Source: Paraspadella gotoi | Lineage: Eukaryota; Animalia; Chaetognatha | Direction of reading: 5' to 3' | NCBI GenBank assembly: GCA_051294375.1 | Contig: CM119264.1 | Location: 8,616,764 to 8,680,763, forward strand | Length of the DNA: 64,000 nucleotides | Part shown: piece after piece, positions 1 to 64,000 of the stretch | How positions within the stretch are numbered: position 1 is the stretch's first letter | Layout: each line of letters begins with the position of its first letter | The notes under the pieces: model-generated | Told to the model about the DNA's origin: nothing | What the model saw: only the letters and a program-made list of their open reading frames with translations | Databases searched by the model: none | Made by a program: the position numbers and the translations under genes

Positions 1-9
1 TGTCAAATA

Positions 10-355
10 AAATTTGAAAATTTAAAATTTGAAAATTTAAAATTTGAAAAATTAAAATTTGATAAATTAAAATTTGAAAAATTAAAATTTGAAAAATTAA
101 AATTTAAAAAATTAAAATTTGAAAAATTAAAATTTGAAAAATTAAAATTTGAAAAATTAAAATTTGAAAAATTAAAATTTAAAAAATTAAAATTTGAAAA
201 ATTAAAATTTGAAAATTTGAAAATTTAAAAATTAAAATTTGAAAATTTAAAATTTGAAAATTAAAAATTTGAAAATTTAAAATTTGAAAATATATAATTT
301 GAAAATTTATAATTTGAAAATTAAAAATTTGAAAATTTGAAAATTTAAAATTAAA
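10..355. repeat. AT-rich ~20-bp minisatellite (AAATTTGAAAAATTAAAATT-like)
   Basis: Degenerate tandem copies of aaatttgaaaaattaa directly visible. Confidence 0.9.
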
Positions 356-451
356 AGAATTAAAAATTTTTAAAATGGTAGAATAAATGTTTAGAGGACA
401 AAGATTTAACCTAATTCAGGATAAAAAATGGATTGCTAAGACGAGAGGTTG

Positions 452-1629
452 CTAAGTCGTTGTAAATCGTTGGTCTTCTGCGCTCATAAGTCCTGGCAGA
501 TGTTCAAGGGATTCAAAGAGTAAGGACGCCAAAAATGACAACGACAACAAAGACAACAACAACGACGACGCCACAAGTTCCCAGCCTCTCACTCTCGGTC
601 CCCGATCGTTCCCGAAGCTGATGGCCGAGTAGAGCGGCGTCCAACCATAGCGGTTGGGGGCGTCGACATCGGCGCCGCCTTGGACGAGGAGTCGAACCCT
701 GTCCAAGTTGTCGTTGAATGAGGCTTCGAGAAGGGGCGTGTCCCCGTCGTCGTTTCGAGCGTCGATAATGGCGCCGGCGTCGATGAGCGCCAATACGACG
801 GCGCCGTATTCGGGTCCGTCTCCGCCGGCGCGCGCCGCCCAGTGGAGGGGAGTGTCGCCGTTGGGCTGTTTTGATAGGTGTGTTTTAAATAAAACATTGA
901 TTCGTTCTAAAATTATATGTATTGCCCTTTCCCTACATAGTAGAAATTTGTAGAAATTTCATTATAAACTGTTAAAATAATCAAAAATACTATTACTAAG
1001 TTACGAAAACTAAATTTTCATCTACTAAAATCTGAATAATTGTAGAATTGTTCTTTCCCAAGCACAACAAAAAAATAATAAATAATTTAATTTTTAAAAA
1101 TACGTCTCCTATTCCACAGAAAGACCCCCAGACCTTAACGGCGCGGACAAGCGTCGCGTTCTCCCGCAGGAGACGCTTCACGACGTCATCGCGTCCCGCT
1201 TTGCACGCGTAGAAAATGTCGGATTCGACCAACTCGATCGAGGAATCCTCTTCGTCCGCTAGAGGGCGAAAGTGGGCGTGGCGCCGTGGCGAGGAGAGAA
1301 GGGGAGAGAAAAATGAAAAAGGCGAATAGGGGAGGAAAGGGGAAGAGATGAGGAAAAGAAAAAGGAATAAGGGAAAGACGAAGTCACGGTCTTGAATTGG
1401 TTAAAATGGCACAATAATTAATTAGCACTTACCATCTCTCTTATCCAACGTTCTCTTCTGGACATATTCATCCTGTAAAATATTAATGAATTTTATTTTG
1501 AAAATTTGGGATGTTTCCTTGAGTTTTAGATCCTAAGTTTATTTTTACACACATTCCCACCTGAATCGTGCTGCGAAACATCGCCAGGCAGATCAGGCAT
1601 CCAAAAATCCTTGACGTCTTTTTGATCAT
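452..1629 (-). CDS. Ankyrin-repeat protein with signal-peptide-like N-terminus (3' end uncertain)
   Basis: Phase-consistent GT-AG exons 1629-1561, 1472-1433, 1258-1134, 865-593 give MIKKTSRIFGCLICLAMFRSTIQDEYVQKRTLDKRDADEED...IFYACKAGRDDVVKRLL...NGDTPLHWAA...DGDTPLLEASFNDNLDRVRLLVQGGADVDAPNRYGWTPLYSAI. These are typical ANK TPLH/GADV motifs. The last exon is unresolved (read-through to stop at 452, or a splice at 592). Confidence 0.85.
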
Positions 1630-2020
1630 TGTTTACGGATCGAGAATTCGCACGGTGAAAGTAAAAATCCAAATTTGTCCTCACAAATCTCGAGATGAAT
1701 AGAATTCAAAATTCCTCGTTTTTTTGGAATATTTAACTCCCTGGATTCACGAATCGATTTCCATGAAAGAAAAAAAAATCTAATACTTTTTTTTTCGATT
1801 ATTTTTTCTGGCGAAAAGAGATCCAATTTTGATTTAATTTTCTACTTTTTTTTCCTTTTTTTCCCTTTTTTTCCTTTTTTTTTGCTTTTCGAAAAAAATG
1901 AAGAAAAAATATTAGAAGGAAAAATCTGGAAAAATCGCTCGAATGCGTTGAAATTAAAAGCGAGAGAAAAAGGAAGAAGTTGGGAAAATTTTGGAAAGGG
2001 GTTGAGAAGAGATGAGAGAG

Positions 2021-2068
<48 letters not shown>

Positions 2069-2380
2069 ATGAGAGAGAAGAGAAGAGAGGAGAAGTTTCG
2101 TTAAAATGGCTCGTGCTTTTTGACTTAGGTTTATTATTGGTTTTGCTAAATATAGAATTATCAGGAAATAAAACAAAAATTTAGACAATACTTGTAGGTA
2201 TAAGTCGCTAAAAGTCGTTACGATATTGATTTTTGGTCTGGTTATTTAATTAAAAAGGGCGTTGAACTCAAAGTCTTAATAATAATAAAAAGATCCAGTC
2301 AAATAAGAGGACAAGACTTTCACATCGCGAGGCGACGATGGGTGAAAATAAACTTAATTTAGACAAACATCGACACTCGT

Positions 2381-2442
<62 letters not shown>

Positions 2443-4474
2443 AGAGAGGAGAGAGAGAGAGAAAGAAAATTGGAGCGAAAAAAGGCAATTACGAGTATTG
2501 AGCAGTGGAGACCATGAAATCGGAAATATTCTCCTTTTCTCCGTGAGAGAACGGGAAGTGAAAGGGCAAAAGGTTTTCTGGCCAAAATGTGTGTGGGGGG
2601 AAGAGGGGAAAGCCGAAAGGCGACGTACGGGTTTATGGTTCTTAGTTTATTTTTTGTGTTAATAGGTCAAATGTAGTTAAAAGGAATCTATTAGTAATAT
2701 TACTCAGTTGAGAATTAAACTGGTTTTTGATTAATTCGGAGTAAAGGTTGAGCAGCAACTACTAAATTGGGTTAAGTTTGGTTCGTTGGATAAATTTTTG
2801 GGAGACCCAAACGTTAAGACCCTAGAGTTAAAAGCGGGATTTACTTTTGCGTCGACGATTACATTGATTAGAACGACGACGACGACGACGACGACGACGC
2901 GTATGCCTAAACAAATACCACCTTTCCAAATAATCCCCCAGGGGGCGAGACTGGGATTTGTCGTCGATTAATCGAAAAGCTTCGCCGCAGCGTTTCTTTT
3001 CTTCCCCCCGACGACTTCATCTCTGTCCCCATTTCCTTCCCCTTTTCCCGATCTCATCCTCCCTCTCCCGATTCTCTCTGACCTCATCTCTTTCCCTCAT
3101 TTCATCTGTTCCCTTCTTCCTCCCCCCGATTCACTTTGGCCTTATCTTCTCCCCCAATTTCATCTGTTCCTCTCTTCCTCCTCCGATTCTCTCTAGCCTC
3201 ACTTTCCCCCCATTTTTAGTCCCTCCCCTCCCTCCCGATTCTCTCTCACCTCATTTCTTTCCCCATTTCATCTGTTCCCCCTCCTTCCCCCGATCATCTC
3301 TGGCCTCATCTCTTCCCCAATTTCCTTCCCTTTCCCCTCTTTATCCCTCGTCTTCGACTCCTTATTTCCGACTTTTTCTTTCCTTATATCTCCCTTTTCA
3401 CCCTTCAGTTTTTTTTTCTCTCTTTCCACCCCACACTCCAACTTCCTCCCATTGGTGGACCAATTATCAGCTTGATAGAGAGAGAGAGAGTCTCTTCTTG
3501 AATGTCTTAGTAAGATTCCTCGTATGATTTGTGATTGTTACCAAAATCAGGCGGAAAGAGTTAATTTTATTTTTCTCAACGACTACATTAAAGATATCAA
3601 ATATAAGAATCACTTACAAAAAGATACTAAATAAATAAAGACAAGCTGTTATAAAAGCTGAAAGTCACTAAAAATCACAGTAAAAATATTAGACGACGAA
3701 AAATACTTCAACATTTCACACTATACAGACACAACAAGACAAAATTATAAATATTGTGGATACTATTTCACGCAACGAACAAGGAACGCCACTATACTTC
3801 CAAGGAACGAAACCTTTGGTGATTGGTTGTTTCTATATCGGGGTTAAGCCCCATTGGATAGTTAGGGATGGTTGTCGGCGTTGGGTGGGGCTGAGAGGGT
3901 AAGGGTGGAGTGAGGGTGTTAAGCTTTAATTCCGCGAGATTGGCATTGGGCATCGTCGAGTGGCGGTGCCCACGAGAAGAAAAAATATCGACTATAATCA
4001 TCCGCAGCTGAACAACTCTGCGTTTTTCCTTTCTTTCTTTTTTTTAATCTCGATTAAAAAAAAGAAAGAAGATGGAAAAAGAAAAATAAAGGGATGCGAA
4101 GAGCCAAGGAAAGGGGGGGGGGAACTGACCGAGAAAATGCTATCTTCTCAATTTCGCGGGGTTTTTGTGATGTTTAGAAATTAAGTCGACGGATCGAAGA
4201 TCCAAAGGAAAATCGATTCGGATCGAGGAGTAAACAAACGAAAAAAAACCCGACAAAAATCTCAGCTCCAGTTATAATGTTGAGTTCGGTGCATACTCGT
4301 TTGTATACATCTGTATCGTAATGTTCTTCCTTTACTTTTCCTTACATCGTTGCATAAATTGGTTAATGTACGTACTTAATTTAATAGTTAATTACTATAT
4401 GTTCCTTTTCTGAGTTGTTGCTAAACTTGCTATTAATTTCGGTTATTTTGAATGATTGCCGTTTTTTTTCCAGA

Positions 4475-4608
<134 letters not shown>

Positions 4609-4743
4609 CCCAAATGTCTTTCTTTTTCACACAAAACCAAAAATTGACTTCATTTTCTATCTCTATTATCTCCCCCCATTGTCCTATTATGATGTCTTCT
4701 CGCCTCTCTCGCTCTCCCTCTGACTTTCTCTCCATCACCCACA

Positions 4744-4775
<32 letters not shown>

Positions 4776-5627
4776 TCCTCCCTTCGCCCCCTCTGGTTCT
4801 TTCATACCATTTTCGATTTAGAGAGTAAATAAAGAGATGATTTGCGCCGATGATAAAATCACAATCGTCGTCGTCGTCGTCATTTTCGTCTACGCGGTGG
4901 TACCGGTTAAATATGGATGAAGATCAGTCGTTGCCTTCGTCTTTGTCGTCGTCGTCGTCGTCGTCGTCGTGACCTTAGTTATAAATGCATGGAGTTCATT
5001 TGGTATCGACGTAGTACTATGGTCGTCGTCGTATTCGTCGTCGTCGTCGTCGATATTTTTTCCCTTGAATATCTTTTATGTTCTCTCGTATTTTCGTAAC
5101 GATGATGTGCGTTTTTATTGACAATTTTTCGTCGGGGAATCCTCATCTTTATTCTTTTATTCCGCTACTTTTTTCAATTCTTATCGATCATCACCGTTTT
5201 TCCACTATTACCCAACTTTTACCAGGAGATCCAGATCTTATCGGAAAAAGTATTAACAGCTTCAGCGCGATTTAAGATAATTAATAAGAAATTAAAACTA
5301 TATCGCTTTTGTCTTTCCATCGATATCCAATATGACCTTACATCTTTCACATTTGTACCAATTTTTATTATATATTTTTTTATATATAATCCGAAAAGAG
5401 CTGGACACTTGTGTTTAACCATAAAAACAACATAATTATCATTATATCAAGTTATCAAATTTATTTGAATTAACATAATATCATACCCTTTGACACTATC
5501 GTCAACGTTCCCCTAACCATTATGATCATCATCATCATAAGGGTGAATGAGGGACAATTGCCCACAGCATCGCTGACCACCACCCCCACCACCACCACCA
5601 CCACCATCGCCACACCCTCTTCCTCAC

Positions 5628-6900
5628 CTGATCCACTTCTCTCGGGTATCCGTCCACCAAGAATCCCTTGGTCCCTTCCGCCAGCGCCTTGAGGATGGCC
5701 GTCTCCAGGAGATGCAAGACCGTCTCCATGGTGACCAGTTCCCCTCGGGTCATCGCCGCCTGGAGAGATTTCCCCAGGGAAGAACCGGAGGCCACCTCGT
5801 CGCGAAGGAGGTCCCCTGAGGCGAAAGGGTGGTCCGGGACCGGGGTGTTGCTGTTTAGTGCAAAAGGACCGGAGATGCGTATGATCGGAGCAACGAGGGT
5901 TTTTTAAATCTGAATAAGATATTTGTATAAAATATAAATTTAATTGTTTCTGAATATTGGATCTGAAAATAAGATTAGCGAAGAAGACGACGACGACGAC
6001 GACAATGATGATGTTGATGATGATGACGATGACGATGACGACAAAACACGAGTTTCCCGTGATTTCAGAACTTAAGCTTCTCGCGTTGACGAAAACCGAT
6101 CGTAAAAATCCGATAAGGGTCTTCCCGGTCGAGCGCAATTTTTCACAAACGAAAATCGATGACGTCATCGGCGTTGTCGTCGTCGTTGTTATTGTCGTCC
6201 TCGTCGTCGTGATTGCGATCGTCGTTCTCTCAGTCGTTGACGATGTCGTCGTCTTCCTCTCTTTGCTGTGGTCGTCGTCGTCGTCATCGTCGTCGTGACC
6301 TCACCTGAAGAAAGATGAGTCAAGTCGAAGGTTTTCTTGAGCATGTCGCACTGCGTTCCCTTTCCCGAACCGGGACCTCCAACCACGAAGATGATCTGAG
6401 AACAAAGAAAAGACGATCATTAATCGTTCATATTGAAGATTTTAAGGCTCTCTTNNNNNNNNNNCATGTCGCACTGCGTTCCCTTTCCCGAACCGGGACC
6501 TCCCACCACGAAGATGATCTGAGAACAAAGAAAAGACGATCATTCAATTCATATTGAAGATTTTAAGGCTCTCTTTTCCAAAAGAGCCCCATTTCGGTTA
6601 ACCTTATTATTTAACCGTAATCGGTTTCCAAACCCATAATCGAATCCCTAATCTTAATTCCTAACTATCTTCACTAACCCTAACGTAATTCTAAACCCTC
6701 ACCCAAAATCCCAATCTTAAACCCTAAAATCCAACCCTTTGACCTAATCTTTAATCCTAAAAGTCAACTGAATTCTGAATTTGAAATGTGAGATTAAGAT
6801 TTAAGATTTAAAAGTGAAAAAAATAAAGGCGACCCTTGACCGGGAGCAATCCAGTCGTTCCCCGAGTCTCTCGTTCCCGTAAGCGGCGGCTCTGTCTCAT
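5628..6900 (-). CDS. Adenylate kinase (AK1/UMP-CMP kinase-like), N-terminal half only recognisable
   Basis: Exons 6900-6841 (putative first), 6395-6305 and 5815-5628 give [38 protein letters not shown]...GELV...[13 protein letters not shown]: P-loop, HLS.GDLLR and DGYPR motifs. No LID or C-terminal exons were found downstream. Confidence 0.85.
6343..6575. repeat. ~110-bp direct duplication flanking a 10-N gap (probable assembly overlap)
   Basis: 6343-6454 is repeated nearly identically at 6465-6575, on the other side of the Ns. Confidence 0.8.
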
Positions 6901-7507
6901 TCTTTATTCAAGGGCCTTTTTCTCCTCTACTCAAGGCTATTTCTCTTTCTTCTCGCAGACAGAGAGAGAGAGAGAGGCGAGAAGAGAGAGATGAGAGAGA
7001 GAGAGAGAGAGAGAGCAGAGAGAGAGAGAGAGAGAGATGAGAGAGAGAGAGAGGATAAAATTTAATGCAGGAGGGCAGAGAACCTAGGGTGAGAGCCCGC
7101 GGGAGTAAAAAAACAAGTCAGCGCCACGAAAAAAGATTGCTCTATTTATAAATTCTAGTATATTCAATAAGTTTGTTAAAATAAGATAAAATCCACGATA
7201 CAAGGGGTACAATTTTATAATTATAATTAACTAAGATCGAGTCCGAGACAGTCTGAGTCCATACGTAGAAAGTCTGAGCTAAAAAAAAGAAAGAAAAGGA
7301 AAAAAAAGAGGCAATGGAAAAAGAAAAGTAATTTCGTTTGTGCTTCAAATTCCGTCTGCCTTGACGATTATTTTTCTTTGCCATAAATAGAAAAGAGGAG
7401 AGAGAGACAGAAAGTAGAATTTGGAGAAAGAGAAAATAAAGGGGAGGAAAGCAGCGACGGGAATTAGGATAAAGAAAATATTAGGAGGTCACAAGGCAAA
7501 ACAATTC

Positions 7508-7627
7508 TTATACCTTGCAGTCTTTAATTTTACATTTCTTGACCATTGAGTTGAGCCTCGTCTCAGAAATGACTCGTTTCAAACAGTCCTCGGTTTCCAA
7601 ACTTGCAAATAAAGAGACAAAAATATG

Positions 7628-7660
<33 letters not shown>

Positions 7661-7674
7661 GAGAGAGAGAAATA

Positions 7675-7706
<32 letters not shown>

Positions 7707-9109
7707 TGAGATGTATTACCTATGCTAACAATTAAGATTTATCACATTCATTACCTATAAGCTCCACCCAACGTGCAGATGCTGTAACCGGGCACGTGAC
7801 CTCCGTATCCGGGAAGCATCCCTCCGCATTTCGCGTACACCTGTCTTTTTTTGAGAGGGACGATTTCGTGAGGACACGTATCCTTGCACCTGTTGCAAGA
7901 AAAAAAAGAAAGTAAAAAAAAACAACCAAGAAATATTTTAGAAGTTTCCTCGGTTTCTCGGGGTAAGGCTCCTCAACGATTTTCCTCTCACCACTTTCAC
8001 GACCTTCTTTGAAAACACTCCCGCCGCCGTGAACGACCTCACCTTTCCTTTTCGAAGCGACCTTACCTTTCTTGCTGACTCCTCTTGATGACGTCTTCCT
8101 CGCACTCTCCGGCGCAGTTGCGAACGAGTCTCGCCGGGCAGACTAGCTTACCCGCCTCCTTCGTCAGGCAGGCTGGGGTAACGGGAGCGGGGCGTGGGGG
8201 GGGGGGAGATGTAGGGAAAAGGAATGTATTCATTGTGGTTGCTTAGGGCATAGTGATGATCTTTATAGTGGAGACGTCGTCAATGTCCTCGTCAGCATTG
8301 TGGTCGTCGTTGTCGTCGTTTTTTATCTGTGTTGTCGACGCAGAAATTTAGGGCTTCTTTTTTGTAGTCATAGTCGTCAGTTAATAGTTGCCGTTTCCGT
8401 CCACTTGTACTTCCTCTTCTTCTTCTTCCTCCTCCTCCTCTTCTTCTTCCTCCTCCTCCTCCTTTACCTGCTTTATCCTTGAGAACGAAATCCCTTTCTA
8501 TGTCTGACGAGAGACGAATCTTGGGCACTTCTCTGTAGGGAAGCTTTGGCGGCTTCGGCGGCGTCGGCGGCGCCTTTCGAGAAGCGTCGCCGCTGCCGCT
8601 GAATGATGGATCTGTGTCCGGCTGTGAATGAAAATTACAGGATAATTCCTTCCTCTCCTGCATTCACTTTCCCTTCTCTCTTCCCTTCCTTTCTCCCTTT
8701 TTCCTCTCCCACTTCCCCTTCACACCTTTTTAGTCCCATATTCCTTTTAAAATTTTTCTTTCCACCTTTTCGCTCCTCTTTCCTCGCTCCACCCTCTCGC
8801 TCTTCTCTCTTCGTTCGAGAGCTCACCTTCGGCCTTCCCGGCATCGTAGCGACCTCGGCGCCGCCGCCGCCGCTTCCCCCCGCTTTGGCGCCGACCCCGG
8901 CGAATTTTCTGACGCCGCCGCATCTTTGCTCGACGCAGTTATTTCCTTGGGCGTCGCAGCGAAAGGTTTTGTAGGAAGGGATGGGGAAGGAAGAGAGGCA
9001 GGGACGGGTCACCTACCCGGCGGGTGGAAGGTGGGGGGTGAGGAATAAGGGCGTGAGTGGGGAGCGAAGTATTAGCGAGACCGGTTATCTTTTTGGGGAG
9101 ATCGTTCAT
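7508..9109 (-). CDS. PYG-repeat protein, FAM166/CIMIP2-like ciliary microtubule inner protein candidate (~234 aa)
   Basis: Phase-consistent exons 9109-9013, 8945-8827, 8621-8468, 8172-8067, 7889-7755, 7601-7508. Contains GGMLPGYGGHVPGYSICTLGGAYSLETEDCL, matching the PGY.GHVPG...G..Y...T motif. The first two exons are less certain (alternative ATG at 8844). Confidence 0.65.
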
Positions 9110-9656
9110 CTTAAATCCGATTCTAAACGATCGATATTTTTCGTGCCCCGGAAATCGAGCCAGGATTGTTGCAACAAATGGATCAAACCCATCGTGGGTG
9201 GTTGTTATTCGAGGAGGAAAATGCAGAGCAGTTCTCAGTTTCCCGTCAGGAATTTGAGAAGTGAGAAAGAAAGTTGAGCGAAGCGAGAGAGAATGTGAGA
9301 AGGAGGCGAAAAAGCGTTACGCGTTAAGCGTGGAGAGTCACGTGTTGCGTGTCACGTTAAATGAAGATAAGGAAACTCGAAATCTCAAGCCGCCCAGTGA
9401 ATATTTCAAAAGAATGATGACGTCTTGATCTTTCTTTATATTCATCTCATTTTTTGAAAAAAAGTATTTTTTATAAACTATTTTTTATTCGTTATTTTTG
9501 CTAATGAGGAGGCTAAACTTGGATATTTGTTGACATGCTAACAACATATGCCAATAACCGTTTTTTTCTTTTATCGAGGGTGAGAAAAAACTTCAGATTT
9601 AATGTACAATAAATTTTCTTGTACTTTAGCGAGACCCCCGGGCCAATTTAAAAGTT

Positions 9657-10378
9657 TTATTTCTCATGCAAGTTTAATACTTGAATGGGAAGACATTTTG
9701 CTTCAACGCAGTTTCCATAATGCTTTACCTTTCGCTTGGCGTCGGGAATAATCGTTTTGCAACAAGACATACATTTTTCCTCCGACTCTGTGCACTCTTT
9801 CTCGTTTTTGACTGAAAAAAAAGAATAGTTCAATGTTCAGAGCATTGCGTGATGGTTTTTTTTATAAACTTTTATGGTTTTTCACCTTTATAACCGGCTT
9901 TGTCGGGAGGATAGCAATGATATAAGAAAGAAGGAGCGGTTTTGCGATTGTAGAAGCTGCATTCGATGACTCTGTAAGCCTAAAAGAAACCGAAGGCGAA
10001 AAAAACTTTTAGGTTTTCAGGAGGTTAAAAATCGGGTCACGGAAAATAGCCGCAGTAAACCAGAGCTGTGAAAAAAAAGTCTGGGAGGAAGCGAGAAGAT
10101 TCGCTAAAGACTTAAACCATCTGCATTTCCTGTCGTCACAAATCTGTCATTATGTCAATGTCAGTCTTCTCATTTAATCATGGACTTCCAAAGTAAAACT
10201 TATAAAAACTTAAGTTAATTAAGTTTTTCTTTCCTCCGTTGCCTCTTTCCCTCCAATCTATCTGCCTTTCCCCATCTCTCGCCATTTCCCAATCCTCTGT
10301 CTTCACCTGTCGCTTGAGATCTTCGGGGTCGGTGCTTCCGGTCAAACAGGTGCAAATTTCCTTGCATCTTTTCTCCAT
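9657..10378 (-). CDS. Small cysteine-rich orphan protein (~106 aa)
   Basis: Exons 10378-10307, 9979-9886, 9811-9657 have canonical splice sites in phase: MEKRCKEICTCLTGSTDPEDLKRQAYRVIECSFY...KECTESEEKCMSCCKTIIPDAKRKVKHYGNCVEAKCLPIQVLNLHEK*. No family recognised. Confidence 0.55.
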
Positions 10379-12397
10379 TTCTGTTCTCGTTGGGTTTTCG
10401 ACTTTTCGTCTTGCGTCTTGCTGTTCTAATATTATTTCTCACTTTTCACTAATGCTGTAGGATATTTCTTACTTGTGTCACCTCCCGAGCGTAAGGTCAG
10501 GTTTATCTATTTCTTCTCTCAACCTCTACCACTACCAATCCTCTTCATTCGTCTCTATCGTCGTTCTCTCTCTCTCTCTATCTCTCTCTCTCTCATCTCT
10601 CTCTCTCTCTCTTCCATCTCTCTCTCTACTCTCTCTCTCTCTTTCTCTCTCTCTCTCTTTCTCTCTCTCTCTATCGCTTTTTCTTTTTTTCCCTATTTCT
10701 CTCGCGCTACAAAAAATCAACGTCCTTCTTTCTTCCCTCGGATGTTAAACAAAATAATTGACGAGAAAAAAAAAAATCTTGTAGAAAAAAAACTCAAATA
10801 AAAAAGAAAGGAAAATATATAGGATGGAGAGATGACTTTGTAAGGCGATATCTTAGAGCTAAGGAATAAAACTAAGGCTCGAATTTTTTCCCAGGCGCGT
10901 GGAGTAGAGAGATGGGAGAATGGGGAGAGAAAGAGAGGGATAGAGAGAAAAATAGAGAGAAAAATATATATACATTTCTTATATATATATATATATATAT
11001 NNNNNNNNNNNNNNNNNNNNNNNNNNNNNNNNNNNNNNNNNNNNNNNNNNNNNNNNNNNNNNNNNNNNNNNNNNNNNNNNNNNNNNNNNNNNNNNNNNNN
11101 NNNNNNNNNNNNNNNNNNNNNNNNNNNNNNNNNNNNNNNNNNNNNNNNNNNNNNNNNNNNNNNNNNNNNNNNNNNNNNNNNNNNNNNNNNNNNNNNNNNN
11201 NNNNNNNNNNNNNNNNNNNNNNNNNNNNNNNNNNNNNNNNNNNNNNGAAAAAGAGAGGGAGAAGGAGAGAGAAAGAGAGATAAAAAAAATAGAGAGAGAG
11301 AGAAAGATAGAGTGTGGCAGAGAGAAAGAGCGAAAGGAAGAGAAGGAGAGATGGCTGTTTGTGTTTGTTTGTTTCGCCGACAGAGGGAAGGCGGCGTCGT
11401 TAGGGCAAAAGGGCGAAGAAGGGAGAGGAGGATCTTTTTCACTTTTTTTCTTTTTTCTTTTCTTCTATTTGGTTGAGGTATCTTTCTTTTTTAAACAACC
11501 TTGACTAAGCCATACTGGTATGAGTCTATGATCTGTAAATCAGAAGACGTTTTCTTTTGTTTTTGAGGCTGGAGGTTAATAGTCGCTCGTTAAATTTCAA
11601 ACTAACCACGTAAAAAAAGTCTACTTCTCTTTCTAACTAAATCACTCTCACTATCTCTCTCTATTTTTAATATACTTTAAATCCCAACGTTTGGGTCCGT
11701 GAGAATTGCGAGTGAAATATTCCCAAGATTCAGACTTTACTGTCATCATAAACGTAAAGACGAATGAAGTTTAAAAGACAGATTTTCATTGTCCGATTTT
11801 CATTGTCTCGGGTCAATTATAACCTTTCTTTTTGAATAGAATAAAGATTTTAATGAGAATTAAATCAATTTCATTTTCTTTCTTTCCAATTGTCGGACAT
11901 TTCTTTAAGTTTACTTCCTTCAGAGAAACCTACATTCATTCCTTCCTTGCCCTTCGTTATTGAGAATCCTTCCCCAATCCCNNNNNNNNNNNNNNNNNNN
12001 NNNNNNNNNNNNNNNNNNNNNNNNNNNNNNNNNNNNNNNNNNNNNNNNNNNNNNNNNNNNNNNNNNNNNNNNNNNNNNNNNNNNNNNNNNNNNNNNNNNN
12101 NNNNNNNNNNNNNNNNNNNNNNNNNNNNNNNNNNNNNNNNNNNNNNNNNNNNNNNNNNNNNNNNNNNNNNNNNNNNNNNNNNNNNNNNNNNNNNNNNNNN
12201 NNNNNNNNNNNNNNNNNNNNNNNNNNNNNNNNNNNNNNNNNNNNNNNNNNNNNNNNNNNNNNNNNNNNNNNNNNNNNNNNNNNNNNNNNNNNNNNNNNNN
12301 NNNNNNNNNNNNNNNNNNNNNNNNNNNNNNNNNNNNNNNNNNNNNNNNNNNNNNNNNNNNNNNNNNNNNNNNNNNNNNNNNNNNNNNNNNNNNNNCG

Positions 12398-31573
<19,176 letters not shown>

Positions 31574-32162
31574 TTAACGTCACGTTGCTCGACTAGAATT
31601 ATGTCGCGGAATACTCAATTGTTTTCATTAGACTCTCGTGTGAAAAAAAATTTCAAACAATAAAACTCTTTTGTTCATTATTTAAAAAAAATGTTCGCGT
31701 GTCATTTCATCCGTTCGCCGTGAGGTGGCGTGTTCGGTTTCGAGACCGAATTCGCCGGATCTAATTCGATTAAATCCGATGAACTATCGGAAATTCTTCG
31801 AAAATAAAAAAAAACTAACAAAAACAAAAGGACAACATCGTTATTTTTTCGTCAGTTGCCAGGGTTCTTTTCTGTAGAGAGGATAGATTCGTCGGAAGAT
31901 TGTTGTATTGTCTTGGCCAAAAGTGAGATAGGGAAATGTTTTAGTAGGATAGAGAGTTAGATAGTTGTTGTAATAAAGAAAAAAAATGTTTCCTTCAAAG
32001 GAAAACATAGGAATAAAAACCAAATCCCTTATGAGACCAAGGATCTCCCATCAAATCGTTGGAAATGGAAGAGAGAAGAAAAAATGAAAGTCGCATCTGC
32101 AAAACTGCTTCTCATGAGAAAAGTAATGTCTGGCATAACAAAATATATACTGCATTTAGAAG

Positions 32163-32216
<54 letters not shown>

Positions 32217-33257
32217 TAGAGAGAGAGAGGGCAGGTGACGAGTGGATATTTGTCGACTTTTGAATTTCGATGGAATTCATAGTTTGAGAGAAAATCGATA
32301 TTGGTTGTATCACCGAATCGTCACAATAGTCGTCGTTGAAATCGTCTTCGCAGTCGTCGTCATCGTCGTCATCGTCGTCATCGTTGTCAAATGCGATGGA
32401 TTTATTTTCCGTATTCCATTCTCATGTTTTCTTTCTGTCTCTGTCAAGTCGTATCTAAATTAAGGCATCCGCTATAACTTCTTTTTAATTTAAATTACAT
32501 GAAACTGTTGCGCAAGTTTTCAAAACTAAATTTTCTTTATTTTCCAGCTCCCTTGTTTATATTGCATAAATTGGGAAAATTATGTCATAATTTTTTTTTT
32601 GTCCTCTTTGGAAGCTCAAATAGATCAGGCGAAAACGACGACGACAACGAAGACGACGAATACAACGACGAAGACGACGGCGAAGTCTTTCTACTTTGCG
32701 ACCCGTTGGGGTCAGCAGGAATGACCATTGGATCTGAAATAAATTGTTATGGCTGACCTTTTTTCAGTCAATGTAAATACGTAGTTGTTGTTGTTATTTT
32801 TTTTCAAATTTTCGTTATTTGAGTCTTCAATTCCTTTTTGGATATCCACGCAACCTTCACCGCACCTCGCACTTTCTTAAGTTTTAAATAAACTCCAAAA
32901 GACGAAATTCATTTTTATAAGCTATTCCTTTATATATATATATTCATTTATTTATTAACTCACTAAGAAACCTGGACGGAATCCCAAACATAAATTTTTC
33001 GTTTTCGCTAAAAGCTAGTAGTGGGAAAAAATCCTAATAAAAAATAAAAATTATGTAATTTTACAAAATAGTAGTAATAATTTACATTGTACATAAACTA
33101 AAGAAAATCGTTCTTTAGTTATCGTCTATTAATAAATATTAAGAACACCTCGTTTAACGAATACTTGGCATATCCAGAAAATAATTTTTCTCCGGCACCC
33201 CGTGCCTGAATCATGGTTGGGAGCTCTGTTCACTGCGACCTTGCCGCCGGATAAGAC

Positions 33258-33647
33258 ATGGGGCTTCCGGACCCCGAACCGGAGGAAGACTTAGGGCGAG
33301 ACGTCGTTGGAGGAGGAGGAGGAAGAGGTGACATCGTCGACTCCTTGGATCAAAACGACAAGAATCAATTGTTTTCGCCGTCGTCGTCGGCGTCTCATCG
33401 CTTCCGGTCGGCGCGCGTCTCGCCGGAAATCGGCGCCGGTGAGATTGGGGACCAGGGGGTGGGTAGAGCAGGGGGTGTGGGGTAAGAGGAGTGGGAAGGT
33501 GGAGGCGTGGAGAAAAATGTGGAAAAGTGAAAAGAATGTGGATGAAGAAAGTGAATTGGAACGATGGAAAAAAAAATTTATTATGGTGGCAAATTAACGA
33601 GATAGATTGTGTAAGTAGCACTCTATTTAACGAAATAGTTAAATCTC

Positions 33648-33731
<84 letters not shown>

Positions 33732-36700
33732 AGAGAGAGAGACTTTCGATTTCCTGATTTTTAGCAAACTCACTTTTCATTCGCTTATTGTGTGTCATGC
33801 TTTTTACTCCCTTTTTGTCTTCTCCTGTTTATATTTCGTGGCTCGCGTTTGGCTTGTGTGGGAAACTTAATGTTTTCGCGCTTCCTGGTTGTCGACTACT
33901 AGTTTTTTGTTTTGTTTTTTTTGTTTTTTTTTCCCTCTCTTTTATGTTCTTCGAGTTAACCGGTGACGTTGACAGGTTTTTACTTTTAGAATGAGACGTA
34001 ATTTCTAATGAGCAGAGTTGTCGTCGGGCATTTCATAAGCTGATGGTATTACTCAAGGAGCCACTGAGTCCCGACTGAAGGTGTCATGCTAATAGGCGGG
34101 GTGAACTATGCATTGCATAATATGCGTTTCATAGTATGCAATGCCCGACTACAGAGTAACAGTGTGTACAGTACTGTACACCTTTGTTTCATTTGTCACT
34201 TCATATATTCTTACTGGGACCTTGGGGAGATCCTGATTGGGCGCCACTGGGATGATGGGTATCTAGCTAAAGGTAGGTTCTGACTAGTCTCTCATCAGGT
34301 AAAAGAGGTAAGTTGTGTAAGTATGTAATGGTGATAGGAAAACAGGTATAACAAGCGGTATCAAGGGTACATAAAAGGGGGAAGAAGGGAGAGGGAAGGT
34401 TTGCAGACCCCGAGACCGAGCTGAGTTGTTGTAATGCCGATCTCTAAGACTCTATCCGTGACTCCGGGGATGAAGAGGAGGGGACGACGAGGGGAGGAGG
34501 AGGAGGAGGCGTTGAGAGGGGGAAGAGAAGGCCCGGGGGAGAGAGAGGTTCTGGCGTTAGGGTGAGCCTCTATCCTTTCTTATTCTGGGTATTTGCTTGA
34601 TGGAAATTTTTTTAATATTGCAAGTAAGAGTTATGTTCATAACGGTTTTAGAATTTTATCTTAAAAGTTTCATAATTTTAATGATAGATTGATCTTAATC
34701 TCTTTTTCTTCAGTTAATATGTTTTTCCTAAAAAAAAACCTACGGCTTGTAAACTTTTCTTCTAGTATTTGGTTATCTTCAGTGATTGTTTTTCAGAAGC
34801 TTTCATAGTTGTTATCATCATGTCACGCGTTTTTATGTGCTCTTTCTTAAAACGATTTTTTCCTCGCTTTTTGTCAGCGTTCTTTTTGTTGTTTCCGCTC
34901 TTTACGCTCTGATTTTTTTTTTTATATTTCAGCGCCGCGTTTCTTTGTTGTTTTTCGCCATTTACTCCCTCGTATTTGCCTCGCGTTACTCTTTTATTTT
35001 TCCCATCCCGTTCTTTTGTTTGCTTTATTCTCCCTTTCTTTCCGCTCGGCGTCCAGTCGTCCCCGTCGGCCGTCGCCGCTTCGACGCCCTTTACGAACAC
35101 GCGACTCATTAAACTCGGATGCTCATTTTTCTCTCTCTCTCTCTCGCTGTCCCTTTTTCTGTCTCTCTTTTCAATATTTTCTTATTAAAAAAAAAAAAAG
35201 AGAAGAGAGAAAAACAATTGAAAACGGATATTTCCCTCCATTTTGACGGTCGACGATTGACGAGGATCAAAACGAGAACGTTAACGTTTTCCTCTTTTTT
35301 TTGTTATTCCGACAAATACCGCTCATCATTTCTCTTTCGACTGAAAAAATAGAATTTTTTTTCCTGAAGAGAAAACATAAAACTTGTTCTTGATTAAAAT
35401 CATGAGTTTGTCGCGTCGATCTTCGTCGAAAGGTAAACAAAAAAAAATAATGACCAATTTTAAAAAGAAAAACAAGTATTCATATCGATAAGTTTTTTTT
35501 TCTCATTTCAAATCTTCCGTAAATTCCAATGTTAAGCGGAATAATTTATTCTTTCGTACATCAATTAATCCATTTTCCCTTTCTTCTAAGTTTTACATAA
35601 TTATCAGCAAATTTACATTAGTAATTAGTAAGACGGCTTGCGTTTTACGAGCCACGTTTTTTCATCTCTCGAGTTTGTCCCGAACCAATTCCCAGCCAAC
35701 ATTAAATTTCCCTCGATACCTACTTTATTCACAGGCCTTCCACCTCAACCCCCAAACCCCGTTCTTTTCTCACCTCTCAATCCACCCCCCGTCCCACCTC
35801 ACATTCACCACCTCTCCTCCGCCACCCTTCCTCGTCCCTCACCCCCGGCCGTCGCTGGCCCTCGCCTTTACTCCCTTTCCTCGTCCTCTCCCTCGGCCCA
35901 ACTCGCGCTCCCTCATCACTTGGTCGCCCCCACCTCGCTCGACCATCGCCGATCCCCTTCCTCTTCCTCCTCCTCCTCCTCCTCCTCCTACTCCCACACC
36001 CCCGGATCAGAGTCCTTCGACGAAGGTAAGGCGGAGGGAAGCTTCGGCGCCGAGTGGGTCAACTTCACCCAGGGGACGTCCATTCACGGACTCACTTTCT
36101 TCTACGACTCAACTCCCTTTTGGATCAGGTGAGTTTGAAAGGGAAAGTAAGGGTTTGAGAATTGCAATCAGAAGTGTATGATGCTTTAAAAGTTTGGAGA
36201 TAGCACTGAGATGATAGCCTTAGTAAAATAAGCTAAGCTTTTTTAATATAAATAATGAATATAACAATTTCAATACCCCGTTTCTCTCTCTCTACATATC
36301 AGGCGCGCCCTCTGGGTTTTGATCTTCCTGGCGGCGTTGTCCGTCCTCCTAACGGCGCTCGTCTACAACGTCATCCATTACCTCGATTTCCCGAAATCAA
36401 TCGACGTTACCATGACGACGGAAAAGTCCAAAGTCTTCCCCGCCGTCACCATCTGCAACATGAATTCCTTTAGGTCGGACTAGTCCGTCCAGCTTTCTGC
36501 TTGTCTGTCTATTGGCATTTAATCTCAGTTCAAACTACCTTTCGTCTTTGAACAAATTCCAAACCTACAGTTTTTTTTTTCAGCCCGATGTATGTTCAAA
36601 ATTGTTCATATGTTCCTCTGGTGATCTCTCTGTCTGTCTTTCTCTCTGTCAGTCTCTTTATATGAATATATAAATATAATATATAATATATAATATAATA

Positions 36701-36898
36701 TATAAATATAAATATTAAAAATATTTCGAAACTAATTAAACCAGTATAAAACAGTTTTATTCCAATATCAAAAAAAAGAATCGATCACTACTTTAGATTG
36801 TCGAAAGCGGTTCAACTCAACTGGTTCAAACAGATTGACAAAACCTTCGGCGATTACGTCCCACCAAGGAACCGGACAGAGGACGATGATGTAAGGGC

Positions 36899-36948
<50 letters not shown>

Positions 36949-39900
36949 GTTAATTTTTCGATTCCACTAATCAGGACTCACTGGCTCCAATGAATTTCAC
37001 TTTGACAACAATGGCACCGGATACCAACTTAACGCTGAACGAGACATTTCATCACAACTGCACACAATTTAATGAAACGGACGCCGGTTCGTAATGTTAT
37101 CGGAAGGAACGTAATTTAAGTCAATGTAAAGTTTAAAAAATAATTTATAATTAATCTCGNNNNNNNNNNATTAATCTCGTTTGGGGAACTATATCTTATA
37201 TCTTTATATCTTTCTATATATTTTGGTTTTTCCCGTAATTCCTGCCACACCTTCCCTTCCTCCCCTGGTCTCCAGAGGCGGGCGTGTCTACCCTGACCTC
37301 AAAGGAGCTCTACAAGTGCTTGGGTCAACGCAAGGAGGACCTCATCCTCAAGTGCACTTGGGGCACGACGGACTGCGACCTGGAGAAAGATTTCGTTCAC
37401 GTCCTCACGGATGCAGGATATTGTTTCACTTTTAATCACGACGAATCTAAAGAGTCCTCTTCCACCGGTGAGTCGTCGTCGTCGTCGTCGTCGTCGACAT
37501 TATCGCCGTCGACATTGGCGCCCATTTAATTTCCATCAACTACTGATTATCTGTAACTCAGAAGTGACCTGTTTAATTGATTATTGTTTGGCGAATACTT
37601 ATTGGCCCAAGCTGCGCGTGATACCCTCACGAAAAAATAGGACACTGTATCCATGAGTATCGTTCTGTGGGATTGCCGGTTTGCTGTGAGGGCGAAATGC
37701 GCATTCCAACGTCTCGAACTTTCAATGATGCATATGGACACTTGCCACGCGCGCCGAAGCAATAAAGTCCGTCTTGGCGTTGTTCTTGTTCCACCTTCGC
37801 CGCTACTGGCAGCGACGTCAGGGGCGGCAGCGGCGGCGGCTTATCCGCCCTTCTTCGCTTTGCTCCTGACGTTTCTGTCAAAGAAACTCAAAGTTCCGCT
37901 TCGTTTCTTTGAAATCCGAAGAGATTCAATTACTGTTAGTTACTTCGTTGTCGTGAGAAAAGAGGAAGTGGGTGGAGGAAGAGAAAGAAGTAGTTTCGTG
38001 TGAAGAAAGAAGTATAGAACTTGGAGAGAAAAATGGAAAGAAGAAGGAATAAAGTGAGGAAGGAATTGGAGGAAAGAAAAGAGAATGTTTTGTGGGAAAG
38101 AAGAGATAGGAATGAAACGAGGAGAGAAAATTGAAAGAAGGAGGAATAAAGTGAGGAAGGAATGGGAGGAAAGAAAAAGAATGTTTGTGGGAAAGAAGAG
38201 ATAGGAATGAAACGAGGAGAGGAAAATGGAAAGAAGGATGAATAAAGTGAGGAAGGAATGGGAGGAAAGAAAGAGAACGTTTTGTGGGAAAGAAGAGATA
38301 GGAATGAAACGAGGAGAGAAAAATGGAAAGAAGGATGAATAAAGTGAGGAAGGAATGGGAGGAAAGAAAAGAGAATGTTTTGTGGAAAGAAGAGATAGGA
38401 ATGAAACGAGGAGAGAAAAATGGAAAGAGAGGAAATAAAGTGAGGAAGGAATGGGAGGAAAGAAAAGAGAATGTTTTGTGAGGAAAAAAAAATGGGGAGG
38501 AGGAGGAGGAAGAACGTTAGGAGGAAGGGAGAGCAATGAGAGAACGGATTAAAAGGTTTTTCTTTCTAATCGATTCCCAGGCTTTTAACGAATTCAAGGC
38601 AAAAGGTTTCTTTTACGATTATTTGTTCCGGCTTTTTTGAGGCGTCTGTGATTGGGCAACGGTTTGAGAATTTTCGAAACGTACGTTATTTATGGGAGCG
38701 ACCCGTAAATTTTAGACGGTAGTTGTTTGTGCCTCTTGAGAATTCGTTTTACTTTTTATTTGCTGACTTTAGTCTTTACTTAAAATGGCGCTCAGATTTT
38801 GGAACAGGTTGGTAAGTTTTATTTATCAACAACAATTGGCGACGAGGAAGAGATAAAAATATTTGTTTACAATTAAAAACGGCGTGAAATTAATTATTTA
38901 ATTTCGAGTTTAAAAAAGTAAAATCGTGACTTTAAAAACAATTATAAACCCACCCCCCAACGCAGTTAAAAGCGTTGAACGCCTTGGGTCTTCAAGAGGC
39001 ATAAGTTTCTCTCTCGCGAGACGTTTAAACAATAAAAATAATCGCGATATCTTCACATACGAATCGAATCTTCGCGGGAAACGGGCGAGGCAGAACCCAG
39101 ATATTAACTCGTCGGCGAGTCCCACGGCCACGGTCGTGTCTCGTCATGACGGGCGTAACAGTAGTAATTTTAAACATAAAAATATAAAATTCTGAAGATA
39201 TATGACATTTTTTTTATTTTAAAATTTTAAAATTCACTCTTTGAATGAAAGAGAAGCGTTTTTGAGAAGAATTTCAAAATTCCATCGACAGTAGATCAAC
39301 AGTATTTTTTTTCTTTCAAATCAGTAGTTGCGATCATTTAATAATATTTTCTTAATGTTCTCGTTATCTTTTGTCGATCGCTTCTATAGTCGCTTTTTCT
39401 GTCCTTCATAACCGAAGTAACGACTTTCCATTCCATTTGCGTCTTGGCGACGACGACGAAGACGACGATGACAACGACGAGGGCAACCACGACAACGAAG
39501 ACGAGACGACGTTTACTAAACGAGTTTGTTATGAAAAAAAATTATATTGAAAGCACCGAAGACGATTAACCTTATTTTCTTCATCTACAAACGCTAAATA
39601 AAATGAGTTTGAATGGGTTTTGGACTGCCGCTGCATTTGTTCATGTCCTATTTTCAATTTAATCTATCGACATTCAGATGATAATGATGATGTTTGTTTG
39701 TTGATAATTAAACGATGATGTAATTAGTTTTTTGTCTCTTTCTCGAATCCCGAATCCTCCCTCTCTTCAATGTCTTATCTTCTTCTTCTTCTTCTTCTTC
39801 TACTTCTTCTTCTTCTTCTTCTCCCTCTTCTCCTTCTTCTCCTTCTTCTCCTTCTCCGCTTTGCCCGCTTTTCTTCCTTTCAATTACTCAATTAGTCCTT

Positions 39901-41591
39901 TTCTTCTTCGATAAACTTTAATTTGATATGCGTTTAGAATTAGTTGTAAAGAAAACTAAACAAAAAACGCCAACAAACCATAGCTTTCTTTTGTTTTTGC
40001 CTTTTTGGCTCATATAAGCAAAAAAATGATACCCAACTTTATTTCATGTTTTAAAGGGACGGCGCAGGGCGTGTCCCTCCTGATGAATGTGGAGAGCTAC
40101 GAATCGATGAGCGGACCGACGATGTCTTCCGGAGTGAGAGTCATGCTTCACACCAGCGAAGAGAAGAATCCTCTCGTGCAGGAGTTGGGCTACTCCGTTT
40201 CCAGGTAACGAGGTTGGCCAACAACGAAACCGACTGTCGGCTATATATGTATATGCCAGGCGAATGGCAGGGACTTACTGTATAACTCTTGAGCATTGGA
40301 ATTATGGACAGTTTTTTTCTGTAGGCAAAATTATCAGCAGATACCATCAGCTTAACACTCTTTTAGTATTGGTTCAATAATTCAATAATTCAACAATTCA
40401 TTAAAATACTTTAACGTTTTTCAATTAACATTGATTAATAATAAATCATGAAAAATTAAGCGGAACCCACACGACTTTCGCCATCACATCTGATAAAGAA
40501 ACGAGAGTGAAACCTCCGTATGGCGAATGCCAATCGTCTTATCTTGGTTAGTTAATGATGATGATTATGATTATAAAAAAATAATATATAATTTAACTAT
40601 TAACCCCTTTCTTATCGAACAGTCGATGGCAAAGAGGTTGCCTATTCGGAGAGCCAGTGCCGTCGCAACTGCGACTTGCGGCAAATGAACGCCACCTGCG
40701 GCTGCATCGACGCCTTCATGGAAGACATCAACGTCAACGGGTCCAAGCTCTGCACGCTGGCCGACGCCCGTGACTGCACCAACCCGCGAGCCATGGAACT
40801 GAGGGAAATGGCGAGCGGCTGCAAGGAGCTTTGCGTGGTTCCTTGCAAGGCGACCATCTTCAATCCGGTATACTCATTCTCGACCCTGACCTTCGTCCAG
40901 GTGAGTTTTCCCCGTTACTTTTTTCGCAGCTTCATCTCTCATCTTTACTTTCCCACGCCCTTACTTTCCAAGGCAACGAAACTCATCGACCCTGCGACCC
41001 GATCTGAACTGATCTCGCGGCAACGTCTCGCCCGCGATTTCGCCTCCAAAGTCCGCGACATCTGGTTCATCCCCGACCAGATACTTATCGACGCCGTCAT
41101 CCGGGACTACGAGGCTTTCCACGTGGCGTTGCTCAAGTGGGTCTTCGATGTTGAACAACTGACATGTTTTTTCGTCTCTCTAAAGCGGTCTTTTTTTAAT
41201 TTAGTTTTTTTGGGTATAATTTATTCATTTTTAACTTTCTCATTTAAGTAAGAAAAACTTGCCCTGCGAGGGAGGGAGGCCATACAGCGACTAAGAGTGA
41301 AAGAGAGAGAGAGAGAGAAAGAGAAGGAGAAAGCAAGAGAGAGGGCTTCCCTGAAGGTCGGAGTCTTCGCCCTCTTCTTAATCGACACTTCCTCTTTCAC
41401 CCCAACCCCCACCCCTTACCCTTCCTTCAGATTTCTCGAGTTGGCGGCGACGACGGCGTCGAGCGTCGATAGAGAGACGGAGTGCTTGGACGAAGCCAGG
41501 AGCGAGACGGAGGTGGCTGTCGTCGCTGCCAAGCACGCCGCCGACGGAGAACATTTGAGCTTGGTGAGACGACGACCAATATGACGACGAC

Positions 41592-41640
<49 letters not shown>

Positions 41641-43780
41641 TTGGTGATAATGATGATAATAATAATATACTTGAAATCTCTCTATCTCCCGAACAGGTCG
41701 AAAAAATAGAGGGAGCCCAGAGCGAGATACTTTCGTTGACTCTGACGGAGATTATGACTCATATCAAATCCATGACAGCGATGACTCTGAAAAAGATTTT
41801 CATACAGGAACCGGCAGTGACCGAATTCGAGACGACGAGAGCGCGTGAGTGCGGGATGAAAAGAAAAGAAGGGAGGAAAGAGGGAAAGAATGAAGAAATT
41901 AAGAAAAGAAAGAGGGAAAGAAAGATGGAAGGAAAGAAGGTAGGAACAAAGAAAAGTAAAGGCAAGGAAGTAATGAATGAGGAAAGGAAGAAAAAAAGGT
42001 TAAAAATAGTATGAAAGAAAAGCAGGAAGGAATCGAGGTTGGAAGGAAGGTAGAAAGAAGGCAAGGTGGGAAGGAATAAAGGAAAGAGGGGAATAAAGAA
42101 AGTTAAAAAAGAAGGTAGCTAAAAAGGTAAGGAGAAAGAATTTAAAGAAGGTCATAACGAAATTTAAATAGGTTGGATAGGAAGCAGATAGGGAGATATA
42201 TGGACTAAGAAAAGAATGAAAAGATATTAAACCCAATAAATTTCTCTATATAAAAATTAAAGTAATTGAAAACGAAAAAAAAGCAAAGAAAAAAAGCAAA
42301 ATGAATCAAACTACTTTTAGTAACATTTAAGTCTAACTCAGAGGATGTGACCGACCTCATCACGGCGGCGAACGACGACGATCACCAGACGGAGACGCTG
42401 CTCAACTTGACGGCGTTGTCGACTCAACTTAAGATGACAATCATCATCCAAGCGGAGACCATCAAGGCCATGGAGAACAATCTGCAGTCGCTGAATCATT
42501 CCAGCGAACACGTTAGTCTTGCCAGGCGGGAGACAAGATTAAGAGCGAGACGCGTCTGTCTTATTCGCTTTATCTCTCTCTCTCTCCCTCTCTCTCTCTC
42601 TCTATCTCGCAGGTGGGAGAATTGGTTGACAAGGCGAAATTGTACGTGGATGGTAAAAATGAGACTCACCCGCCCACTTACCTGAAAACAAAATTGGCAG
42701 AGGACTTTGTGTCGGACTTGAGCGCGCTTACTCTGCAGGTACGAGAAAAAAAAAAAAAAGAGAGAGAGAGAGAGAGAGATTCTGCTTTCAATCTTTCGGA
42801 AAGTTAAATTTACGTTTTCTCCTCGCGTGGAATTCTCGGAAATGACTTGAACCCTTTCCTCAGCGCCTCACCCTTAACATGAGCGGAATGCAAATGGCGC
42901 TGGAGTCGTTCTTCTCTCAGAACTTGATTTTCCAATCGGTGAAGTCGCAGATGTGCGACGGGATGATCGACTGCACAGAGTGCAACAATAAAACAGGTAA
43001 TTAATTGAGACGTCGAAATCTTGTGGGTAGTTGGTGGAAAACTGAGCTCACTAATGAATAAATAGATTGATGAACAGAAAATGTTATTTGTGTAAGGCAA
43101 TGAATGAATTATAAAATAAATACAAGGGAGAAGGAATGAATGTATGAATTTAAGTAAACCTTTTAAACGAATCAACTAACCCTATGAATGAATATAAAAA
43201 AAATAGCTGCTAAAAGAATATACGTACCAAGGTAGGTCCTTGCGATGGTATATAATGTAATACAAATCTACTTTGGATTTTCATTTGCAGACGGTGAATC
43301 CGTTGCGACGCAGCTGAAGGAAGACTTCGTCGCAGCGCAGACGAGACTCAAATCGTTTCTCGTTCTCATCGATAAATTTCAATCTCGATTGCGGGACTAC
43401 AAAGACTCGATAGAATTCACCGAGGATTTCGTCACGTAAGGGGGGGGGGAGAATTGTGATTTAAAATTCTTAACTCGAGTTTTTTGATTTTACCCTCTGT
43501 TCAGACGAAACATTTTACAAGTTGACATTTATTACCGTGGCCTCAGCACAACAGAAATTCAACAAAAGAGGATCTACATGTTACAGGATTTATTCAGTGA
43601 GTGTGAAAGAGATGCAGTGAAACTGTGAAAGTGTTTCTTCTCAGTCATCGATCTTTTTCGTCGTTCCTTCAGGCGACTTTCGGTGGACTGATGGGTTTGT
43701 GCATCGGAGCATCGCTCATCTCAGTTTTAGAAATATTCGATTTTCTCATTCATTTCGCGCTTAAAAAAATATTCTTGTAG
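33258..43780 (+). CDS. DEG/ENaC (ASIC-like) amiloride-sensitive channel subunit with large extracellular insertion (~957 aa; one apparent +1 indel in the last exon)
   Basis: 18 exons: 33258-33438, 35735-36128, 36303-36473, 36797-36890, 36975-37086, 37276-37467, 40057-40204, 40461-40546, 40623-40900, 40973-41136, 41431-41563, 41697-41844, 42342-42511, 42613-42738, 42864-42996, 43291-43435, 43505-43596, 43673-43780. Motifs: TSIHG, TM1 RALWVLIFLAAL, FPAVTICNMN, GYCFTFN, PPYGEC, Cys-rich thumb, NILQVDIYY, (S)DFGGLMGLCIGASLISVLE. Confidence 0.92.
34019..34181. mobile_element. Short MITE/HINE-like element
   Basis: Inverted repeats tgtcgtcgggcatttcata / tatgcaatgcccgactaca followed by the hairpin gtgtacagtactgtacac. 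Confidence 0.45.
38003..38480. repeat. Purine-rich ~95-bp minisatellite, about 5 copies, intronic
   Basis: Unit aataaagtgaggaaggaatgggaggaaagaaaagagaatgttttgtgggaaagaagagataggaatgaaacgaggagag repeated. Confidence 0.9.
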
Positions 43781-44176
43781 CAGTCTCCAAATTTGACAAT
43801 ATAGCTTTTTTCATTCTAAATTTTTTTTTATTCACACTTCGATCGTGAAATCAAACTGCGAACTTCCGGAACATCAAATCAAATGCGATTTTTGGTGGAA
43901 TTAATTCATTTTTTATTTCTATTTTACTTTTAATCACTTCTAACGTTGTTGCTGTTTCTATCGCTTTTGTAATGTATTTTTCAATTGATTATATTTTCCT
44001 TAATCTAGAAACAAGAAATTTTGATTTTCATCCTGCATAATCAAGCTAGGACTACACCCAGTAATCTGGATTTTTGATCAAATCAATAAGGGATCTGTTG
44101 CTATCATATAGACCAATAATGCCAAGATCAATTTCAATCAATACTATCACCATATCTTTCATATTACCTTATTTAT

Positions 44177-44800
44177 TAGTTGCGTCGCGAATACTCGCGA
44201 AGCAACTCTATAAATCACTTTTCGGTCGGTCTGTCTGTCGCTCTGTTGGTCGGTTTGTCTGTCCGTCTGTTTGTCCCGCTTACGTTAAAAATATATACAA
44301 TTTGAGTATAGTTAATTTATCTAATAATTAATTCATAATAATTAATAAAAATTAAAAATAATAATAATAATAATATTAATAATAATTGATCTAATAATTA
44401 ATTTAATTGATCTAAGGTACTACTAGCGTCGCCTTTAGGAAACTATAAAACTATAAGGTGAAGAGACAGTAATTATTGATAAGTGTTAATGACAGAACCA
44501 TTCAATATAAGCAGTCCCTGAGCTTCGGATCAGGCTGTAACACCATGTTACAGGCGGGTTAAACGCCCCGTCCCTCTTAACTGCCAGACGACCACCGGGC
44601 TAGAACCCCGGACCTTTGGGTTGGGAAGCGATTGACTTGCCTCCGGCACCAATGGCCACTGATGAACGGTTGGTGGATTTTAATCCACCATAAAGGAATA
44701 AACACACGAGCTAAGAAAGTTAATGTTGTCATGTCATGTCGCCTCATGTCCAATCACGAGAAATACACGAAATGCCGCAGTCACTGCGGCGAAACACATT
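44177..44800 (+). mobile_element. HINE/DINE-1-like element, copy 3 (with nested SINE)
   Basis: 5' gttgcgtcgcgaatactcgcgaagcaac, GTCG/GTCT microsatellite, 3' gtcactgcggcgaaacacatt, same as copies 1 and 2. Confidence 0.6.
44503..44691 (-). mobile_element. tRNA-derived SINE-like repeat, copy 1
   Basis: Minus strand has an A-box-like TGGTGCCGGAGG and a B-box GGTTCTAGCCC, plus a terminal hairpin tggtggattaaaatccacca. A second copy lies at 51380-51562. Confidence 0.65.
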
Positions 44801-44833
44801 TGAATTACCGTTCTCGTTTTAGAAGTTTTAGCT

Positions 44834-46243
44834 TCAGACGTATGACGTTTGTTTTTCCTTGAAAAACTTAATGGTATTTTTCCTGATGTCTAGAAAAAAG
44901 TCTACCGACATCGCCTTCAAAGATTTTTCAGTGAGCGCCCAGTACAAAACGTAGGAAGCGACGGAAATGTCAGAGCAAGTTGGTCCGTAGCCATCGCGTT
45001 CGATTTCAACGACGAGGTTTTTCCCGCGGGAAAACTCTAACCGCCTCGATCGATCGTCCTGGCCAAAATACGTGTAAAAGTGTTGGGCCCGGTCGTTCTT
45101 GAAGGCTGAAGGCAGAGTTCCCCAGACGTCGTAAATGGCGAGGGTTTTATTCTCCGCCGTCGACTTATCAATGAGGTCGTCCACTTCCTTCTCCAAAGTC
45201 TCGCGGTGGACCCGCTTTTCGGCGACGCAGGGACGATCGTTGATGCTGATGGGGACGAGTGATCGATTCACCAGGACGTGAAGTGAGGTGGTGGCTCTTG
45301 TGAGAGCGAAACTCACATCGTGATAGACAGAGAAATACGTCGCCACGTCGATCAAAACCAGGAGACACGGAAACTCGCATCCCAGTACTTCCGTGTAATC
45401 ACGAAAGATTATGTTCTTCCTGCAAAGATTTTCGTCATAGACTTTGCATTCTTCTAATGCTCGTTGCAATTTTTCCTGCAGGAAATAATGCGAGCGACAA
45501 AAGACGAAAATCTCGAGTTTGTTAATTCTCCTCATCATCTCTAAAGCTTCGGCGATCCAAGCTTTTCGATCGTTGGAGTCGTCTTCGATCGTCTCGATCA
45601 CCGGCGGACTTTTCTCCCAGCTGATTGCAGAGGAAATTTCGATCCTAGATTTCGCCATGAGGTCATTGCAGTTGTGAAAATCGGCATTGAGCTTGGCGAT
45701 GGCCCTGGACGCTCTTAGACTCCCCCCGAGTTCGAAATGCTTCACAGCTTTCTTAGATCCTTCAAGCGTCATCGCTTTGGCGATGTTATTCCTGACGAGC
45801 TTATCCGAAGAAAAAAAGAAGATGGATTGATCCGTGACTTTGTCAAAAATCTCCCTTTCCTGATCGTGGATGCTCCCATCCTCATTGATTTGGAATTCGT
45901 CGAAAAGGATGAGTTTGAAATCGTCCATGTTTTTGGGCGGATGATGACCAATGTAAATCCTCTCGTCCATTTTTTTTTCTTTCGTAAACGATTCTTGGAC
46001 TTCACTCTTCAACTGGAGCAGGTCGTGCAAGATTCTCACGAAGACTTTTCCATCGGGATGAATTGTGAGAAAATCCTTGGCGACTTTGAGCAAGACCATC
46101 GTCTTTCCGCTGCCGCTGCATCCGGTGACGGAAACGAGAGGCGATTCGCCTTTAGAGAAGGAATTCCTCGCCTCTTTAACGACCTCCATCTGCTTAGAGG
46201 TCCAGGTGCAAACGTTCGGTGCACCGAACTCCTGCTTCATCAT
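44834..46243 (-). CDS. SF1/Schlafen-like P-loop helicase domain (C-terminal part of a probable single ~945-aa intronless ORF)
   Basis: 469-aa ORF with Walker A GCSGSGKT, Walker B LILFDEFQ, LRASRAI, VLGCEFPCLLV and FALTRATTSLHVL (SF1 motifs V/VI-like). Confidence 0.85.
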   Translation of the reverse strand: MMKQEFGAPNVCTWTSKQMEVVKEARNSFSKGESPLVSVTGCSGSGKTMVLLKVAKDFLTIHPDGKVFVRILHDLLQLKSEVQESFTKEKKMDERIYIGHHPPKNMDDFKLILFDEFQINEDGSIHDQEREIFDKVTDQSIFFFSSDKLVRNNIAKAMTLEGSKKAVKHFELGGSLRASRAIAKLNADFHNCNDLMAKSRIEISSAISWEKSPPVIETIEDDSNDRKAWIAEALEMMRRINKLEIFVFCRSHYFLQEKLQRALEECKVYDENLCRKNIIFRDYTEVLGCEFPCLLVLIDVATYFSVYHDVSFALTRATTSLHVLVNRSLVPISINDRPCVAEKRVHRETLEKEVDDLIDKSTAENKTLAIYDVWGTLPSAFKNDRAQHFYTYFGQDDRSRRLEFSRGKNLVVEIERDGYGPTCSDISVASYVLYWALTEKSLKAMSVDFFLDIRKNTIKFFKEKQTSYV

Positions 46244-46271
46244 TTTTCGGTGAATGAGGATGTCCTCACTC

Positions 46272-47672
46272 TCAAGATTGCGTAAAAAAAACCAACATGG
46301 CGGTCAAACATCGAAGTTGTTCCTTTTGACGATCCTTTTTGGTGAAGCTTCGGCCTCTTTTTTCCGTATTTTCCCGAATCTTTTCCATGCATTTGTGAAA
46401 AACATTTTCTAAATCTTCGCTCAACGGATCGACGAGGATCGTGAGATGAACTCCTTTCTTTTCTTTGTTCGAACGAGGTTCCGCCATGGTCCTGTCCCCG
46501 AAGACGACGTTAATCGAATGCAGGCATTTTGTGTCATCGTCAAAATTTCCAAGTTGACTGATCAATTCGGTTTTTTGCACGACGGGTTCGAACTGAAGGT
46601 AACTCGGAGTGTCGCTTTTTGAATCTTCTTTAAAGAAAGAGACGACAATGACGCCGACTTTTTCCGCAACCACGACCATCTCCAGCAGCCAGGTCCAGTA
46701 CGAGGAAATGATCTCGATCTCGGAATTCGAGAGATTACCCAGCAACAACAGGGCTTTCTCATAGTCGACTTTTGACATGTTCGAGAAAATCGCCTTTCTC
46801 CCTTCCTTCCATTCTTCTCTCTTCAGCGCGCCGACGAAAGCGGCGGCGACTTTCTGCTGCTTGACGAGGAACTCGGGGTCATAATCGACGCTCGACGTAA
46901 ATTCTTTCTCGAATTGCGGAGATTTCTCGAGTAAAACGTCGACGGGGAAAAGATCCTGAATTTCGGGAATCAACTGGACCTTCTCGTCTCTCCATCCGGG
47001 GAAGAAATCCTCGATGCAGCTGACGATTCGCGGATCGTCAAGCGCGTATCCGTCCGGAGATCCGGCGAGACGAAGCTTTATCTCCTTGGATCGAGACACG
47101 ATCCGACGGTTGAACTCTTCGGTAAAGTGTTGACAATTGGACGAGAAATGTTCGTAGACTTTGGACAGATCGTCGTAATACTCGAGCAGTTCTTTCAGCT
47201 TGACCATGTTGTCGACGAGAGAACCGAGAAAATGACCGCGATCCCTGGTGTCGAAATTGCACACGTTTTTTCTGACATTTCGCTTACGTCTCTGCACGAC
47301 AACGCCCTCTTCCATGGCGAACTGCAAGAAGATTCCCTTCTTGTCTTTTTCCAAGGAAATTTCGCATTTGTTTTTCGCGTCTTTTTCGTTCAGGAGTTTC
47401 AAAACGTAGAAAGTGTGGAAGAGCTTTTTGTTTTTGACGGCGGGAAGTTGAGTGAGCGGTTTCCCCCACGATTTCAGCGAAAGGAGGCTGCACTTGTAGA
47501 TTTTGCTTTCGTAGACGACCATGTCGGGGGTTAGTTTGTTTATATCTTCGACCCAAGATTTGTAGTCGGGTCGTTCGGAAAATGAGTCGACTTTAGTGTA
47601 GTCGTAAATGCGGTAGGATTCCGGCCTCGATTTTCTCGCCGATGGAGAAGGGTCACTTTTCGCAGTGGCCAT
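46272..47672 (-). CDS. N-terminal part: permuted papain-like (PPPDE/LRAT-type) peptidase-like domain plus unknown region
   Basis: 466-aa intronless ORF with FHTFYVL...Y...SSNCQHFTEEF (His before an NCxxF Cys). It joins the downstream ORF if one T is removed from the T8 run at 46284-46291. Confidence 0.7.
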   Translation of the reverse strand: MATAKSDPSPSARKSRPESYRIYDYTKVDSFSERPDYKSWVEDINKLTPDMVVYESKIYKCSLLSLKSWGKPLTQLPAVKNKKLFHTFYVLKLLNEKDAKNKCEISLEKDKKGIFLQFAMEEGVVVQRRKRNVRKNVCNFDTRDRGHFLGSLVDNMVKLKELLEYYDDLSKVYEHFSSNCQHFTEEFNRRIVSRSKEIKLRLAGSPDGYALDDPRIVSCIEDFFPGWRDEKVQLIPEIQDLFPVDVLLEKSPQFEKEFTSSVDYDPEFLVKQQKVAAAFVGALKREEWKEGRKAIFSNMSKVDYEKALLLLGNLSNSEIEIISSYWTWLLEMVVVAEKVGVIVVSFFKEDSKSDTPSYLQFEPVVQKTELISQLGNFDDDTKCLHSINVVFGDRTMAEPRSNKEKKGVHLTILVDPLSEDLENVFHKCMEKIRENTEKRGRSFTKKDRQKEQLRCLTAMLVFFTQS

Positions 47673-47805
47673 TTTAAATTTTTAATTCGATTTACGTTAA
47701 CGTTTTTTCGTTCTTTTATTTACAAAAGAATGAAAGAAAAGTACAGAATTTTTTGAATGTTTAATCGGATTTGGCTTCGAGAAGTTTTGTTGGGAGAAAA
47801 CTGAT

Positions 47806-47872
<67 letters not shown>

Positions 47873-48622
47873 TTTATTCGTTTTATTCAGTGTCCCCCGT
47901 TCGCTGTTCGACGGTGTTTAAAATGACAGGTTTTTTCTTTGAACAAAAAAAAATGAAAAAAGGAAAATAACACTGAATTCCGATCCTGTTTCAAACTTTT
48001 TTTTTGTTTCTTAGTTTTAAAAACTAAAATAAATAGTTGCCAAATCTGTACTGATTCTTTATCCTCTTAAACGTACATGAGGCGTAGCACAACTAGTCAA
48101 CTGATCTTTAATCTCTCTGACGAATACAAATTATAAATAGAATCGGGGATAATCGTAGGTATGGCTGCCGACACCAGGACATTCGATAGCACAACCAGGT
48201 GCGGACTGCGGAGTCCACACTTAAGATTTAGTCGTAATGAATCATCTGGGCTAAAGATCGAGTTTAAACTAAAGAGGAGACATTTGGTTTTATTAAAAAA
48301 AGATATACATTATTGGAATGAACTAGTTGCATAAATCTTATAATCCATTTATAAACGATCAAAATGTAAATATAATCAAAGCACATTTCCAATACATTTC
48401 ATCCCAAAGCGAAGCCTTTGACTAACCCTCAACTAATCTAATACTTAATAATGAAAATAAAATTTGATCTCTTCGCGATTTTTGTAATACTTTTTATAAA
48501 TTTTAATAAGTATGATATACCTATATTTTTAAAAAAAAAACTAACGGTTATTTTCAAAATTTTAAAACAATATTTTGGAGCAAATTATTATTATTATTAT
48601 TTTTTTTTTCAAGACGTCCTTC

Positions 48623-49895
48623 TCATTTGCCGGCCAGGACGAAAGCGCAAATCCTCGTCATCAAGGAACCCATGTAGTTTTTCAAAACGTCGTAGGATTG
48701 CACCGAGTATACGTTCTCCTGCGAGCCGACAAAACAGAAACGACGGCATTTTAGTATTTATTTATTATTCATTAAAATATCTACGCTTTATTTGGGAAAA
48801 AAAGGAAAACCTTATTTCCGTGGGCGATTGCCAGGAGCGAACTCTCCTCGACTTTTCCGACGCCGAAGGCGATGACTCCACGCCCTCGTCCGACAGTTTA
48901 TCGACGGGACGGTCGACGCTGTCGGCCGATCGACCGTCAGTGAAGACGACGGCGATCTGGAACGACGAAACGAGATGTCGTTGTCGTCGTCGCGGTTGGA
49001 GTCGTTGTCGTCGTCATCATCGTCTTACGTCATCGCCGTGTCGTCGACATCTCGGTCTTGATCTTGTCATCGTTGTTCTCGTCGTAGTCGTTGTCGCCGT
49101 CGGAATTATCTCTGTGTGTCTTAATTTATCTGTCGTCTTATACTGACCTTTTTAACCTTTGAATCGGTTCGGAACTTCAAGTCCGAAAGAACTGCCACAA
49201 GGCTTTGCCGACATAAGTGCCACCGGTCTCGAACTTGGTTGCCGCAATTGCTGCCTGTACTTCGGCCTGCGTCTTGTACCTAATGTAGGTTTGACAAGGG
49301 AAAGTGAGTCAGAAAGTACTTTTGTACAAACTAATTCTTTTTAAATGAGAAACTATTAATGGCTTAAGATTATCCTATACGAGTTTTCTGTAGGGAAAAA
49401 TAATATCAATCAATCGATCAATCAATGAAATCCCACTTTTCCAGCTTGAATATGGTGTGGGCGAAGGTGTTGAAGGTGGTCATCCCGACCCTGGCCTTCT
49501 CAGGTCCGACTGTGAAGAGGCCGACGATGTCGGAGATGAACTTCATCTCGGTTTTGAAGTCGTCGGCGCCGACGCTGAGGGAAGAGTCCGCCACGAAGAC
49601 CATATCCACCACGGCCGTGTGGATGCAAGGGGCTGTGGTGGGCGGTTATCGGGTGGTTGAATCGTTTTAGGAATTGATTTGATTTGATTTGGTTGATTTG
49701 ATTTGATTGATTTGATTGATTTGATTGATTTGATTGATTTGATTGATTTGATTGATTTGATTGATTTGATTGATTTGATTGATTTGATTGATTTGTGGTT
49801 TCCTTAAGACATCCTTGAATATTTTAAAGCCGCTGTATTTTTTGGTGACATGAGATTGATACCTCAAAAAGTTGATAAGTTGCCAACAAATTTTC

Positions 49896-49955
<60 letters not shown>

Positions 49956-50129
49956 TATTCTTTCTCTCTTAATATTCTTTCTCACCCTCCGTGGGTGGCA
50001 ATGTCGGTCCGCAGGTGATATCTGAAAAAAAGGGTGAATTGTATTCGTACTTGTGAAATTACGAAAATCTCATTTCGGTTTTTAGCTTTTCGAATAAACC
50101 TAAAGATATATAATAAAATAAAATAATAA

Positions 50130-50205
<76 letters not shown>

Positions 50206-51803
50206 TCTAAAAGTTAACTAACTAACTAACTAACTAACTTACCTGATTTCTGGACGACGAAAGAATTAAAGTAAGGTCCGTATGCAGCAGCCGAGACTCC
50301 ATTCTGGGTTTTTCCCTCGTAACTTTTGAGTCCCGCTCGGACGGAGACTCGAACGGGTCCCCCTAATAAGACAAGTGTTCGTGAATGTAGTTGTAGGTTT
50401 AAACGAATACATTGTGATCGGATGTGCTTTTTTAAACTGGCCTAGAGAAATGTAAGTATATTTGATTCACAAATCGTCTGAATTTATGATCGCTTCGAGA
50501 CGTGCAAGGTCGTTTTTTAAGAGAAAAATCCTTTTTATCCGTAATGATATGCGATGGTTATAAATATATAATAATGAGAGAGAGACGAAAGAGACACAGA
50601 GAGAGGGAGAGAGATGAGAGGAGAGAGAGAGAAAGAGAGAGTCTGAGGAGGGAGACAGAAGGACAGAGGGAGGGATGAGGAGAGAGGAGAGTTAAAGAGA
50701 GAGAAATGAACAAGAAATTAGAAAGAGACAAATAAAGTGATAGAACTTCTAACCGGCGATATTTTAATCAATATGACTCCAAGAGCTGTCTGTTACTTAT
50801 TGTATAACTCAAATTTAATCGTGAGAATCAAACTTAAACATGTTAGTCACCTTTGTCGGCGGGAATAACTCCGTCGTGAATAGCGGACAAACAAACCGGT
50901 GAATTCACGGGATGAACTCCGGATCCCTACAGTCACGGAGTAAGCATAGAAAGATGAAGGACGTGGAGGGAGTTCAACAGAGGCAAGGTAAAGCTGAAGT
51001 ATGAGTGCGCGAGTGGCGTTATTGGCTCCCGATCGAAAAGCATCTCACCTTGACCGTTGGCCAAGAATTGTGATCCAAGCATCCCGAGGGACAAAGGACA
51101 TCCAGGGATTTCTTGACGATTCCGGCGTCGGGCAAAGTCCAGTCGCATTCAACCTCCAAAGCCTGCAACAGGGTTCCTGGCTCGGGAAGTAATGAATAAA
51201 ACGTAGTACAAAACATAGTTCTCATAAGTTCTGGTGCTTATAGTTATGTTTTTTGGATATTTTATGTACAGGAGTATTAACTGAAAAGTTCTACAGCATT
51301 TAACACAATTTTTTTTTCTACAAAATATCGTTTTCTTTTTTGCATTGAAAAGAGAGTAATTATTGTTATGTGTTAGTGACAATATAAGGAGTCCCTGAGC
51401 TTCGGATCACGTTGTAACATCGTGTTACAGGGAGGTTAAGCGCCCCGTTCCTCTTAACTGCGACCACCGGGCTAGAACTACGGACCTTTGGGCTGGGAGG
51501 CGAATGACTAGCCTCCGGCACCAATGGCCGCAGACGAAGGGTTGGTGGATTTTAGTCCACCATACCACGTTGATTATGAAGCCAAACTTACCGTGAATTA
51601 GATTTGCGTACCAGGCGTTGTACCCTTAAAATGGAGGAGATCTTTCGTGTATTTTATTTCTAACAACATAAGGAATGAAAAAAATAATCACGCATTATCT
51701 CACTCTGAGCGTCGGTCAAGGTTTTTGCGTCGCTCTGCCCGACGGCGGACGGCGCCATCGCCACCAACGCCGACGAGATAAACAAGAAAAGCGACGCCTT
51801 CAT
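48623..51803 (-). CDS. Secreted LCCL + von Willebrand A domain protein (cochlin/vitrin-like architecture); two apparent 1-nt deletions
   Basis: Exons 51803-51704, 51624-51592, 51176-51049, 50926-50851, 50362-50243, 50021-49986, 49632-49437, 49279-49148, 48956-48811, 48718-48623. Signal peptide MKASLFLFISSALVAMAPSAVG. LCCL: CPSGC...SPVCLSAIHDGVI...GG...YEGKTQNGV. vWA: DMVFVADSSLSVG, GGTYVGKAL, VVFTDGRS, IAFGVG. Confidence 0.88.
49675..49795. repeat. (GATTTGATT)n 9-bp tandem repeat
   Basis: Direct; it explains the QINQIN ORF. Confidence 0.95.
51380..51562 (-). mobile_element. tRNA-derived SINE-like repeat, copy 2
   Basis: Closely similar to 44503-44691 (agtccctgagcttcggatca...ccgggctagaac...gcctccggcaccaatggcc...ggtggattttagtccacca). 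Confidence 0.65.
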
Positions 51804-52764
51804 CTTGCGGTCCTTGCTATTTTGTATCCACACACAGAGAGAGAGAGAGAGAGACACTTTCCAATTGTGAATCGAATCGAGAATTTTGAATTGAATCGTT
51901 ATCTGAAGTGGCGTCTATCTCGATTTTTGGAATTTCATAAAGAATATTATTGTATAATGTTAAACGGGTACAAGTTTAAATTTTCAAAAACCAGTAACGG
52001 TAAACTTGAAGTGAGTTTGGGAATGATCTTTTTTTTTTGGATTTCTTTTCTTCGTTGGCGTGGATAAGTTTTAAAGTGATTTGGGGCAGATTAACTTACC
52101 CACCTATGGTACTTGACTTCAATTTCTCCGGCTCTTTTTTGGTATTTGTTCAGATAAAATTTTTCAACGGCCTATTTGGTAAATGTCTTTTCTTTTTTTT
52201 CTCCGAAGTACCTCATTCAAGCGCAATTTAATATTTATATTGTATTTTTTCATAACTGAACTATATATTATATAAAATATATCATTAAACTTACAAAATC
52301 CAATCGATCTATGAAAGTATTTAATCCATTATACAAAAAGAGCTTTTGAATACGGTATTGGGAAATTTTTTCGTACAAAAACAGTTATTTGATTCGTCAA
52401 AATAAAAAAGCTCTTAGATGCAGAAGCCGACAAAAGGTTGAACTTGCATCATCAACCCTTTTCCTTATCATTTTTGAACATTGCGAGTAAGTTCTGGGAT
52501 TTGTGATTTGCAAGTTTCCCCAAAAACCTTTGTAAAAGTTTGTTAAAAGTCGTTTTTTCTATAAAGATAGAAACCCTGGTATACTCAGAGTTTTATTAAA
52601 TTACCCTTCCGTCAAATTTGATTAAACTTTGAATGGAGTACATGTACTCTCTTTTTCTTTTTTTTAATTTCGTTCCAATAATTTTCCGGAAAACAAAAAA
52701 GAAAAGGTAATTTATATTCAAATATTGAAGATCGTGATTAGATAAGAGAAGGAAATGGAATTAG

Positions 52765-52831
<67 letters not shown>

Positions 52832-53424
52832 GATCCAATAACCATCCAAATGATGTTGACATATTTCCGTGTGACGCTCTTATCTTCAAGCTCTATTTGA
52901 ATTTGGTTACGCTTTACCGCGTTACAGCGTTTTTTGTTTGTTTTTGAAGAATTAGCTGAAACTTAACTATCCAAAAGCATAATATTTTTGCATTCTGTTT
53001 AATTGCTTTTCTACAATTAGTACGCTATTGTAGTATTTTACTAAAATAATCCGAATTGCAATGGGAATCACAGGTTTATTTCTATTTCAACTATGCTAGT
53101 ACGTATGTCGTATTTTTGGAAGTATAGCTTTTTATATTTTTTTGTTTTCAACTTATCAATTGACCGGAAAACGTAAATATTAATTTTCAGACTACAACAT
53201 TTCAAGGATTTCGCGAATGTACAACAACAAGAGATACATAAAATTAATTTCATGAACACGATAAAAGAAAACATAGTATTAAATTCGAAATTGAAAAAAA
53301 AAGTCCATGGTTCTACATCATCGCATCTCGTCTCTACTTTTTTTCCCCCATTATATTTTCTTTTCTTCTCTTTTCTTCTCTTTCATCCCCTCTTCTCTTA
53401 TCTCCTCTCCGGGTCACCAACCCC

Positions 53425-53775
53425 CTAGTTTTGGCAAGAGGCTCCTCTTTCCTCTCCAACCTCTTCCTCCTCTTCCTCTTCTTCCTCGCAAAACGCGGAG
53501 TCTTGTCTGGGCTTGTCTGAAAAATGAAATGAAATTAATTTCACAGCTCATGTCCCAATGATAAGAAAAAATATTAACATCCACCTTTCAACAACTTTTT
53601 GGGCAACTTGATTACGGCGGGAGTTTGTTTCCGGTTTAAAATTTTGGTTGGATGCTTTGGTTTCGATCGTTCACTTTCATATTCTGTAAATATTAAATAT
53701 TAAATCAATATTTTCTAATCAACTCCTTTATTTGTTAACCTTTCATACTCTTCCACAATTCCTTTCTTTATCTCT

Positions 53776-53812
<37 letters not shown>

Positions 53813-55158
53813 ACCCGACGACGACGTTGACATCGATCTTTGCTTCCTCCTCTGAATCTCGTCCAACTGTCGATTGCCTCGAGCCGCGTTCGTTGCGATT
53901 TCCACTTTCAAGTCTGAACGAAAAAAAAGTTTACAAGTTGGGTCATTTCTTTAGGTCCAGATGTTAGAACTAAGACCTTTTTGCTTTATATTTGGCACGC
54001 GCCATGTTAATTTACTAAAAGTATTGTTTGATGTTTGATATCAATAAAGTCTCACCCGCAACATCTTTGGGTATTTCATCTTTCTCTTCCTCCTCAACTG
54101 CTTTTACCAGTTCGTTTTCAACCTTTAAAAAAATAAAGAAATAAATAAAAAGAAACTTAGTTAAATACTTATTTTAACTAAACATTCTACTAGTGCATGT
54201 GATGACATTAAAGTAAAAAGAAACTTGTTTTCCTAAAAACCACATAATTTAGATAAGTCTGCAGAAAATGTTTTATATTTTTTATGCCACAGGGAGACGA
54301 ACGTTTAAATGAGGTTTCACCCGTTTGGAAATGTTCTAACGTGAGCTCATGTAAGAATTTTTAGGACTTTTATTTCTCATAAATATCCCTCAGAAGCTCG
54401 TGAAAAGGTAGTTTCTTACGGGCGAAACATTTTCAGCGAGTTTCAAAACTAAAATTAAAGAAGTCATAATATTTCACACGGAAATCGAGGCGGGAGAACA
54501 AAGCCCGCAAATTTTGGCCGTACGTAAGACTGACCAAAGAAAAATTGACTGAAGGAGAGTCGAAATATCTTTCACAAATTCGATGCATGTGTTTTGTTCC
54601 CAGAGTGACAAATCTAAAAGGAAAACTCGTCTTATCGACAGTGAAAGGCTAATAGCAAAAAAAAGCGAGAGAAAAAAAAGACAAATCGAATTTTTTTCTC
54701 TCTTTCTACGTCAGTGATGACGTCCATTAAGATTCTGGTTGGGTGAGCAAGATTCGAGGTTCAATGAGGCAGGGTAATGGGTGTCCCCTTGTCATCTCAA
54801 AGTTTGTTTCCTTTTATATTAAAAAGCCCAGATTCTGGTTAAGTTGGTTATCAAATTCTTTTATTGCGTTTTTTACTTTCTACGGAAATTTTTCTCGAGT
54901 TGCGAAAGCTTTTTCGAGTGCTTTCATCAAGATTACGTCTCTTTTTAAAACATTTTTACCTATTCGTTATTAAGTAGTAGTAAAAGTAATATAACGTAGT
55001 AATCTCTCTTTACTTCTTATTTTTAGAATCTCGTTACGTCCAGACTCGAGAGGAGCGATTCGGTAAACAATAAGCGACTCAAGTGTCGAGAAACGGATCG
55101 GAGCTATATTTGCAACAAATGGCTCACTCTCTCCCTCTCTCTCTCTCTCTCTCCCTCC

Positions 55159-55227
<69 letters not shown>

Positions 55228-56427
55228 CTCCTACTACTGAGCACTTAAAAAATTTAATGAAAGATCAAGCTCATATTTAATTCACAATCATTTCACGGTA
55301 ACTCAAGTTTATCTTTTAATATAAATTCGTTCCATCGACCTATCTTACTATAACTCGAGCTGTCTTTCGATCTCTTCGTCAAACGTCAGATTCAGTCGTA
55401 AATCTCGATAATAATGAATGAAAAGGATTAAAATGATGAACGTCGCTCGCCCAAGAACCCACCTGGTCGACTTCCAAGAGATGAATGTCTGGCTCGTATC
55501 CCGTGGCAACCGTGTGTCTCCTATAGAATTAATTATCGTTGCATGAAGTATAACTGACGCCAGATTAATCGGCCACCGCTAGGGCGCCTCGATCTTTTTA
55601 TTTGACCTTTAAATTTAAAAAAAAAAAAAGAAAGAAATTTTTGTTCACGCAAGTAAACAATATATCTGGTTTAATTTTTAAACATCACTCCTTTATGCAT
55701 TTAAACACAACGAAAAGAAAGAATCATAACAATGCATTTAAATTTTAAATTAAGNNNNNNNNNNNNNNNNNNNNNNNNNNNNNNNNNNNNNNNNNNNNNN
55801 NNNNNNNNNNNNNNNNNNNNNNNNNNNNNNNNNNNNNNNNNNNNNNNNNNNNNNNNNNNNNNNNNNNNNNNNNNNNNNNNNNNNNNNNNNNNNNNNNNNN
55901 NNNNNNNNNNNNNNNNNNNNNNNNNNNNNNNNNNNNNNNNNNNNNNNNNNNNNNNNNNNNNNNNNNNNNNNNNNNNNNNNNNNNNNNNNNNNNNNNNNNN
56001 NNNNNNNNNNNNNNNNNNNNNNNNNNNNNNNNNNNNNNNNNNNNNNNNNNNNNNNNNNNNNNNNNNNNNNNNNNNNNNNNNNNNNNNNNNNNNNNNNNNN
56101 NNNNNNNNNNNNNNNNNNNNNNNNNNNNNNNNNNNNNNNNNNNNNNNNNNNNNNNNNNNNNNNNNNNNNNNNNNNNNNNNNNNNNNNNNNNNNNNNNNNN
56201 NNNNNNNNNNNNNNNNNNNNNNNNNNNNNNNNNNNNNNNNNNNNNNTTTCGTCGGGCGAAAAGCGATCGTTCGTCTCTATTTCGTGGTGTGGCTGTTGTT
56301 GCGCCTGCGGGGCTTGCTGTTGTTGTGGTGGCTGGGGTGGCTGGGGTGGCGGCTCCTCGGGAATCGTCGCTCCTTTATTGATTTTGCTCGAAACGGTCTC
56401 TTTAGATTTGGTGTAACAGTTGCCCAT
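53425..56427 (-). CDS. Uncharacterised low-complexity acidic protein with MGNC N-terminus (gap inside)
   Basis: First exon MGNCYTKSKETVSSK...PPPQPPQ... runs into an N gap. Further in-phase exons at about 55520-55463, 54122-54056, 53913-53815, 53683-53585 and 53516-53425 end DSAFCEEEEEEEEEVGEERGASCQN*. Confidence 0.6.
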
Positions 56428-56533
56428 TTTGATGGAGACGAATGGCCGATGATCTAATTAAAAGATCCTTCAACTTGGTGAAAGCGACCGGAATTGATGG
56501 AGAGCGANNNNNNNNNNNNNNNNNNNNNNNNNG

Positions 56534-56620
<87 letters not shown>

Positions 56621-58114
56621 CTGATGAGTAAACTTGTAAGATTAACTTATATAACAAAACTTATGACTATCCTGACGTCTTCTCGCTGAGTCGCAAACGG
56701 TTTAAAAAATCAAAATAAAACGGAAATTGTAAGATTTCAAAGGAAAATTATCTTTTCCTGTTAAGGCGCACTTTCTTTAGCATTTGTCGATTTCATGTCA
56801 GACTCTTTTTTTTTTCTCCTTTTTTTCGTTTTTGTTAAAATTTTTCCTCTCGGAATTAGTTTTGACGTCATTTTTCGTCCAACGCAATTTTTCGCCACGA
56901 AAAGGAAACAAATGAGGAGATTAGCAAGGGAAAGAAAAAGAGAGGGCAATAAAAATGTGGGGAAAAAAGGAAAATAAAATGAATAAAAAATGGGAAAAAA
57001 AAGGGAAAAAAACAATAAACAAAAAGAAAACAATAAAGAAAAGTAGATACGAAAACTAAAAACAAATAAATAATTGTCGCTTTATCTTAGATGACTACAA
57101 TTAAATCAACGGAATTGGTAAAATAACCTTACTGTCTATCCTTATTGTCTATTTAAACTGACAGTTAAAATAAAATAGTATTTATATCAACAGACGAGGT
57201 TTTCAATAACACATTTTAATTAATGAAAATATTTAAATGAAAAAGAGATGTGTGAAAATTCCGGTAAACGTGTCGGTGCGTTAAGTCGGTCGAGACTCAA
57301 GCACGGGAGCAGTCAACGCGTTACGCGTCTCCTGCTGCGAGCGCGGAGAGGAGCAGAGAGAGAGAGAGAGAAGAGAAGAGAGAGAAAGAGATGGAGAGAG
57401 AGAGAGAGAGAGACGGCATAAATCTAATAGACTCGAGTTGGTTTCAGCAGCGGAACTGATTCATCACTCGAAGCCAGAATAAGATTAGACGCCAACTTTG
57501 TTGCCTTCGTTGCGCTTTTGATTGGCTTAAAATCACTTTTGATTGGCCTTTGTTGGCATTTTATTACCTTTAGGATCACTATTGATTGGCCTTAGTTGAC
57601 TTTTGATTTGATAAAGTTCAGTTTCGAATCTTTTGATCTTTTTTAATTGATTTTGATTTTTGATTTTTTGTTATGAGTTTCCTTGGTTTTTGTCTATCAT
57701 TTTTGCTTACCAAATTTTGTGTCAACCATGAAGGCAATTTAAGTTTTATAACCGGGTTTAAATTATTATTTTTCAAAACATTTGCCTTGAAATTCTTTTT
57801 TGGCATTAGACGCTTTTAGTTGCTTTTCATTTTATTGTTTGTACGTAGTTGAAAAAAAACAACTATGGTTTCGTTTTATGATTGATTGATCTCTCAAAAA
57901 GGTTGTTCTCTCATTTGTTGAAACACATTTTTCTGGTGTCCACGATAAGCGTGAAAAATGGTTCGCTGTCCTTCTATCGGTTTCCCCTTTTTTTTCTTTT
58001 TGTCGGTGAAGCAATTAAAAATCATGTTTGTGTCCGTCAATCCTCCATCCGTTCACACTTGTGTTCAAAAGCTTTTATAGTGTTATAAAAAGAGCAAAGA
58101 GCATCAGCATAATA

Positions 58115-58157
<43 letters not shown>

Positions 58158-58699
58158 TAAAATAATAATATAATAATATAATAATTAATAAAGCTCAAAA
58201 TGGATTCTTTAAAGTTTAAACATTTACATATGTAAAAATGCACATAAATGACGTTGAAGTAAGTTTTTAATGGATTTAATGTGAAATTTTAAAAACTCCT
58301 TACTTTTGTTCTCGACGTAAAAAATTGTCAAAGTACAAAAAAAAGGGAGTTAAAAGTCATTTCAACAGTTTCATAAATCGAAAAAAAAAAGAAATGAATG
58401 AGAGAATGTCATGTAGAGAAATGAAAGACAAATGAGCATAATGAAGTTTAAAAAAAAAAGAAAGGAAATTAAATTCGATTCGCGGGCAAAAGGACAAAAG
58501 GAAAAAGTCTGCACTTTTCGACTCTCACTTTCAAACTCGAATCGGATTTCGATGAATGAGTCTCCCGCTTTAGTTTCGCCTAGGAAAAGGGAAAACGGGA
58601 GAAAAAAGGAGAAAAAGGAGAAAAAGGGAGAAAAAAAGGAGAAAAAATGGACGGAAAAAGGGATTATTAGGAAAATTAAAAAAACAAAAAAGTATATCT

Positions 58700-59110
58700 A
58701 AACTTATGAAATTGGTACAACCAATATAAAAAATTATCCATTCATTTAATACATAAGCTATCTTGCCCCTAACTTTTGAACGGGCTTTGTGGTTTAAGGC
58801 GCCCATTCACTCGTAGCAAGTCCCTGCATGCTTTCAATCTAGACTTTCTCAGTCTTCTTTTATTCACTCGCAGCAGTACCTGGCTTCCATATCATTGAAG
58901 TGGATAATGTTTCAAAGAATGTTTCAATTGTATGAAAAGACCATTCCCTTAAGTATTAGATCGGGGAATACTATATGTTCCCGCCAGCATCAAAATACAA
59001 GGAGCCGAATTTTATGAAATCGGTCCAACCAATATAAAATTATCCATTCATTAGCTATCTTGCCACTGACTTTGGACAGGCTTTGGCGGTTTAAGAGCCT
59101 CCATTCACTC
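58700..59110. repeat. Diverged ~110-bp local duplication
   Basis: ttatgaaattggtacaaccaatataaa...gctatcttgcc...ccattcactc at ~58704-58813 recurs at ~59012-59110. Confidence 0.7.
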
Positions 59111-62100
59111 TTATATGAGGTAAAATTGAGGCGAAGAAAAAAAAAGTAAGGTAGGAAAAGGAAAAGAAAAGAGTAAAGAAACAGAAACAAATGAAAAAAA
59201 AAGAAAAAAAAATAAGTTAAAAGGAATAAATTACGAGACAAGAAAAGTAAAGGAAAAGAGAAAATCCGCTTAACAGTCGAGAATTTTGTTTGGCTGACGA
59301 ACCGCGCTGCAGCTGCTGCCGCGGTCGCATATCTGATTTTTGATGCTTTAACTCTGGTACTAATTTTTTTGTTCTTACTCTTGTACTGACTGAATCGGTT
59401 CACCTGAATTACTGAATTTTGTTTTGCTTATTCTTCTCTAATAGTATGTGTAATTCATACTTTTTATTACTAATCATACTTTGTGTCTTAATCTAGAATT
59501 AGTCTTCTATTATATTATTTCTAGCCAGAATGTTTGTTTTCCTTGTGTCACTCTTCTCTACTCAATTCTTGATTTTTCCTCCCTTCTGGGTGCCACGGTC
59601 TGAAAGGCTTAAATGGCCGATTCCAATTGATAAAAAACGAGATAAAGTAAAGATTGAAAAGTCTTCTTCTTACGGGACGCGAATGAATCTTTAGTTCTAT
59701 TTTAACGTCGACCTTGTTTTTGTACCGATTTCTTTAGACTTACTAGTTTTCTTGAGAGAGGAGAGAGAGAGAATTTTAAAAATCTAAATTAAATTTCGAA
59801 AATTAGTTTTTCACCAAAACATAAATTTTCTTTTTTTTTTGGCAATTACTGCTAGGATGTAAATTAACCATGACCTTCCGAGTAATATTTTACTTTCTAA
59901 ATATACGTACATTGTTATTTCATCGATACACTTTATCCTCGAATCCTGGGCAACAGTTGGCACGAATAGTAATCGAAAATTGAACGAGTCGCTCGTCACC
60001 GAACAAATTCCTCGATGGCAAGCGAGACTTCGAGAGATTCAGGGTGGCATCATCCTCGCTTCCATTGCAAAGGTCCAATTTCATTTCAATGATGAATGAT
60101 GAATTGATTATAGCCAGCCTGAATTGCTGAAAAATGGACTTTTTGCAACAGTTAGTCAGATGAACATTTAAGAATTCGGACTCCTTTGATATCAAGCTGA
60201 TATAACAGCAGCAATGTATAAATGATTAACTTTTGGTCGGTACATAAAAGATTTTATATTTGCATTAAAAATATTTTAACAAAATCTTAAAAATGCCGAA
60301 AACGATAAGCATTTGAGAGAGACACTTCAAAAATACCAATTTTCCATCACCCCATAAATTTTTTCAATGTTTCCGGTGACAGAGTCCTCAATAGGTTTTT
60401 ATCGTATTTTTAAATGTTTTGATTCGAATCAGTTTTTCCGGTCTTTGGGTCGATTCAAAAAAATCTTCTTCTCTTGAAAATGTTCTTCGACGAAGGACTT
60501 TCTTATCGCGGTTCTGAAATATATATTATTAATTGATTTTAGTTTGTTGTAAGGACATCGCATGTACAGGTTCTCTTCGAAGCCAGCATTGAACGAAATC
60601 ATTAATGATAAAATTTATTTGTAAATTTAATAATAAAATTAGGCGAAAAAAAGTGACTATTAGATATAAGTGCGTAAGTTTAACAGTTCCGACTAAAATA
60701 AAAAGAAAAACAGAACAACACTCACCAATATTTACGGATTTTAGGAGACGTCTTAGCTTTTCACACGACAGTTGCTTGATCCTCAGTTGCGGGTTGTTTT
60801 CCACCGCAAGTGAAAGCGTCATCATGAGGACGATCGCCAAAATCGGCAACTTCTTGGAAAGAAATCATTTCTGTGTATTTTCTCAGTCGCGAAGTGGTGT
60901 GTTTTCTAGCATAGGAGATTGTAGCTAAAAAGGTCGAGAGCATTACGAAAGTCGGAGGGATTCAGGGAAGTGTACCAGAACAGGTATATCCACGAAACGC
61001 GGTTTTCAATCAGGTTAAAAAGCAGGTTTAAAAGGAACCCCGCCAAAGACGCCAGCGCTATGTTCTTGAACTTGGCAAAAATCTTGTAACGGCGACAGAA
61101 AAATTGGCTCGCGCAACCTTGAACGGGGACGGCAAAATCGCTCCACGACCCCGCAGCAAAGCGTAAAAGCTCAAAGCTCACAAGGAAGCCAAAAATTATC
61201 CTGCGCGTAGTTATTCATCTCCCATGTTTGGTGCCACCACAGGAGAGAACTGCGGGCATTTCTGAATGCTTCTCCTAACAAAATGATAAATAATTCATAG
61301 GAATATCACTCCTTATTGATCCGATATCGGCGTCTAAATGATGACTGCCTCCAATCTATGGAGGCGTGTTGACTCGACTGGTCGGGTCCTCATCTCTCTC
61401 CCTCAGGTAGAATCTAACAACTCAGTCGTCCATTACTATTACATCGGTCTCGTGTGATTCAAACATTCGTCCTTACACTCTGTTAAGAAAAAAAAACATA
61501 TTCTGTCTAAATAACCGTCACTACACGGCTCGTAGGGTGGCCATTAGGCCTCTCACTCATGGTCCGCTCTCACAACTCTAGATGGAGTCTACATACTAGA
61601 GGCCGTTGATAGGATAAAAAAAAACGGGTTTGAGCACCCAAGCACCTTATTGTATGTATACATGATGACACTTGGGTCATAAAGCGCCGCCCTCGCCGAC
61701 TGTTAGGCGTGAATCCTCTTATCAGATCCGTGGGAGATCTCAGTGAGACTCTCAATGAAATACACCCAGTAATGATGGTCGCTATCCACCTCAGTCTACA
61801 GAAAAAGAAAACAAACACAAACATCATTCTTTAAACCATTCTTGCCCCCCCCCAAATTACATGAGGCCACCATTAAGTGAGAATTATATGTTCGATCCTC
61901 CCGAATCTGCTCATCTCGTGAGCAAGTGGCAATATTTTTTAAAGAGTGAGTCACAAAAATGTGAAAAAACTGTAAAAAAAAGTTATCATCATCTTTCGAT
62001 GAATTTATCAGTTTTTTTATATTCTTATTTAGAAAACGTAAAAGTTTTTAATTTATAATTGTAATGTGTATTTATATTTCTCATTTAACTTTTTATCTCG

Positions 62101-64000
62101 ATCAGAATCCTTCAAAAAACTTTAAGATTTAAAAAAATAATTTTTTTCTCTGTATAGTAATATCAATTTTTATTAGGCTAGTACCTTAATAAAAAAGCAT
62201 TTTTGACAAAAAAATATTTAATACCATAATCTATGCTCATGATAGAGTTATTTTAACGCGTATTCATCGGCTATGAGTCAATCTATACTGAGAAAAACGA
62301 GTAAAAATTCCGATTAACAGAACCCAGCTCTTAAATATCTAAATTTTAAAAAAAATGTCCGACTTTGAAGTGGCTTCCCTGTTTTGCGCTTCATTCAACC
62401 ATTTTTGACCATTTGCCATTTGATTGAATGCCTTTTTTTTTTAAATAAAAAAAGACACCGATACGAAACAGATTGTGCACTCTAACATCAATAAAAGATT
62501 CTTTAACAAAAGACACATTGTGTTATACTCAATTTACGTCTACTCTAACACGCTTTTGCAAAAATAAAAAAAACTCTTATCGTTAAGTGGCAAAGATTAA
62601 GCTTCCAATTTGGTCCTCGTTAAATAAAATTAACATTTGAATTCTGAATGTCTTTTCTGCGTCAAAACGTTTTAGCTTATGAGCTAACTAAAAAATTTAG
62701 AAATGACTGTTTATGACTTTTTTTATTTAGATATACGTCAAATGAAATAATATTATTAAGGTGAACTTGCCTCGCTTTTTAACTTAATAGCTTGTAAATT
62801 AGTTTTTGACTGTTTTGGTACAATATATGTTACTAAATACTTTGTTAATTTTTACATTTGGGTTTTTCTTTTTTATTTAAATAGAAGGTTCTATTAAACC
62901 GTAAACCTCACATATAATTTGTTAAATACAATATTAAAGAATACCTCTATATAATGCACATAATACTTTTTAGTAGATTTCGTTAAAAAATGTTTTAAGA
63001 ATCTTCTCAATAATATGATAACAAAAGTGTCTGTAATTATGTAGTGTCAATTACTATACCTTGCTTTATGACTACTGCTTATGTTATCAGTCTCAGCGTC
63101 ATAACCCTTCCATCGCGTTGACACGTTCGTCATCCTTCTCTCTGTCCAACTTGTTTTTGCTCACCAAATTTCTACCAGGTATACTATGAATCCTTGTACT
63201 GCCCTTTGTTTTCAACGCAGTTCCTCCGTCTATTTGTGTTTTTTGCGCTGTCTCTTCTCTTTCCTCCCTTCCGTGTGTGAAGTTTTAATTAACGTTTCTT
63301 CGTGACTCAGATAACCCGGCGAGATATCCCTGCTGCCGCCCAGCTGATCTCTCACTTCGCATGCAAAAAAAAAAACTAAAAAGAAAAAAGAGAAGAAAAA
63401 AAACCCCAAAAAATCCTTTTTTAAATCGAATTTCTCTAATTCTCTTATGCCCCAAAACATTTCAGACTTTCTTTTTTGTCAGGATGATTAAGGTTTCCTT
63501 GATAGTTATTTTCTTTATATTTATATTCTGGAGGCCTTAAACTTTGAAAAATATTGCTTCTAAAAACAAACGCCAAATTTGTATATATTCAATTATATAG
63601 AACAATGATTGAGTAGAAATCTACACAGTGAACTTAAGTTGGATGTTTTATTAGACGAACATATCAGATGTTTGTAAAGCTTTGAACTATTTTCGTAAAA
63701 AACATTTAAAGTCATGAGCTAGATAACAAACTAAAAAAAAAAATCGAGAATCAGCATCGAAATGACAATTAAGGTTACACATGCTATACAAATAAATATT
63801 GGTTTTTACTTTTTTTTTCGATCGAGAACAGAATTCATTGTTGTCATTTAGTTTTTTTATGCCGTTCATTAAAAACATAGATAGTATATTTTCCCTTTTT
63901 TATTATAAATTAATACTTTTTTCTTTAAGAATAAAAAATAATTTTCAACTGACAATCATTAATTACCCATTTTAACTTTAATTTAAATGTTTTTTTGCTG

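Follow-up and report, generated by a model that had tools for sequence, protein, structure and literature searches.

A predicted papain-like cysteine hydrolase joined to a Schlafen-type linker and SF1 helicase in a Paraspadella gotoi assembly

Background

Subgroup III Schlafens (SLFN5, SLFN11, SLFN13, and SLFN14) carry an N-terminal Schlafen core (AlbA) RNase with an Ex4ExK motif, a linker marked by a SWAVDL motif, and a C-terminal SF1 helicase with Walker A and B and motifs V and VI. DeSI enzymes cut peptide or ubiquitin-like isopeptide bonds. In SLFN11, binding of single-stranded DNA between the two lobes of the helicase turns on the N-terminal effector, with the helicase held in contact with the linker; SLFN11 is also active at stalled forks. 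The anti-phage protein Nhi has an HsdR-like N-terminus followed by a DUF2075 helicase, a domain common to SLFN5, SLFN11, and SLFN13 (10.1101/776245). Studies of Schlafen origins trace the RNase domain and take the linker and helicase to have been added later (PMC12492265, PMC13056530). Permuted NlpC/P60 enzymes are defined by a His preceding the Cys, a conserved Tyr, and a polar third residue (PMC3142127).

We analysed a window (the whole stretch of DNA considered here, 64,000 nucleotides) in which a sequence-only reading had noted an intronless fusion of a permuted papain-like peptidase with a Schlafen-like helicase. That interpretation is partly supported. The observation is partly confirmed, being real in the main, and the fusion family is apparently undescribed: no description of a cysteine-enzyme/linker/helicase fusion was found in the literature searched, which covers few subscription papers.

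Results

The features of the locus are as follows.
44834..47672, minus strand: single intronless open reading frame, ~945 aa by calculation without the extra A
47073..47630, minus strand: predicted permuted NlpC/P60 (PPPDE/CLN5/YiiX-like) domain, residues 15-200 (models)
47415..47417, minus strand: His86, predicted catalytic base (27/27 alignment rows with a letter)
47349..47351, minus strand: Glu108, candidate third triad residue (30/32 rows with a letter)
47133..47156, minus strand: Tyr173 to Asn179-Cys180, with Cys180 the predicted nucleophile (Y, N, and C each in 36/37 rows)
46308..46985, minus strand: middle domain, predicted to fold like a restriction endonuclease, with a match to the Schlafen linker as well; likely inactive (model)
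46285..46292, strand not assigned: run of eight A at which the reading frame is lost in the window; 7/8 runs have one letter fewer (read comparison)
45254..46216, minus strand: SF1 helicase of Schlafen-group-3/Nhi/AbiO type (motifs, profiles, Atlas)
46100-46123, minus strand: Walker A (GCSGSGKT)
45896-45901, minus strand: Walker B (DE)
45371-45382, minus strand: motif V
45290-45301, minus strand: motif VI
44837..45241, minus strand: C-terminal tail of ~135 aa, common to P0017, P0027, and P0059 (sequence comparison)
44664..44833, minus strand: likely 3' untranslated region, holding a short high-copy repeat and running into a SINE-like repeat (X2/X3 contig end at 44664, which may reflect the repeat rather than the transcript end)

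In the window sequence, the coding sequence between a minus-strand ATG at 47672 and a stop at 44834 is divided over two long stop-free stretches rather than one, 47681-46272 and 46303-44834 (469 and 489 aa), which are translated as P0001 (466 aa, the N half) and P0002 (489 aa, the C half). Both exceed chance expectation, since the longest stop-free stretch in 50 shuffles of the 40-52 kb DNA reached 214 aa (mean 128). The two frames overlap at the eight-A run, and their offset equals one extra A; with one A fewer, the count comes to 945 codons plus a stop by arithmetic. No intron is seen in the 2.8 kb of coding sequence reported earlier; in the window it lies in two frames.

The stretch is present in nine sequencing runs from three studies under one organism label, of which eight were compared; the X2 and X3 contigs are identical, seemingly one data set filed twice, and were counted once. 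One letter is missing at 46284 in X2, X3, X4, X5, X6, X7, and X8 (7/8 runs, all three studies), while X1, a possible assembly source, retains the extra A. X1, X4, and X6 share a sample, and X4 and X6 disagree with each other elsewhere in the sequence; the frameshift in the window is therefore either a slip made in reading or assembling the source data or a genuine null allele, from a sample that is heterozygous or pooled. Relatives have an uninterrupted frame across the same junction. Because of the one-base break, gene callers run on the present assembly would miss the gene.

Nine coding variants were found among four runs, five of them changing a residue and none at a catalytic site; they do not decide the question of an immune role. 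Four variants within 44 bases (window 47258-47301) occur in X6 only, two of which alter residues 138 and 139, near the invariant Arg134, and X4, from the same sample, is without them. X5 has a four-base insertion (CGAT) at 46329, which was taken for a GATC re-ligation artefact and discounted, because insertions of the same kind occur at 42964 and 48355.

The His...NCQHF arrangement described earlier is present in the translation, where His86 precedes N179-C180-Q-H-F. Together with Glu108 and Tyr173, these residues give the His-before-Cys order, conserved Tyr, and polar third residue of permuted NlpC/P60 enzymes, and residues 15-200 are predicted to adopt that fold. In the predicted model, a long helix (180-196) begins at Cys180 and the Glu108 strand adjoins the His strand. 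These traits are shared with PPPDE/DeSI (C97), CLN5, and YiiX/BcPPNE (C92), in which a His likewise precedes the Cys, a Tyr lies seven residues before it (Tyr101/Cys108 in PPPDE1), and the Cys opens a helix. In contrast to those families, the protein has a conserved Glu 22 residues after the His and an invariant Arg134 in the alignment, is fused to a linker and helicase, as the solved members are not, and falls below the C97 cut-off. C97 (PF05903) was the single Pfam match of P0001 at E<=10, with 13 bits against a gathering cut-off of 29.2, and matched 3 of 45 family members at E<=0.1 (best 0.0054). Structural alignments to the three families covered 106-124 residues with scores below 8, a range that may reflect just a common arrangement and into which all fold scores fell except that of McrC (8.1). 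DeSI1 gave the highest identity (19%) among the structural matches of the N-domain, and its score tied with those of PavA, a DUF4783 protein, and CLN5. Foldseek against PDB returned nothing at E<=0.001 for either model and listed no papain-like chain; LRAT/PLAAT chains were absent among the structural matches listed, which does not exclude them; and the Atlas recognition score of the N half was below threshold.

The two-part layout first proposed overlooked a third domain of ~210 aa (about residues 230-455), which separates the peptidase-like region from the helicase. Among its structural matches, McrC and Can2-type nucleases rank above SLFN11. At the putative PD-(D/E)xK site, position 331 is acidic in 23/25 rows (register taken from strand order), and at positions 345 and 347 the commonest residue occurs in at most 6/27 and 8/26 rows; the conserved D ... 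(D/E)xK site of an active nuclease was not found in the alignment. The middle domain is predicted to have a nuclease fold and is likely inactive.

The C-terminal Walker A, Walker B, and SF1 motifs noted previously are all in place; relatives that extend over these segments preserve the Q motif, Walker A, Walker B, LRxS, motif V, and motif VI. Atlas placed the helicase with SLN13, bacterial Schlafen-group-3, and nuclease-helicase clusters (0.93-0.95), the AbiO and Nhi profiles of PADLOC matched the helicase part only (35-38 bits, E 1e-9 to 1e-10), hhalign to AbiO/Nhi gave a probability of 96.8 over 167 columns, and NCBIfam yielded weak P-loop matches only. Sequence searches of the PDB yielded nothing informative, and their odorant-binding protein, RecG, Mfd, and capsid rows were set aside as chance or generic P-loop matches. 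A plasmid AbiO/Nhi gene (L001:702-3690), labelled only 'ATP-binding protein', has two GIY-YIG nuclease genes and a recombinase downstream.

Compared with subgroup III Schlafens, the protein has the same type of C-terminal helicase, whereas a His/Cys enzyme domain replaces the Schlafen core RNase, the SWAVDL motif is missing from the translation, a C-terminal tail is added, and the gene is intronless. No Schlafen core RNase was found: residues 15-200 form the His/Cys domain, residues 230-455 are linker-like, and C97 alone matched in Pfam. Like the anti-phage Nhi/AbiO proteins (DUF2075, PF09848), it places a predicted restriction-endonuclease-like domain before an SF1 helicase of the same class; unlike them, its nuclease site is seemingly decayed, a cysteine-enzyme domain stands in front, and the match is limited to the helicase, at 35-38 bits where a true full-length member scores 532-548 (E 1e-160). 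Judged on sequence, the protein is not a Schlafen, not C97 by score, and not Nhi. By analogy, it may act as group III Schlafens do, with a different effector exchanged for theirs.

A full HMMER search of 1.84 billion representatives, with P0001 as the query, recovered 45 proteins at E<=0.001, their identities being 24-39%. One of these, P0031, is a tandem repeat and was dropped from the family and alignment, and 10 short rows were omitted from the tree. The N-domain, middle domain, and helicase lobe 1 co-occur in 18 of 83 proteins (10 clusters), a count that is partly circular in that the profiles were built from alignments including many of the proteins scored. The same domain order is kept in distant relatives, the full-length ones being mostly 20-40% identical among themselves and 21-32% identical to the halves in the window. 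Looked-up clusters (n=30) came from ENA (24), Logan (3), and JGI (3). UBA domains precede the enzyme domain in P0027 and P0039, the latter with a ZZ finger as well, and a well-supported subclade (bootstrap 100; P0014, P0017, P0018, P0030, P0033, P0059, and P0060) carries, within the enzyme domain and ahead of the His, an insert of ~40 residues that is hydrophobic and membrane-like. Word-index searches with each half for longer homologues gave none, and a profile search gave two proteins. No relative was confirmed in viral contigs, JGI metagenomes, prokaryote genomes, phages, or plasmids (P0059 query), by scans that are insensitive at 25-30% identity; the sole plasmid match was an AbiO/Nhi protein (29% identity over 37% of the query). 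Short family ORFs on 3.5-4.9 kb contigs (P0004, P0008, P0073, and P0077) suggest broken copies, or assembly frameshifts such as the one here.

X2 contig 10 (3,164 bases) spans 44664-47796 without a skip, and neighbouring genes appear in X2 contigs as pieces of 130-277 bases. Spliced joints at the flanking genes, from 40898 to 43679 in one contig and from 48956 to 49148 with CT..AC ends, occur in X2/X3 and are lacking in the DNA-like runs X1 and X5. Because of these joints and the guess of the tool, no run being recorded as RNA, our guess is that X2/X3 are RNA; the gene then appears to be transcribed, in X2, without a known challenge. An ATTAAA at 44684 was not accepted as a poly(A) signal, since the contig end is also compatible with a break at the repeat.

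Discussion

We tentatively favour, at a little under even confidence, a reading in which the ~945 aa protein places a predicted papain-like cysteine hydrolase on a Schlafen-type linker and SF1 helicase and is likely a nucleic-acid-gated defence effector; the folds of its first two domains, permuted NlpC/P60 and restriction-endonuclease-like, are those predicted by the models. By analogy with SLFN11, the helicase would bind single-stranded foreign or damaged nucleic acid and the dead-nuclease linker would relay the change, whereupon Cys180 would cleave a target protein, most likely at a peptide or ubiquitin-like isopeptide bond. DeSI1 as the best match and the UBA fusions of two relatives favour such a bond. 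An immune role is likely by analogy, given the known relatives of the helicase and the divergence of the family.

The family would represent the reverse of the swap described for Schlafens, a similar linker-helicase module bearing another effector. We further hypothesize, with more doubt, that the linker and helicase of Schlafens form an ancient sensor chassis able to stand on its own (a restriction nuclease that has decayed plus a DUF2075 helicase, as in bacterial Nhi), to which eukaryotes add differing effectors. The present family would then be a nucleic-acid receptor whose response comes from a cysteine enzyme, be it a deubiquitinase, a protease, or an acyl-hydrolase, and not from a tRNA nuclease. 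If this is true, the Schlafen 'linker of unknown function' is a dead restriction-nuclease fold, and a single-protein nucleic-acid sensor with protease or lipase output exists in a non-model eukaryote.

The same chassis could instead carry a lipid acyl-hydrolase, transacylase, or S-depalmitoylase (CLN5/YiiX/LRAT-like) acting on membranes or acylated proteins when triggered. An acyl-lipid bond is favoured by the likeness to CLN5 and YiiX, CLN5 tying with DeSI1, by the Glu, and by the hydrophobic insert of one subclade. We consider this unlikely, as the protein in the window is without the insert (25 residues), the highest identity is to DeSI1, and the UBA fusions point to ubiquitin.

Less probable still is a housekeeping role in genome maintenance, with no part in immunity, in which the helicase would track along DNA or RNA of the host and a protein adduct or modifier would be removed there by the cysteine domain. 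The apparent transcription in X2, the activity of SLFN11 at stalled forks, and the lack of any close paralogue mapping at 90% likeness in the runs compared agree with such a role, although the named helicase relatives are all antiviral proteins and the relatives are divergent, differ in their added domains, and in several cases are short ORFs although the contig is long, a pattern consistent with rapid birth-and-death evolution (or with errors of assembly).

The viral, transposon, or bacterial origin raised at first is, as a recent insertion, very improbable. The gene is intronless amid intron-rich genes, its GC (0.475) is below that of five neighbouring exons (0.58-0.63) and its GC3 (0.60) below that of four (0.78-0.84; 0.66 in a fifth), and the Atlas neighbours of the N half include one cluster that is 68% viral; a deep family nevertheless shares the fusion, some members have eukaryote-type UBA and ZZ domains, Pfam shows no transposase-type match, and the helicase is only remotely like bacterial Nhi/AbiO. 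That the locus represents a pseudogene, a pair of separate genes, or contaminating DNA, as the frameshift in the window and X1 and the missing contig between the ORF and a neighbouring gene might suggest, is scarcely credible and largely refuted by the open frame in 7/8 runs, the single ORFs of relatives, and the recurrence of the stretch across nine runs with host repeats adjoining both ends.

Genomic surroundings

On its upstream side the predicted effector gene borders a (CT)n run, and on its downstream side it meets high-copy repeats. Since no run contig (eight runs compared) bridges the ORF and either neighbour, its linkage to host genes, an early concern, comes from the assembly. Downstream and convergent with it is a multi-exon, plus-strand DEG/ENaC-family gene (~36000-44230; Pfam ASC, E 5e-11), in which one RNA-like contig links 40622-40898 to 43679-44230; upstream is a multi-exon, minus-strand gene (~48200-51470) with a weak VWA match (E 9e-4). 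This pair of neighbours suggests an animal genome. A very high-copy repeat occurs at both 44459-44693 and 51346-51564, the copies being 83% alike; it has a tRNA-like head at a relaxed ARAGORN threshold and is likely a tRNA-derived SINE. Another short high-copy repeat (44777-44829) begins a few bases past the stop codon and has a weak relative at 23745-23828. Between ~48700 and 49380, numerous small indels set two of the DNA runs apart from the window and may mark poor assembly or a divergent haplotype. Farther away, 28582-28989 and 30220-30687 are near-identical and ~1.6 kb apart (a tandem duplication or assembly duplicate), and minus-strand exons of an ankyrin-repeat gene and an adenylate kinase lie at 455-1400 and 5538-5903.
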